Notes: generated by a model from the sequence alone, not told the origin. A DNA stretch of 64,000 nt from an uncultured Bacteroidales bacterium (GCA_947573135.1 CANPDU010000007.1:24855-88854), one strand, 5' to 3'; positions 1 through 64,000 are shown, counted from the stretch's first letter. Numbers and translations are program-made.

Positions 1-375
1 ACGGCGGCGGTAGCCATAGGGCGACGTGATATATCCCGGGTGGGGAATGGCATATTTGGAAACGTCGATGTTTGCGGTCTGAGGAACCGTCACTCCTGAA
101 TAGCAGTTGACCATCTGGCTGTCCCATCCTTCGGTGTAGATGTCAAATTCGGGTTCTTCTTCATCACTGAACAGCCCTTCGAGATATTTAGTCGCGTTGT
201 CAAGCTGGATGGCCGTATTGCCTTGGTTTGCAAGTAGGTCTCCGTGTTGCTGCAGATGCTGTCCAGGTAGCCGTATGGTCGTTGTTTCTTCGGCCGAAAG
301 ACTGAAGATGCCTGCAGCGACTATAAACGCTATTGCAATAGATGATTTTATCGAATTGTTTTGAGAGAGAAGCAT
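1..375 (-). CDS. M23 family metallopeptidase, N-terminal part (runs off window start)
   Basis: Not in the ORF track; translated by hand from ATG at 375: MLLSQNNSIKSSIAIAFIVAAGIFSLSAEE...IDVSKYAIPHPGYITSPYGYRRR. Signal-peptide-like start and the ITSPYGYR motif that precedes M23 domains. Confidence 0.8.
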   Translation of the reverse strand, partial: MLLSQNNSIKSSIAIAFIVAAGIFSLSAEETTTIRLPGQHLQQHGDLLANQGNTAIQLDNATKYLEGLFSDEEEPEFDIYTEGWDSQMVNCYSGVTVPQTANIDVSKYAIPHPGYITSPYGYRRR

Positions 376-397
376 TATTGGTTTGTATCTTGATTGA

Positions 398-862
398 TTA
401 GTCTATTTCGTCGGGAGAGTAGGTAGCCGATATTGTCAGAGGTGAGTAATCGAAGATTTCTTCAGGACGGAAGAAGCGGTTGATCTCAATAATGGCGTTG
501 TCGACAGAGTCAGAAGCATGAATGATATTTTCCTGGCCGCTCATGCCAAAATCCCCGCGGATAGTGCCGGAAGCGGCTTTTCGGCAGTTTGTGGCGCCGG
601 TCATGGAGCGAACAACCTCGACTGCATCCTTGCCGCGCAGACACATTACGATAACAGGCGTGGCCATCATTGATTTCAGTAGATCAGGGAAAAATGGACG
701 GTCAACAAGGTGCGAGTAGTGCTCACGGAGAATTTTTTCATCGAGTCGCATCATTTTGATGCCGGCGATGAAGAGACCTTTTTTCTGAAAACGATCAATG
801 ACTTGCCCTACAAGTCCGCGCTGGATTGTTGAGGGTTTGAGTATGATGAAAGTTTGCTCCAT
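398..862 (-). CDS. ndk: Nucleoside diphosphate kinase
   Basis: TFIILKP, GTIRGDFG and NIIHASDS (catalytic His) motifs. Confidence 0.97.
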   Translation of the reverse strand: MEQTFIILKPSTIQRGLVGQVIDRFQKKGLFIAGIKMMRLDEKILREHYSHLVDRPFFPDLLKSMMATPVIVMCLRGKDAVEVVRSMTGATNCRKAASGTIRGDFGMSGQENIIHASDSVDNAIIEINRFFRPEEIFDYSPLTISATYSPDEID

Positions 863-895
863 TGCTTATAATTTTGTGGATTTCATGCTTTTTCT

Positions 896-903
896 CAAAA
901 TTA
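896..903 (-). promoter_or_regulatory. Bacteroidetes -7 promoter element (TAATTTTG) for ndk
   Basis: CAAAATTA on + strand ~35 bp upstream of the ndk ATG; matches TAnnTTTG. Confidence 0.55.
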
Positions 904-1034
904 GCTAATTTTTTTGATATAACATTGATAATCAAAGTGAAAAAATTGCAAAAGAATGTTATTGTTAATTGTAACGCCCTGATTATTAGTAATATATAAA
1001 TGAAGCGTATAATTGGATTATCGGAACAAATTTT

Positions 1035-3125
1035 TCAGGAAATTTTGCTCCAGTCCCTGATCCCGTCGGACGATGCAGCGAGTTCGCGGGCGAACAACAG
1101 ATTTTCAGAATGATTTAGGTTTGGATCGCTGTCGATGAGTTTCTCGGCCGCTCTCCGAGCAAGCTGTATGATTTGGCCGTCGGTTGCCAAGTTTGCGATA
1201 TGAAGGTCGAACGGTATGCCGCTCTGCATTGTGCCTTCGATGTCGCCGGGACCACGCATCTGCATGTCAGCTTCCGCTATAAGAAATCCGTCGGAAGTAT
1301 GTGTCATCAGTTCGAGTCTCTGACGCGTGGTTTTAGCAATTTGGTGCTTACTCATGAGTATGCAATAGCTTTGGTCGGCACCTCGTCCTACACGTCCGCG
1401 CAACTGATGGAGTTGCGACAGCCCGAAGCGTTCGGCGTTCTCTATGATCATAACTGACGCGTTCGGGACATTGACCCCGACCTCGATTACTGTCGTTGCT
1501 ACTAATATATCGGCCTTATGCGAGGCAAAGAGGTTCATCTGGAAATCTTTCTCGGCCGGTTTCATGCGTCCGTGGACAAAAGCCACATTATATTCTTTGA
1601 ATGTATCGCGTACGATGTTGTATCCTTCTTCAAGACTGCGAAGGTCAAGTTTTTCGTTTTCTTCGATCAGAGGATATACGATATAGATCTGCCGTCCGAG
1701 TCTGAGCTGTCCGTAAACAGCGCGGTAGACCTGCGCGCGCTGTTCGTCATAGCGCAAGAGAGTTTCAATCGGTTTTCTGCCCGGGGGCAACTCATCGATT
1801 ACAGACACATCGAGATCTCCGTAGACAGTCATTGCGAGCGTTCGTGGAATCGGCGTGGCGGTCATGACCAGAATGTGTGGAGGAATCTGATTTTTGGCCC
1901 ATAATTTGGCGCGCTGGGCAACCCCGAAACGATGTTGCTCGTCAATTACAACAAAGCCTAACTGTTTGAACTGCACCGTGTCTTCAATGAGAGCGTGAGT
2001 TCCGATAAGTATCTTCAGCCGTCCGTCAGTCAGACTTTCGTGGATACGCGACCGCTCGCGTTTGCCTGTAGATCCTGTCAGAAGGGCGACTTCGACGCCA
2101 ATCGGAGCGAGCATTGACGAGATAGTTTCATAATGCTGCGTGGCCAGAATTTCTGTCGGCGCCATCAGACATGCCTGCAGTCCGTTGTCGACAGCGAGCA
2201 GCATAGACATCAGAGCTACAAGTGTCTTGCCGCTGCCTACATCGCCCTGTACGAGCCTGTTCATCTGATGGCCTGTGTTGACATCGGCGCGAATTTCCTT
2301 AATTACTCTTTTTTGAGCTCCTGTCAGATCGAAAGGCAGGCACTCGCGGTAAAAACGGTTGAATGTCTCACCGACTTTTGTAAGTTTGTGGCCGACCGAT
2401 ATTATCTTTCGTTTTTGCGACCGGCGCAGCATATCGACCTGAATGTAGATCAGTTCGTCGAATTTTAGTCTCAGGCGTGCCTGCCGCAGGTTTTCGGCGT
2501 CTGAAGGGTTATGGATTTCAGCCAATGCCTTTCCAAGCGGCATCAGCCGGTTATCGGCTATTACAGACTGCGGTAGAGGATCGACGATAGTGCGGCGTGA
2601 GCCGAGCAATGTTGATATCCATGACGCTATCTGTCTGGAAGTGATGTTGGCTGAGCGCAAACGTTCGGTCAGCGGATAGACGCCTCTGACGGGCTGCATG
2701 GCTGCAGCCGAGTTAGGCAGGTCGATTTCCGGATGGCTCATCTGTTTCGAGCCCATATAACTCGACGGCTTGCCGAAAACTACATATTCGGTGCCGGTCG
2801 TCAGGCTTTCTCGGATGGCTTTTATGCGTCTGAACCATACCACTTCAAGAGTTGCAGTTCCGTCGGAAAACAATCCGACGAGTCTCATTTTCGCTCCTTC
2901 GCCTATGGTGTTGAACGTGACAAAGCGTCCGCGTATCTGGACGTAAGGCATGTCGTCGTTCAGCTCCTTGATAGTATAGACTTTTGATCGATCGAGATAA
3001 TGTGTGGGATAATGGCGCACCAGATCATAACCGGTGGCTATGCCGAGCTCTTTTTTCAGGAGTTCGGCCCGACGCGGTCCGACTCCTTTAAGATACTTTA
3101 TGTCATAGGTGCGCAGCGAGTTCAT
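1035..3125 (-). CDS. recG: ATP-dependent DNA helicase RecG
   Basis: LKGVGP start, QGDVGSGKT Walker A, DEQHRFGV, MTATPIPRTL, QLRGRVGRG. Confidence 0.97.
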   Translation of the reverse strand: MNSLRTYDIKYLKGVGPRRAELLKKELGIATGYDLVRHYPTHYLDRSKVYTIKELNDDMPYVQIRGRFVTFNTIGEGAKMRLVGLFSDGTATLEVVWFRRIKAIRESLTTGTEYVVFGKPSSYMGSKQMSHPEIDLPNSAAAMQPVRGVYPLTERLRSANITSRQIASWISTLLGSRRTIVDPLPQSVIADNRLMPLGKALAEIHNPSDAENLRQARLRLKFDELIYIQVDMLRRSQKRKIISVGHKLTKVGETFNRFYRECLPFDLTGAQKRVIKEIRADVNTGHQMNRLVQGDVGSGKTLVALMSMLLAVDNGLQACLMAPTEILATQHYETISSMLAPIGVEVALLTGSTGKRERSRIHESLTDGRLKILIGTHALIEDTVQFKQLGFVVIDEQHRFGVAQRAKLWAKNQIPPHILVMTATPIPRTLAMTVYGDLDVSVIDELPPGRKPIETLLRYDEQRAQVYRAVYGQLRLGRQIYIVYPLIEENEKLDLRSLEEGYNIVRDTFKEYNVAFVHGRMKPAEKDFQMNLFASHKADILVATTVIEVGVNVPNASVMIIENAERFGLSQLHQLRGRVGRGADQSYCILMSKHQIAKTTRQRLELMTHTSDGFLIAEADMQMRGPGDIEGTMQSGIPFDLHIANLATDGQIIQLARRAAEKLIDSDPNLNHSENLLFARELAASSDGIRDWSKIS

Positions 3126-3820
3126 GACAGGCTGTTGAGTTTCATCAGCGTTTCTGCTATCGCAATGTCACCCGGATTGGTGATTTTGATGTTTGAACTC
3201 GAACCTTTAGTGAGCACCAGATTGCAGTAACCGGCGGCTTCCATTACGGAGGCATCGTCCGTGAAGCTGTCGGTATAGGGTAGATCATAGGCCGAATGCA
3301 GCCGATCGCCTCTGAATGCCTGGGGGGTCTGCACGGCGCGCATAGTGCTTCTGTCGATGCTTTTGCTGTGTCCGTCATCGCTTATTGAGCGAAGTGAATC
3401 TGTAACCGCTATAGCCGGTATTGCACCGTCAACGCCGGTGTCGGATGATATTGCTTTTACGAGCCTGTCTATTATTTCTTTGCTGACGAGCGGCCTGACG
3501 GCATCGTGAACCATTATTATGTCGGCAATACCGACAGACGATTTTAATGCGTTGCAGACAGATTCCCAGCGTGTGGCTCCACCAAAGACAATATCGGGAG
3601 ACGTGAAGTTATGGCGGTCGCAAAGATCCTGCCATAACTGTGTCATTTCACGGCTTATGACGAGAGTAAGTTTCGCGTCAGGTGCAGCTGCGCGCAGGGC
3701 GTCGATCGTGTGCATCAGCACAGGTCTTCCGCCGAGATCGCAATATTGCTTGGGCAGCGGAGCTCCGTAACGGAGACCGCTGCCCGCAGCAACTATTATG
3801 ATTTCAAGTGATGTCATCAA
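3122..3820 (-). CDS. ispD: 2-C-methyl-D-erythritol 4-phosphate cytidylyltransferase
   Basis: AAGSGLRYG...[33 protein letters not shown]; overlaps both neighbours by 4 nt. Confidence 0.93.
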
Positions 3821-5097
3821 TCGGCGAACATCGGATATTCAGTCATCATGGAGTTGACTTTTTCGCGAACCGATTTGATTACGGCAGGGCTGTCAGCGTT
3901 TGACAGAACGGTATCGATCATCTCTACGATATCGCCCATGCTTTCGGTCTTCACGCCACGTGTTGTGATGGCCGGAGTGCCGAGACGTATGCCTGACGTC
4001 TGGAACGGCGAACGAGAATCGAAGGGAACCATATTTTTGTTGGCCGTGATATCGGCTTCGACGAGAACTTTTTCGGCAACCTTGCCTGTAAGATCGGGGA
4101 ATTTAGTACGGAGATCGACGAGTATGCAGTGGTTTTCAGTTCCGCCGCTGACGATTTTATATCCTTTTGCGATGAGAGCTTCGGCCATAGCTGCAGCATT
4201 GGCTTTGACGCGAGTCTGATAGTTCTTGAATTCGGGAGTGAGCGCTTCACCGAAAGCTACTGCTTTGGCTGCGATTACGTGTTCAAGCGGTCCGCCCTGA
4301 ACGCCGGGGAAAACCGCCGAGTCGATAAGCTGCGACATTTTGCGCACTTCGCCTTTGGGATTTGTCTTTCCCCAGGGATTGTCGAAATCCTTGCCGAGCA
4401 GGATAATGCCGCCGCGCGGGCCGCGGAGGGTCTTGTGTGTGGTCGAAGTGACGATATGTGCATACTTCAGCGGGTTGTCAAGCAGCCCTGCGGCGATCAG
4501 ACCGGCAGGGTGCGCCATGTCTATCATGAGTATGGCTCCGATCTCATCGGCAATCTTGCGCATACGGGCATAGTCCCATTCGCGTGAATAAGCGCTTGCG
4601 CCGCCTATGATCAGTTTAGGACGTTCGCGGAGTGCGACTTCCTCCATCTGGTCATAATCGACCAGTCCGTTGTCTTCGCGCACGTTATATTCGAGGGCGT
4701 TGAAAACGAGACCTGAGAAATTGACAGGGCTGCCGTGGCTGAGGTGGCCTCCGTGCGAGAGGTTGAGACCGAGAAATTTGTCGCCCGGTTTCATGACAGT
4801 CATGAACACAGCCATATTGGCTTGTGCACCGGAGTGAGGCTGCACATTGGCATACTCTGCACCGAAAAGTTTTTTGACGCGGTCGATTGCAAGCTGTTCG
4901 GCCTCATCGACTACCTGACAGCCGCCATAATAACGATGGCCGGGATAGCCTTCGGCATATTTGTTTGTGAGGCACGAACCCATGGCTTCCATCACCTGGT
5001 CGCTGACGAAATTCTCCGACGCGATCAGCTCGATGCCTTTTTTCTGGCGTTTGTGTTCACGTTCGATGATGTCGAAAATTTGATTGTCTCTTTCCAT
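3817..5097 (-). CDS. glyA: Serine hydroxymethyltransferase
   Basis: [37 protein letters not shown] (PLP Lys). Confidence 0.98.
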
Positions 5098-5137
5098 TGC
5101 GCTTGATTTTATTTTTTTGAAAATGTATCTTATTCTG

Positions 5138-5704
5138 CTATTTCTTTTTTCTGACTGAGAAACCGAATCCGCCGATCTTTTCGCCGAGAGGATAGTAACC
5201 GCCGTGAGAGTAGGCCATCAGACCTGAAGCTGCCAGATCAAAAGCTCCGGTAGAGGGGTCGATATAGTGTTCATCGGCAAGCACATTGAGCACGTCGGCT
5301 ATAAACATGTCGTGGCTCCCGAGCGACATTATCTGCTTGACGCGGCATTCAATTGACAGCGGAGATTCGGCGACTGACGGACACGACACCTTGACGCCTT
5401 TTTCGCGTGTCAGGCCGGTCTCTTCCCATTTGTCGCAGTCGCGTCCAGATTTCACACCGCACCAGTCAGTGGCGCGGGCCATTGCGGCTGTCGTCAGATT
5501 GACAGTGAATTCCATATGGCGGCGGATTATGCCGTAGGAGTATCGTTCCGGTCTTACTGAGATGTAAAGCATGGGTGGATTGGTGCAGACGGTACCCGTC
5601 CAAGCCACGGTGAACAGATTTGATTCACCGTCATATTCGCCGCAGCTCACAAGAGCCGCAGGAAGCGGATAGACCATCGTGCCGGGTTTCCAGCTTTGCT
5701 TCAT
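5138..5704 (-). CDS. Flavin reductase family protein (DIM6/NTAB-like)
   Basis: [45 protein letters not shown]. Confidence 0.88.
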
Positions 5705-6162
5705 AATATCTGTGCGTCCTTACCGGCTACAGTGTGGTTGCAGTAGTGACAACGTATCATCACCGGATCATGGCCGATCACTTCAAATTTGGTGGCCATA
5801 GGTTCGTTGTTTGAGATGCATTTGGGGTTGCTGCATTTCACTATGCCTGAAAGTGTGTCAGGAAGCTTCACCGTTTTTTTCTCCACTACTTCGAAGTCAC
5901 GGATTGTGTTGACAACGGCGGTAGGAGCGATCAGTGCGATGCGGTTGAGCACGGCTTCGGGGAATTCGGTATCGGCGATTTTAATGATGCCTTTGGTGCC
6001 GAGTTTTCCGCTATGAAGATTATTGCCGATGGTTACATGGCATTTCGAGTTCTCGAGCCCGAGAAGTCTTACGGCCTGAAACAGCACTGACGATGGTATG
6101 CGGTCAATGACGGTGCCGTTGCGCAGGGCTGCTACGGCGAGTTCTTTTTTGTTTGTACTCAT
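5701..6162 (-). CDS. pyrI: Aspartate carbamoyltransferase regulatory subunit
   Basis: NGTVIDRI, KGIIK and Zn ligands CSNPKC...CHYC; adjacent to pyrB. Confidence 0.96.
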   Translation of the reverse strand: MSTNKKELAVAALRNGTVIDRIPSSVLFQAVRLLGLENSKCHVTIGNNLHSGKLGTKGIIKIADTEFPEAVLNRIALIAPTAVVNTIRDFEVVEKKTVKLPDTLSGIVKCSNPKCISNNEPMATKFEVIGHDPVMIRCHYCNHTVAGKDAQIL

Positions 6163-6172
6163 CTTTCTTGAA

Positions 6173-7093
6173 TTATTTGCGCGGATCGATGCCCAGTGCG
6201 CGGGTTATGATAGCCTGACGGGCAAAAAGTCCGTTGCGTGCCTGTTCGAAATAATATGCCTTGGGATTGTCGTCGACGTCACGGTCGATTTCATTGACTC
6301 GTGGCAGTGGATGGAGTATTTTAAGCGTCGGCTTCGAGTTGTCGAGCATCGAATTGTGGAGAGTGTACAGGTTTTTCACGCGCTCGTATTCCATAATGTC
6401 GGTGAAGCGTTCGCGCTGCACGCGTGTCATGTATATGATATCACTCGCGTTGATCACATCTTCTGAAAAATCTGTCGATTCGGTGAACTTTATGCCTTTT
6501 TCGCGACAGAATTCCTTATATTCTTCGGGCATCTGAAGTTCTTTCGAAGCTATAAAATTGAACGTCGGGTTGAAATACTGCATCGCCATCAGCAACGAAT
6601 GAACCGTGCGCCCATATTTAAGATCGCCCACCATTGTTATGGTCAGATCGTTGAGACGTCCCTGTGTCTTATAGATCGAATAGAGGTCGAGCATTGTCTG
6701 CGAAGGATGCTGGTTAGCTCCGTCTCCGGCGTTGATTACAGGAATATCGGTCACTTCGGTCGCATACCTGGCCGCGCCTTCGAGATGATGGCGCATCACT
6801 ATCAGATCGACATAGTTGGCGACCATTTTTATCGTGTCCTTCAGTGTCTCGCCTTTCGACGTACTTGTTGAATTGGCATCTGAAAAACCGATAATTCGTC
6901 CTCCAAGACGGTTGACTGCGGTTTCGAAACTGAGACGGGTACGGGTCGACGGCTCGAAAAAGAGAGTGGCGACAACTCGCCCGTCAAGAATTTTGCTGTT
7001 GGGATTTTCTTCAAAATATCGCGCACGATCCAGCAGGTCGAGGATCTCATCGCGCGAGATATCTGAAATGGAGACCAGACTATTTGAACTCAT
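6173..7093 (-). CDS. pyrB: Aspartate carbamoyltransferase catalytic subunit
   Basis: [40 protein letters not shown]. Confidence 0.98.
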
Positions 7094-7119
7094 AGTGTGC
7101 CTGTGTTTGATTCTTTTCG

Positions 7120-7127
7120 CAAAGTTA
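7120..7127 (-). promoter_or_regulatory. -7 promoter element (TAACTTTG) for the pyrB-pyrI-flavin reductase-glyA-ispD-recG operon
   Basis: CAAAGTTA on + strand, 27 bp upstream of the pyrB ATG. Confidence 0.6.
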
Positions 7128-7181
7128 ACACTTTTATGCCGATTTACTCCGATGTAGGCACACTAAATTTAGCAACAAATT

Positions 7182-7221
7182 AAAAAGACCGGCCGTCTCC
7201 GTAATCCGGAAGGGGCCGGTC
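7182..7221 (-). terminator. Intrinsic terminator after the argC-like gene
   Basis: GACCGGCC...GGCCGGTC stem with an A-run on the + side (U-tract on -). Confidence 0.7.
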
Positions 7222-7247
7222 AAGATGTTTCGCCTGATATTTTGGTA

Positions 7248-8222
7248 TCAGTAAGCCGATCCCTTTAACATCAGACCTACGCGCTCGTGAAGTCCGAACA
7301 GGAGATTCATGCAGTGGACGGCATTGCCGGAAGCGCCTTTGAGAAGATTGTCGATAGCTGCGGTTATGAGCAGCCGGTCATCGATTTTTTCAAGTCTGAT
7401 CAGACACTTGTTGGTGTTTGTGACGTCTTTTATGTCGACAGGATGATTGACGATAAATGTGAAATTATGGTCGTCGTAGTACTCTTCGTAGAGCTTAGTC
7501 AGTTGCTCTATGGCGACAGGCGTTGTCATATAGGCTGCCACAAGTGTGCCGCGGGGGAAACTGCCGCCGAACGACAGAAGATTGATCGGTGCGCTGAAAC
7601 TCGCCTGCAGACTGCGCAGTGTATTGGTGATTTCGTCAAGCTGAGGGTGAACAAATGCACGCGACAGCGATACGTTATCGTGGCGGTATTCGAAGTCTAT
7701 CACGCTTTCAGGCGCTGTCTCGGTGTCGGTGGTACCGGTGATTGCGGTGATGTGTATCGGACTGTTGAGAAGCAGGTTTTTTGCGAGAGGAAGTAGTGCG
7801 AGCTCGACGGCCATGGCTACACTGCCCGGCGTGGCGACGTGAAGGGCGCCGCGTACCATCGGCTTGCGGTTCAGCTCCGAAAGACCGTAGACAAAATCGC
7901 TTTCATCGCCGCACGATGTGCGGAAATCGCTCGACAGATCGATGAAACGCAGTTTTTCAGGGAGAGTGATGTCAGAGAGCAGTTCGGCAGATTTGCCTTT
8001 AGGCAGGCAGCAGAACGCAACGTCTATCGAGTCGAGATCAATGTCACTCGTGAAGCTCAACGATGTCTCGCCTGTCAGTCCGTGATGGATTTCGCCCACA
8101 TTGCGGCCGGCGGCCGACGGATTGTGGACCCATATTATTTCAACATCGGGATGATTGATGAGAAGGCGGAGAAGTTCGCCGGCTCTGTGGCCTGATCCGC
8201 CGATGATACCTGTCTTGATCAT
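7248..8222 (-). CDS. argC: ArgC-like (N-acetyl-gamma-glutamyl-phosphate reductase fold), catalytic motifs degenerate
   Basis: IDLSSDFR, YGLSELNR and IDNLLKGASGNAV are conserved, but ANPGC is ATPGS and HQH is HPQ. Confidence 0.75.
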   Translation of the reverse strand: MIKTGIIGGSGHRAGELLRLLINHPDVEIIWVHNPSAAGRNVGEIHHGLTGETSLSFTSDIDLDSIDVAFCCLPKGKSAELLSDITLPEKLRFIDLSSDFRTSCGDESDFVYGLSELNRKPMVRGALHVATPGSVAMAVELALLPLAKNLLLNSPIHITAITGTTDTETAPESVIDFEYRHDNVSLSRAFVHPQLDEITNTLRSLQASFSAPINLLSFGGSFPRGTLVAAYMTTPVAIEQLTKLYEEYYDDHNFTFIVNHPVDIKDVTNTNKCLIRLEKIDDRLLITAAIDNLLKGASGNAVHCMNLLFGLHERVGLMLKGSAY

Positions 8223-8245
8223 GGTAGGGGAGGGATTAATTGTTA

Positions 8246-9520
8246 TTATTTGCCGGCAGCCGCTGGCTGACCGAAGATGTCGTTGAAGATAATGTCGCTT
8301 GCTCCGATGCTGTCTTTTATATATTTTCCGGCTTTGTCGCCTGCGGTGCTGAGCGCGTTGCTGTCATTTAGGAGCGTGTTCATGATTGCATTGAATTCCG
8401 CGGGGTTTGCATATGTAAAACCGCCTCCGCGTTTCAGCAGTTCGTCGGCCTCTTTAAATTTTTTGTGATTTGGACCGAACACAACGGGCATACCGTAGAC
8501 GGCGGCTTCGTTAAGGTTGTGGATACCCGCGCCGAAGCCACCTCCGATCACGGCGACGTCACCATATCGATAGAGGCTGCTGAGGAGTCCGAAGCAGTCA
8601 ATAATCAGATAACGGATATTGTTGATTTCGGATTTGGGCATGCTGCCACGGATCTCTGATAGAAGACGGGTTTTTGCGTTGCCCAGACGGTGACGCAGCG
8701 ATTCGAGCCGTGCGTGATCGAACTCGTGTGGAGCGATGATCGCTTTTACGTCGGGATGTCCTTTTAGCCAGGGTATATAAATTTCTTCGTCCGGTTGCCA
8801 GCTGCTTCCTGCTATGAGTGTGAAACGCGATGATTCGACGAATTCTTTGATTTCAGGTGTCTGGCGGGATGATGCCAGTATGTCACTGACTCGGTCAAAA
8901 CGGGTGTCCCCTGCTACTGTGACGTTGTCGATACCTATCTTATCGAGCAGTTCTGCCGATGCGTTGTCCTGAACATAGAGATGGGTGTAGCACTTCAGCA
9001 TTTTGCGGAACATGCCGCCCCACGGACGGAAAAAACGCTGACGTGGTCGGAATATTGATGAAATCACGTATGTCGGTATCCCGGCAGCGTGAAGCTGTTC
9101 GAGATAATTGCCCCAGAATTCATATTTGGAGAAGATAGCCATCTTGGGCGCTGCGGCGTCAAGAAATCTACGCACCAGTTTCGGCTTGTCGAAAGGCAGG
9201 TATGCAACACAGTCGACTTTGTCATAGTTGCTGCGTATCTCATAACCTGACGGCGAGAAGAATGTAAGCAGTATTTTTTTGTCCGGGTGGTTTCCGCGCA
9301 AACGTTCTATGATTGGACGTGCCTGCTCGAACTCTCCGAGCGAAGCGGCATGAAACCATACATCGAATCCTTCCGGAGCCGCGGACATGCGTTTATGCTT
9401 CAGCGCGGCAAGCGTCTGCCGCTGGCCGTCAAGCATTTTTCTGACTTTTGGCGACCGGCACGATGCTATGTGCGCGCCGAACGCATATGCATGTATACCG
9501 AAATTATAAAGCGGGTTCAT
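8246..9520 (-). CDS. waaA: 3-deoxy-D-manno-octulosonic acid (Kdo) transferase
   Basis: [41 protein letters not shown]. Confidence 0.94.
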
Positions 9521-11045
9521 CAGGCTTTATGCGGTCGATGGCTTTATGTATGCGTCTGATGGTTTCGTCGCGACCAAGCAGTTCGGTGATGTCGAACATG
9601 TGGGGACCTTTGCATTCTCCTACTATTGCGAGACGGAACGCATTCATCACATTTCCCATATGATAGCCGTTGGCTGTGATCCAGTCGAGTATAGGCTGTT
9701 CGGCGGCTGCGGAGCTGAAGTCGGGCAGTGCGTTCAGTCTTTCGGTCAGTTCGGTCATGATTGCGGGCGTGTCTTCGCTCCAGCGTTTCTTCACAGCCTT
9801 CGGATCGTATGTCTCTGGTGCAGTGAAGAAGAATGCGGCCTGATCCCAAAGATCTTTTACAAAGCTGATGCGACCTTTTACCATCGATACTGCTTTAGTA
9901 ATATATTCATCAGAAAAATCTTCGGGGTTTACGCCATGGTCACGCAGAACCGGCTTGAACATCTCGGCGAGTTTCGCATCATCGAGTTCCTGCAGATAAT
10001 GGTGGTTGAACCATTTGCCTTTTTCGTAGGCGAATTTTGCGCCGGCGCGTGAGCAATGGTCAAATGAGAAACGGTTGATCAGTTCGTTCATCGACATGAT
10101 TTCAGTGTCGTCGCCGGGATTCCATCCGAGCAGGGCAAGGAAATTGACCACAGCTTCGGGCAGATAGCCGCTTTCGCGATAGCCGCTTGAAATATTGCCG
10201 CTTGTCGGATCGTGCCATTCGAGCGGGAAAACCGGGAAGCCAAGGCGGTCGCCGTCGCGCTTGCTCAGTTTGCCTTTGCCGTCGGGCTTCAGCAGCAGAG
10301 GCAGGTGGACGAAATGAGGCATCGTGTCGGTCCATCCGAAAGCTTCGTAGAGGAGTACGTGCAAAGGAGCGGACGGGAGCCATTCTTCGCCGCGGATCAC
10401 GTGGGAAATGCACATCAGATGGTCGTCGACGATATTTGCCAGATGATATGTCGGAAGGTCGTCGGCGCTTTTATATAGAACTTTGTCGTCGAGTATGTCG
10501 CTTTTGATCGTCACTTTGCCGCGGAGCAGGTCGTCGACAACAACGGCGCGGCCGGGTTCGATCTTGAAGCGGACGACATATTTCTCGCCGTTGTCGATCA
10601 GATGCTTGACCTCGTCTGCCGGCAGGGTCAGGGAGTTGCGCATCGAACCACGTGTCGATGCGTCATATTGGAAGTTAGGGGTTGCGGCGCGGGCAGCCTC
10701 AAGCTCTTCGGGTGTGTCGAACGCTATATATGCCCGATCTGAGTCGAGAAGCTGTTTTACATATTTACGGTATATGTCGCGGCGTTCACTCTGGCGGTAA
10801 GGGCCGTTATCGCCTCCGCAGCCAACGCCTTCATCTATTTCGATGCCGAGCCATTTCAGTGATTCTATAATGTAGGCTTCAGCACCCGGCACAAAGCGGT
10901 TTGAGTCGGTGTCTTCGATGCGGAGAAGCATTTTTCCGCCGTTATGGCGGGCAAAAAGATAATTATAGAGAGCCGTTCGCACACCACCGATGTGGAGCGG
11001 ACCTGTGGGAGATGGAGCAAATCTTACTCTTACTTCACGATCCAT
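9504..11045 (-). CDS. gltX: Glutamate--tRNA ligase
   Basis: [16 protein letters not shown] (HIGH), IRGEEWL, KLSKR. Confidence 0.98.
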
Positions 11046-11087
11046 ATTGTAATAGAGCTTTTTTCAGTCGTATAATATAATGTGTCG

Positions 11088-11095
11088 CAAAATTA
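11088..11095 (-). promoter_or_regulatory. -7 promoter element (TAATTTTG) for gltX-waaA-argC-like
   Basis: CAAAATTA on + strand ~45 bp upstream of gltX. Confidence 0.55.
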
Positions 11096-11227
11096 AGAAA
11101 AAATAACCAAATGGCCACTCCCTCGCTCTTAAATCTTTATTTGTCTTTGCTATTATTCGACTATTGAGCCTGAATTTTCATAAAATGAGGTAAATCCTAT
11201 GAAACAACAGACAAAAATTTTGTTACT

Positions 11228-11261
11228 AAAAAAAGCATCGGATCCGGTCCGGACCCGATGC
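11228..11261 (-). terminator. Intrinsic terminator of ECF cassette 1
   Basis: GCATCGG-A-TCCGG-T-CCGGA-C-CCGATGC hairpin preceded by A7 on + (U-tract on -). Confidence 0.7.
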
Positions 11262-11285
11262 AGTTAATTGGATTTATGTCAATGT

Positions 11286-12176
11286 TTACATAAGAAACAT
11301 CAAACCAGTTGACAACTGGTGGAAATTGATCTGATTGTGACCGGTGAGGGCGTGATATGGGGAGTAACGCACATAGAAACTGCAAAAGTCACATACGTGG
11401 AGTGAAGCAAACAGATCGATAGTAAACGGTCGCACGTTGATACCGTTGACTTTGTATTCTGATTTAACATCTCCGTCGCGCCATGCAGTGAGAACCGAAG
11501 CATGGGAATTGAGATTGAAAATCGGGCCGAAACTGATCGACATTTTGTCTCTTTTAGATCCGAACAGGCCGAACTGCAGTTGCTGGCGATAAAGCAGGGG
11601 GAATTGAACAGAGAATATTTTGATGCGCGACAGACGCGGTTCTGTTCCTTCAGGATAATTTTCGATGCTGACTTGCCCGTCGTTGACTGTGAAGCGGTGG
11701 TCAAGAGTCGTGCGGTAGTTGCGCCAGTTGATGCCCACGCCGAGCGAGAACGTGTTGCCGTGACGGTTGCGTGCCTGAACTGCCAGAATGTTTAGCCACG
11801 ACAGTTCAAATGATTTGCCAGGCTCGATGCCCGCAGCTTCCGGAGCGCCCGGAGCGGCGCAGAAACCGAAGCCAAGTCCGCCTGAGATCACTTCCCAAGT
11901 CACTGATGAATTACGATTATTGCGGTTGCCGGTAAGCGACAGCCCCGATTTTGACATGTGTGACACAACGACTGATCCGGGATTATCGTAGGTCTGAGTT
12001 ATCACTCTGGCTGTAGAATCTTGAGATACAACTGTTTTAAGGCCATTTGGACTTTCGGTTATGATTATACGGTCAGCACCGATGATAGTTGTTACTGTAT
12101 CGTTGATTTCGGCAGATGCTGCCAGTGGTGTCAGCGCTGCGAGTATTGCGGATATAAATAGTAAGGTTGCTTTCAT
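11286..12176 (-). CDS. Outer-membrane beta-barrel protein (PorT/OMP_b-brl-like), paralog A
   Basis: Signal peptide; alternating amphipathic strands (SLGVGINWRNY, FYVRYSP); similar to the next gene. Confidence 0.65.
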   Translation of the reverse strand: MKATLLFISAILAALTPLAASAEINDTVTTIIGADRIIITESPNGLKTVVSQDSTARVITQTYDNPGSVVVSHMSKSGLSLTGNRNNRNSSVTWEVISGGLGFGFCAAPGAPEAAGIEPGKSFELSWLNILAVQARNRHGNTFSLGVGINWRNYRTTLDHRFTVNDGQVSIENYPEGTEPRLSRIKIFSVQFPLLYRQQLQFGLFGSKRDKMSISFGPIFNLNSHASVLTAWRDGDVKSEYKVNGINVRPFTIDLFASLHVCDFCSFYVRYSPYHALTGHNQINFHQLSTGLMFLM

Positions 12177-12195
12177 TTTTGTCTGAATTAATTGA

Positions 12196-13077
12196 TTAGA
12201 AACCGAGTGACATACCTATGGCCACGCTGTCGTATTGCGGACCGTGATGTGGCTTGAACTGCGACATCGGCGAGTAGCGGACATAGAATGCAAGGCAGTC
12301 GCGCCATCCGATGCGGGCAAGTGCGTCGACGGTCAGCAACCGCTGGTGCAGATTTTTGACTGACATCTGAGACTCGACATTGTCGATTTTCCATTTGCAG
12401 CTGCCTGTTGTATAAGTGTTGAGCATTGCCACTCCGCCTACTTCGATCGTGAAAGCCTTATAGATTTTTTGAGACAGAGTCAGCGGTATCTGCAGCGAAA
12501 AAGTATGCAGTTTTGATGAGGCTTTGTCGTATTCTTCGGGGACGGGCATAAGAGTAAGCCTTCCGGCATCGGAACGGCCGAGTATCATGCCGTCGCCGAT
12601 GTTGAAACTACGGTATTGAATGCCGAGACCAAGCGACAGGTCAGTGCCGCATCGTGACAGGTGCCATTGCGATCTGATTGCGTTGAGCACTCCGATTTCC
12701 CAGCCCGCACGGCTGAATCCTCGGTCTGCCTCGGTCGGTATGACACCGCCTGCGTAGACGTCGCACAATGCGTCGAACGAAGGATTGTTTCTGCGTCGTA
12801 ATTTATTTTGTTCGGCATTCTTGGCAAACGGCAGATTGAATGCCCACATGTCGTCGGCGCTGTCGGCCGGAGCTTTGCTCACCGAGCTTTCATAATCAAG
12901 ATTGTAGTCCGGCTGGCCTTCTCTGCCTTCAACGATTATGCGCTTTTTGTCAGGAGAGCTTATTATTCTCACCACGATCGGTTTCTCGATCTGGGCAATC
13001 GTGTCGCTTCTTTCTTCTGCGGTCATTGCCGATGCTGTGAACAGCAGCCCGACGGACAATAAAATTTTGGTTCTCAT
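12196..13077 (-). CDS. Outer-membrane beta-barrel protein (PorT/OMP_b-brl-like), paralog B
   Basis: Signal peptide; SLGLGIQYRSF, FYVRYSP; C-terminal Phe beta-signal (GMSLGF). Confidence 0.7.
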   Translation of the reverse strand: MRTKILLSVGLLFTASAMTAEERSDTIAQIEKPIVVRIISSPDKKRIIVEGREGQPDYNLDYESSVSKAPADSADDMWAFNLPFAKNAEQNKLRRRNNPSFDALCDVYAGGVIPTEADRGFSRAGWEIGVLNAIRSQWHLSRCGTDLSLGLGIQYRSFNIGDGMILGRSDAGRLTLMPVPEEYDKASSKLHTFSLQIPLTLSQKIYKAFTIEVGGVAMLNTYTTGSCKWKIDNVESQMSVKNLHQRLLTVDALARIGWRDCLAFYVRYSPMSQFKPHHGPQYDSVAIGMSLGF

Positions 13078-13092
13078 ATTCTTGGTTTAAAA

Positions 13093-13533
13093 TTATTGTT
13101 GTCTTATCAGTTTCTTTATCTCATCGAGATTTGCTTTACCTATCATGTAGAGCAACATTATCTTGTTGCCTCCGTTAAGATTGGTATTAAGATAGAATAT
13201 ATACCGATTGTATTTGTCTAACGGTTTGAGCATAAGCTGAGCATAATATATCTTACCGTCGATATACTTAACCTCGCGGCTCAAAGCGTCGGAGCCGTCT
13301 TTGATGACAGCTGTCGATATTTCATCAGCCAGTTCGGGGGAGTCCCTGATCACAATGCTCCGGTAAGTGTCGAGGCCGGTGCCTTTGAGCGCGTCGCCCA
13401 TGATTATGGTTTCTGTCGTCTTTTCATTCTGGCGGTATTTTTCTCCGAATATTTTGCCTATGTTCAGCGAATTTTGGGCCGATACAGATGTCACGGCTAT
13501 CATTAGCGCCAATAAAGTGATGAGCTGTTTCAT
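13093..13533 (-). CDS. Secreted/periplasmic protein, DUF6108-like
   Basis: Signal peptide ending SAQ; LDTYRS, NRYIFY and IMLLYMIG pattern recalled from DUF6108 members; sits in the ECF cassette. Confidence 0.6.
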   Translation of the reverse strand: MKQLITLLALMIAVTSVSAQNSLNIGKIFGEKYRQNEKTTETIIMGDALKGTGLDTYRSIVIRDSPELADEISTAVIKDGSDALSREVKYIDGKIYYAQLMLKPLDKYNRYIFYLNTNLNGGNKIMLLYMIGKANLDEIKKLIRQQ

Positions 13534-13542
13534 ATTGTGTTG

Positions 13543-14007
13543 TTATAAAGAGAGTTCTGCTGCTAAAATTGAAAGCTGGTCATCGATGTCGTCACGCATG
13601 TCGGCGGATGCCTCGCCGAAATCATTGAGTTCGCTGCGCATCATCGCCATCACCTTATGGTTGTCTGTGATCTCGGTGTCGCCGATATAAGCGACGCAGC
13701 GGTCATTGTCGGTGCGGTCGTTGCCTCCGGAGTTCAGAAGCACGGTGCCGCATACGGCGGCCAACGCTATTGCGGCCGCTATGCGGAACCATACCGACTG
13801 CTGACGGGAGCGTCGGGGAAGTCTGCTTTCGGTGACAAAGAAGCCTAAGACTGCACGCGCTTCTTCAATTTCAGGAGATGAGAGCGAAGTGTCGGCGAGT
13901 CCTCGCCTGAGTTCTGCCTCTTCGTCTTCGGTAGCTGTAGCATCGAAATATCGTACGATCAGTGTATGCAGTCGTTTGATGTCGGGAGATGATTGTTTCA
14001 TGTTCAT
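13543..14007 (-). CDS. Putative single-pass anti-sigma factor
   Basis: N-terminal RYFDAT...EEAELR motif, one TM helix (IAAAIALAAVCGTVLL), directly downstream of an ECF sigma. Confidence 0.7.
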   Translation of the reverse strand: MNMKQSSPDIKRLHTLIVRYFDATATEDEEAELRRGLADTSLSSPEIEEARAVLGFFVTESRLPRRSRQQSVWFRIAAAIALAAVCGTVLLNSGGNDRTDNDRCVAYIGDTEITDNHKVMAMMRSELNDFGEASADMRDDIDDQLSILAAELSL

Positions 14008-14507
14008 ATTCTGTGTTTATTTGAAGAGAGGTATATTTCACGCACTGTTTTACGGGCGCGACAGAGTATCATTCTTACGTTGTTCTCGGATATGCCGAGC
14101 TCAACAGCGATATCGGCGAAATCCATTCCCATTGTGTCGCGCATGGTGATGACCGTTCTTTCGCGTTCGGGCAGTCGGCGGTCTATGATTTCCTTGACCG
14201 ATTCGTATATTTCCCGGCGTGAGTTTTCGTAATCGTCGGTGTCGGTCGTGGCGCCGTCGGCCTGATCGAGCGGCATATTGCTATGTCGTTTGCGAAGTGC
14301 GTCAATGCAGGTGTTTCGGACGGCTGTCACAGACAGGCCTTCGGCCTGCTGACTGCTGATTATTTCCTGTCTGTGCTTCCAAAGGCGGCAGAAAGCATCC
14401 TGAAGGGCATCGTCGGCCTCGCTGTCATCGTCGAGCAGTCTGCGCGCGTTGGCTTTCAGTCGTTCGCGCAGTCTCATAAACGTTGATGTGAGGATATCTG
14501 ATGTCAT
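14004..14507 (-). CDS. ECF RNA polymerase sigma-70 factor (cassette 1)
   Basis: EADDALQDAFCRLW (region 2), LPERERTVITMRD...IAVELGISENNVRMILCRARK (region 4). Confidence 0.92.
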   Translation of the reverse strand: MTSDILTSTFMRLRERLKANARRLLDDDSEADDALQDAFCRLWKHRQEIISSQQAEGLSVTAVRNTCIDALRKRHSNMPLDQADGATTDTDDYENSRREIYESVKEIIDRRLPERERTVITMRDTMGMDFADIAVELGISENNVRMILCRARKTVREIYLSSNKHRI

Positions 14508-14533
14508 TCTGTTTTTATCTGCTTTTTGTCTTT

Positions 14534-14560
14534 AATACGGATTGAATGGATTTTTGTAAC
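14534..14560 (-). promoter_or_regulatory. Putative ECF promoter GTTACA-N15-CGTATT upstream of sigma 1
   Basis: -35/-10-like pair ~27 bp upstream of the ATG; same spacing as the motif before sigma 2. Confidence 0.55.
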
Positions 14561-14597
14561 AAACTTAGATAAATTTTTTTGAAAAAATCTTACACTG

Positions 14598-14629
14598 TTT
14601 GGTCAGTTTGGTCTTAAACGGTAATTTTG
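14598..14629 (+). promoter_or_regulatory. Canonical Bacteroidetes promoter TTTG-N20-TAATTTTG for the YbjN-like operon
   Basis: TTTG at 14598-14601, TAATTTTG at 14622-14629. Confidence 0.7.
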
Positions 14630-14661
14630 TGATAAAACGATCTTATTTAAGACAAATAATC

Positions 14662-15087
14662 ATGACTGACATCAAGCATATTGGCCTTGACGAGCTTAAA
14701 ACTATGCTCTCAGGCATGGATATCGACTGTGCCGTCGACAGCAAGGGTTCTGTTTATTGTATCTTTCCGGCAGATGACGATTTTGACCATGATGTGGTCT
14801 TTCATTTCACTAACGATGACGACGGATGGTTTGGGATCGAGGCCGTAGCCGATGAATTTTCTCTGACAGAGGATGAGATCGGTCAGGCGCTTGTATTCTG
14901 CAACGAATTTTCCCGGCGAGCCCGTCTGCCGAAGGCTTTTGTTGTCAACGGACGCCTGAAACTCGATCAGTGGATTGTATTTCCGGAGTCTGCCGACAGC
15001 GATTATATCATACAATATATAGAACTTGTGCTGACAATGTGCTGGAGCTTTTTTGTCAACGCAAACCATAAATTAAAACAAAAGTGA
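14662..15087 (+). CDS. YbjN-like (sensory transduction regulator fold) protein
   Basis: Start moved to ATG 14662 (the track start overlaps the promoter); FCNEFSRRARLPKAFV resembles the YbjN CNxWN...PKAY motif. Confidence 0.6.
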   Translation: MTDIKHIGLDELKTMLSGMDIDCAVDSKGSVYCIFPADDDFDHDVVFHFTNDDDGWFGIEAVADEFSLTEDEIGQALVFCNEFSRRARLPKAFVVNGRLKLDQWIVFPESADSDYIIQYIELVLTMCWSFFVNANHKLKQK

Positions 15088-15096
15088 TAATTAATT

Positions 15097-15726
15097 ATGA
15101 GAGTATTACTTGTCAACGGCAGTCCGCATCCCGACGGAAACACTTCCGTGGCGCTTGCCGAAGTTGCCCGCATACTTGAGTCCGAGGGTGTTGAAACAGA
15201 GACTTTGTGGATAGGGACAAAGGCTGTGCAGGGCTGTATCGCATGTTATAAATGTATGGAACTTGGACGATGTGTATTCCACGACGAGCTGTATGAAGCC
15301 GCCCGTGAGGCTGTCGGCCGGGCAGATGCTGTAGTGATCGGTTCGCCGGTCTATTATGCCGGTCCGTCAGGTTCGCTCTGCGCTCTTCTCGACCGGCTGT
15401 TCTATTCATGCGGTAAAGAACTGATGTACAAACCGGCCGCATCGGTTGTCTGCTGCCGCCGCGGCGGTGCGTCGGCGACTTTCGACCGACTCAATAAATA
15501 TTATACAATTCTCAGCATGCCTGTCGTCAGTTCGCAGTACTGGAACAGTGTGCACGGCCGAGAGAAAGGTGAGGCGCGCTACGACGCGGAAGGTCTCCAG
15601 ACCATGCGTACACTCGGACGCAACATGGCATGGCTGCTGAAATCGATTCACAATCCTTCGTCGCCGGCTCATCCCGCTCCCGAACCACGTCAGGCTACAA
15701 ATTTTATACGTCGTGATCATGAATGA
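15097..15726 (+). CDS. Flavodoxin-fold iron-sulfur flavoprotein / NADPH-dependent FMN reductase
   Basis: VNGSPHPDGNT, GCIACYKC...C cluster motif, GSPVYYAG, CRRGG. Confidence 0.9.
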   Translation: MRVLLVNGSPHPDGNTSVALAEVARILESEGVETETLWIGTKAVQGCIACYKCMELGRCVFHDELYEAAREAVGRADAVVIGSPVYYAGPSGSLCALLDRLFYSCGKELMYKPAASVVCCRRGGASATFDRLNKYYTILSMPVVSSQYWNSVHGREKGEARYDAEGLQTMRTLGRNMAWLLKSIHNPSSPAHPAPEPRQATNFIRRDHE

Positions 15727-16696
15727 TCTGTCATCGCGTCCGTCACGGCGCATCGTCGTGCTTGACGGATATGTGGCCAACAGCGGCGATCTGTCGTGGG
15801 AAGATCTCGGACGGCTTGGCGACCTGATGGTCTATGAACGGACGTCGCCGGCTCAGATTGTTGACCGTTGCCGCGGCGCCTATGCCGTTTTTGTCAATAA
15901 AGTCGTTCTCGACAAAGAGACAATCGCATTGTTACCGGATCTGCGGTTTATCGGGGTGCTTGCTACGGGTTATAACAATGTCGATATCGTTGCCGCCCGC
16001 AAGGCCGGTGTGACAGTCTGCAATGTACCTGCCTACAGTACGGCCTCGGTTGTCCAGACCGTATTTTCCCTTTTGCTGGCGCTGACAAACAGGGTAGAGT
16101 CATATTCGGCGAGCGTATCGCGAGGTGACTGGACATCGTGCCGCGATTTCAGCTACCGGCTTTCGGCGATTGAGGAACTTGACGGTATGACGATAGGTGT
16201 CTACGGCCTCGGCAACATAGGATCGAGGGTCGCGTCGACCGCTCACGCATTCGGCATGAAAGTAATCAGCGCTACATCAAAAAGGGACCGTCTGCCGTCA
16301 TATATCGAGAAAGTTTCTAAAGAGGATTTGTTCCGCCGGTCAGATGTACTGTCGCTTAATGCTCCTCTGACAGCCGACAATGTTCGTTTTGTCAATGTCG
16401 ATACCCTAGCGCTGATGAAACCAATGGCTATACTGATCAACACTGCCCGCGGAGGACTTGTCGACGAACAGGCTCTTGCCGACGCTTTGCGTTCGCGTCA
16501 CATAGCCGGTGCCGGGCTTGATGTGCTCGATCATGAGCCGCCCCACGCAGACTGTCCGCTATTAGGCCTTGACAATTGCCTGATCACACCTCACGTCGCC
16601 TGGCAGAGTACGGCCGCCCGTCGCCGTCTGCTCACTGTTTCGGCTGAAAATCTTGCCGCCTTTTTCTCCGGTAATCCACAGAATGTCGTCAATTGA
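15713..16696 (+). CDS. D-2-hydroxyacid dehydrogenase (glycerate dehydrogenase/HPR-like)
   Basis: LATGYNNVD, GLGNIG, INTARGGLVDE, GLDV, TPHVAW. Confidence 0.92.
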   Translation: MIMNDLSSRPSRRIVVLDGYVANSGDLSWEDLGRLGDLMVYERTSPAQIVDRCRGAYAVFVNKVVLDKETIALLPDLRFIGVLATGYNNVDIVAARKAGVTVCNVPAYSTASVVQTVFSLLLALTNRVESYSASVSRGDWTSCRDFSYRLSAIEELDGMTIGVYGLGNIGSRVASTAHAFGMKVISATSKRDRLPSYIEKVSKEDLFRRSDVLSLNAPLTADNVRFVNVDTLALMKPMAILINTARGGLVDEQALADALRSRHIAGAGLDVLDHEPPHADCPLLGLDNCLITPHVAWQSTAARRRLLTVSAENLAAFFSGNPQNVVN

Positions 16697-16726
16697 GAGA
16701 AACATACTGTTATTTTAATAAAACAT

Positions 16727-16754
16727 GAGCGGCGGGCTATTAGACCCGCCGCTC
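16727..16754. terminator. Bidirectional terminator between convergent dehydrogenase and susD
   Basis: GAGCGGCGGG-8nt-CCCGCCGCTC perfect 10-bp stem. Confidence 0.75.
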
Positions 16755-16779
16755 GGCGTTTATTGTGTTAGGAATGTGA

Positions 16780-18651
16780 TTAGTAACCGTCGTTCTGTGT
16801 TATGTTCTTGGCGCGGTTGCGTTCTTCCTGAGGAATGGGGAAGAGAGCAAATCTCGGTTCCCAGCGGCGGTTGAGGTCGCGCACTTTCAGTTTCTGTTTA
16901 TAAGCATCGTAGCAGGGGATATCATTGATATTCTTTTCTTTCGATGTCTTGAAATTAGGAATATCTGTCGGCGCAAGACCAAGAGAAGTCTTTTCGACTC
17001 CGTCTTCAGTGTAGGTGTTGCCAGCCTGATACTGATACTGGATGAGAGGACATCCATAAGAAGGATATTCATTCTCGATGGCTCCCGTGCCCCAGCGGTG
17101 CATATCCATCAGGTGGAGACCTTCCATCATCAGCTCGACTTTGCGTTCGCGACGAACACGCTGGCGGAGTTTTTCCTGAGCTGTCAGACCGTCGAGACTC
17201 TCGTTTGCAACACAACCGTCAGTACCGATTTCTGGCATGTGAGAGCGGCGGCGGACGGTATTGATGGCCTCTATGACAGAACCGTCTATCTGATTGAGCT
17301 CAATCTTGGCTTCAGCATAGCCGAGAAGAACTTCAGGATAGCGCATAACCATGATGTTGCAGGTCTGAGCGCTGATGTTCTGGGAGACTTCGTGAGTATA
17401 CTTACCGTTCATAAGACCGACTCCAGCGTTGCAGAAGCTTGCCCATGATGCGGAAGCACCTGCTTTATCGATGTTGAGCGTTGGTTCGTAGACCCATTCA
17501 CCGTCAATGAGTCGACCGACCAGAGTGTAGTCGTTGTAGCAGCTGAGAACCTGACGGGTTACTGTACCGTTGTTGATTTCGGAAATGTCACCGTCCATCC
17601 AGATCATTTCAGCAAAGCGAGGATCGCGGTTAGCCGACGGGTGGGCATTGTCATAAATCGGAGATGCGTCGATGCGGAGACCGTCGCTACATTCGTATGT
17701 GTCGGCGAACATATAACTGATGTGACGTCCAGTCTGACCTTGAATACGGGATGCCTGACCGAAACCTACGGGGTGAGTCATCTGAGGTGTAGTTGTGTTG
17801 GTGTAAGGCAGTTCGTAGAATATTTCATCGGTAACGCCGAGCGCCATCTGACCGCCGAAGTTGAAGAGGTCGCCATAGTTAGATACGAGGCTATAACCGC
17901 CTTCGTCAATGACTTTTTTTGCTGCCGTAGCGGCGGCTTCGAAATATGTTTTGCCTTTGCCCCCGATGTCGAGCGAGCCACCGATGAGGCCTAGACGGTT
18001 GATTATACCATAAGCGAAACCGCGGTTGAGTCGTCCTACCATCTCACGTTTCCATGGAAGGTCTTCTGCCACGCTGTTGAGGTCGGCGATAAGAGCATCG
18101 AGTATTTGCTCGCGGGGAGTTCTGTATGCAGAGTCAAATTCAGCCTGAGACACCGGTTCCATGAAGAAAGGCACATCGCCGTACAGAGATACAAGGATGT
18201 GATAGAAGTAAGCACGCAGAGCGTGGACTTCAGCAAGGTATTGGCGTCCTTTTGCCGAGAAGTTGGCTGCGTAAGGTTCTGCGCCTGCGATAACAGCATT
18301 GGCGCGTGCGATAGCGGTATAGCAGTTGCTCCAGAATTTCTGGACCGTTGCGTTGTCGGGATTGAGTGTGCCGCCGGCACCGATTGTGGTGTTTTCGCTG
18401 CGTTCGAGCAGCATCGGGGTGAGATGGTCGAGGATAACAACGGTCGGAACATTGTAGAAACCGTTGACATTGCTCATATACATCTGGTTGTATACACCCA
18501 TCAAGCCGTCGTAAACAGCTTGGTCAGAGGAGAAGAAGCCTGAGCTGTCGTAATCACTGTTTGTGTCGACACGGTCGAGGAAGTCGGCGCATGAGGCTGT
18601 CATCAGACCGAGCGCGGCTACGGCTGCTAAATATAATTTATTCTTTTTCAT
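16780..18651 (-). CDS. RagB/SusD family outer-membrane lipoprotein
   Basis: Lipobox TASC, IARANAVI, LRAYFY, MRYPEVLLGYAEA, ERKVELMMEG, final PIPQEE...QNDGY. Confidence 0.95.
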   Translation of the reverse strand: MKKNKLYLAAVAALGLMTASCADFLDRVDTNSDYDSSGFFSSDQAVYDGLMGVYNQMYMSNVNGFYNVPTVVILDHLTPMLLERSENTTIGAGGTLNPDNATVQKFWSNCYTAIARANAVIAGAEPYAANFSAKGRQYLAEVHALRAYFYHILVSLYGDVPFFMEPVSQAEFDSAYRTPREQILDALIADLNSVAEDLPWKREMVGRLNRGFAYGIINRLGLIGGSLDIGGKGKTYFEAAATAAKKVIDEGGYSLVSNYGDLFNFGGQMALGVTDEIFYELPYTNTTTPQMTHPVGFGQASRIQGQTGRHISYMFADTYECSDGLRIDASPIYDNAHPSANRDPRFAEMIWMDGDISEINNGTVTRQVLSCYNDYTLVGRLIDGEWVYEPTLNIDKAGASASWASFCNAGVGLMNGKYTHEVSQNISAQTCNIMVMRYPEVLLGYAEAKIELNQIDGSVIEAINTVRRRSHMPEIGTDGCVANESLDGLTAQEKLRQRVRRERKVELMMEGLHLMDMHRWGTGAIENEYPSYGCPLIQYQYQAGNTYTEDGVEKTSLGLAPTDIPNFKTSKEKNINDIPCYDAYKQKLKVRDLNRRWEPRFALFPIPQEERNRAKNITQNDGY

Positions 18652-18664
18652 GATTGTTGCTTGT

Positions 18665-21600
18665 TTAGAATCTTAAGTCGATACCGAATGTGTAAATTCT
18701 CATAAGAGGATAGTATGAACCTGCGTTTGCTTCCGGGTCATAGCCGGGATATGCGTTCTGGATGGTGAATAGATTCTGACCGCTCACGTAAAAACGCAGG
18801 TTGGAGATACCGATTTTGTTGACGATATTCTTGGGCATTGTGTAGCCGACAACAAGGTTCTTCAGACGCATATAGGCACCGCTCTTGATCCAGAATGACG
18901 AGCAGATGTTGTTGGGGTTGGTACCGCTGACTTGTTCCATAAGGAGCAGAGGATATTTGGCGTTGCGGTTGTCTTCGGTCCATGTGTCAAACTGGCTTTC
19001 CATGATTGTGCGTCCAACCATAAGAGGACGTACGTTGTAGCCGCTGGCATAGATGTCGCGTTTGCCTACGCCTTGGAAGAAGGCGGTGATGTCGAAGTTG
19101 TTCCATTGTGCGCTCAGGTTGAGAGAGAAGAGATAGCGCTGCTGCGGGTCACCGATAAAGGTCTTGTCGTAGTCGTCGATTACGTCGTCGGGTTTGCCGT
19201 CGGGTCCACTGATATCTTTATAGCGGATATAGCCGGGTTTGACGTTCTTCTTGTCTCCGCCATAGACGGGATAATTGTCGATTTCTTCCTGGCTCTGGAA
19301 ATATCCGTCGGCTACAAAACCGTACCAGGAGTAGATCGGATGACCGACCTGAGTAGAGTTGTCAGCGTTGATGTAAGGAGCGTGACCGTAGAGGTCGGTG
19401 ATCTCGTTCTTAACATCAGACAGGATTGCGGTGGCACTGAAGTTAACGTTGCCGAAGCTGTCGTGATAGGTGACGGAGAGATCCCAGCCGTTGTTGCGCA
19501 TATCACCCGCATTGGTCCATGGCGACCTCAAACCTACATAGAATGGAGCCGGGAATTTCTGAAGCATAGACTTGATGTTGCGTACATAGTAGTCGAATGT
19601 CACATCAATCTTGTTGTTAAACGTTGTGAGATCGAGACCGACATTGATCTGGTGTGATTTTTCCCATGATATTTCAGCATTGGAAAGGGTAGAAGCGTAG
19701 ACGCCGGTTGTGTAACCCTTGCCGGGCCAGTAGTTGGCTCCCTGGCTTAGAGTGGAAGCGTAGGGATAGTTGCCGCCGATGTTCTGGTTGCCGAGTGTAC
19801 CGTATGATGCGCGGATTTTCAGGTTGCTGACATAGTCGCGGGCCTGTTCGAAGAAATTTTCCTGAGATATACGCCATGCAGCAGAAACAGACGGGAAGAA
19901 GCCCCAGCGGTTTTCTTTTGTGAAGCGTGACGAACCGTCATAACGACCGGTCAGCTCAAGCATATATTTGCTGTCGTAGATATAGTTGAGTCGGGCGATG
20001 TAAGAAACCATAGCAAGTTCGTTGCCTGCGCCGTAAACAGATGGTGTCGAGGTTGAGTTAGAGAGGTTGTCATATCCGTCGTAAGGGAAACCAGAACGTG
20101 AAGCCCCGAAATTTTTGTATTTTGTTTCTTCGGTCTGGAAACCGGCGAATACCTTGAGATAATGTTTTTCGGCAAAAGTCTTTTCGTATGACGCCTGAAT
20201 GTTGAACTGGTTGACAACCGAGCGTTCCCATGAATCACTGCGGTAACGGCCTTCAGACGGATAACTCATCACGAACTGGCCGTCGCGGTATGTGTCGTAT
20301 GTCTCGCGGAAACTTTCGCCCTTGTAGAGCCACTGGCTGGTGGCATAACTAGCGAGGATTTCGAGACCGTCAATGGGATTGGCGACGATTGTGCCTTTGA
20401 CACGGGTCTCGTTGCCGTCGGTCTTCGATGTGCCGCCGACTTTTGACATTGCGAGCGGGTTGATACCCTGCTGTGCTTCGTTCCATGTGCCGTCGGCGTT
20501 GATTGCGCCGAAGACGGGCGAGAATGTCAAAGCGTAGCCTATGATTCCGTTTGCACCGTTATAAGGAGAGGTCGAGCTGTTACGGCGAACCGTTAAGTCG
20601 ACGCTTGCACGCAGCCAGTCAGTAATGTTGATATCGGTGTTGGAGCGCAGAGCCAGACGTCTGTAGTCATTGTTGTCGATGATACCGTCTTCGTAGCTGT
20701 ATGATGCGTTAAGGTATTCGCGGATTGTTTTGCTGCCTCCTGAAACCGAAATCGTATGGTTGGTTGTGAATGTATTGTCTTTCAGAACGAGGTCTCGCCA
20801 GTTTGTGTCGAAGCGGTGAATGTTGTCGACTCCGAGATTACGATAATCTTCAAGCATTTCCTCGTATATGGGGTTGTTGCCGGCATTTCTCTGAGCCTCG
20901 TCCATCTTTTCCATGTATTCGATTGCATTTGCGGGGCGTGGCAGTTCGGTCGGGGTGCGGAAGCCTACCCAACCGTTGTAAGTTACGGTTGCCTTGGTTT
21001 CACCGCCGCGTTTTGTCGTGACGAGGATGACACCGTTAGACGCTTTCGAACCATAGATTGATGCTGAAGCAGCGTCTTTCAGTATTGAAATTGATTCGAT
21101 CGAGTTTACGTCGAGGGCGTTCATGTCGCCTTCGATACCGTCTATAAGGATGAGAGGACTTGTATTTGAGTTTATTGATCCTACACCACGGATCTGAATG
21201 CCGGCACCTGCGCCCGGGGCACCGGAAGTCTGGGTTACGTTAACACCCGATACGAGGCCCTGAAGGGCTGTCGACGCAGTCTGCACGCTGCGTTGTGCGA
21301 GTTCCTTGCTTGAAACTTGTTGTACGGCACCGGTGAGGTTTACTTTTTTCTGTGTGCCGTAACCGACTACAATAACTTCATTGAGATTTTCTGCCGAAGG
21401 TTCGAGTACTATTTTACCCCCCCCTCGTTGACTAATTTGCTTATTCTCACCGTATTAACGGCGTAGCCGACATATGAGACCTCAATTTCTTGATTTGGCT
21501 TGGCCTTAGAAATTACAAAGTTACCGTCGATGTCGGTCGGCACACTGATGTCAGTGCCTTTCACCCTTACCGACGCTCCAATGACGGGTTCGTCATTTTC

Positions 21601-21765
21601 GTCAACAACTGTACCGGTTACTCTTGTGAAACCTGATTCACTTTTCACTTGTTGAGCTTCACTGGGAGAAGGTAACGCATAAGCGTTCCACGCGCCCGGT
21701 CCAAGCATCAACCCCATAGCCAAGCATATCTTAGGCAATGAGTTAGATAAAACAGTTTTTTTCAT
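18665..21765 (-). pseudogene. SusC/RagA TonB-dependent transporter, frameshifted at a G8 tract (21417-21424); possibly phase-variable or an assembly error
   Basis: ORF 21409-21765 (signal peptide and carboxypeptidase-like domain) ends ...NEGG-VK*. The other frame continues GKIVLEPSAENLNEVIVVGYGTQKKVNLTGAV into ORF 18665-21286 (plug ILKDAASASIYGSKASNGVILVTTK; C-terminal GIDLRF). Confidence 0.85.
21417..21424 (-). repeat. Poly-G8 homopolymer at the susC frameshift
   Basis: + strand ATTTTA-CCCCCCCC-TCG; G9 or G6 restores the frame, G7 gives TAA. Confidence 0.95.
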
Positions 21766-21927
21766 TAGATTTGTTAGTTATTTAATTATTAGGCTAATAG
21801 CCTGTTTTAGGTTTCCAATGATTTAAGGAACGTACCGCTAAATTACTCTTTTTTTAGATATGTCGACATATTTTTGAGAAAATTTTTTTAAAAATCTATA
21901 TGATCATCGTGCTATATAATAAATGAA

Positions 21928-21965
21928 AACGCCCATTGACCTGACTTGCAGGGCCAATGGGCGTT
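21928..21965 (-). terminator. Intrinsic terminator after the alpha-2-macroglobulin gene
   Basis: AACGCCCATTG...CAATGGGCGTT inverted repeat. Confidence 0.7.
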
Positions 21966-21983
21966 CATAAATATAATTGGGTT

Positions 21984-24900
21984 CTATTCGCAAAAAAGAC
22001 GGCTGCCGGCTGAGTGGGCGGTTATCGACGGAGCTAGCTGGCTTTGGACAGTCGCAATGCCGGTTGTGAATGTCCCGGCGACTGAAGCGGTCATGTCAAT
22101 CGTTATCTGATATGTTCCTTTATTGAGATAATCGATAAACAGGCGAGTCTCTGAGTCGCGGTTCTCACGGTAGAAACCTGCACCGGCACTCCATACCCAT
22201 CCGGGAAGCTGATCGACGGGTTCGAACGAAGCCGGACGCTCGTCGATGACTGTGACATACTCAAGATCGCGTTTTGCTTTTATGGTCAACAACACACGTA
22301 TCTGTTCGCCGAGACGCACTTCGTCGACATACTGCCAGCGTCCGTCGCGCAAAGCGGTGATGCGTTTTTCTATTGACAGATCGCTGCAGGAAGCGGCTTT
22401 GATCTCGGTCGACTGTCGGTTGAAACGTGAGATGACCGACCCGTAGGACGGAACTTCGCTGTTTCCTCGGACTATGTCAAGCTTTTTGCCGGCCGCATTT
22501 GCAGGGAGCGTCATCACGATGTGGCCTGTAGCCTGCTCGGCTCCTTCGATGGTCAGCTGACGTCCGCCGATCGAGACCGCTGTCTTGCTTTCGGTAGCGT
22601 CAAGCCAATTGGATCCGCATGATACGAATGCAGCGATCAGACGCGTTGGATCGACGCTGCCGAGACTTTCTGTGGTCTGCTGCCGGACGACGAGCCACTG
22701 CCGCATACCGTCGATGATCTTCGACTCGGGCATGAGGCGTGCGAACGCATACAGCAGATCTGCATAGTCATTTATATTGCCGGAAGAGGGGAAAGATGTG
22801 CCTTTATCAGGTGAATCTACAGCAAATTCGCTAAGCGAAGTCAGTATCTGACGTGCAACGGCCGGATACCCCTTGGCGGCGAGTATCAGAGCTTCGACAG
22901 ATTTGTGCCACGTGCTACTCTTCTTCCATGTGCCGATAATATCCTGAACGGTGGCGTTGACGATCTGAGTCCCGCGCAGACCGATTTTTACATCAGGGAA
23001 GAGTGTAGTGATGAACGTGAACGAACCTTCAATTTTAACATCTTTGGGTATCTCAGCTTCGCAGTAGGCTATTGCCCGTGTGATCATATTCTTCAGATCT
23101 TTGTCGTCAGGCATATAACCGATGGCGTTGAGGCGGCCGAGGTTCTGGAGCACAATGTTCGTGGCCCAGAATGAAGATTTGTCTCCCCACTCACCCCAGC
23201 TCCATCCGCCGTCGGCGCGCTGAAGTTTTTTCAGAGTCTCGATCGACGAGCTGATGGCTTTAGATGTGGCGTCCTTGTCGAAGAGCAATGAGAGCCGGGC
23301 CATGCGTTCGGTATCGGATGCGGCGGCTTGAACCCACGGCGTCGAGTTGAGAACGGCAGCTTTGAGTTCGTTGTTTTTCGACAGACGAGATGTCAGGGCG
23401 CCGGTTTCGGGATTTTCAGCCCATTCGTCGAGAACTTTTGCAAGAGCCGGATAAGTTTTGATCAGACCCGATGCTGTCGCGGCCGAGAACAGACGGTATG
23501 CTGCGCCGGTCGATGTCGACGGATTGGATGCCGCAAGTCCGGGCAATTCCTTGATGATATTCCAGGCGGGATTGGCCGTGTAGTCGAGAGTCGACTGCAT
23601 GTCATTACCTTTAGGTATTTTTACGCTGACTGATTCTTCGCCGGGATTGAGATAGAAGTTTTCACTTTCAATCACGTCGGAAGTTGACGGAACGATGGGA
23701 ATGAAGTCCTGTTCACCGTCGGTGAAGCGTCCGAGAGTCGAGCGTACACGATAACCTATTGCTGCGACATCGCCGGGGGCCGTGACCGATGCGGCGACTA
23801 TAGCCGAGGCTGACGCTGCAATGGTGTCGGATGAAGTGAATGTAGAGCGTACTTCTCCCGATGCAATATCAAAGATCTCGACTGTGCTTGTCACGACGGC
23901 GGCAGAGTCGCTGTTGTTATAGACTGTGGCAAGTACACGGGCCTCGTCGCCTACGCGGAGGAAGCGCGGCAGATTGGGCTGAACCATCACAGGCTTCGAC
24001 GCGATGAATTCGCGAACCATCTTCGTCGAGCGAAGATCGCCGGTCCATGCAAATGCATTGAACGACCATGTCGTATTGGCGTCTGGCACGGTGAAAGTCA
24101 GCAACGCCTCGCCATTCTTATCAAAGACGAGATCCGGCATCCAGAACGCCTGCAGCACTTCCCCGTCTCGGTATTCGAAATTCTCGGTTGTAATGTCGGC
24201 TGTGTCCATGTCAGAAGCTGATGTGTCTTCTTCCGGGTCCACTCCGGCTGCTTTAGATTCAGTGACATCGATGCTTCCTATCATCGACGCATTCTCCATA
24301 TACGCCTCATCTTCAGTGACAAGAATAGCAGACACCGAACCATTGGCTCTGGCTCTTGAGAGTGCTTTGAATTTATACTGTCGCAGATCCGATAAGTTAA
24401 TTGATGGGTTAAAACGAGGTGCGGACAAGAACACTTCTCGTAATCCTTTTATATCGGCACTGAATGTAATGAAATTCATTTGGGAATTTGTAATAGCAGA
24501 TAGTCTCTGATATGTCTTTTCCCGTGGAATAATAAAATCAGAAGGCAGATCATACGGTAGTAAAGCATTGAGAGCAGAGTTAAACATTGTCGCAATCATA
24601 GCGCCGGTCTGAGGACGGTTGGATTCGTCGACAAATTTTACTGTCCAGTTTTCTTTTGACCCCACAGTCAGACGGTCGCGCATTGACGAACATTCGAGAC
24701 TGACTTTGTTTTTGTGATCGATGTTAACCCGAAGCTGTTTTGATGTTTGAACGCCATTGCGGACAGTGAACAGATATACAGAGCCGTCCTCACGGTTGCC
24801 CGGTAAACGGAAGTCAATAGTGTGGAAACCGCGGTTTAAGCAATTGATATTTGTGGAAATAAGCCTATTGCGAGATGCAAATGCTTGATATACATATGTC

Positions 24901-27458
24901 GAATCATTGGCGACACCGAATTGCAGACTGAATTTTCCGTCAGGAGTAGCACTTATTTTATCATTAGTAATGAAAATTGCGTCATCAGTCGGGACTAAAT
25001 TTTTCTTCAGACTGTAGGTTGTGATATATGCAGCTTCTTTAACAGAGTCGGCAAGAGTTGAATCAACCGGAGCGACTGACACACACCATTTGCCGGCTGG
25101 AACATTTGCCAAATTGATTGATGAAAATTTATCTGTCGTGCAATTCCCTGATACAACCGCTTTGTCTTTATTGTGGTTCCCATCAGCAGGTGTAAGCCAC
25201 CAATGTATATCAATTGACACTTCTTTGCCCGAAGCATTGTATGCGGCAAAAGGATATTCAACATTTTGGTCTACATTAATGGGTTTATCGATGTCAGTAA
25301 AATCAATAGAATATGGCTTACCTAACGAGAACGAAACCGAAGACTTGCGCACTTCTCCGTCTGCCGAAGCTACTGAGATTTTAGCAATAAAACATTTGGT
25401 TTTAGATGATGCAGTTATAGAATCGCTGACGATGAAGTTAAATTCCCCTTTTGAATCGGTTGTGGCTGACAGATGTCCGATAACGCGGTCGGGAGAAAAC
25501 CACCGCCACCATGATGCTTCCCAGATCTCTGCTTCAACTTTGGCCCCGGCTACAGGCATTCCGGAGTAAGTTACGGCCTCAGAGATGAGTGTTACGTCTC
25601 CGGCCGCTGGTATATCACGTTTAACCTCAATTTCTTTGATCTTGAAAGTCGGCAATTTAAAATCTGAAACTTCGACAAATCTGTTGTTAAGGTATCTGCC
25701 ATCTGCTGTCGTGACTTCAATGCGGTAATAGCCTGTAAGTCCCTCCGTGGGTGTTATAAAACAACCGTTTACACGTCCGTTCGAATTTGTTTTTGCTGTT
25801 AAACTGTCAACCAGCTGACTATTGGTGTCGTAAAATTTGATATGTAAATTCTCATTCGGTTGTGGACGAGGCTCGGCATTTGCAAAATATACTATTGCGG
25901 CCCATCGCACAGAGTCTCCAGGATGATAGATCATTCTATCGGACATGATTTTCGCGTTGTAGTATGAATATGACTCGCTTGGCAAAGTTCTTATGTGGTT
26001 ATTGAAGAAGTTGAAAGTCTGATTGTTGCAGGTGATATCAAAAGATGTCTTCATCCAGGTAAACTTTCCAAGCAAACTCTCTGGTGTATCTGGAATAAAG
26101 GAAACAATACCGTTTTTATCGGTAGTCCCGATTGTTTGTTTAATCGTTTCTACATTTCTGGTTATAGATGCGCCCTTAATTGGTGCCCCGCTTTCATAAT
26201 CCACAACTGTAATCAAGTTATCGGCTGTCTGCTCGACAAGAGTAGGGATAAACGACATACATCTGATATACTGGGCGTAATATTTTGAGAATTTTCCGTT
26301 TACAACTGGTACTATTACATAATATCCTGATTTACCGATAGTAGCGCTTATAATTGTGTCAGCAGAGGCAGTCTGAGGATCTGTAATAAAGGATACAGAC
26401 TGTATTTCAGTCGCAGATGATGTATTGAAATTAGATTTTTCAAACGTCTTGGCGTTAATCTGATATATTTTGTATCCGGCGTTTTTAGTATATGAATAAT
26501 TGACTGTTATATCAAATTTTACTCCAGGAGCAATTATAGATTTGGATTTTACACCAACTTCAGCAAGAGTGAGTCGTCCGAGTATATTTTTAAGTGTGTT
26601 AATGTCCCAATAGTTTGGAAAGCGGTCAATAAAGCTTTTTAGTGCTGGAATTGCCCATTCCGGGGCATTATTTTTATAGTATGCGTCCAGGCAGTTGGCA
26701 AGTAGATAACCTGCTGCTTCTTTGTCACTGTTTTTGAGATAGTATTTGCCTCTCTCTTGGATAACATTTTCTGAAGTCAGAGTTAATTTTTTATCAAACC
26801 AGTAAAATTCTGCATCTGAGTCAGGCCTGCTTTGTGACATCATGGTCTCCACTATTGGTAACAGAAATTGTTTGCGTCCATCCATCGCAGGCAGATTATA
26901 TGCTCGTGATGCAATAAATGATAGAACTGTCGGGAAGAATCGAAGAGACAAACGGTCGGCTTTAATTATCGAAGCATATTCTGTTAGGTCTGCTTTGGGT
27001 GAGTTTAAGGCCAAGTTAAAAGCATTGGCTAATTCTGCGTGAATCTGAGTGCAGAACTGGCGGCCGTTCCATTCGGTGATGTCGGCCGGAAGCGGTTCGT
27101 CGGGCGTTTCCGTCCGGTCATATTTCCAGCTGTTAGCACTATAAATTGAATTTATAAGTTCGGCTTTGACCGTCATCATCAGTGCTTTGTCCGCACCGTC
27201 GGGCATAGCGTCAATGGCGCGGTCTACGCGCGGCAGAACACTCGGAACGCTGTCCGTATCAATTGCAGCTGTCGCTCCGGTGATCTGCAAAATACTGCCG
27301 ATCAGCTTCTGACCGTCACGTGACGGATTTTTCATCGCCTGGCCATATTCCTTTATTGCATTTGTGAGCGACGTTTTGGGATAGGCAAAATCAGGTTCGG
27401 CGGCCATTATGTTGACCGACGCGAGAATAGCAATCAGCAGAACTGCGATTTGTTTCAT
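21984..27458 (-). CDS. Bacterial alpha-2-macroglobulin family protein (1824 aa, no CxEQ)
   Basis: Signal peptide; DRMIYHPGD (MG2), FWMPDL...TVPDANTTW, VQPNLPRFLRVGD, QRADGGWSW, YVTVIDERPASFEP. Confidence 0.92.
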   Translation of the reverse strand: MKQIAVLLIAILASVNIMAAEPDFAYPKTSLTNAIKEYGQAMKNPSRDGQKLIGSILQITGATAAIDTDSVPSVLPRVDRAIDAMPDGADKALMMTVKAELINSIYSANSWKYDRTETPDEPLPADITEWNGRQFCTQIHAELANAFNLALNSPKADLTEYASIIKADRLSLRFFPTVLSFIASRAYNLPAMDGRKQFLLPIVETMMSQSRPDSDAEFYWFDKKLTLTSENVIQERGKYYLKNSDKEAAGYLLANCLDAYYKNNAPEWAIPALKSFIDRFPNYWDINTLKNILGRLTLAEVGVKSKSIIAPGVKFDITVNYSYTKNAGYKIYQINAKTFEKSNFNTSSATEIQSVSFITDPQTASADTIISATIGKSGYYVIVPVVNGKFSKYYAQYIRCMSFIPTLVEQTADNLITVVDYESGAPIKGASITRNVETIKQTIGTTDKNGIVSFIPDTPESLLGKFTWMKTSFDITCNNQTFNFFNNHIRTLPSESYSYYNAKIMSDRMIYHPGDSVRWAAIVYFANAEPRPQPNENLHIKFYDTNSQLVDSLTAKTNSNGRVNGCFITPTEGLTGYYRIEVTTADGRYLNNRFVEVSDFKLPTFKIKEIEVKRDIPAAGDVTLISEAVTYSGMPVAGAKVEAEIWEASWWRWFSPDRVIGHLSATTDSKGEFNFIVSDSITASSKTKCFIAKISVASADGEVRKSSVSFSLGKPYSIDFTDIDKPINVDQNVEYPFAAYNASGKEVSIDIHWWLTPADGNHNKDKAVVSGNCTTDKFSSINLANVPAGKWCVSVAPVDSTLADSVKEAAYITTYSLKKNLVPTDDAIFITNDKISATPDGKFSLQFGVANDSTYVYQAFASRNRLISTNINCLNRGFHTIDFRLPGNREDGSVYLFTVRNGVQTSKQLRVNIDHKNKVSLECSSMRDRLTVGSKENWTVKFVDESNRPQTGAMIATMFNSALNALLPYDLPSDFIIPREKTYQRLSAITNSQMNFITFSADIKGLREVFLSAPRFNPSINLSDLRQYKFKALSRARANGSVSAILVTEDEAYMENASMIGSIDVTESKAAGVDPEEDTSASDMDTADITTENFEYRDGEVLQAFWMPDLVFDKNGEALLTFTVPDANTTWSFNAFAWTGDLRSTKMVREFIASKPVMVQPNLPRFLRVGDEARVLATVYNNSDSAAVVTSTVEIFDIASGEVRSTFTSSDTIAASASAIVAASVTAPGDVAAIGYRVRSTLGRFTDGEQDFIPIVPSTSDVIESENFYLNPGEESVSVKIPKGNDMQSTLDYTANPAWNIIKELPGLAASNPSTSTGAAYRLFSAATASGLIKTYPALAKVLDEWAENPETGALTSRLSKNNELKAAVLNSTPWVQAAASDTERMARLSLLFDKDATSKAISSSIETLKKLQRADGGWSWGEWGDKSSFWATNIVLQNLGRLNAIGYMPDDKDLKNMITRAIAYCEAEIPKDVKIEGSFTFITTLFPDVKIGLRGTQIVNATVQDIIGTWKKSSTWHKSVEALILAAKGYPAVARQILTSLSEFAVDSPDKGTSFPSSGNINDYADLLYAFARLMPESKIIDGMRQWLVVRQQTTESLGSVDPTRLIAAFVSCGSNWLDATESKTAVSIGGRQLTIEGAEQATGHIVMTLPANAAGKKLDIVRGNSEVPSYGSVISRFNRQSTEIKAASCSDLSIEKRITALRDGRWQYVDEVRLGEQIRVLLTIKAKRDLEYVTVIDERPASFEPVDQLPGWVWSAGAGFYRENRDSETRLFIDYLNKGTYQITIDMTASVAGTFTTGIATVQSQLAPSITAHSAGSRLFCE

Positions 27459-27483
27459 AATGCGAAATTATTTAGATATATAA

Positions 27484-27526
27484 AATAAGGTCTCCAAGAC
27501 CCGTTGTAAATCTTAGAGACCTTATT
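27484..27526 (-). terminator. Intrinsic terminator after fumarate hydratase
   Basis: AATAAGGTCTC...GAGACCTTATT 11-bp stem. Confidence 0.7.
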
Positions 27527-27546
27527 ATAGAAATGGTTTAAACGAC

Positions 27547-29196
27547 TTATTTGTTCAGGCCACAAGATTTACATTTTTCAGAGATCTCGGTGAAGAAGTC
27601 GTTGCCTTTGTCGTCGACAAGGATGAATGCTGGGAAGTCCTCGACCTCGATCTTCCAGATGGCTTCCATGCCGAGTTCGGGGTATTCGAGAAGCTCGACT
27701 TTCTTGATGGAGTTCTGAGCGAGGACGGCAGCCGGTCCGCCGATTGATCCGAGGTAGAAGCCGCCGTGTTTGTGACAGGCGTCGGTCACCTGTTTAGAGC
27801 GGTTGCCTTTCGCGATCATGACCATTGATCCGCCGGCGCTCTGGAACTGGTCGACATAGCTGTCCATACGTCCTGCGGTTGTCGGACCGAACGATCCAGA
27901 CGGCATGCCGGCCGGAGTCTTGGCGGGACCTGCATAATAGATGGGGTGATCTTTGAGATACTGAGGCATTTCTTCGCCGCGGTCAAGACGCTCTTTGATT
28001 TTGGCGTGGGCAATATCGCGGCCTACGATGATTGTGCCGTTGAGTGACAGACGGGTAGAGACGGGATATTTCGACAGCTCGGCGAGTATTTCGGGCATCG
28101 GACGGTTGAGGTCGATTTTCACAACCTTGCCTTCGCCCTGTTTGCGATATTCTTCAGGAATAAGTTCGCCGGGATTGGTGTCGAGTTTTTCGATCCAGAG
28201 ACCCTCGCGGTTGATCTTGGCCTTGACATTGCGGTCGGCGGAGCAGCTCACGCCGAGTCCGACGGGGCATGAAGCGCCGTGACGCGGAAGACGGATCACA
28301 CGGATGTCGTGAGCGAAATATTTGCCTCCGAACTGTGCGCCGAGACCGAGTCCTTCAGCTGCTTTCTTGAGCTGAGCCTCGAGTTCGATATCACGGAAGG
28401 CATGACCGAGTTCGTTGCCTTTTGTAGGCAGAGAATCGTAGTATTTGACTGACGCTTTCTTGACTGTTTCAAGATTTTTTTCGGCTGAAGTGCCGCCGAT
28501 GACAAATGCGATGTGGTAGGGAGGACAAGCTGCAGTGCCGAGTGATTTCATCTTCTCGACGAGGAAGGGCAGGAGTGTCTTGGGATTGATCAGAGCCTTT
28601 GTCTCCTGATAAAGATATGTTTTGTTGGCCGAACCGCCGCCTTTGGCAACAAAAAGGAAGTGATATTCGTCGCCCTCGGTTGCGTGGATGTCGATCTGAG
28701 CAGGCAGATTGCAGCCGGTGTTGACTTCGTCATACATCGTGAGCGGAGCATTCTGGCTGTAACGAAGATTGTCGGTGGTATAGGTGAGGTAGACACCCTC
28801 GGAAATACGTTCTTCGTCATTAGCGCCGGTGTAGACACGCTGGCCTTTTTCGGCGTGGCAGATGGCTGTGCCGGTGTCCTGGCAGAAAGGAAGCTGACCT
28901 TTGGCTGCAACCTCAGCATTACGGAGCATGGTCAGAGCCACGAACTTGTCGTTTTCGCTTGCCTCGGGATCGCTGAGTATCTTTGCGACCATGGCGTTGT
29001 GCTCGCGGCGGAGCATAAAGGCGTTGTCGTGGGTTGCCTGACGGGCAAGGACAGTAAGAGCCTGCGGATCAACGACGAGAAATTCGTGTCCGCCCCAGTT
29101 TTCAACTTTCACATAGTCAGAGGTGAGATGATAGTATTCGGTCGTGTCGGGGCCGAGCGGGAACATCTCTTGATATTTGAACGGTTTTGTTGCCAT
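27547..29196 (-). CDS. Class I (Fe-S) fumarate hydratase
   Basis: [41 protein letters not shown]. Confidence 0.96.
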
Positions 29197-29244
29197 ATCT
29201 TTTGATAATTATGCGGTAAATTAATGTGTCTGATGTATTTTCCG

Positions 29245-29252
29245 CAAAGTTA
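29245..29252 (-). promoter_or_regulatory. -7 element (TAACTTTG) for fumarase
   Basis: CAAAGTTA on + strand ~50 bp upstream of the ATG. Confidence 0.55.
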
Positions 29253-29318
29253 ATCAAAAAAGCGATTGGTGTCAACGTCCCCGCTCAAATTTATCTTTAT
29301 TGCCGAATCAGTTCTTGA

Positions 29319-29573
29319 TTATTCTTCAGGCAGAATCTTTATGTTACCTCCGGCGTTCACGCGATAGCGCGCCGATGTGTGATCTGCAAGGTTTGTCACG
29401 CTGAATACATAGTCTTCGATGTTCACGTTTCTACGTTCCGAACTGTCATAGGCGCTATGGATAGCTTCTTCTATATTATGGAAACCTGAACCTTCGTATG
29501 TGTCTATCTTCTTTCCGTCGAAATAAAATTCTACGAGCACATCGTCAATCGGATATATGCGGTTTGTTGTCAT
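29319..29573 (-). CDS. Small hypothetical protein (84 aa)
   Basis: Fills the intergenic space, protein-like composition, AT-rich leader; no family recognised. Confidence 0.7.
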   Translation of the reverse strand: MTTNRIYPIDDVLVEFYFDGKKIDTYEGSGFHNIEEAIHSAYDSSERRNVNIEDYVFSVTNLADHTSARYRVNAGGNIKILPEE

Positions 29574-29684
29574 AGCTATTGATTTTTTCTCTTATAACAA
29601 ATTATTCGGGCAAAAGTCAGGCGCCGGTCCTCATATTTTTCCCGATATTGTGTGCAAAATATATTTACAATGTATGCGATAAAA

Positions 29685-29716
29685 TTTGTCAATACTGAAT
29701 TATTTCCGTAATTTTG
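29685..29716 (+). promoter_or_regulatory. Canonical promoter TTTG-N20-TAATTTTG for serC-serA
   Basis: TTTG 29685-29688, TAATTTTG 29709-29716. Confidence 0.7.
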
Positions 29717-29744
29717 CCTCAATTCAAACCAACTTACAGTTTTT

Positions 29745-30815
29745 ATGAAGAAACATAATTTTTATGCGGGACCGTCGATACTCAGCGAGTACACGATTAA
29801 AAACACCGCCAATGCCATCATTGATTTTGCCAATACGGGTCTATCGGTGCTTGAGATATCACACCGCAGCAAGGAATTTCAGGCTGTCATTGACGAGGCT
29901 ACAGCCTTAGTCAAGGAACTGCTTGAAGTGCCCGAAGGATATAGTGTTCTATGGCTCGGAGGCGGAGCGTCGATGCAGTTCTGCATGCTGCCGTTTAACC
30001 TTCTGAAAACCAAAGCATCGTATCTCGACACGGGAACATGGGCATCAAATGCGATTAAGGAGGCCCGTCTGTTTGGAGAAGTGGATGTCGTAGCTTCGTC
30101 GAAAGACGCCAACTATACGTTTATTCCCAAAGGATATGAAATACCTGCCGACTCGGATTATTTCCACTTCACAAGCAACAATACTATCTATGGTACGGAA
30201 ATGCGCTTCGATCCGGACGCTCCCTGCCGTCTGGTGGCTGATATGAGCTCAGATATATTCTCTCGTCCTGTAGATATTGCAAAATATGATGCCATCTATG
30301 CCGGAGCCCAGAAGAACCTCGCTCCTGCTGGCGTGACACTCGTGATTGTCCGCGATGACGCTCTCGGCCATGTCGACCGTCAGATACCGACTATGCTTGA
30401 CTACCGCACACATGTCAAGAAAGGATCAATGTTCAACACTCCGCCTGTGCTGCCGATCTTCGCAGCTCTTCAGACATTGCGCTATTACAAGATGATGGGC
30501 GGCATTAAGGAGCTTGAGCGCCGCGACATTGAAAAGGCAAATCTGCTGTATGACGCGATCGATTCGAGCCGCATGTTCGAAGGCACCGTGACTGACACTG
30601 CCGACCGTTCGATCATGAATGTATGCTTCGTGATGACTCCCGATTATAAGGAGCTTGAAAAAGACTTTATCGACTTTGCATCGGCCCGCGGCATCGTAGG
30701 TATCAAGGGTCACCGTTCGGTCGGTGGTTTCCGTGCTTCGCTTTACAATGCGCTGCCTATTGACAGCGTGCGTGTGCTTGTCGAGGCTATGAAAGATTTT
30801 GAAGCAACCCGATAA
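29745..30815 (+). CDS. serC: Phosphoserine aminotransferase
   Basis: [29 protein letters not shown] (PLP Lys), [15 protein letters not shown]. Confidence 0.97.
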
Positions 30816-30827
30816 ACCGCAGTCACT

Positions 30828-31751
30828 ATGACAAAGGTACTTGTAGCAACAGAAAAACCGTTTGCGGCTGTCGCCGTTGACGGAATACGTAAAGTCGTCG
30901 AGGATGCCGGTTTCGAACTCGCACTTCTCGAAAAGTACACATCGCGCGACGAACTGCTTAAAGCGGTCGCCGATGCTGACGCTCTGATCATACGCAGCGA
31001 CAAGGTCGGTGAAGATGTGTTTACTGCTGCTCCCTCGCTTAAAATCGTCGTCCGTGCCGGCGCCGGCTATGATAATGTTGATCTTGCCGCCGCAACCGCT
31101 CACGGTGTCGTTGTAGAAAATACTCCCGGCCAGAATTCAAATGCCGTGGCCGAACTTGCTCTCGGTATGATGGTTATGGCAGCGCGTAACAGCTATGACG
31201 GAACTTCGGGTTCGGAGCTTATGGGCAAATCGCTCGGCATTCAGGCTTTCGGTCAGGTCGGCCGTAATGTGGCCCGCATTGCCAAAGGATTCGGAATGAA
31301 AGTTTCGGCTGTCGATCCGTACTGTCCGGCAGAAGTGATCAAGGACGCCGGTGTGGAAGTGTGTGGTTCTGTCGCAGATCTTTATAAGAACAACCGCTAT
31401 GTTTCGGTCAATATTCCGGCCACGCCCGAGACTGTGAAATCGATAGGTTACGATCTGCTGATGTCTATGCCCAGTAACGGCGTTGTCGTCAATACAGCCC
31501 GTAAAGAAGTCATAGACGAAGAAGGCCTTGCCAAGGCTCTCGACGAACGTGCTGATCTTAAATATTTCGCTGATGTCAAACCCGACAACGCCGACGATCT
31601 TAAAGCCCGTTTCGGCAATCGTGTGTTCTTCACCCCTAAAAAGATGGGCGCACAGACATCGGAAGCTAATATCAACGCCGGTATTGCCGCCGCACGTCAG
31701 ATAGTGGCATATTTCAAAGAAGGCTGCGAACGCTTCAGAGTCAATCGCTGA
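30828..31751 (+). CDS. serA: D-3-phosphoglycerate dehydrogenase, short type III form with active-site Lys
   Basis: VRAGAGYDNVD, NTPGQNSNAVAEL, NTARKEV, TPKKMGAQT; follows serC. Confidence 0.88.
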   Translation: MTKVLVATEKPFAAVAVDGIRKVVEDAGFELALLEKYTSRDELLKAVADADALIIRSDKVGEDVFTAAPSLKIVVRAGAGYDNVDLAAATAHGVVVENTPGQNSNAVAELALGMMVMAARNSYDGTSGSELMGKSLGIQAFGQVGRNVARIAKGFGMKVSAVDPYCPAEVIKDAGVEVCGSVADLYKNNRYVSVNIPATPETVKSIGYDLLMSMPSNGVVVNTARKEVIDEEGLAKALDERADLKYFADVKPDNADDLKARFGNRVFFTPKKMGAQTSEANINAGIAAARQIVAYFKEGCERFRVNR

Positions 31752-31766
31752 TCAACAAACACTTAT

Positions 31767-31813
31767 CATATACGTCAAGGAGCGACCGTTTTGGCCGCTC
31801 CTTGACGTATATG
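31767..31813. terminator. Long bidirectional hairpin between convergent serA and DUF4252 genes
   Basis: 18-bp perfect arms CATATACGTCAAGGAGCG / CGCTCCTTGACGTATATG. Confidence 0.7.
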
Positions 31814-31822
31814 CCTGTCTGA

Positions 31823-32299
31823 TTAATAACTATATCCTGCGGCAAGTTTCGTAATATTGATTTTGCCTTTGATGTAGATGACCGTATATTCATCAGGCTC
31901 ATCAACTTCGACAAAGATGAGCTCGGCGATATCGCTGTTGGGAATGATTTTGGCATAGATGGTTGTCTTGTCACCTTCGTCGTTGACGTCAAGAAGAACT
32001 TCACATTTCATTGACTTTATTATGGGGCGGCAAATTCGTTTGACTTCAGGGATCTTGGCCACGTCTTCGTCGCATGTTATGATTTCAAATTCGCTGATCT
32101 GCTGAATGGCTTCGTCAATACCGTGGCCGAGCTGTCTGAGCTGTCGTGCACCGAATTTCAGCAGGGTTGGCGAGATATAGACAGATGTCACATTGTCAAT
32201 TTTGGCAGCGTCTTTGAATATTTTGGACTGGGCGATACTTCTTTGCGGCATGATTAGCGTGATGAGCACAGCGATCACGAGGAGACTAAATTTTTTCAT
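31823..32299 (-). CDS. DUF4252 family periplasmic protein
   Basis: Signal peptide; VTSVYISPTLLK, CEVLLDVNDEG, final YTVIYIKGKI pattern. Confidence 0.8.
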   Translation of the reverse strand: MKKFSLLVIAVLITLIMPQRSIAQSKIFKDAAKIDNVTSVYISPTLLKFGARQLRQLGHGIDEAIQQISEFEIITCDEDVAKIPEVKRICRPIIKSMKCEVLLDVNDEGDKTTIYAKIIPNSDIAELIFVEVDEPDEYTVIYIKGKINITKLAAGYSY

Positions 32300-32870
32300 T
32301 TTTCAGTATGTTTTTAACGGTTGAATTAGTTTTGTCTATCTTACTGCTTGTCTTCGACACTGTTTTATTGGCAAGATCCATGCGTTTGCCAATCAGAGTA
32401 AATGTTTCTCTGATCAGTATGTCGGCCTCTTCCGAATTGTCGATTTCGATATAATTATCATTAGCCGCTATAATAGACCGCTCGGCGAAGATGGTATCCG
32501 CCGGATGGCTATTTTCAGATTCTGTCAGCACGAAAACTGTCGCGGCGATGAATACAATGACTGCAGCGGCTACAGGACTCCACAGCAGCATCAGCCCGTT
32601 TCTGCGTTTTCTGCCGGTTGTGCGTACCGCTGCGGATAAATATGCATCGGTGATCTTGCGTGTGTCGGCTGACATATACATTTTTTCGTCGAAATCGCTG
32701 ATTGCTGACAGCATTGCGGCATCGGCTTGTAGATCAGAAGGCAGATCTGAACGGTCGACCACAGAAAAGAATTCGCGCAGCCGTCGTTCGTCGTTAGGGT
32801 TGCTTGTCCCGTCATAATATCTGTCAAGCAGTTTTCTTATTATTTGTATGTCAGTGTCTTGGGCTTTCAT
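32286..32870 (-). CDS. Putative single-pass anti-sigma factor
   Basis: LLDRYYDGTS...DERRLREFF N-terminus, one TM (WSPVAAAVIVFIAATVFVL), C-terminal helix. Confidence 0.7.
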   Translation of the reverse strand: MKAQDTDIQIIRKLLDRYYDGTSNPNDERRLREFFSVVDRSDLPSDLQADAAMLSAISDFDEKMYMSADTRKITDAYLSAAVRTTGRKRRNGLMLLWSPVAAAVIVFIAATVFVLTESENSHPADTIFAERSIIAANDNYIEIDNSEEADILIRETFTLIGKRMDLANKTVSKTSSKIDKTNSTVKNILKNEKI

Positions 32871-33345
32871 ATTCTTGAAATAATTCTCTTAGTTTTTTTC
32901 TTGCTCTTGAAAGGAGCTGCCTGACATTTTCGTCACTCAGGCCGGTCATCGTTGCTATCTCTTGGTTTGAATAGCCACCGAATGAACTTAGTTTGAGTAT
33001 ACACTGCTGATTTTCAGGCAGACTTATTATCATTCGGCTGATGATTGCGAGGCTTTCACGGCCTTCATGATCATCAGGCGGTTCTGCCGGTTCGGCTATC
33101 TCACTGAGATTGCTGTGATCTTTTGCATTCCGCAGACGGTCAATGCAGATATGTCTGATAACTGTGGCGGCATATGCTTCCGGAGAATCAGCTCTGTCGA
33201 AGTCGGCGCGGTGCTCCCATAGACGAGCCATGCCGTCCTGAACGGCATCTTCGGCATCCTCGCGGGAGCGTAGCGTAGCCATTGCTATGGCAAACATGCG
33301 CCTGCCGCAGGGGATAACTTTAGATTTTATGAATTGACCATCCAT
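32851..33345 (-). CDS. ECF RNA polymerase sigma-70 factor (cassette 2)
   Basis: DAEDAVQDGMARLW, LPENQQCILKL...EIATMTGLSDENVRQLLSRARKKLR. Confidence 0.92.
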   Translation of the reverse strand: MDGQFIKSKVIPCGRRMFAIAMATLRSREDAEDAVQDGMARLWEHRADFDRADSPEAYAATVIRHICIDRLRNAKDHSNLSEIAEPAEPPDDHEGRESLAIISRMIISLPENQQCILKLSSFGGYSNQEIATMTGLSDENVRQLLSRARKKLRELFQEYESPRH

Positions 33346-33378
33346 GGACTTGTTTTCAATTTAGCCGTTTATCAGTTA

Positions 33379-33405
33379 CAGACGGCAACGGCCGGCTCTT
33401 GTGAC
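33379..33405 (-). promoter_or_regulatory. Putative ECF promoter GTCACA-N15-CGTCTG upstream of sigma 2
   Basis: Same motif and spacing as before sigma 1; -35 lies in the loop of the 33386-33419 palindrome. Confidence 0.55.
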
Positions 33406-33419
33406 AAGGCCGGCCGTTG
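33386..33419. repeat. Near-perfect palindrome CAACGGCCGGC-T-CTTG-TGA-CAAG-GCCGGCCGTTG
   Basis: Directly visible; no U-tract on the - strand, so terminator function is uncertain. Confidence 0.75.
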
Positions 33420-33447
33420 TAATTGGATGTTTTAAGTTATTTTAACG

Positions 33448-34050
33448 TTAGAGGAGCCATGCTGCAGTGATAGTCCAGCAGTGAGTCTTGCCGTCAATCT
33501 TGGTTGCATCAATTGCGCTGACTTTATCGACTACATTGTTGAGGCCGATACCGTAATAAGCGGCTAGCTGAAGGTGGCTGAAGAATTCGAGACCTAAGCC
33601 GACGTTCCACGATGTGTCAACACTCTTGTATTTATATGCTTCTGTGAGCGCTTTCTTGGAAGTCATGAATGCGAAACTCGGGCCGGTAAAAACATATGGC
33701 TTTACAAGTTTTGCGATCACGGGGATATTCATTTTCCATTTTATATTGATTGGAATTTCGAAATAATCGCAATGTTTGGTAACGGGATCGTCATCGATGA
33801 TTGCCTCCATATTGCGACGCACATACATAAGCGACGCATCGAGACCTACACCGATCACAGGAACTGTGAATTCAGCCTGCAGACCTGCTGTAAAACCGGT
33901 GCGGTTGTCATCTTTAAATGTTTTCTCGTTGAAATGCAGTGAGTTGACGTTGATGCCTACGCGCGGACCGAATTTGAACTGGGCGTTCGCGCTACCTGCG
34001 ACTGCGATAACCGCTACGACAGCCAGAAGAAGGTGTTTGATCGTTTTCAT
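33448..34050 (-). CDS. Porin family / PorT-like outer-membrane beta-barrel
   Basis: Signal peptide ending ANAQ, FGPRVGIN, YFEIPINIK, PYVFTGPSF, C-terminal TITAAWLL. Confidence 0.85.
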   Translation of the reverse strand: MKTIKHLLLAVVAVIAVAGSANAQFKFGPRVGINVNSLHFNEKTFKDDNRTGFTAGLQAEFTVPVIGVGLDASLMYVRRNMEAIIDDDPVTKHCDYFEIPINIKWKMNIPVIAKLVKPYVFTGPSFAFMTSKKALTEAYKYKSVDTSWNVGLGLEFFSHLQLAAYYGIGLNNVVDKVSAIDATKIDGKTHCWTITAAWLL

Positions 34051-34169
34051 TTGTAAAAAATTATGTTTAAAATTTAATTCTGTGGCAAATATAGTGTTTT
34101 TTTATTAAACTGCGTCAACTTTTGTTTTCTCAGTTATATGTCATCTTTTTTTTGTATCTTCGCAACATT

Positions 34170-34490
34170 ATGACACAAGAACAACGAACTGCAATAGAAG
34201 AACGTGCTGTAGAGATGCTACGCACAGTTTTCGACCCCGAAATTCCGGTCGATATATATAGTCTCGGTCTTATATATAAAATAGACTTACACGATGACGG
34301 GGTGCTTGATATAGATATGACGTTGACGGCGCCAAACTGTCCGGCGGCTGACTTTCTGATTGAGGATGCGAGACTCAAGTTAGAATCTATAGAGGGCGTG
34401 ACAGCAGTCAACATCAATATTGTGTTTGAGCCTGAATGGACTAAAGACATGATGTCGGAAGAGGCTAAACTGGAGCTCGGATTCCTATAA
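34170..34490 (+). CDS. DUF59/SufT-like Fe-S cluster assembly protein
   Basis: Start moved to ATG 34170; VFDPEIPVDIYSLGLIY, MTLTAPNCPAAD, FEPEWTKDMMSEEAKLELG. Confidence 0.92.
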   Translation: MTQEQRTAIEERAVEMLRTVFDPEIPVDIYSLGLIYKIDLHDDGVLDIDMTLTAPNCPAADFLIEDARLKLESIEGVTAVNINIVFEPEWTKDMMSEEAKLELGFL

Positions 34491-34538
34491 TATATATAGG
34501 TAATAGTATATATAAGGTAACATGTATAGAGGCGGTCA

Positions 34539-35324
34539 ATGGACAGACGAACTAAAACATATTTTATCAGCGACCTGCATCTTGGCGCAGCCTATCTTGA
34601 CCGACCGGTCGAGCGAGAGCGTATGCTTGTCGAGTTTCTGCAAGGCATTGCAGACGACGCGGCTCGTATATATCTCGTAGGCGATATACTCGACTATTGG
34701 TTTGAATACCGTACGGTTGTGCCACGTGGGCATGTGAGATTTTTTGGTGCTCTTGCATCACTTGCTGACGCCGGAATCGAAATAACATGGCTAATCGGCA
34801 ATCATGATATATGGATGTTTGACTATCTGCGTGACGAACTCGGTGTAAAGATTATCGATGGTTCTGTAACCGTCGAAATCGACGGCAAAAGATTTTTTAT
34901 TTCTCATGGTGACGGGCTCGGAAAGCTAAAACCTGGTTTTCGGTTTATCAGATCGATGTTCCGCAACAAGATTTGTCAGAAGCTATACGCGGCCATACAT
35001 CCTCGGTGGACGGTAGGCTTCGCTTACAGCTGGAGCTCGAGCAACCGCGGCTATGATTCCACAAAGAAGCCCGTGTTTGAAGGAGAACTGAAAGCCACGG
35101 TAGAAGATTGGGCCCGCAGTTACCTGTCGAACCATCCGTCGACTGACTTTATTGTTTTAGGTCATCATCATGTGATGGTCGACGAGCAGATCGGCGATAG
35201 AGCCAGACTGGTTGTGTTAGGAGACTGGATCTATAATTACAGTTATGCAGTTTTCGACGGTAAAAATCTGTGTTTAGAGCAATATGCAAGAGCTGTTGCT
35301 GATTTTAACAATTATTTACCATAG
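34539..35324 (+). CDS. lpxH: UDP-2,3-diacylglucosamine diphosphatase
   Basis: SDLHLG, GDILDYW, GNHD, HGDG, GHHH, LGDW metallophosphoesterase motifs. Confidence 0.9.
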   Translation: MDRRTKTYFISDLHLGAAYLDRPVERERMLVEFLQGIADDAARIYLVGDILDYWFEYRTVVPRGHVRFFGALASLADAGIEITWLIGNHDIWMFDYLRDELGVKIIDGSVTVEIDGKRFFISHGDGLGKLKPGFRFIRSMFRNKICQKLYAAIHPRWTVGFAYSWSSSNRGYDSTKKPVFEGELKATVEDWARSYLSNHPSTDFIVLGHHHVMVDEQIGDRARLVVLGDWIYNYSYAVFDGKNLCLEQYARAVADFNNYLP

Positions 35325-35384
35325 CTAAATTGGATAGTTAAATTAAGATAATGATAGATTAATCTTCTGAGAAACAGATTTTTA

Positions 35385-35392
35385 TATCTTTG
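35385..35392 (+). promoter_or_regulatory. -7 element (TATCTTTG) for the intergenic ncRNA
   Basis: TAnnTTTG with no downstream + strand CDS. Confidence 0.7.
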
Positions 35393-35396
35393 CTTT

Positions 35397-35570
35397 GAAT
35401 TGTAAAATGTATTGGTGTCTAAAAACTATGTCGTAGAACATATAAAATTATTTGGCAAGTCGTCACAAAAGCCGCAACTTTGTCACGCAAACCTAAAACA
35501 ATCTTTTTTACCTTAGAAATTGTACCTATTGGAAACCTTAAAAAAGGACTCAGTGATGAGTCTTTTTTTT
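35397..35570 (+). ncRNA. ssrS: Probable 6S RNA (Bacteroidales-1-type motif)
   Basis: ~175 nt between promoter and terminator; no convincing ORF; hand-folded rod with TCTAA/TTAGA closing stem, A-rich central bubble, and TTTG/CAAA and AAGT/ACTT apical stems. Family assignment is from memory, not a search. Confidence 0.65.
35547..35570 (+). terminator. Intrinsic terminator of the ncRNA
   Basis: GACTCA-GTGA-TGAGTC followed by T8. Confidence 0.85.
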
Positions 35571-35591
35571 ATATACCTATATAATATATAA

Positions 35592-35620
35592 AAATTGCCC
35601 CGCCGAACGTGGGGCAATTT
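35592..35620 (-). terminator. Intrinsic terminator of the M18 aminopeptidase
   Basis: AAATTGCCCC-9nt-GGGGCAATTT. Confidence 0.75.
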
Positions 35621-35652
35621 CTTTGATAACTTAAAGTTGTCGGTTGGATCGG

Positions 35653-36957
35653 TCAGCAGTTGAAAAATTCTGTGAACGCGGCTATGATATATTCGTGATC
35701 GATCGCTGAGGCGGTTTCGCGGACAGAGTGCATAGCCCACAGTGCAGCTCCCATGTCGACACCGCGTAGCGGAATCTGAGTGGTCAGTATATTCCCGAGT
35801 GTCGATCCTCCGGCAACATCGCTGTGATTGACAAAATACTGACAGGGGACTCCTGCCTGCTGACATATTACACGGAACACAGCAGCCGAATCAGCGTCGG
35901 TCATATACTTGCAGTTGGCATTGATCTTTATCACGGGGCCGCCGCCGAGACGCGGATGATTGGTCGGATCCTGTTTCTCAGGATAATTGGGGTGTATGCC
36001 GTGGGCATTGTCAGCCGAAACCATAAACGAATTTGAAACCGCACGCATATAGTCTTCGTCGTTTCCGCCGAGACACGCACATATGCGCCGGAGTAAATAG
36101 TCGAGTTCCGGGGAGGCAGCTCCCTGTTTGGTGCCGGAGCCGGTCTCCTCATTGTCGAATATGGCCATGACTTTTGTCATCTGACATTCAGCCGACTCAA
36201 GCAGAGCCGTCATCGCGCTATAAGCCATGCTCAGATCGTCGAGACGACCGGAAGTTATAAATTCGTCATTGGAGCCCACAAGGCATGCCGGCGTTGTGTC
36301 GTAGAGCGAAAGATCAAAATCAAGAATATCTGATTTGTCGATGCCAAGCTGATCTGCAACCATGTCGAGCAGATAATCGTTGCACTCTGCCGTGTCATTG
36401 ATCAACGCGATAACGGGGAGCATGTCTTTCTGTTTTGACAGTGGATTACCATCGTTGACGGCGCGGTTGAAGTGTATGGCAAGATGGGGGATGGTCAGCA
36501 GCGGCCGTCCGAACTTCACAAGATGGCGCTCCGGATGCAAAGGATCGTTGCTTCGGACTATCACGCGACCTGCAATTGATAAGGGTCTGTCAAACCAAGT
36601 GTAAAGTATCGGACCTCCGTAGACTTCGGTATTCAGCTTCAGGACCTTGCCTGCAGCCGCAATTTCGCAGGCTGGTTTTATGCGGAACCCGGGAGAATCG
36701 CTGTGGGCCGAAATTATCCGGAACCCGTCGTAGGGCATGCCGTTGCCGGCTACAAACGCGAAAATAGCCGAATCGTTTTTGGTAACATAATATTTTCCCC
36801 CTGGCTCGATATGCCAGGCTTCTGATTGATCGAGGCGTTCGAAATCAGCGTTCTCAAGACGTCGACGAATTGTTTCGACTGCGAGAAAGTTGACCGGAGA
36901 TGCGTCCATAAATGACATCAGATCGTCAATGTGGAGAAGTGCTTCTGGTTTTTGCAT
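35653..36957 (-). CDS. M18 family (aspartyl) aminopeptidase
   Basis: SAHSDSP, EVYGGPI, GRLDDL, DNEETGS, SADNAHG, AMHSVRE. Confidence 0.95.
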   Translation of the reverse strand: MQKPEALLHIDDLMSFMDASPVNFLAVETIRRRLENADFERLDQSEAWHIEPGGKYYVTKNDSAIFAFVAGNGMPYDGFRIISAHSDSPGFRIKPACEIAAAGKVLKLNTEVYGGPILYTWFDRPLSIAGRVIVRSNDPLHPERHLVKFGRPLLTIPHLAIHFNRAVNDGNPLSKQKDMLPVIALINDTAECNDYLLDMVADQLGIDKSDILDFDLSLYDTTPACLVGSNDEFITSGRLDDLSMAYSAMTALLESAECQMTKVMAIFDNEETGSGTKQGAASPELDYLLRRICACLGGNDEDYMRAVSNSFMVSADNAHGIHPNYPEKQDPTNHPRLGGGPVIKINANCKYMTDADSAAVFRVICQQAGVPCQYFVNHSDVAGGSTLGNILTTQIPLRGVDMGAALWAMHSVRETASAIDHEYIIAAFTEFFNC

Positions 36958-36976
36958 GGTTAAAAAATGAGGTAAG

Positions 36977-37486
36977 TTAGTCTTGAGAATATTTTATATG
37001 ATTAAGGGCTCTCAGCACATTGCACAACGGACGGCTCCAGTAGTGGCGGAAGTCCTCGCTGACAATCGTAAGTGCTGAACCTATGACTTCTTCGGTCGAG
37101 TCCTTGACTGCTTCGAGAAAGTTGAACAATACCTGAAAAATGTCGCAAAGACCTTCAGAAATACTTGCTGCAATAGGAGAATCGGAATATTTCATATCTT
37201 CCTCAAAGACTTCAAGATAAGAATCATCTTCACCGAGAAGCATTTCAATGTTGCGTCTGGCGGCGTTGTAAGCTTCTTCGTCGAGCGCGTCGTCTATATA
37301 TGCCATATCGTCGTCATCCGGCCGAATGTCTGTCGCCGAAATATATAAGCGAGGCAGCAGCCTCAACATAGAATTGACAAATTCGTCACGGTCGGCCGCA
37401 GACGCAGTTTCGATTGCTTCGCAATACTCGTTGCTCAACGCTATGAATGCAAGTGAATTGGGCGATAGTTGCTTGGATTGGGTCAT
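36977..37486 (-). CDS. DUF5063 family protein
   Basis: LLPRLYI, DSYLEVFEEDMKYSD, ISEGLCDIFQ pattern recalled for this family; conserved position after nadD. Confidence 0.75.
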   Translation of the reverse strand: MTQSKQLSPNSLAFIALSNEYCEAIETASAADRDEFVNSMLRLLPRLYISATDIRPDDDDMAYIDDALDEEAYNAARRNIEMLLGEDDSYLEVFEEDMKYSDSPIAASISEGLCDIFQVLFNFLEAVKDSTEEVIGSALTIVSEDFRHYWSRPLCNVLRALNHIKYSQD

Positions 37487-38110
37487 TTATTTTGTTTTAT
37501 CAAATTCTTTTTTAGCTGAAGGCGGTGTGTATAAACGGTTATCGCGTATGTATTTATAAACGCCTTGAGGAAGGAAATAGCTCATATCTTTGCCCCTTAT
37601 GATCGCATCGCGGACAAACGTGCTCGATATGTTGACCGTAGGAGATTCGACGACTTCAAGACCGTCGACATAGACCGACTCGATGGGGTAGCCCAATCGC
37701 GGATAGACGATTACGCCGTACTCATCGAGTATTCGTTCATGATCGCGCCATTTGTCGAATATTCTCCAGTTGTCGCTGCCGATGACGAGTTTGAAACGTT
37801 TGTTGGGATGCCGTTTTTTCAGCAGATCGAGAGTGTCGATAGTGTACGACGGCTTAGGCATTGAAAGCTCTATGTCGCATGTTTCTATATCGACCGCTCC
37901 TTTCGTGGCAATTGTGATCATGGCGAGTCGTTTCATGTCGGGGATAAGCCCTGACGCATCTTTCAACGGATTGAGCGGAGAAAGCGTGAGCCACACTTTG
38001 TCGACGATTTTCCATTGGGTGAGATACTGGGCCATCATGACATGTCCCATATGGATGGGGTTGAACGATCCTCCCAGTATTCCGACGGTTTCTGTTTTGG
38101 GCTCAGCCAT
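37487..38110 (-). CDS. nadD: Nicotinate-nucleotide adenylyltransferase
   Basis: GGSFNPIHMGH, SYTIDTL, IGSDN, ISSTFVR. Confidence 0.95.
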   Translation of the reverse strand: MAEPKTETVGILGGSFNPIHMGHVMMAQYLTQWKIVDKVWLTLSPLNPLKDASGLIPDMKRLAMITIATKGAVDIETCDIELSMPKPSYTIDTLDLLKKRHPNKRFKLVIGSDNWRIFDKWRDHERILDEYGVIVYPRLGYPIESVYVDGLEVVESPTVNISSTFVRDAIIRGKDMSYFLPQGVYKYIRDNRLYTPPSAKKEFDKTK

Positions 38111-38127
38111 GGCAACTGTATATTATT

Positions 38128-38721
38128 TTATTTATTGATAAAATCTTCGATCGTTCTGCGTGTGAGGCTTATGGCTTTTTCGAGGTCGTCATTTATGATG
38201 CGTTCGTCAAAGCTGTCAGCAAACGAAATTTCGAGTTCGGCTTTGTTTACGCGTTCGTCTATAATTTCAGGGGCGTCTGTCCCTCTGCTTTCCAGACGGT
38301 GGCGCAGTTCGCTGATGCTCGGAGGCAGAAAGAAAATGGTTTTGACGCGATCCCCGTACAGACGTTTGACATTTAGACCGCCCTTTACGTCTATATCAAG
38401 AATCACATTACCTCCTTTGTCGATTATTCTGTCGATCTCGCTTTTGAGAGTCCCGTAAAAACGACCGGGATATACTTCTTCCCATTCAACGAATTTATTT
38501 TCGGCTATGGCGTCGCGAAACTCTTCTGTAGTGAGAAAATGATAGTGGACTCCATCGACTTCCCCGGGACGGGGACGGCGGTTTGTCGCAGATACAGAGA
38601 AGCGCAGTTCGGGTTGGCCGCTGTCTAGAATTGAGTTTATGATAGTCGATTTCCCGCAGCCCGATGGAGCTGATACAACTATTATTTTACCGCTTTTGCG
38701 GGGCTTTTTTTCGATTGACAT
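38128..38721 (-). CDS. gmk: Guanylate kinase
   Basis: SAPSGCGKST, SVSATNRRPRPGEVDGVHYHF, FYGT, LDIDVKG. Confidence 0.97.
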   Translation of the reverse strand: MSIEKKPRKSGKIIVVSAPSGCGKSTIINSILDSGQPELRFSVSATNRRPRPGEVDGVHYHFLTTEEFRDAIAENKFVEWEEVYPGRFYGTLKSEIDRIIDKGGNVILDIDVKGGLNVKRLYGDRVKTIFFLPPSISELRHRLESRGTDAPEIIDERVNKAELEISFADSFDERIINDDLEKAISLTRRTIEDFINK

Positions 38722-38740
38722 ATCAGTAAAAGAAAAATTA

Positions 38741-39619
38741 TTACATTACGTTGAGCACCTGCTCTTTTATCTGTTCGAGTTCGTCTTTCATTTTTACGAC
38801 AAGTCGTTGCATTTCTGCATGATTGCTTTTCGACCCGAGGGTATTGATTTCACGTCCCATTTCCTGAGATATGAAGCCCAGTTTTTTGCCTTGTCCGGGG
38901 TGGGGTGCCTCAAGGGTTTCCATAAAGTAGGCGAGATGCTGGCTGAGACGTTGTTTTTCCTCATTGACATCGAGCTTCTCGATATAGAAGATCATTTCCT
39001 GCTCGAGACGTCCTTTATCAATGTCTACACCCGGTATTTTCTTGAGCCCTTCTTCTATGCGCGCTCTGATTTTATCGACACGCTGCACTTCGTATGTATC
39101 GATCTGTTTGAGGAGATCTGATATCCGGGCTATTCTTTCTGCGAAGAAGCTCTCGAGTTTGATACCCTCGGCACGACGATAGTTCATCAGCGCTGTGACA
39201 GCCTGAGATGTCGCCGAGAAAAGTGCTTCGACCTCAATGTCATCTATCTCGGTCTGCATGTCACTGTGCAGAGTGTCGGGAAAACGCAGTAAAACATTGT
39301 ACCAGTCGTCGGGAGTAGCTATGCCTAATGCGGCTGAAGCTTCCTCGATCTGCTTTTTATAAGCTTCGAGTGCGCTGATGTTGAGTGTTGTCCCGGTCTC
39401 AGAACCAAGATTCTCGACTGTTACAGAAAGATCGATTTTACCGCGTTCGAGAGGCCGGCCGACGATGTTGCGTAAATCAAGCTCCTTGTCTCTGTAAATC
39501 GACGGAACGCGTGCGTTCAGGTCGAGCTGCTTGGAGTTTAGCGATTTTATCTCGACAGTAATCTTTTTATTTTTTGTTTCGGCCACTGCCTTGCCGAAAC
39601 CGGTCATTGAAAGGAGCAT
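38741..39619 (-). CDS. yicC: YicC/YloC family endoribonuclease
   Basis: SMTGFG, EIKSLNS, EKLDVNEE, GKKLGFISQEMGREINTLGSK. Confidence 0.93.
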   Translation of the reverse strand: MLLSMTGFGKAVAETKNKKITVEIKSLNSKQLDLNARVPSIYRDKELDLRNIVGRPLERGKIDLSVTVENLGSETGTTLNISALEAYKKQIEEASAALGIATPDDWYNVLLRFPDTLHSDMQTEIDDIEVEALFSATSQAVTALMNYRRAEGIKLESFFAERIARISDLLKQIDTYEVQRVDKIRARIEEGLKKIPGVDIDKGRLEQEMIFYIEKLDVNEEKQRLSQHLAYFMETLEAPHPGQGKKLGFISQEMGREINTLGSKSNHAEMQRLVVKMKDELEQIKEQVLNVM

Positions 39620-39655
39620 ATTTATTCAAACTATTATCTTATAATTCTGATTACG

Positions 39656-39717
39656 CAAAGTTAAAAAAAGTCGACGGTTTTTCATATAAGATTCTATGGA
39701 TTTTTATTGTAACTTTG
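39656..39717. promoter_or_regulatory. Divergent -7 elements for yicC (39656-39663, -) and tsaB (39710-39717, +)
   Basis: CAAAGTTA and TAACTTTG. Confidence 0.55.
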
Positions 39718-39739
39718 TGCTGTAAACAATCACTTCGAT

Positions 39740-40435
39740 ATGGCAGTCATTCTAAATATTGAAACTTCGACCACGGTATGCTCGGCCGCTCTGACAGCCG
39801 AAGGCATGATCCTGACACATTATGAAGACTTCGAAGGCCGTAACCATGCGGCTCTGCTTAGTGGCTACGTCAAGGCCTGTCTTGATTTTCTCAACGAAAA
39901 AGAACTGCAGCTCGATGCTGTAGCTGTGAGCATCGGCCCCGGTAGTTATACCGGTCTGCGGATCGGTCTAAGCGAGGCGAAGGGCCTGGCTTATGCACTT
40001 GATGTGCCCCTGATTGCCGTGCCTACTCTTAAACTTATGGCCACGAGAGTGATGTTCTCTACGCTCGATATTGATCCGGAAACGATTTTTGTTCCGATGA
40101 TTGATGCTCGCCGCATGGAAGTCTACACTGCTGCATATGATTTCGCACTCAATGATCTTATGGTGCCGCAACCGTTGATACTCGACGAATCGAGCTATGC
40201 CGATCTGATTGCTACCGGCCGCCCGATGCTTCTCTTCGGCAACGGAAGTGCTAAAGCCACCGATGTTGTCAAGGCCGATAATGTCAGGATAGTCGAAGGT
40301 GTCGATCCGCTCGCTGTCGATATGATTGCTTTGGCTGAGAGATCATATGCGATGCGTGATTTTATTGATCTTGCTTATAGTGTGCCGGTATATCTGAAAG
40401 ATTTTGTGGCGACTAAGTCAAAAAAACTCTTTTAA
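39740..40435 (+). CDS. tsaB: tRNA threonylcarbamoyladenosine biosynthesis protein TsaB
   Basis: IETST, GPGSYTGLRIG, IDARRMEVY. Confidence 0.95.
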   Translation: MAVILNIETSTTVCSAALTAEGMILTHYEDFEGRNHAALLSGYVKACLDFLNEKELQLDAVAVSIGPGSYTGLRIGLSEAKGLAYALDVPLIAVPTLKLMATRVMFSTLDIDPETIFVPMIDARRMEVYTAAYDFALNDLMVPQPLILDESSYADLIATGRPMLLFGNGSAKATDVVKADNVRIVEGVDPLAVDMIALAERSYAMRDFIDLAYSVPVYLKDFVATKSKKLF

Positions 40436-40493
40436 AATAAAAACATTTGTGCTTCCCTGGGGTTACTATATATAATAACTAATATAATTCGTC

Positions 40494-41033
40494 ATGCTTT
40501 CAAGAAATTCAAACCTTTTTCAGGCTATTATAGTCGGTATAGTCGGCATACTGCTGATATTTCTACACGCTCGGATCGATTTGCTTAACTGGGTGTCAAT
40601 CGCTGTAGGACTGATGTTTGTACTCCCGTCCTTGTATGTGCTCTGTAGCAGTATAGGCAGCAAGGAAAAACTTCCCGGTGGTATTGCATTTGTGTCGGTC
40701 GGTGGTATTATTCTCGGCCTGATGATGTGTATTTTCCCATCTGCTTTCGCCGGGTTCTTCGTATATGTTTTTGCAGCTTTGCTCGTAATTTTCGGCATAT
40801 ACCATATTGTCGATCTGGCTTCATGGAACAAATCGGTTAAGTTCCCTTTCTACTTCTATATCATTCCGATTCTGATGGTTGCAACAGGTATTATAATTCT
40901 GTGTACCAGTCTGCGCGACATCAATACTGTCGTGGTGCTTGTGACCGGTATCGCTTTGGTTGCCTCTTCCTTCAATTCGATTATGGAATATATCGGAACA
41001 CGTAATGCTGTGGTCAAGTCTGACGAAGTTTGA
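40494..41033 (+). CDS. HdeD/DUF308 family membrane protein
   Basis: About six short TM helices in a tandem-repeat arrangement. Confidence 0.7.
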   Translation: MLSRNSNLFQAIIVGIVGILLIFLHARIDLLNWVSIAVGLMFVLPSLYVLCSSIGSKEKLPGGIAFVSVGGIILGLMMCIFPSAFAGFFVYVFAALLVIFGIYHIVDLASWNKSVKFPFYFYIIPILMVATGIIILCTSLRDINTVVVLVTGIALVASSFNSIMEYIGTRNAVVKSDEV

Positions 41034-41107
41034 CCCAAAAACATATTGTTTACAAAAAAAATGTCGGATAAGTTTCGGGAAACGAAATTTTATTCGGCAT
41101 TTTTTTG

Positions 41108-41115
41108 TACCTTTG
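41108..41115 (+). promoter_or_regulatory. -7 element (TACCTTTG) for guaB
   Basis: TAnnTTTG ~30 bp upstream of the ATG. Confidence 0.6.
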
Positions 41116-41142
41116 CACGCAATAAATTTAAATCATAACTAA

Positions 41143-42624
<1,482 letters not shown>

Positions 42625-42655
42625 TCTATTGCCGCTTTAGACACTTTTAACAGAT

Positions 42656-42689
42656 AGGCCGCACGATTATATAATAATTGATGCGGCCT
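42656..42689 (+). terminator. Terminator after guaB
   Basis: AGGCCGCA...TGCGGCCT followed by a T-rich run. Confidence 0.65.
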
Positions 42690-42756
42690 TTCGTTTTATT
42701 TATTAGATATAATCCGATATACCATCAACTTTTAATCTTAAGAGTTAGCAAGGAAG

Positions 42757-44694
42757 ATGAAAAAATTACTTCTGTCTGTGGCAGCGCTGTCTGTGGCTGC
42801 CGGTGTTTTCGCGGCAGCTCCGGTCGCCGGCGATGAAGTGCTCATGACTGTCAACGGACGTGATGTCACAATCAGCGAATTCCTATATCTATATAATAAG
42901 AATAATTCACAGCAGCTCCAGCCCCAGTCGGTCAAGGATTACGTCGATATGTTTGTCGACTATAAACTGAAAGTCGCTGACGCTGAGAATGCAGGTATTG
43001 ATACGACCGCTGCGTTTCTTGCCGAATACGGCAAATTCCGTAACGAGCTGGCGGCCCCTTATCTGCGCGACAAGTCTGTGGAAGACGCTTTGCTTAAAGA
43101 GGCATACGCTCATATGAAAAAAGATGTCAAAGTGAGTCATATCATGATTCCGGTCAATCGTTCGGTCGAGACCGACTTCAGAGCTAAGGCTCGCATTGAT
43201 TCTATCCGAGCAGACATTCTTGCCGGAAAGATAAGTTTTGAAGACGCTGCGGCAAAGTACTCTATTGATAAGCCCACAGCACTCCGCGGAGGTCTTATGG
43301 GCTGGTTGCCTGTCGGCCGTTTCCCGTGGGCTTTCGAAAAGGCCGCTTATGAAACTCCGGTCGGATCGGTATCTAAACCTGTTGACTCCGGTTTCGGCTT
43401 CCATCTTATCAAGGTCATTGATGAGCGTCCTTCGCGTGGAGAGGTTCACGCCGCCCACATTCTCAAGATGACTCGCGATCTCCCCGCGTCCGTTGTCGAA
43501 ACAAAAAAACATTCCATCGATTCAATTTACAATGTGCTGAAAGGTGGCGCAGATTTCGCAGAGGTCGCAAAGACCGAATCCGAGGATCCGGGATCTGCTC
43601 AGCGTGGCGGTGATCTCGGATGGTTTGGCGGCGGAGTTATGGTTGCCGAATTCGACAGCGTGGCTTTTGCCCTTGCTGACGGTCAGATTTCCGAACCGTT
43701 TGAGACTGCTTTCGGATACCATATCATAAAGCGCTATGGCCATCGCGACGTTGAGCCTCTCGATCAGGCTCGTGAAAAGCTGATGGCGCTCATGGCTCGC
43801 GACGGTCGAGTTGACGAACCGCGAAAGGCGCGTCTCGCAAAACTCGCTTCTCAATACGGTTTCACGCGCATGAAGGCCAACTCCATGACCCTGCGTCACA
43901 GACTGTCCAACCTTCCTGCCGACAGTGCGGTTTTGGCTACTGTAGCGACAGATGAAATGCCTTTGGTTCAGATGGACGATAACCGTATAACGGTGGCTGA
44001 TGCTTTCGCTGCCTTGAATTCCCGTTCTTTTGCCAGCGGAGCAGATCTTGCCGCCGCTATTGACAAAAGCGCCGACGAATTGTTTGAAAATGCTGTTGCC
44101 GATCGCGCGATCACCGATCTTTCGTCTGATAATGTCGACTATCGTAATTTGATCAACGAGTATCGCGATGGTATTCTGCTCTTTGAGATATCCAACCGCA
44201 ATGTATGGGATAAAGCATCAAAAGATAGGGAAGGACTTGAAAAATTCTTCCATAAAAATGCCTCACGCTATGCCTGGGATTCTCCTCGTTTCAAAGGCTT
44301 TATAATTTTTGCTGCCAACGATTCTATTCTTAATGAAGCAGTGGCTTATGCTGACTCTGTCGCTATAGAGGATCCTGAAGATTTTGTGGCACAGATGCGC
44401 AGACATTTTGCCAAGAATATAAAGATCGAGCGTGTTATTGCGGCAAAAGGCGAAAATCCTATAACCGATTATCTCGCTTTCGGCGCTGAGAAACCTCAGG
44501 CTAAAAATCAGCGCTGGTCGTCTTATGTAGCTTACCGAGGCCGCATTCTCGACAAGCCTGAAGAGGCTGCTGATGTCAGAGGAGCCGCTACAACTGATTA
44601 TCAGGCTTTGCTTGAAAAAGAATGGCTTAAACAGCTTCACAAGCGTTATCCGGTCAAGATCAACAAGAAAGTGCTGAAATCGATTGAAAAATGA
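42757..44694 (+). CDS. Parvulin-type peptidyl-prolyl isomerase (two PpiC domains, SurA-like)
   Basis: Signal peptide; GGLMGW, SGFGFHLIK, SEDPGSAQRGGDLGWF, TAFGYHIIK. Confidence 0.92.
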   Translation: MKKLLLSVAALSVAAGVFAAAPVAGDEVLMTVNGRDVTISEFLYLYNKNNSQQLQPQSVKDYVDMFVDYKLKVADAENAGIDTTAAFLAEYGKFRNELAAPYLRDKSVEDALLKEAYAHMKKDVKVSHIMIPVNRSVETDFRAKARIDSIRADILAGKISFEDAAAKYSIDKPTALRGGLMGWLPVGRFPWAFEKAAYETPVGSVSKPVDSGFGFHLIKVIDERPSRGEVHAAHILKMTRDLPASVVETKKHSIDSIYNVLKGGADFAEVAKTESEDPGSAQRGGDLGWFGGGVMVAEFDSVAFALADGQISEPFETAFGYHIIKRYGHRDVEPLDQAREKLMALMARDGRVDEPRKARLAKLASQYGFTRMKANSMTLRHRLSNLPADSAVLATVATDEMPLVQMDDNRITVADAFAALNSRSFASGADLAAAIDKSADELFENAVADRAITDLSSDNVDYRNLINEYRDGILLFEISNRNVWDKASKDREGLEKFFHKNASRYAWDSPRFKGFIIFAANDSILNEAVAYADSVAIEDPEDFVAQMRRHFAKNIKIERVIAAKGENPITDYLAFGAEKPQAKNQRWSSYVAYRGRILDKPEEAADVRGAATTDYQALLEKEWLKQLHKRYPVKINKKVLKSIEK

Positions 44695-45599
44695 TTAGCC
44701 GTCAGTCATTGCGTTTCAGGCTGATGAATTTTACCGGACTTATGTCGCGCTTTTTTTGCGCATTGATTGTCATTCTTGTTGTCGCCTGCTCGCATGGCGA
44801 TGCTGACAGGGATGACAGTCCCGTTTTGGCAAAAGTTGGTAAGTCGCAGCTGACCGTGTCCGAACTTGCCGCTGCCATTCCGTTAGGGCTGAACTCAGCC
44901 GACAGTGCGCGTTTTGCTTCGGCTTATATAAGACGATGGGTCGACAGCAGGCTTATTTCAGACATTGCTTCCGCAGAAATTGATATGCGCGATATCGACC
45001 GTATGGTCAATGATTATCGTAACAGGCTTATCGAGATGGAATATCGTCGCCGGATGGCTGATGCACATGCCTCTACTGATTTTCCCGATGACTCCCTGCG
45101 CAATTTTTATGCTGCTAATAATTCCGATTTCATACTGCAGCGTCCGATGCTTAAAGGAGTTTATCTTAAGGTCCCTGACAATGCAAAAAACCTTGCTCAG
45201 ATAAAGCGTCTTTACCGCTCAGACAGGCAGGATGATATCGACCGTCTTGAAAAAGAGGTGCTCGAGTCAGCGATTCATTATGATTATTTCCGCGACAAAT
45301 GGGTTGACTGGGATCAGATCGAAATCCATATTCCATATGATTTCGGTTCCAGGCCTGATGACTTTCTAAAAGGACGTGATCATTTTGAGACTTCTGCCGG
45401 AGGCTTTGTCTATTTGCTTGATATCACGGATGTGTTGCCGAGCGGTGCAGTGATGCCGTTCGAAAGTGCCAGAAGTGTGATAATCGACCGACTTGCGGCC
45501 CGCCAGCGCCGTATCTATGATGCAAATCTCATGAAGAATCTTTATGACAGATCTCTCGAAGAAGGCAAAATTCAATTATTCGTCGATTTAGAACCTTGA
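44691..45599 (+). CDS. Lipoprotein of the conserved PPIase cluster (degenerate rotamase-like)
   Basis: Lipobox VVAC; position between two PPIase genes is typical of Bacteroidetes. Confidence 0.7.
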   Translation: MISRQSLRFRLMNFTGLMSRFFCALIVILVVACSHGDADRDDSPVLAKVGKSQLTVSELAAAIPLGLNSADSARFASAYIRRWVDSRLISDIASAEIDMRDIDRMVNDYRNRLIEMEYRRRMADAHASTDFPDDSLRNFYAANNSDFILQRPMLKGVYLKVPDNAKNLAQIKRLYRSDRQDDIDRLEKEVLESAIHYDYFRDKWVDWDQIEIHIPYDFGSRPDDFLKGRDHFETSAGGFVYLLDITDVLPSGAVMPFESARSVIIDRLAARQRRIYDANLMKNLYDRSLEEGKIQLFVDLEP

Positions 45600-45663
45600 T
45601 TTGCCAAAATTGTCTTATCTTTGTACATATATTTTGAAACTACATTTTTACTCCATTCAACAC

Positions 45664-47061
45664 ATGAATATCAAACATCTCATAGCGGCGTTTTCGGTTT
45701 TGGCGGCCTTTGCCTCGTCTTCGGCTCAGAATAATATTGCCGAAGAGGTCGCATGGGTCATTGGTGATGAGCCGATCTATAAATCAGACATAGAAAAGGC
45801 CTATAAGGACATGTTGCAGTCTCGTGAGCCTGTCAAGGGAGATCCTTACTGTGTGATCCCCGAGGAGTTGGCGTTAAACCGGCTGTTTCTGCATCAGGCT
45901 GATATCGACACGGTCGAAGTGCAGGAAGCAATGATTCAGCAGCAGGCTGACCAGCAGATGAACTATCTTATCTCCGAACTTGGTTCAAGAGAGAAAGTCG
46001 AGCAGTATCTGAATATGCCCTTTTCGCAGTATCGTGATTACGTGGTGTCAAGTATGCGCGACCGCTCACGTATTATGCAGGTCAGACATTCTCTTGTCAA
46101 AGATCTGAAGATAACGCCTTCTGATGTCCGCCGTTACTATTCGACGTTGCCTCAGGACAGTATCCCGCTTATCCCGCTTGAAGTGGAAGTCCAGATCGTT
46201 ACCCTGAAACCGCTTATTCCGAGAGAAGAGATTGATAATGTCAAAGCCCGGCTCAGGGAGTACTCCGATCGTGTCAACAAAGGTGAGAGCGAGTTTTCAA
46301 CTCTTGCAATTCTGTATTCGGAAGATCCGGGTTCGAGTGTGCGCGGCGGTGAAATGGGATTTATGGGTCGCGGTGAGTTTGTACCTGAATTTGCTGCCGT
46401 TGCGTTTAATCTCAATGATCCGAAGAAAGTTTCCAAAATTGTGGAGACCGAATATGGTTTTCATATCATACAGCTGATTGAAAAACGTGGTGACCGTATA
46501 AATGCGCGTCATATACTTCTTAAACCTAAAGTGAACGACAAAGATCTGACTGATGCGCTGACGCGTCTCGATTCTATTCGTACTGATATCGTTGATAAAA
46601 AATTCACCTTTGAAGAAGCTGCCAGGTTCATATCGCACGACAAAGACACCCGTTTCAGTCGTGGCGTCATGGTCAACAGCGACAGCCGTAGCCGTAATTA
46701 TGGTACGACTCGTTTCGAGATGTCAGAGTTGCCTCAGGAGATCGCGCGTGTCGTTGCCAATATGAATCCCGGTGATGTCTCGGAAGCATTTGTGATGAAA
46801 GATCCGAAGCATAACAGCGATATAGTCGCCATCGTTAAGCTGACCAACCGCATCGATGCCCATACGGCAAATCTCGCTGACGATTTCCAGATGATCAAGT
46901 CGATGTATCAGAACCATGTTGAGGGTGAGATTGTCCGCAAATGGCTCGATAAGAAAATCAGCGAGACTTATGTGCGCATCGAAGACGGATGGCGCGGATG
47001 TGATTTTGCCCATAAGGGTTGGATAAAGACCAAAAAGGGTGAAGACTTAGACGATGACTAA
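45664..47061 (+). CDS. surA: SurA-like chaperone/peptidyl-prolyl isomerase
   Basis: Start moved to ATG 45664 (signal peptide); YSEDPGS...GGEMGF, ETEYGFHIIQL, RHILLKP. Confidence 0.85.
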   Translation: MNIKHLIAAFSVLAAFASSSAQNNIAEEVAWVIGDEPIYKSDIEKAYKDMLQSREPVKGDPYCVIPEELALNRLFLHQADIDTVEVQEAMIQQQADQQMNYLISELGSREKVEQYLNMPFSQYRDYVVSSMRDRSRIMQVRHSLVKDLKITPSDVRRYYSTLPQDSIPLIPLEVEVQIVTLKPLIPREEIDNVKARLREYSDRVNKGESEFSTLAILYSEDPGSSVRGGEMGFMGRGEFVPEFAAVAFNLNDPKKVSKIVETEYGFHIIQLIEKRGDRINARHILLKPKVNDKDLTDALTRLDSIRTDIVDKKFTFEEAARFISHDKDTRFSRGVMVNSDSRSRNYGTTRFEMSELPQEIARVVANMNPGDVSEAFVMKDPKHNSDIVAIVKLTNRIDAHTANLADDFQMIKSMYQNHVEGEIVRKWLDKKISETYVRIEDGWRGCDFAHKGWIKTKKGEDLDDD

Positions 47062-48832
47062 GCGTCCGTTATTAAACGTTACAAAAGGAAAAATCGCCGT
47101 CATTGCTGCTCTCGTAGCAATGATGGTGCCATTGTTTCTGTCCATATCGGCCCAGATTGTAAATCGATCATCGGTGACATTTCAGCCTCAGGTGCCGCTT
47201 GCTGACCGCGCAGCCGGAAACCGTGTGTTTCTCGAACATGCTGAGGTGCTTCGGAAAAATGATACGGATTCTTTTATGATCCTTGTCAATAATGTGAAGT
47301 TCTCCAAGGGTCCGATGCTGATGTTCTGCGACAGTTGCCATTATTATGCTGAGACAGAGTCTATGGAGGCATTCGGTAATGTTCGTATGGAGCAGGGCGA
47401 CACACTGTTTGTATACGCCGATGAACTGGACTATGATGGTCGGCCTGATGTGGAGATTGCTACGCTTTATGCCGATCCGGGCAAGAAAGTGCGCCTGATC
47501 AACAAGGATGTTCAGCTTGAGACTGATGTTTTTGTATATGACCTCAAGCTCGACCTCGGCTATTATAATGTCGGTGGTGTGCTTACCGATGCGTCTAACC
47601 GTCTGACTTCGCTCGAAGGTGAATATATGCCGTCGACCAAAGAGGCTAATTTTTATATTGACGTGCATCTCAACTCCCGGTCAGAAAATGATACGCTCGA
47701 TATCTTTACAGATACGCTTTATTATAACACTGAGACCCATGTCGCCGAGCTGAATGCGCCGAGTACAATTCTGAATGCGCGTGGAACTATATATACCCGC
47801 CAAGGTGTGTATATGACAGATTCCGACATCTGTACACTGAGCGAGCGGCCGACTATAGTTACAAATCAAAATCAGACGCTCGTAGCCGATTCCGTGTTCT
47901 ATAACCATAAAGCAGGCTATGGGGAGGCTTTTGGCAATATGGTTCTTACCGACACAGCCAATTGTGCGCAGGTTTGCGGCGAATACGGCTTTTATGATGA
48001 GCGACGCGACAGTTCTTATGTCACCGGACGCGCGCTTGTTAAGGAGTTTTCGCAGGGCGACACCCTTTATCTGCACGGACGTCAGATCGAATCTTTCATT
48101 GAGCTTGACTCCGTGCTGATCCCGGCCGATACTGTTGCCGGTATTGCTGAATCGGTAAGGATCGACACATGCCATATAATTCAGGTTTATCCGCGTGTTC
48201 GTTTCTTTCGTTCCGATCTTCAGGGCGTATGTGACTCGATGCGCTTCACCGAGCGTGACTCTATGTTGCGTATGTATGTCAATCCCGTCGTATGGAATGA
48301 AGGGCAGCAAATATTCGGAAATATCATTGAGATGCATCTCAATGATTCTACTTTCGACCGTGCGCGTCTGCCCGAATTCGGTTTTGCTGCCCAGCAGATT
48401 GAGGATGAATATTTCAATCAGATTTCCGGTAAGGAGATGATCGCATATTTTGTCGACCGAGAATTGCGTCACATCGACATAAACGGCAACGTGGAGATAA
48501 TTATGTACCCTCAGGAAAATGATTCTACCGTCAATAAGCTGGTGAAGGCTGAGAGCAGTTTCCTGTCGGCCGATTTCAGGGGGCGCACTACCGAGCGTAT
48601 AAAAATGTGGCCTGAGACTACTGGCACGGCAACTCCTTTGTTCATGGCAAAGCGTTCATTGTTTTTCCTTGCTAAATTCAAGTGGTTCGAGTCTATAAGA
48701 CCGATTTCGCCTCTTGACGTATTCATTATTCCCGACGAAATGGAGGAAATAATGTCTTCGGCAGAGCGTCCTGTTCAGGGATCGTCAATGCGTGACTCAA
48801 AACAGACTTTGCAGACACAGTTAGCTCCATAG
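47054..48832 (+). CDS. OstA-like (LptA/LptD N-terminal) LPS-transport protein
   Basis: Repeated beta-jellyroll motifs (MFCDSCHYY, AFGNVRMEQGDTL, QGVCDSM); follows surA. Confidence 0.85.
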   Translation: MTKRPLLNVTKGKIAVIAALVAMMVPLFLSISAQIVNRSSVTFQPQVPLADRAAGNRVFLEHAEVLRKNDTDSFMILVNNVKFSKGPMLMFCDSCHYYAETESMEAFGNVRMEQGDTLFVYADELDYDGRPDVEIATLYADPGKKVRLINKDVQLETDVFVYDLKLDLGYYNVGGVLTDASNRLTSLEGEYMPSTKEANFYIDVHLNSRSENDTLDIFTDTLYYNTETHVAELNAPSTILNARGTIYTRQGVYMTDSDICTLSERPTIVTNQNQTLVADSVFYNHKAGYGEAFGNMVLTDTANCAQVCGEYGFYDERRDSSYVTGRALVKEFSQGDTLYLHGRQIESFIELDSVLIPADTVAGIAESVRIDTCHIIQVYPRVRFFRSDLQGVCDSMRFTERDSMLRMYVNPVVWNEGQQIFGNIIEMHLNDSTFDRARLPEFGFAAQQIEDEYFNQISGKEMIAYFVDRELRHIDINGNVEIIMYPQENDSTVNKLVKAESSFLSADFRGRTTERIKMWPETTGTATPLFMAKRSLFFLAKFKWFESIRPISPLDVFIIPDEMEEIMSSAERPVQGSSMRDSKQTLQTQLAP

Positions 48833-48895
48833 CGCTTTTGGAGAAACTCTGTCAGTCGTTTTCCGTATCATATAATCAAAAATAAAGAGTATATT

Positions 48896-49747
48896 ATGCA
48901 AGTTATTGAGAATATGGAGTTCGGCGGTGAACGCCCGCTTTTCGGATCCAACGATTTATTACTGAAAAACGTAACGGTTCATGCCGGAGAATCGGCTCTG
49001 AAATGTTGTAGCAATATCGAGGCGATAGACTGTCGTTTCGAAGGTAAATACCCGTTTTGGCATGTCGACGGTTTTGTCGTCAGAAATTGTCTGTTCACTG
49101 AAGGCGCTCGCGCGGCCCTATGGTATTCGCGAGATCTTGTCATGACAGGCACTCGGGTTGATGCTCCGAAGATGTTCCGGGAGATGGAGCGACTTTCTCT
49201 GTCTGATGTCTGCATCCCTGATGCTGCAGAAACACTTTGGCACTGCAAAGATATCACTTTGCGCGATGTCGAGGTTGCCAACGCCGATTATCTGTTTATG
49301 CACTGCTCGGATATAGATATAGACCGCTATCGTCAGCAAGGTAACTATTCGTTTCAGTATTGTAGGAATGTGACAATACGCAATGCTGTCATTGACTCGA
49401 AAGATGCGTTCTGGAATACTGACAATGTCACAGTCATCGACAGTACTCTAACTGGCGAATATCTCGGATGGCACAGCCGCGGCCTTAAACTTGTCCGTTG
49501 CCGCATATCCGGCACACAGCCTCTCTGCTATGCCGAAGATCTTATACTTGAAGATTGCGTATTTGACACAGACTGTGATCTTGCGTTTGAAGACTCGACA
49601 CTTCACGCACACATTATTTCGCCTGTGACGAGCATTAAGAATCCTCGGTCCGGACGTATCGAGGCTCCGTCTGTAGGCGAGATAATTCTTGATGAGCACT
49701 GCAAGGCTCCCGCTGATTGTGAAATTGTCGCAACACGTATTTCATGA
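48896..49747 (+). CDS. DUF3737 family protein
   Basis: GERPLF, ESALK, GKYPFWH, KDAFW, GEYLGW, QPLCY, DLAFE; beta-helix-like repeats. Confidence 0.88.
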   Translation: MQVIENMEFGGERPLFGSNDLLLKNVTVHAGESALKCCSNIEAIDCRFEGKYPFWHVDGFVVRNCLFTEGARAALWYSRDLVMTGTRVDAPKMFREMERLSLSDVCIPDAAETLWHCKDITLRDVEVANADYLFMHCSDIDIDRYRQQGNYSFQYCRNVTIRNAVIDSKDAFWNTDNVTVIDSTLTGEYLGWHSRGLKLVRCRISGTQPLCYAEDLILEDCVFDTDCDLAFEDSTLHAHIISPVTSIKNPRSGRIEAPSVGEIILDEHCKAPADCEIVATRIS

Positions 49748-50916
49748 CTGCTTTGTTCGGGTTTGACACCCCTGTTGACCGTCGGGGCAGCGGATCATAC
49801 AAGTGGGACGATCATTCCGGAGATCCGGATGATATGATCCAGCTTTGGGTTGCTGATATGGACTTCTCGACCGCGCCGGCTGTCATCAGTGCGCTGCGCC
49901 GGAGGGTAGACCACGGTGTGTTTGGTTATACTTATGTTCCCGAAACATATTATGATGCACTGACCGCCTGGTTCAGCCGGCGCCACGGCTATATGATTGA
50001 TCGCAGAAATGTGATTTACACCTCGGGTGTCGTTCCGGCTGTATCGGCGACAATCAAAGCATTGACTTCGCCCGGCGACGGTGTCATAATTAATACACCT
50101 GCCTATAACTGTTTCTTTTCATCGATCCGTAATAACGGCTGTCATGTCGTTGCGAGTCCGTTGAGACGCGTTGATTTGTCTTCCGGGAAATTTACATACC
50201 GTGTTGACTACGACGATCTCGAATCTCTTGCCTCAGATCCCGCTAACAAACTGTTTATACTTTGTAATCCCCACAATCCGTCCGGACGAGTCTGGCGGCG
50301 TGATGAACTTGAGAAAATTGCTGCGATATGCGGCCGCAACGGTGTCACGGTCATAAGCGATGAGATCCATTGTGAACTCACAATGCCCGGACTTGAATAT
50401 ATCCCTTATGCTACGGTCGATCCATCGGCGGTAATATGTAATTCGCCGAGCAAGGCATTCAACACTGCCGGTCTGCAGATAGCTAATATCGTGACGCCTG
50501 ACCGGCAGGTTCGGTCGCTGATCGACCGCGCGATCAACATCAATGAGGTGTGCGATGTCAATCCTTTCGGGGTGGCCGGCCTTATGGCGGCTTATAACGA
50601 TGGTGAGGCATGGCTTGACTCTTTGCGTGAGTATCTCGCCGAAAATTACCGTGAGCTGAGATCGTTTTTCTCCGACAAGCTGCCTGCTTATCCGGTTGCC
50701 GATCTTGAGGCTACATATCTGGCCTGGATCGACATCTCCGCATCTGGTCTCGACGGCGACATCGTCGAACGGCTTTTGGTCGATAAAGCTCATGTGCGCG
50801 TTGCATCAGGCTCGATTTATGGTGACAGCCGTTATATCAGGATTAATTTTGCGACTCAGCGCAGCGTACTCACTGAGGCGCTTGCCCGTATCGAAGCGGT
50901 GTTGGGTATACTTTAA
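49744..50916 (+). CDS. patB: MalY/PatB family PLP-dependent C-S lyase (cystathionine beta-lyase-like)
   Basis: LWVADMDF, HGVFGY, LCNPHNPSG, SDEIH, SPSKAFN, ATYLAWID, RINFA. Confidence 0.9.
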   Translation: MTALFGFDTPVDRRGSGSYKWDDHSGDPDDMIQLWVADMDFSTAPAVISALRRRVDHGVFGYTYVPETYYDALTAWFSRRHGYMIDRRNVIYTSGVVPAVSATIKALTSPGDGVIINTPAYNCFFSSIRNNGCHVVASPLRRVDLSSGKFTYRVDYDDLESLASDPANKLFILCNPHNPSGRVWRRDELEKIAAICGRNGVTVISDEIHCELTMPGLEYIPYATVDPSAVICNSPSKAFNTAGLQIANIVTPDRQVRSLIDRAININEVCDVNPFGVAGLMAAYNDGEAWLDSLREYLAENYRELRSFFSDKLPAYPVADLEATYLAWIDISASGLDGDIVERLLVDKAHVRVASGSIYGDSRYIRINFATQRSVLTEALARIEAVLGIL

Positions 50917-50929
50917 GACATCTTTACTG

Positions 50930-52396
50930 ATGGCCGATATATCAAAGATACAGAACGGTGAGGCGATGACCCTGCGTGAGCAGATCGGTCTTACGGCCCG
51001 GCTTGCCCTGCCGGCTATACTTGCCCAGCTGTCGAGTATCATGATGCAGTATATCGACGCATCGATGGTCGGTCGTCTCGGTGCAGACCAGTCGGCATCT
51101 GTCGGTCTGATGAGCAGCAGTCTGTGGCTGTTCTGGGGCGTATGCTCTATGATCACGATGGGCTTTTCGGTGCAGGTCGCTCATGCGATCGGAGCCCGGC
51201 GCTATGACCGCGCACGCGGAGTGTTGCGTCAGGGCATTACGTCGAGTCTTGCGGCTGCAATTGTCATAACTCTGGTCGGTCTCGCTATCGCTCCGTTTTT
51301 GCCTGGCTGGCTTGGTGGAGATGATTCGATAACCGGCAATGCCACTCTCTATTTCGGCGTTTTCATTGTCGCGCTGCCGGTGTTGACAATGAATTATCTT
51401 GCCGGAGGCATGCTGAGATGTGCGGGCAATATGAAGGTTCCGAGTCTACTGAATGTTATGATGTGTCTGCTTGATGTCGTGTTTAACTTTTTCCTTATTT
51501 TTCCGACACGCGAGCTGGACTTAGGACCCGTGTCATTCACTGTTCCCGGCGCCGGACTTGGTGTGCTCGGAGCGGCACTCGGTACGGTTGCCGCCGAATG
51601 CGTCACCGCAACAGTAATGATGTACTATCTGTGCCGCCGGCAGCCGGGGCTGACCATAAGCCGTCGTCCGCTACGGTCTTTTATTCCGACGAAAACCGTG
51701 CTCAAAAAAGCGGTGAAAATAGCTTTGCCTATGACGGCAGAACATGTTGTGTTCTGTGGGGCGCAGATTATGATAACGATTATTGTCGCTCCGTTGGGAG
51801 TGGTTGCCATTGCTGCCAATGCGTTTGCAGTGACAGCAGAAAGTCTGTGTTATATGCCGGGATTTGGCATCGGCGATGCTGCGACTACTCTTACGGGGCA
51901 GAGCTTCGGTGCCGGACGCATGGACTTAGTGAAGCGTTTCGGGCATATAACAGTCGCCATGGGCATGGCCATAATGACGGTTATGGGTGCCGTGATGTAT
52001 GTTGCCGCGCCGGCTATGATGGAAATTATGACGCCGGTTGCGGCTATCAGTGAGCTTGGAACGGAGATATTGCGTATCGAAGCATGGGCCGAGCCTATGT
52101 ATGCTGCGGCCATTGTCGCATATGGTGCTTTTGTCGGGGTAGGTGACACTCTTTTGCCGGCTATAATGAACTTCGGAAGTATATGGCTTGTGCGTATTCC
52201 GGTTGCCGCAATTCTCGCTCCGACAGCAGGGCTACGCGGAGTATGGATAGCGATGTGCGTCGAGCTGACGTTCCGCGGCGCGATTTTTCTTTGGCGCATG
52301 GCGAGCGGCCGATGGTGGCGCAATGCTAAGAAGTCAGCCTCAGCTACCGGCGAAGCAGAAACAGAGACCGCAGTTCCCGAAGAAGATCTCGAATAA
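50930..52396 (+). CDS. MATE family efflux transporter
   Basis: Start moved to ATG 50930; ~12 TM in two halves, MVGRLG, GNMKVPS, GLRGVWIAM. Confidence 0.92.
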   Translation: MADISKIQNGEAMTLREQIGLTARLALPAILAQLSSIMMQYIDASMVGRLGADQSASVGLMSSSLWLFWGVCSMITMGFSVQVAHAIGARRYDRARGVLRQGITSSLAAAIVITLVGLAIAPFLPGWLGGDDSITGNATLYFGVFIVALPVLTMNYLAGGMLRCAGNMKVPSLLNVMMCLLDVVFNFFLIFPTRELDLGPVSFTVPGAGLGVLGAALGTVAAECVTATVMMYYLCRRQPGLTISRRPLRSFIPTKTVLKKAVKIALPMTAEHVVFCGAQIMITIIVAPLGVVAIAANAFAVTAESLCYMPGFGIGDAATTLTGQSFGAGRMDLVKRFGHITVAMGMAIMTVMGAVMYVAAPAMMEIMTPVAAISELGTEILRIEAWAEPMYAAAIVAYGAFVGVGDTLLPAIMNFGSIWLVRIPVAAILAPTAGLRGVWIAMCVELTFRGAIFLWRMASGRWWRNAKKSASATGEAETETAVPEEDLE

Positions 52397-52491
52397 TGTT
52401 CTCAGGCCCTTTGCCGCATATTTCGAGCGCCGATCAAAATATTTTTTATTTTTGAGTTAGTTTTTTCGTAGATTGCGTGTCGTAATATTGT

Positions 52492-52980
52492 ATGACGAAA
52501 CTACGAAATATCGAACAACTTTTCAAAAGCGATTATCCCGCGATGATTGCTTTGGCCGTCAGGATTATCCATGACAAGGACGCGGCGCGTGACATTGTTC
52601 ACGATGTTTTCGCCACTGTCTTGTCAAAAGAGCCGGATGATGTGACTGCTCCTTATCTCATGGTGGCTGTGCGAAACGGTTGCCTGAATTATATGCGTGA
52701 CTTTTCTACCCGTGAAAGAATAAACGAATTGTATAAATTCCATACTGCTGTTGATGATGCGGATGTCCTTTGGCCCGACGAAGATACATATCAGAGGATA
52801 CAGATGATAATAGACTCCGAACTCGGCGAGCAGTGCCGTAAGGTAGTGCGGCTTCGTTTTTATGAAGGATTAAGTTATATGGATATTGCCGGCAGGCTTT
52901 CGATAAGCAAAGTCGCGGTCTATAAGCATCTGCGGCACGCTTTGGATGTTTTACGCATAAAAATTAATGATTATGAATAA
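52492..52980 (+). CDS. ECF sigma-70 factor (FecI-like, cassette 3)
   Basis: ARDIVHDVF, VRNGCLNY, CRKVVRLRFYEGLSYMDIA...VYKHLRHAL. Confidence 0.9.
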   Translation: MTKLRNIEQLFKSDYPAMIALAVRIIHDKDAARDIVHDVFATVLSKEPDDVTAPYLMVAVRNGCLNYMRDFSTRERINELYKFHTAVDDADVLWPDEDTYQRIQMIIDSELGEQCRKVVRLRFYEGLSYMDIAGRLSISKVAVYKHLRHALDVLRIKINDYE

Positions 52981-53605
52981 GATTGATCGGCTTCTTGATG
53001 CAGTTGAGCATCCTGAACATTTTACGGATGACGAACTTAATGAGATTTTATCCAACAACGAATCAGAAGAATACTATGATCTGATGTGTGATATCCGGTC
53101 ATCGTTTCTCGGAAATGAGTCTGTTGATGTGAACGCAGAGTGGGCTGCTTTTGTCAAAGCGAACAGTGAGCCACGTCATAAATTCGTATTATTTTTACGT
53201 CGTCATGCTGCTGCGGTTATAATTGTGGCAGTAGTATCGCTCGTGTCTGTCGGTGCGGCCGTTGGCATTGGCAGTCATGTGAAACCCGGCGGGAGCGAAA
53301 TGCATTCCGGACAAGCTGCGGCAGACACCGTTGATCATATTCTGTCCGGTAGTGAAGTAAGTACTGAAGATACTGATTCAACTGCAGAAACGGTCTTATT
53401 TAAGAATGAACCTCTTGAAAAGATAATAGCGGATATTGCGAAATATTATAATGTTGATATGCGCTTTGAAAATGAAGACTCGAAACGCCTGCGCCTGTTT
53501 TTTTGCTGGGACAAGAACATGAATTTACAGGAAGTAGTAGAGCAGCTAAACGGTTTTGAACAATTTAAAGTAACATTGCGAGACAACATATTAACAATAG
53601 ATTGA
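52967..53605 (+). CDS. Short FecR-like anti-sigma (C-terminal DUF4974-type domain)
   Basis: One TM, then FKNEPLEKIIADIAKYYNV...LRLFFCWD...VVEQLNGF. Confidence 0.8.
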   Translation: MIMNKIDRLLDAVEHPEHFTDDELNEILSNNESEEYYDLMCDIRSSFLGNESVDVNAEWAAFVKANSEPRHKFVLFLRRHAAAVIIVAVVSLVSVGAAVGIGSHVKPGGSEMHSGQAAADTVDHILSGSEVSTEDTDSTAETVLFKNEPLEKIIADIAKYYNVDMRFENEDSKRLRLFFCWDKNMNLQEVVEQLNGFEQFKVTLRDNILTID

Positions 53606-53609
53606 AAAA

Positions 53610-56147
53610 ATGAGATTTATAGTATATATGGCTGTGATGATAGCTTCTGTCATTACTTGCAGCGCCGCGAAATTCAGTTATCGTTTCAGCTCAGTAGCTC
53701 TGTCTGACGCCTTGGCTCAGATCCATGAAGACCATCCCGGACTAAAAATCAATTTTATTTATAATGACCTTGAAAATTATAAGACCTCATCAATTGTAAA
53801 AACTGACAATCCATATGAGGCTATCCGCAAAGTTATTGGCCGTAATCCGGTTTCAGTTACAGTAAAAAACGGCATATTTTATGTTGAGGCAATGCAACAC
53901 GGTCGGTATTGTTTTCGCGGCCGGGTGATCGACAGTCTGGGTGAAGGATTGCCGTCGGCAACAGCATTTTTACTCCAACCGGCTGATTCGGCCGTACTGA
54001 CATATGCGATAACGGATATTGACGGGCGCTTTTCCATACCGTGTGACTGCAGATCGGTTATAATGAAGATTACATGTATGGGATATATGACAAAGTATCC
54101 CGACTGTGCCGAGTTTTATGTCGGCGATATAGTCATGGATGAAAAACCGATTTTGCTCAATACTCTTACTGTTGCGGCAAGCGATGCGTGGCTCTCGGCC
54201 GATAAGAGCGTATATGTTCCGACGTCACGGCAAAAAAATGCATCGGGTAATGCGCGAGATCTGTTGTTCAGGATGTCAATACCTCAGATTGACGTAAATC
54301 CCATTTCAAATTCAGTGACTACTCTGTCAGGCCGTCCGGTATCATTGTTTATCAATCATCTTGAAGCGTCTGAAGCTGATATTCAAGGATTGAGGACTTC
54401 AGATGTCATAAAGGTCGAATATTATGCATTCCCTACAGATCCTCGTTTCCGCGGAGTTGAATATGCGGTAAATATCTTAGTCCGCCAATATGAGTACGGA
54501 GGTTATACAAAGCTGTCCGACCGTCATATTTTCGGTAGCAAAACAGATAATTATGCGACCGTATTCTCGAAGTTTTCCTATAAAAATATGGTATATGATC
54601 TGTTTGTCAGCAATAATTCCATAAAAGATGACAATATCGGACGGTCGGAACGCTCGACATTCTATTTTCCGGATAAGAAGATAGAACGCAAACTTGAAAT
54701 CGGGAATTCCGAGTATAAATCTCAAAATTTGCCTGTATCATTCCGTGCGATATATCAGAAAAATAATATTCAGATTGTAAATACTTTGGGCTTTCATTAT
54801 TTTGACAGGATGAGAAGTTCTCAAGCCGGCAATCTGACTTTCACTCCTGATGACGACAAGGACTATACATATAAAAACGAGACACCAGGCATAAACCGGA
54901 CATTGACCTGGAACGGACAATATAATTTCAATCTCCCACGACGATGGTATCTTTCATTTTATCCGAGGTTGTCGTACACACATAATAATTCTTTGCGAAA
55001 CTACACTGTCGAACCCGATGACGCATTCAATATCAACAACAATGCGCGGGAGTCCGGTAACCAATACGGCCTGACAGTCAACCTCTCTAAAAAACTCGGC
55101 GAACGAAGTTCTCTGACGGGGGATCTGACCGCCATGTCTGCAAACTATAATGTAAAATATTCAGGCGATTCGCCGTATTCTACCGAATTCACGGGTCAGC
55201 TATGCAGCGGTAAATTATTGTTTAATCATTCGTTGGATAAACTGCATATTAATGCCGATGCAGGAATTTTCTTTCATCGTATCGGCATGAACGGCCAACA
55301 TAATAACGAATTGTCTCCATTCACACATTTCTCCGCAACATATTCTCCCAATCAGAGAAATGAACTGGAAGCATGGATACAATATACGACATACACTCCT
55401 GAGATTTATGAACGCTCCCCTAATGTAATAAGAGTAAATGAATACCTTTATCAGACCGGTAATCCGAATCTGCATGATTCACGCCATCTTACAACTAACT
55501 TTATGTACACATATCTCCCCTCTGATAAAATCGCCCTGGCGGCACACGTAGGATATTACGGAGAGTACGACTGGTCTATAAAAACATATGAGCTGAATGA
55601 AGATAAAAATTCATTACTTCAGACCTATATCAACAGCGGAGACTATACTAATTTTTCGTCGGCTGTGAGCGTAACCGGTAAATTTGTTGACAAAAGGCTT
55701 ATATTCAGGGTTGTACCGTATCTGAATTATCATAATGTAAGCGGATATGCCGACATGTCGGGATTTCAGACTCAATTCATGTCGTCCGTGCAGTACTACT
55801 GGGGTAATTTTAATGCTGAGGCATTCTATTTATTCCCCGGACGCGCGATAAAACGCCATACTTGTGAATGGATAAAAGACAGAAGCAAATACTGGATCTC
55901 GATCGGATGGGCAAATGAAAACTGGAATATTCAGTTTGAAGCACGTGATTTTTGCCATTATAAATCCCGCGGAAAGGAAATAGAATTCTCAACGCCCTAT
56001 CTTACTTCAAATATTTTGGATTGGAACGGTGATTATAACGCAAACTTTATTGTCTCGGCAATTTATACCTTCGGCTACGGCAAGAAGATAGAGCGTTATA
56101 ATGAAATCGGAGCGCCGCAGTCAGGTGGTTCGGCGATAATGAGATGA
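53610..56147 (+). CDS. Outer-membrane beta-barrel / TonB-dependent-like receptor with N-terminal signalling and carboxypeptidase-like domains
   Basis: LSDALAQI...INFIYNDLE (STN-like), GRVIDSLGEGLPSAT...TDIDGRF, YQTGNPNL, YTFGYGKK; low GC. Confidence 0.75.
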   Translation: MRFIVYMAVMIASVITCSAAKFSYRFSSVALSDALAQIHEDHPGLKINFIYNDLENYKTSSIVKTDNPYEAIRKVIGRNPVSVTVKNGIFYVEAMQHGRYCFRGRVIDSLGEGLPSATAFLLQPADSAVLTYAITDIDGRFSIPCDCRSVIMKITCMGYMTKYPDCAEFYVGDIVMDEKPILLNTLTVAASDAWLSADKSVYVPTSRQKNASGNARDLLFRMSIPQIDVNPISNSVTTLSGRPVSLFINHLEASEADIQGLRTSDVIKVEYYAFPTDPRFRGVEYAVNILVRQYEYGGYTKLSDRHIFGSKTDNYATVFSKFSYKNMVYDLFVSNNSIKDDNIGRSERSTFYFPDKKIERKLEIGNSEYKSQNLPVSFRAIYQKNNIQIVNTLGFHYFDRMRSSQAGNLTFTPDDDKDYTYKNETPGINRTLTWNGQYNFNLPRRWYLSFYPRLSYTHNNSLRNYTVEPDDAFNINNNARESGNQYGLTVNLSKKLGERSSLTGDLTAMSANYNVKYSGDSPYSTEFTGQLCSGKLLFNHSLDKLHINADAGIFFHRIGMNGQHNNELSPFTHFSATYSPNQRNELEAWIQYTTYTPEIYERSPNVIRVNEYLYQTGNPNLHDSRHLTTNFMYTYLPSDKIALAAHVGYYGEYDWSIKTYELNEDKNSLLQTYINSGDYTNFSSAVSVTGKFVDKRLIFRVVPYLNYHNVSGYADMSGFQTQFMSSVQYYWGNFNAEAFYLFPGRAIKRHTCEWIKDRSKYWISIGWANENWNIQFEARDFCHYKSRGKEIEFSTPYLTSNILDWNGDYNANFIVSAIYTFGYGKKIERYNEIGAPQSGGSAIMR

Positions 56148-56161
56148 TCACGGATATATCA

Positions 56162-56809
56162 TCATGAATAGATGCCGAGGGCTGCGGCGCGGCTCATAAT
56201 GTCGATCAGCAGCGGACCGGGGACAGACGGATCTACATCCTTTTCACCGAGACGGACTGTAGGCGTCTGAATTGCTCCGCTGTCTTTGATCGCAGACAAA
56301 AAACGGTAAGCCTCCGGCAACGAAGGATCATCGGGCGTAGATGCTGATGTCTCTTTATAGAAATAATATAGCAGAGACGCGAGATATGACAGGATGTATC
56401 CCCGGTGGTCTTCGTCGGAAGTTTCAGTGGCGTCGCCCATTCGGTCGAAACAGTCGATGACCGAATAGATCGCAAATGTATAGAGGCGAAGTTTACGCGA
56501 CGCTTCGACCATCGCGGCAGCCTGATAAACTTCCAGGGTGAGCAGTGCGCCGACGGCACATGAAAATGCATCGCCCGAAGCTTTGGCAAGTCTGAGAGCA
56601 TGAACATGGAGAATTGCTGCTTCGACAAAACGTTCGATAGCTTCGCCTATAGGTTTGTCTGCGTTACGTAGTGTGCGCAGTTCGTTGTCGCAGCCGGCGA
56701 GCAACTCACCGCTCGTGCGCACAGCCTGTTCGACGTCGCCCGACTGTAACAAAACAGCGATTTCGGCGGTGCGGCCGCCGAAATCGTTATATGAAGGATT
56801 GTCGTTCAT
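56162..56809 (-). CDS. Hypothetical all-helical protein (215 aa)
   Basis: Its start overlaps the trxB stop codon by 1 nt; no family recognised. Confidence 0.75.
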   Translation of the reverse strand: MNDNPSYNDFGGRTAEIAVLLQSGDVEQAVRTSGELLAGCDNELRTLRNADKPIGEAIERFVEAAILHVHALRLAKASGDAFSCAVGALLTLEVYQAAAMVEASRKLRLYTFAIYSVIDCFDRMGDATETSDEDHRGYILSYLASLLYYFYKETSASTPDDPSLPEAYRFLSAIKDSGAIQTPTVRLGEKDVDPSVPGPLLIDIMSRAAALGIYS

Positions 56810-57762
56810 CAGATTGTGTCTTCTTTTTCAATAAGATAGCGTTCGAGGTCGATTGCCGCGCGACATCCGGTTCCGGCAGCTGAAATCGCCTGCTGATAAG
56901 TGGGATCGGCGACATCGCCGGCAGCAAAGACGCCTTCGATGCTGGTCCGAGTCGACGGAGCGTCAACTTTGATGTAGCCTTGTTCGTCGAGATCGATCTG
57001 GCCGGCGAAGATTTCTGTGTTTGGCTTATGGCCAATGGCAAGGAAGAATCCGTCGATAGCTATATCATAATAGTTCTCATTTTCGGTGCCTTTGTTGGCT
57101 ACAAGATGAGCGCCTTCGAGGACTTCGGCTCCGTATAATCCGACGGTATTTGTGTTGAACAGGATCTCAATTTTGGGATTGTCAAATACACGCTGCTGCA
57201 TGACCTTCGACGCGCGCAGCTTGTCGCGGCGGACGATCAGATACACTTTCGCCGCAAGTCCGGCAAGATAAAGTGCCTCTTCGGCTGCGGTATCGCCGCC
57301 GCCGACCACAGCCACAGTGCGTTTGCGATAGAAGAAACCGTCGCATGTAGCGCAGGCCGACACACCCATGCCCATGTATTTCTGCTCGTCTGGCAATCCG
57401 AGATAACGGGCTGTCGCTCCGGTCGAGATGATTGCGGCATCGGCTGTTATCGTGTTGTTGCCGTCGACGGTGACAGTGAACGGGCGTGTCGAGAAATCGA
57501 CAGCCGTCACCCGGCCGCTGATGATTTCGGTGCCGTATTGGGCGGCCTGCGTGCGTAGATCGTCCATCAGTTTTATGCCGGTCACTTTTTCAGGATATCC
57601 GGGAAAATTTTCAATTTCTGTCGTTGTAGTGAGTTGCCCTCCGGGCTGGGGACCTTCGATGACGATAGGTGAAAGATTTGCCCGCGAAGCGTAAATTGCG
57701 GCGGTAAAACCGGCCGGTCCGGAGCCGATAATCACACATTTGCTATGCTGTTCTGTAGCCAT
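56809..57762 (-). CDS. trxB: Thioredoxin-disulfide reductase
   Basis: IGSGPAG, PGGQL, SACATCDGFF, GGGDTA, FAAGD. Confidence 0.97.
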   Translation of the reverse strand: MATEQHSKCVIIGSGPAGFTAAIYASRANLSPIVIEGPQPGGQLTTTTEIENFPGYPEKVTGIKLMDDLRTQAAQYGTEIISGRVTAVDFSTRPFTVTVDGNNTITADAAIISTGATARYLGLPDEQKYMGMGVSACATCDGFFYRKRTVAVVGGGDTAAEEALYLAGLAAKVYLIVRRDKLRASKVMQQRVFDNPKIEILFNTNTVGLYGAEVLEGAHLVANKGTENENYYDIAIDGFFLAIGHKPNTEIFAGQIDLDEQGYIKVDAPSTRTSIEGVFAAGDVADPTYQQAISAAGTGCRAAIDLERYLIEKEDTI

Positions 57763-57800
57763 AATTTTGTCGTTTTATGTTATTGTTGAGAGAGTAGGTG

Positions 57801-58418
57801 TTATCTTAAGTCGATTATTTCCGCTTTAGGGTGAAGGCTGCGGTCATATTTGAACTGTGACGCCGGCAGTGCCTGCCCGACTGTGACTTTGTTTATAGAG
57901 ATCGACGTCGAGTTGCCGCCGTCGAATACTATTGTCATTGCTGTCGGCCAGCCGGTCGACTTGCTGATTGTCACTTTGGCCGACGATATTGACATGCCCG
58001 GCATTTTGGAGACGAGTTCCACAATGTTGTTGCCTGGCGACGACTGTAAGGTCCGACAATTGAAGTGGGTGCCGAACATGCTGATGACTTCAAACGGATT
58101 AGATTCCATAAGTTCTTCGCCTGTCGGTTCAGTGACATTGACTTCATTATTGTCGGTCACATATGTCCACTGAGTCTTGCCGTCAAACCATATTGATATA
58201 GACGGCGACTCGACTTTAAACAGTCTTTTGCTCATAATCAGCATTCCGTTGTCAGATCCTGCGCTGTGGGCGATGGCAAAGTCGACTCTGACCGACGGTG
58301 CGTCTCTGAATTTGGCGGCGCAGCGGCTCATGATGTCATAGCCGTTGTCGGCCGAAAGGGCCGAAGTCCATGCAGTCAGAATGAAAATTACCGTAGTCAG
58401 TATTTTTGTCAGTTTCAT
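57801..58418 (-). CDS. lolA: LolA-like outer-membrane lipoprotein carrier
   Basis: Signal peptide, WFDGKTQWTY...NEVNVTEP; downstream of ftsK. Confidence 0.8.
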   Translation of the reverse strand: MKLTKILTTVIFILTAWTSALSADNGYDIMSRCAAKFRDAPSVRVDFAIAHSAGSDNGMLIMSKRLFKVESPSISIWFDGKTQWTYVTDNNEVNVTEPTGEELMESNPFEVISMFGTHFNCRTLQSSPGNNIVELVSKMPGMSISSAKVTISKSTGWPTAMTIVFDGGNSTSISINKVTVGQALPASQFKYDRSLHPKAEIIDLR

Positions 58419-58449
58419 ATATTGTTAACGATTTTCGTGACTTGTCGGT

Positions 58450-60990
58450 TTATAAAATGGATTCGAGTGTTACTGCATCCATCAGCACTGCACGTGGTTT
58501 TGCTCCCTGAGCAGCTCCGACAATGCCGGCCGCCTCCATCTGATCCATGATCTTGCCGGCTTTGTTGTAGCCGATACTGAAGCGACGCTGAAGAGATGAC
58601 GTCGACGCTGTCGACTGTGTTACGATAAACCGGGCGCAGTCGTTGAACAGAGCGTCACGTTTGCTCGGATCATTGGCCTCAGACGGAGCGGCGCCTTCCA
58701 TTACAGGTTCAGGCAGCAGATAAGCTGACTCATAACCTATCTGGTTAAAGATATGGTCTGTGATATTGTCGATCTCGGGAGTATCTATAAATGCGCACTG
58801 TACACGTTCGATGTTGCCGTTGGTCAGAAACAGCATGTCGCCGCGTCCGATCAGCTGGTTGGCACCGGGACGGTCAAGAATCGTTTTGCTGTCGACCATC
58901 GACATTACGCGGAAGGCAATTCGGCCGGGGAAGTTGTTTTTGATCATGCCGCTGATCACGTCGGCCGACGGTCGCTGGGTGGCGATGATTATGTGCATAC
59001 CGGCGGCACGGCCTTTCTGTGCGATACGCGCTATATGCATCGGCACTTCCTTGCCGCCAACCATGATCAGATCTGCAAACTCATCAACGATTGTGACGAT
59101 GTAGGGCATGTATTTGTGACCGTTCTCCGGATTTAGTGCATGGCTGCAGAATTTGCGGTTATACTCTTCAACCGAGCGGACATTGGCCTTACTCATGAGC
59201 ATATAGCGGTTGTCCATCTCTACGCACAGCGAGCTTAGTGTGCCGGGAACTTTCATCGGGTCGGTGATGATCGGTTCTTCTTCGTCGGGCAGTTTGGCCA
59301 GGAAATGTCGCTCAATCTTCCGGTAAGCGGCAAATTCAACCATCTTGGGATCGATGAATACGAATTTGAGTTCCGACGGATGCTTGGCGTAGAGCAGCGA
59401 GGCTATGATGCAGTTGAGGCCTACAGACTTACCCTGACCCGTGGCACCGGCAACGAGCAGGTGAGGCATTTTAGCGAGATCTTGAATGAAAATGTCATTT
59501 GAAATCGTCGCACCCATTGCCATCGGCAGTCTCATCTTCTGACATGCCTCGGCAAATTTTTTTGATCCGATGACCGAGCGTATAGACACTGTTTTCGGAT
59601 CGCGGTTAGGCACTTCTATGCCGACCGTACCGGCTCCAGGAATGGGAGCGATTATACGGATGCCGAGCGCCGCGAGGCTGAGGGCTATGTCATTTTCGAG
59701 TCGTTGGATCTGTGCTATGCGGACGCCTTCGGCCGGTACAATCTCGTAGAGTGTTACGGTGGGTCCGACTGTTGCCTCGATACGTTGGATCGGAATTTTG
59801 TAGTCGAGAAGAGTCTTTACGATGAGATCTTTGTTCTTCTGCTGCTCTTCAGCATCTATAAGATTGCCTGACGGGCGATCCTGGAGCAGATCAAGATCCG
59901 GGAACACATAACGCGACAGATCGGCGCGCGGATCGTAGGGGAGAGCCTCGGTAGGACTCGGATTTGCAGCTGCCGGCACAACGGCTGTTTCTGCGTCGGG
60001 TATTTCGGTTTCCTTGATCGTGAAAGTCGGGCCGTCAGTCGCTGATACGGTTGTTGCCTTGTCTGCCGCTGTTGTTTCAGTGGCGGGACGTGACACAGGT
60101 TTATGGCCGGCATGATCGTCGCTGATGTCTTCGAGAGAAGTCTCGCTGTCGTCTTCATCGTCAATCAGTATCAGACTGTCGTTGGCCGAATATGCGGAGT
60201 TGTGTTCTGCGTCATCTGCGAAAACGACTTCGCCGCTGTGACGGTCATTGTCTTCTTTTTCAGGCGTCTCCGTGATTTCGTCGAGCGCCACCGGTTGCGG
60301 CTCAGCGTCTGTTGCAGCAGACTTGCGTTCGGGCAGATGACTCTTAACGACAGCGATTATATGTTTCAGCGGATTAAGATATATGGCACACAATAGTCCG
60401 ACGAGCACGACTGAGACTGCCAGAGCAAGCGGCCAACTGCCGATATGCATAAGCCACAGGTTGGCGTACCGTCCGTGGACGCCACCCCAATGAAGAAACC
60501 CCGTGCTGTCGAGGGTTATAAATCCGACAACAACTGACAACGCGATCGCGCTGAAAAGGCATTTGAAGCTCAGTGACCAGAACCGGCTCTTTACCACGCC
60601 GAGAAGGGTGAGCCCGACTGTTGCGAGATAGTAGACTAGCACAAATGCCCCGATGCCGAGTCCTTCGGTCATCAGAACATGGGCAAGCCACGCCCCGAAA
60701 GCGCCTCCGGCGTTACGGACCTCTTCGCCTGAGTCTGCGATCTGTCTCACTGATGCGCCGCCTGCGACAATACTTTGATCTGCAGCGCCGTTTCTGAGAT
60801 GGGAAATAGTCGAAATGGCCATAACAAAGGCTATGGCTACTAATATAATACCGAGGCCTATCTGTGTGCGCCGGTCTTTAAAAAAGCCTGATAATGAATT
60901 GCCATTGCGTCGCTTCGGCGCGTTTTTCACGCGTTTTTGCGGCCCTGCCGACGGCCTGCGGGGATTATTGCGTTGAGTCTGGTTTGCCAT
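58450..60990 (-). CDS. ftsK: DNA translocase FtsK
   Basis: N-terminal TMs, GPTVTLYE, HLLVAGATGQGKS, DEFADL, ATQRPS, gamma domain LQRRFSIGYNKAG. Confidence 0.97.
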   Translation of the reverse strand: MANQTQRNNPRRPSAGPQKRVKNAPKRRNGNSLSGFFKDRRTQIGLGIILVAIAFVMAISTISHLRNGAADQSIVAGGASVRQIADSGEEVRNAGGAFGAWLAHVLMTEGLGIGAFVLVYYLATVGLTLLGVVKSRFWSLSFKCLFSAIALSVVVGFITLDSTGFLHWGGVHGRYANLWLMHIGSWPLALAVSVVLVGLLCAIYLNPLKHIIAVVKSHLPERKSAATDAEPQPVALDEITETPEKEDNDRHSGEVVFADDAEHNSAYSANDSLILIDDEDDSETSLEDISDDHAGHKPVSRPATETTAADKATTVSATDGPTFTIKETEIPDAETAVVPAAANPSPTEALPYDPRADLSRYVFPDLDLLQDRPSGNLIDAEEQQKNKDLIVKTLLDYKIPIQRIEATVGPTVTLYEIVPAEGVRIAQIQRLENDIALSLAALGIRIIAPIPGAGTVGIEVPNRDPKTVSIRSVIGSKKFAEACQKMRLPMAMGATISNDIFIQDLAKMPHLLVAGATGQGKSVGLNCIIASLLYAKHPSELKFVFIDPKMVEFAAYRKIERHFLAKLPDEEEPIITDPMKVPGTLSSLCVEMDNRYMLMSKANVRSVEEYNRKFCSHALNPENGHKYMPYIVTIVDEFADLIMVGGKEVPMHIARIAQKGRAAGMHIIIATQRPSADVISGMIKNNFPGRIAFRVMSMVDSKTILDRPGANQLIGRGDMLFLTNGNIERVQCAFIDTPEIDNITDHIFNQIGYESAYLLPEPVMEGAAPSEANDPSKRDALFNDCARFIVTQSTASTSSLQRRFSIGYNKAGKIMDQMEAAGIVGAAQGAKPRAVLMDAVTLESIL

Positions 60991-61036
60991 GATTCGGGAA
61001 ATGTGAGAGAAAGGTTTGGATTGACATTCAGCAGGA

Positions 61037-61681
61037 TTATGCCTCGCTGAGGAGACGGATTGTCTCTATCGGCTCGGGAGAACTGAACACAGTGTTCCCG
61101 GCCACTATAATATCGGCACCCGCGGCTGAAACAGCCGGCGCATTTTCAAGAGTGATGCCTCCGTCTATTTCAATCAGCGCCGATGAGCCGGTTTCGGCTA
61201 TGAGCCGGCGCAGGCGTTCGATCTTGCCTAACGTTGAGGTAATGAACTTCTGACCTCCGAAACCAGGATCAACACTCATAAGCAGAACCATATGGAGGTC
61301 AGCTATTATGTCGCGCAGTGTTTCGACCGGAGTCGCCGGATTGAGGGTCACGGCTGCTTTCATCCCGGCTGCTTTTATAGCCTCGACCGTGCGGTGAAGG
61401 TGTGTGCACGCTTCCTGATGGACATTCATGATCTCGGCGCCGCAATCGCGCACCTGCGAGATATAGCGATGAGGGTCGACGATCATCAGATGGACATCGA
61501 GCGGCTTGGCGGCAATTTTGCTCACAGCTTTGATTACAGGGAAACCGAACGATATATTCGGCACGAACACACCGTCCATCACGTCGACGTGGATGAGTCC
61601 GGCGGCACTCTCATTGACCATCATCGTGTCGCGGCCGAGGTTATTGAAGTCGGCCGAAAGTATAGAGGGGGCTACAATCAT
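61037..61681 (-). CDS. rpe: Ribulose-phosphate 3-epimerase
   Basis: APSILSADF, HVDVMDG, DVHLM, MSVDPGFGGQ, EIDGG. Confidence 0.97.
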   Translation of the reverse strand: MIVAPSILSADFNNLGRDTMMVNESAAGLIHVDVMDGVFVPNISFGFPVIKAVSKIAAKPLDVHLMIVDPHRYISQVRDCGAEIMNVHQEACTHLHRTVEAIKAAGMKAAVTLNPATPVETLRDIIADLHMVLLMSVDPGFGGQKFITSTLGKIERLRRLIAETGSSALIEIDGGITLENAPAVSAAGADIIVAGNTVFSSPEPIETIRLLSEA

Positions 61682-62397
61682 TATTTAGCTGTTTTTTTAG
61701 GTTTGAACGCATTCCACGCAATGAAAAGCACACACAGCAAGAGCAGTATCAGACCGCCGAGCGAAAGGTAACTGTTGTATTTTTCGACTGACGCGAACAG
61801 GCTGTCGATGCTCACGCTTTGAGCCAGAAACCATCCGAGAGCGGCGAGTATCGCATTCCAGACCATCGCGCCAAGACCGGTGAAGATGATAAACACCCAG
61901 ATGTTCATCTTCGACAGACCGGCCGGAATCGAGATCAGCTGACGCACTGCCGGAATAAGACGGCCGATAAATGTCGATACGGCGCCGTGGTTGTCGAAGT
62001 ATCGTTCAGCCTTGTCGACTTTCTCGCGATTGATCAGACAGGCGTGGCCGAGACGTGAATCTGCAAAGCGATAGACGATCGGTCTGCCGATCCAGAGTGA
62101 CAGACCGTAGTTGATGAGAGCGCCGACGATAGCTCCGGCTGTGGCAACGAGAATTACGGCAAAGATGTTTATATCGGGAATAGCCACGTTCTGGCCGTGG
62201 AAAGTCAGTGTGCGGCTGGTCTGGCAGGCCAGATAGGCAGCCGGCGGAACGATGATCTCGGACGGGAAAGGTATGAATGAGCTCTCAATCACCATGAACA
62301 GAAACACATAAAAGTAGCTCATATTGGTCACGATGATTTCAAAATAGTGTGACGCGTCAAATAATGACAGGGAAATGAAAAGTTCGTTCATTGACAA
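61681..62397 (-). CDS. DedA family membrane protein
   Basis: IESSFIPFPSE, FIGRLIPAVRQLISIPAG. Confidence 0.93.
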   Translation of the reverse strand: MSMNELFISLSLFDASHYFEIIVTNMSYFYVFLFMVIESSFIPFPSEIIVPPAAYLACQTSRTLTFHGQNVAIPDINIFAVILVATAGAIVGALINYGLSLWIGRPIVYRFADSRLGHACLINREKVDKAERYFDNHGAVSTFIGRLIPAVRQLISIPAGLSKMNIWVFIIFTGLGAMVWNAILAALGWFLAQSVSIDSLFASVEKYNSYLSLGGLILLLLCVLFIAWNAFKPKKTAK

Positions 62398-62490
62398 ATA
62401 AGTTTGATTCTTCTTATTGCAAATTTACGAACAATCCACGGCCTGACCAAACTAATCGGCATGTATAAACAAAAAATTTATATAATAAAG

Positions 62491-62528
62491 TTTCCCGGCT
62501 TGCCATGCTGAAGATGCAAGCCGGGAAA
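62491..62528. terminator. Hairpin after the cupin gene
   Basis: TTTCCCGGCTTGC...GCAAGCCGGGAAA 13-bp stem. Confidence 0.7.
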
Positions 62529-62563
62529 CACGTGAGAGATGATCCCGAATGCAGGAGGTCGGG

Positions 62564-62974
62564 TTATAATTTGTTTTCGCGCTCGGTGATTTCTGCGTCG
62601 GTCATCGTATAGCCGCCAAGACTGCCTTCTTTTGCCTGAATGCAGATGTAGGTCATCGGTTCGGCCGAAGTGCATTTTAGATTGCGGTCACAACCCGTAG
62701 ATACACGTACAACCGATCCTTCAGCGATGTCGAACACTTCGCCGTCAACCTGAAAACGGCCTGATCCTGAAAGAATGATATAGTTTTCTTCGTTTTCTTT
62801 ATGACTGTGGAAGAACGGCACTGACGCGCCTGTCGGAAGTGTGCCGAACGATATTTCACACGATGTGGCGCCCGAAGCGTCTTTGACAAATTGTTTACCT
62901 TCGAAGCCGTGGAGTGATCCGACTGAAACGTGGGCGAATTTTTCGCCGCAGTTGAGAGTTTTGATTTCGCTCAT
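62564..62974 (-). CDS. Cupin domain protein
   Basis: Start moved to ATG 62974; PFFHSHKENEENY, GSGRFQVDG. Confidence 0.88.
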   Translation of the reverse strand: MSEIKTLNCGEKFAHVSVGSLHGFEGKQFVKDASGATSCEISFGTLPTGASVPFFHSHKENEENYIILSGSGRFQVDGEVFDIAEGSVVRVSTGCDRNLKCTSAEPMTYICIQAKEGSLGGYTMTDAEITERENKL

Positions 62975-62998
62975 GATTGAATAATGAATTTTGTTTAT

Positions 62999-63104
62999 TA
63001 ACTTTGCAACGGAAAGCCACTTTCTTTCCGATAGCACAAAGTTAAATACTATCTGGCTATTATGCAAGAACTTACCCTTTGGAAAGCCACTTACTTAAAA
63101 GTAA
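62999..63104. promoter_or_regulatory. Divergent overlapping promoters and putative HxlR operator repeats
   Basis: TAACTTTG (+, 62999-63006), CAAAGTTA (-, 63037-63044), GGAAAGCCACTT x2 (63011, 63081), TTACTT-AA-AAGTAA (63091-63104). Confidence 0.55.
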
Positions 63105-63117
63105 CCAATTGCTGAAT

Positions 63118-63492
63118 ATGAGTAATTTGCCGATAAAAGAAAAATTAAAAAAATTTACATGCATCGATGAGTGTCCGGTGAGAAATGTGCTTGCGCGTTT
63201 TTCCGGCAAATGGTCGATGCTTGTGCTATGTGTCCTTGCCGAGAACGGTGCGACGCGTTTCAATGTCATAGCCAAAGCAGTTCCTGACATATCTCCGAAA
63301 GTTCTGACCGAGACATTGAAGGCTCTTGAAGCAAGCGGTCTGATTTCTCGAAAACTGTATGCCGAGATCCCGCCGCGAGTAGAATATTCGCTCACGCAGC
63401 TCGGACTGAGTCTGATGCCTTTGCTCGGCAGTCTGATAACGTGGTCGCTCGATCATTTCGACGAAATAGTCCGCGGTACACAAGAAAAATAG
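63118..63492 (+). CDS. HxlR family winged-helix transcriptional regulator
   Basis: CPVRNVL...GKWS, DISPKVLTETLKALE, PPRVEYSLT; ATG 63118 preferred over TTG 63079. Confidence 0.92.
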   Translation: MSNLPIKEKLKKFTCIDECPVRNVLARFSGKWSMLVLCVLAENGATRFNVIAKAVPDISPKVLTETLKALEASGLISRKLYAEIPPRVEYSLTQLGLSLMPLLGSLITWSLDHFDEIVRGTQEK

Positions 63493-63566
63493 TCCCGAAC
63501 TCTGATTATCGGCGTTTTTTTTGTAATTTCGTGGCAACGTATCATTAATATAAACGTAGCATACAA

Positions 63567-64000
63567 ATGTTAATTATCGGCATAGCCGGCGGCACTGGTT
63601 CCGGAAAAACCACTGTCGTCAATAAAATATTGAACAGTTTTCCGGCCGGAGAGGTAGCCGTGATCCCTCAGGACTCTTATTATAAGGATTCGAGCCACAT
63701 TCCGCCCGAAGACCGAAGCAAAATCAATTTCGACGAGCCTGCCGCCATCGAGTGGACGCTTCTTGTCGATCATCTTCGCCGGCTCAAAGAGGGAAAGACA
63801 ATCGACATGCCGACTTATTCATATCTGACATGCACCCGTCAGGAAGAGACCGTCACTGTTGCTCCGCGCGACGTTGTGATTGTTGAAGGTATCCTTGTGC
63901 TGAACGATCCTGAGTTACGCGACATGATGGATGTCAAAGTGTTTGTTGATGCCGATCCCGACGACCGTCTGATACGCGTCATTGCCCGCGACTGCATTTC
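63567..64000 (+). CDS. udk: Uridine kinase (runs off window end)
   Basis: Hand translation: MLIIGIAGGTGSGKTT...QDSYYKD...NFDEP...EGIL. Confidence 0.95.
   Translation, partial: MLIIGIAGGTGSGKTTVVNKILNSFPAGEVAVIPQDSYYKDSSHIPPEDRSKINFDEPAAIEWTLLVDHLRRLKEGKTIDMPTYSYLTCTRQEETVTVAPRDVVIVEGILVLNDPELRDMMDVKVFVDADPDDRLIRVIARDCI

Follow-up and report, generated by a model that had tools for sequence, protein, structure and literature searches.

Poly-G tracts within open reading frames are known in the TonB-dependent haemoglobin receptors HmbR and HpuAB of Neisseria meningitidis (PMC3786947, PMC3352162). In these receptors the length of the tract sets the gene ON or OFF by frameshift, and isolates are mixed in state. 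Here, we analysed a SusC-type transporter gene that is broken at a run of eight guanines in the genome of an uncultured Bacteroidales bacterium (the window, that is, the whole stretch of DNA analysed, is 64,000 nucleotides long). Judged by analogy, hmbR/hpuAB would be the closest counterpart of the proposed susC switch, which likewise has an intragenic poly-G tract in a TonB-dependent outer-membrane receptor. However, the gene studied here comes from another phylum and another receptor class, the SusC/RagA transporters with a SusD lid lipoprotein, and its tract lies in the linker from the N-terminal extension (NTE) domain to the TonB box. Switching rates and phenotypes have been measured in Neisseria, whereas the susC locus is known from sequence alone.

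Poly-G/C contingency loci, or phasomes, have been described in Campylobacter jejuni, Helicobacter and Haemophilus (PMC6321876, PMC8355987). Their G/C runs of 8 or more bases are over-represented, are tied to surface-protein genes and are found both within and between genes, and the same holds for the genome analysed here, which also has G7–G9 runs in the promoters of outer-membrane and lipoprotein genes. In contrast to the phasomes, the promoter runs in this strain look almost fixed at G8. Campylobacter is without mismatch repair of the MutS/MutL type, whereas this genome has open genes for both proteins, as do Neisseria and Haemophilus. Because MutS and MutL are present, switching here need not reach the very high rates of Campylobacter.

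The sequence-only reading of this window had stated that SusC/SusD variation in Bacteroidales is mostly described via DNA inversion, in agreement with a 2025 review that gives no repeat-mediated case for Bacteroidales among its examples (PMC11868660). In Bacteroides fragilis, as far as the work is presented in that review, SusC/SusD phase variation is brought about by an invertase acting on a promoter with flanking inverted repeats (Nakayama-Imaohji 2009, cited in PMC11868660). As described there, that system resembles the present one in that it concerns SusC/SusD pairs of Bacteroidales and makes a surface nutrient importer heterogeneous in the population, but it acts by site-specific promoter inversion. 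Between positions 21300 and 22400 the sole inverted repeat is the terminator-like hairpin listed in Table 1; the susC promoter is not flanked by repeats like those of an invertible promoter, and the locus is not of the Bacteroides invertible-promoter type. A 2010 paper on B. fragilis only speculates that a C4/C5 run of a capsule locus might slip. The literature searched contained no account of phase variation by homopolymer in SusC of Bacteroidales or in Muribaculaceae, although such absence is not proof. The locus seems to be a slippage switch of a known kind in a taxon and a gene family where the kind appears undescribed, and its backing by population data is unusually good.

The genome is a 2.85-Mb assembly of 56 contigs with 49% GC content and 99.9% completeness. 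It represents a gut species of Muribaculaceae, and its relatives are Muribaculaceae MAGs, among them genomes of mouse-gut catalogues. The features of the locus are collected in Table 1.

Table 1. Features of the susC locus and its upstream neighbour, in window coordinates.
Feature	Position	Strand	Remarks
Poly-G tract, G8 (the OFF length in this genome)	21417–21424	−	Lengths 6–10 in conspecific assemblies
susC 5′ fragment, 118 aa (P0001)	21409–21765	−	Signal peptide and carboxypeptidase-regulatory-like N-terminal extension (NTE)
susC remainder in the other frame (P0002)	18665–21454	−	929 codons stop-to-stop: linker, putative TonB box, plug, beta-barrel
Putative TonB box, NEVIVVGYG	21356–21382	−	12 codons downstream of the tract; read from the translation
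susD-like gene, 623 aa, intact	16780–18651	−	SusD_RagB, SusD-like_3 (Pfam)
Terminator-like hairpin, 14-nt arms followed by TTTTCATTT	21928–21965	−	3′ of the upstream alpha-2-macroglobulin gene
Bacterial alpha-2-macroglobulin gene, 1824 aa	21984–27458	−	MG2, A2M, bMG10; upstream neighbour

The run appears as C8 on the plus strand (tattttaCCCCCCCCtcgttg) and as G8 on the coding strand, where the sequence is AAC GAG GGG GGG GTA AAA TAG. Translation from the ATG at 21765 runs into the TAG at 21411–21409, two codons past the tract, so that G8 ends a fragment of 118 amino acids as the sequence-only reading had described. This fragment matches CarboxypepD_reg/CarbopepD_reg_2 in Pfam. The other frame contains KIVLEPSAENLNEVIVVGYGTQKK / GGGKIVLEPSAENLNEVIVVGYGTQKK and then the plug and the barrel; it has a Plug domain and no signal peptide of its own, and gene callers annotate it as an 873-aa remnant starting at GTG 21286. 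With nine guanines (GAG GGG GGG GGT, codons 114–117 of susC) the two frames are joined into a SusC of 1033 amino acids, and with six into one of 1032. The lengths G7, G8 and G10 are out of frame, with a stop 0–2 codons past the run: starting from the ON length, one additional base gives GGG TAA, an immediate stop, and the loss of one gives GTA AAA TAG. Of these frame relations, those of G6 to G9 had been predicted, G6 being in frame and G7 not, and the exact 1033-aa product and a G6 form (P0139) both exist in public assemblies. Outside the tract no further lesion was found in the susC of this genome and susD is unbroken, which bears out the earlier statement that the pair is otherwise undamaged. 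Thus, the locus has two marks of a homopolymer contingency locus, namely a slip-prone run (7–8 or more G/C) inside an open reading frame and a run length that toggles the frame without any other lesion.

In full-length SusC, Pfam places CarboxypepD_reg at residues 49–107 and Plug at 141–246, and the tract falls between them in the linker, where it had been located before. We take NEVIVVGYG to be the TonB box because SusC-like proteins have this motif at a conserved position. Residues 48–1033 align to solved SusC homologues, with 8aa4 as the best phmmer match (E = 7e-147) together with 5t3r; RagA (6sli) was also matched, and the alignment to 6zlt, a BT1763 construct lacking the NTE, begins at residue 131. 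By sequence, the gene shares with these homologues (8aa4, BT1763 5t3r/6zlt, RagA 6sli) the NTE, TonB box, plug, barrel and SusD-like partner, a likeness judged by phmmer E-value, whereas a homopolymer switch has been reported in none of them. With an N-terminal domain, a putative TonB box, plug, barrel and adjoining susD, it has all parts of a SusC/RagA TonB-dependent transporter with its SusD. The description given by the sequence-only reading was correct in all details checked.

The susD start lies 13 nt past the susC stop, and because of this short gap the two genes probably form one operon in which susD would be subject to polarity when susC is OFF. The identical 623-aa SusD product was found in other assemblies. 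The terminator-like hairpin behind the alpha-2-macroglobulin gene implies, as read from the sequence, that susC–susD would have its own promoter within the 218-nt spacer. The alpha-2-macroglobulin gene also adjoins susCD in another species. The block of these genes is flanked by fumarate hydratase upstream and by a 2-hydroxyacid dehydrogenase gene downstream, the latter on the opposite strand. No CAZyme genes lie beside susCD, which is an orphan pair.

The lengths of the tract were compared among conspecific genomes, as the sequence-only reading had proposed, by exact look-ups of the predicted products and from fetched DNA, in both cases read from assembled contigs. When the downstream frame was searched against 5.8 billion proteins, it matched P0003, a protein of 1033 amino acids (99% identical) that is exactly the predicted G9 product. 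P0003 occurred on 31 contigs, with about 8 more carrying single-residue variants, and the G8 product P0001 on 43 contigs (53 index blocks). The predicted G10 product (117 aa) was found exactly on 11 contigs and on 3 more in variants, the predicted G7 product (116 aa) on 8, and the G6 form P0139 (1032 aa, NEGGKIVLEP) on 2, one of them of 103 kb. Including single-residue variants, the tally is about 2 contigs for G6, 8 for G7, 47 for G8, 39 for G9 and 14 for G10. By exact look-up, the products of G5, G11 and G12 were absent, and so were the constructed exact G6 and R-variant G9 sequences, though the G6 variant P0139 exists. DNA confirmed G9 in 10 of 10 P0003 contigs, G8 in 10 of 10 P0001 contigs, and G10 in ten contigs.

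When the count, in index blocks, was limited to contigs of at least 10 kb, there were 20 with G8, 23 with G9 and 1 with G10. Because G8 and G9 are nearly equal in number and G10 is rare in these long contigs, G8 versus G9 is a robust polymorphism. The G10 contigs are mostly short, and those of G7 probably are too, to judge by their longest contig; such contigs probably come from low-coverage assemblies, and some of the calls may be consensus errors. Most conspecific contigs come from one study (‘BATT21-1_SAMEA...’) and are not independent populations. G8 also occurs outside this study, in SRR15730540, ERR4372274 and SRR29323607. The sequence-only reading would have been given up if all accurate data had G9, or if the strain were fixed at G8 with orthologues that lack the run. 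Instead, G8 recurs across samples, five lengths coexist, and orthologues carry the run. We conclude that G8 is neither an assembly error nor a fixed pseudogene. We consider it probable, with a good deal of confidence, that the tract in the linker between NTE and TonB box is a poly-G contingency locus by which slippage switches susC ON and OFF, and that this genome is in the OFF state. This had been put forward before as a candidate for slipped-strand variation, and the spectrum of lengths, the identical flanks and the conservation of the tract all support it.

Beyond this species, at least four species-level lineages have the tract at the same codons, and three of them include OFF alleles. A DNA search of 60 relatives gave two orthologues only, one with the tract (G026) and one without (G001). 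The former belongs to the same genus at 72% nucleotide identity and has G7 at the same place, in frame (KLSRGGNISLEP). Orthologues at 72–77% amino-acid identity have AGG GGG GGT or AAC GGG GGG GGT at the same codons, that is, AAT AGG GGG GGT CAG in the P0136 lineage, AAC GGG GGG GGT AAG in P0010 and AAT AGG GGG GGT AAA in P0013. JGI metagenome contigs held no close orthologue (best identity 36%). In the maximum-likelihood tree of 14 orthologues, Gly-Gly is present at the site in 9, including the earliest branch and most subclades, and at least four gains or losses are required. This distribution suggests that the tract may be old and has been lost repeatedly. P0010, which has the tract, and P0011, which has not, are nearly identical proteins that differ just in this linker.

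The spelling of the tract is unusual. In this genome 6% of glycines are encoded by GGG and 5% of arginines by AGG, and only 7 of the 3069 Gly-Gly pairs are spelled GGG-GGG. From this rare-codon spelling the run appears to be kept at the DNA level and not by amino-acid constraint. G/C runs in the whole genome number 884, 118 and 15, a drop of roughly 6- to 8-fold with each added base up to length 7, and then there are 10 runs of length 8, one G9 and one G11. Because of this excess of length-8 runs over the fall-off, the susC run is more than chance. The conservation of G7–G9 in five lineages, written in the rarest Gly and Arg codons, goes beyond codon usage, together with the genome-wide G8 excess. 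A second frameshift had been suspected at a G7 run elsewhere in the genome (G000:C1:108553), but the run lies in a lipoprotein gene overlapping the gene after it, where it encodes Pro-Pro in frame. No Rfam families were found around the G8 runs outside promoters.

The length of the run also varies within the other species. In the P0013 species G7 is ON, on more than 200 contigs, and OFF contigs with an 879-aa remnant have G8 (L100, L101, L103), G9 (L102) or G6 (L104). In the G026 species G7 is ON, and G8 is OFF in GCA_948483985.1 (L105). In the P0136 lineage G7 is again ON, and the exact G8 product was found on 2 contigs. Thus, the susC site is length-polymorphic in four species-level lineages, including unrelated data sets.

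The main rival is a mutational hotspot without an evolved role in switching. Slippage would then be real, and susC would be dispensable in this host population and drifting to decay. It can be supported by the proportion of in-frame alleles. Of about 110 contigs, about 41 carry G6 or G9, a share of about 37%, which is near the one third expected under neutral drift, so this fraction gives no signal that ON is favoured in this host population. The lack of adjoining CAZyme genes points in the same direction. However, a gene that had long been OFF should gather other damage, and a second lesion was seen in no contig. Moreover, a tract of rare codons has been kept at the same site in several species with intact genes, and the ON share exceeds 95% in the P0013 species. 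We therefore regard the non-adaptive hotspot as unlikely, and prefer the contingency locus.

We then considered the background on which the lengths occur. The flanks of the tract (3.3 kb upstream and 0.6–5 kb downstream) are identical or differ by 1–3 SNPs among contigs. There are two common SNPs, at window positions 19526 (Arg/Ser) and 18542, and each occurs with both G8 and G9. Haplotype T-C carries G8, G9 and G10, T-T carries G8 and G9, and G-C carries G8. Because tract lengths are shared across SNP haplotypes, at least three changes of the tract must have taken place over the time in which two common SNPs arose in about 8.5 kb. The four-gamete pattern could come partly from recombination, but the five alleles are not so explained. 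Five lengths in about 110 contigs against two common SNPs in 8.5 kb is a length polymorphism far above the background diversity, as is typical of contingency loci. The susD breaks in contigs L025 and L028 are scaffold N-gaps and not lesions.

These data bear on a second explanation, in which two or more stable clones with fixed lengths circulate together and each assembly reports the dominant one, with no frequent switching. Nearly all contigs come from one study of very low diversity, and mixed combinations of SNP and tract could be produced by recombination, which would suit stable clones. However, five lengths on a background of two common SNPs need at least four tract mutations, three of the lengths (G8, G9 and G10) occur on one haplotype, and the pattern recurs in three other species. 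Stable clones are accordingly quite improbable, and repeated slippage at a switchable tract accounts better for the haplotypes.

To judge assembly quality at such runs, other G8 runs of the genome were used as controls. The run upstream of an OMP_b-brl_3 gene (G000:C51:4126) is G8 in 7 of 8 other assemblies and G9 in the eighth; the runs upstream of a PEGA/barrel gene (C27:36131) and of a DUF4595 lipoprotein gene (C1:16900) are G8 in 4/4 and 2/2 assemblies, respectively. Combined, these promoter-type controls kept G8 in 13 of 14 cases. Samples with susC G8 have G8 in the controls as well, and SAMEA7076117 and SAMEA7076250 have susC G9 yet G8 in the C27 control. Because the control runs are stable, also in samples where susC is G9, generic mis-assembly of G8 does not explain the length spectrum of susC. 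Two cases call for caution. SAMEA7076252 has one additional base at two runs (susC G10 and C51 control G9), and the non-coding G8 run at C1:57080, close to a YafQ/DinJ pair, reads G9 in three further assemblies.

The sequence-only reading had treated a sequencing indel as an equally serious explanation, the true sequence being G9 everywhere. Homopolymers are indeed error-prone, the G10 calls are mostly on short contigs, and both the sample with +1 at two runs and the run at G000:C1:57080, G8 in the window's genome, would fit with such errors. However, G8 was found in 43–53 assemblies, some of them from independent studies and with 20 contigs that are at least 10 kb long. Across many samples the long contigs are split about evenly between G8 and G9, and the other G8 runs were reproduced. 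This equal standing is no longer tenable, and an indel now seems highly improbable. Finally, long homopolymers can cause slippage of RNA polymerase, and recoding by this route or by ribosomal frameshifting might yield full-length SusC from G8 with the gene not OFF at all, but this is scarcely credible, because the in-frame allele in many assemblies and in sister species makes the in-frame form the standard reading.

The contingency locus thus remains the preferred reading, and its mechanism may be outlined as follows. Slipped-strand mispairing during replication would add or remove guanines at a hypermutable run, presumably in a reversible manner within a lineage. G9, and rarely G6, would give the full transporter of 1033 or 1032 amino acids and the ON state, and G7, G8 and G10 would give an early stop and the OFF state, in which the window's genome is predicted to be. 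OFF cells would make only the secreted N-terminal domain of 116–118 amino acids, consisting of signal peptide and NTE; the plug-and-barrel part, having no signal peptide, would not be exported, and SusD would probably be lowered by polarity. Loss of SusC/SusD from the surface might benefit OFF cells by protecting them from phages, antibodies or colicin-like agents that attack a surface receptor, or by sparing them a cost when the substrate is absent.

We also propose, more tentatively and with somewhat less than even confidence, that this Muribaculaceae genus runs a homopolymer ‘phasome’, a second layer of phase variation beside DNA inversions of the Bacteroides type. It would consist of intragenic poly-G tracts, as in susC (ancient, of rare codons and repeatedly lost), and of a G7–G9 promoter module at −33 (G8-TAATTT-N12-14-TAnnTTTG) before outer-membrane and lipoprotein genes. 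In the same proposal, OFF susC would also free a periplasmic NTE domain, which might have a role of its own.

Phase variation in gut Bacteroidales is usually presented in terms of invertible promoters and shufflons. The locus offers a concrete case for testing, with similar numbers of G8 and G9 among the long contigs that many samples of one clonal strain have yielded. If the proposed switch is true, a mechanism classic for Neisseria, Haemophilus and Campylobacter would be added to an abundant family of commensals. OFF genes are annotated as pseudogenes in MAGs, and functional polysaccharide utilization loci (PULs) would thus be undercounted. The tract length could be read from metagenomes directly and could show whether a surface receptor is under selection in a given host. 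The switch would act on the very proteins that decide nutrient import and the docking of phages, antibodies and toxins.

A recurrent promoter-like module was found in the window's own genome (G000), in which a run of seven to nine G residues is directly followed by TAATTT. Every site listed in the table below lies outside the window.

Poly-G/TAATTT sites in G000 (contig number C, then coordinate)
Feature	Location	Strand
G-run + TAATTT module	G000:C1:16900	-
G-run + TAATTT module	G000:C6:40943	+
G-run + TAATTT module	G000:C27:36131	-
G-run + TAATTT module	G000:C36:1644	+
G-run + TAATTT module	G000:C43:6093	-
G-run + TAATTT module	G000:C50:35	-
G-run + TAATTT module	G000:C51:4126	+
G-run + TAATTT module	G000:C3:128163	-
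Looser match to module	G000:C7:3693	
Looser match to module	G000:C16:8852	
Looser match to module	G000:C27:11261	

TAA directly follows eight of the ten G8 runs of the genome, compared with about 2–3% of shorter runs. A perfect Bacteroidetes -7 box (TAnnTTTG) is located 11–24 nt (mostly 20) 3' of six of nine TAATTT sites, and this spacing therefore places the G run at about position -33. The genes 3' of the module mostly encode outer-membrane proteins or lipoproteins (DUF4595, DUF3575, OMP_b-brl_3, a PEGA/barrel protein and a 216-aa lipoprotein). Across 41 genomes of the genus, we counted 5 modules with G6, 16 with G7, 18 with G8 and 14 with at least G9, against 3 for the reversed-pattern control. 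Within the strain, the module runs were near-fixed at G8 (13/14).

The run at C51, used as a control for the length of the susC tract, was G8 in seven samples and G9 in an eighth, SAMEA7076252 (loci L115 and L044), in which the susC tract was G10. The longer runs at both places in this sample reflect either a sample-specific technical bias of +1 or coincidence. At window position 19526, 1891 nt 3' of the susC tract, ENA scaffold L035 (SAMEA7076318; 103,038 bp, the same length as the window's contig) carries T and the window carries G, which encode Ser and Arg, respectively, at the variable residue of YVGL[R/S]SPW; thus, the window's genome is not letter-identical to this scaffold.

Two further G runs were observed in the genome. 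A non-coding G8 (G000:C1:57080-57087), with repeated hairpin-like gcctcggagaggcgg sequences on its flanks, is located close to a toxin-antitoxin pair of the YafQ/DinJ-like type; it is G9 in three further assemblies of the strain, and its region had no Rfam match. A G11 run (G000:C15:90-100) lies 90 nt from the start of its contig, inside overlapping open frames on both strands, and may be an assembly break point.

The SusC orthologues P0010 and P0011 (loci L095 and L096) are near-identical (tree branch lengths 0.005–0.007) and differ in the tract linker, QLVNGGGKIIL with a G8 tract versus QLTAADGKVTL with the tract absent. A local replacement seems to have removed the switch and left a "locked" allele.

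The gene order alpha-2-macroglobulin (1824–1894 aa), susC, susD is common to the window's species (window 16780-27458) and the species of the orthologue P0013 (L100-L104). Because no glycoside hydrolases adjoin the susC-susD pair, the substrate of this pair is not necessarily a glycan.
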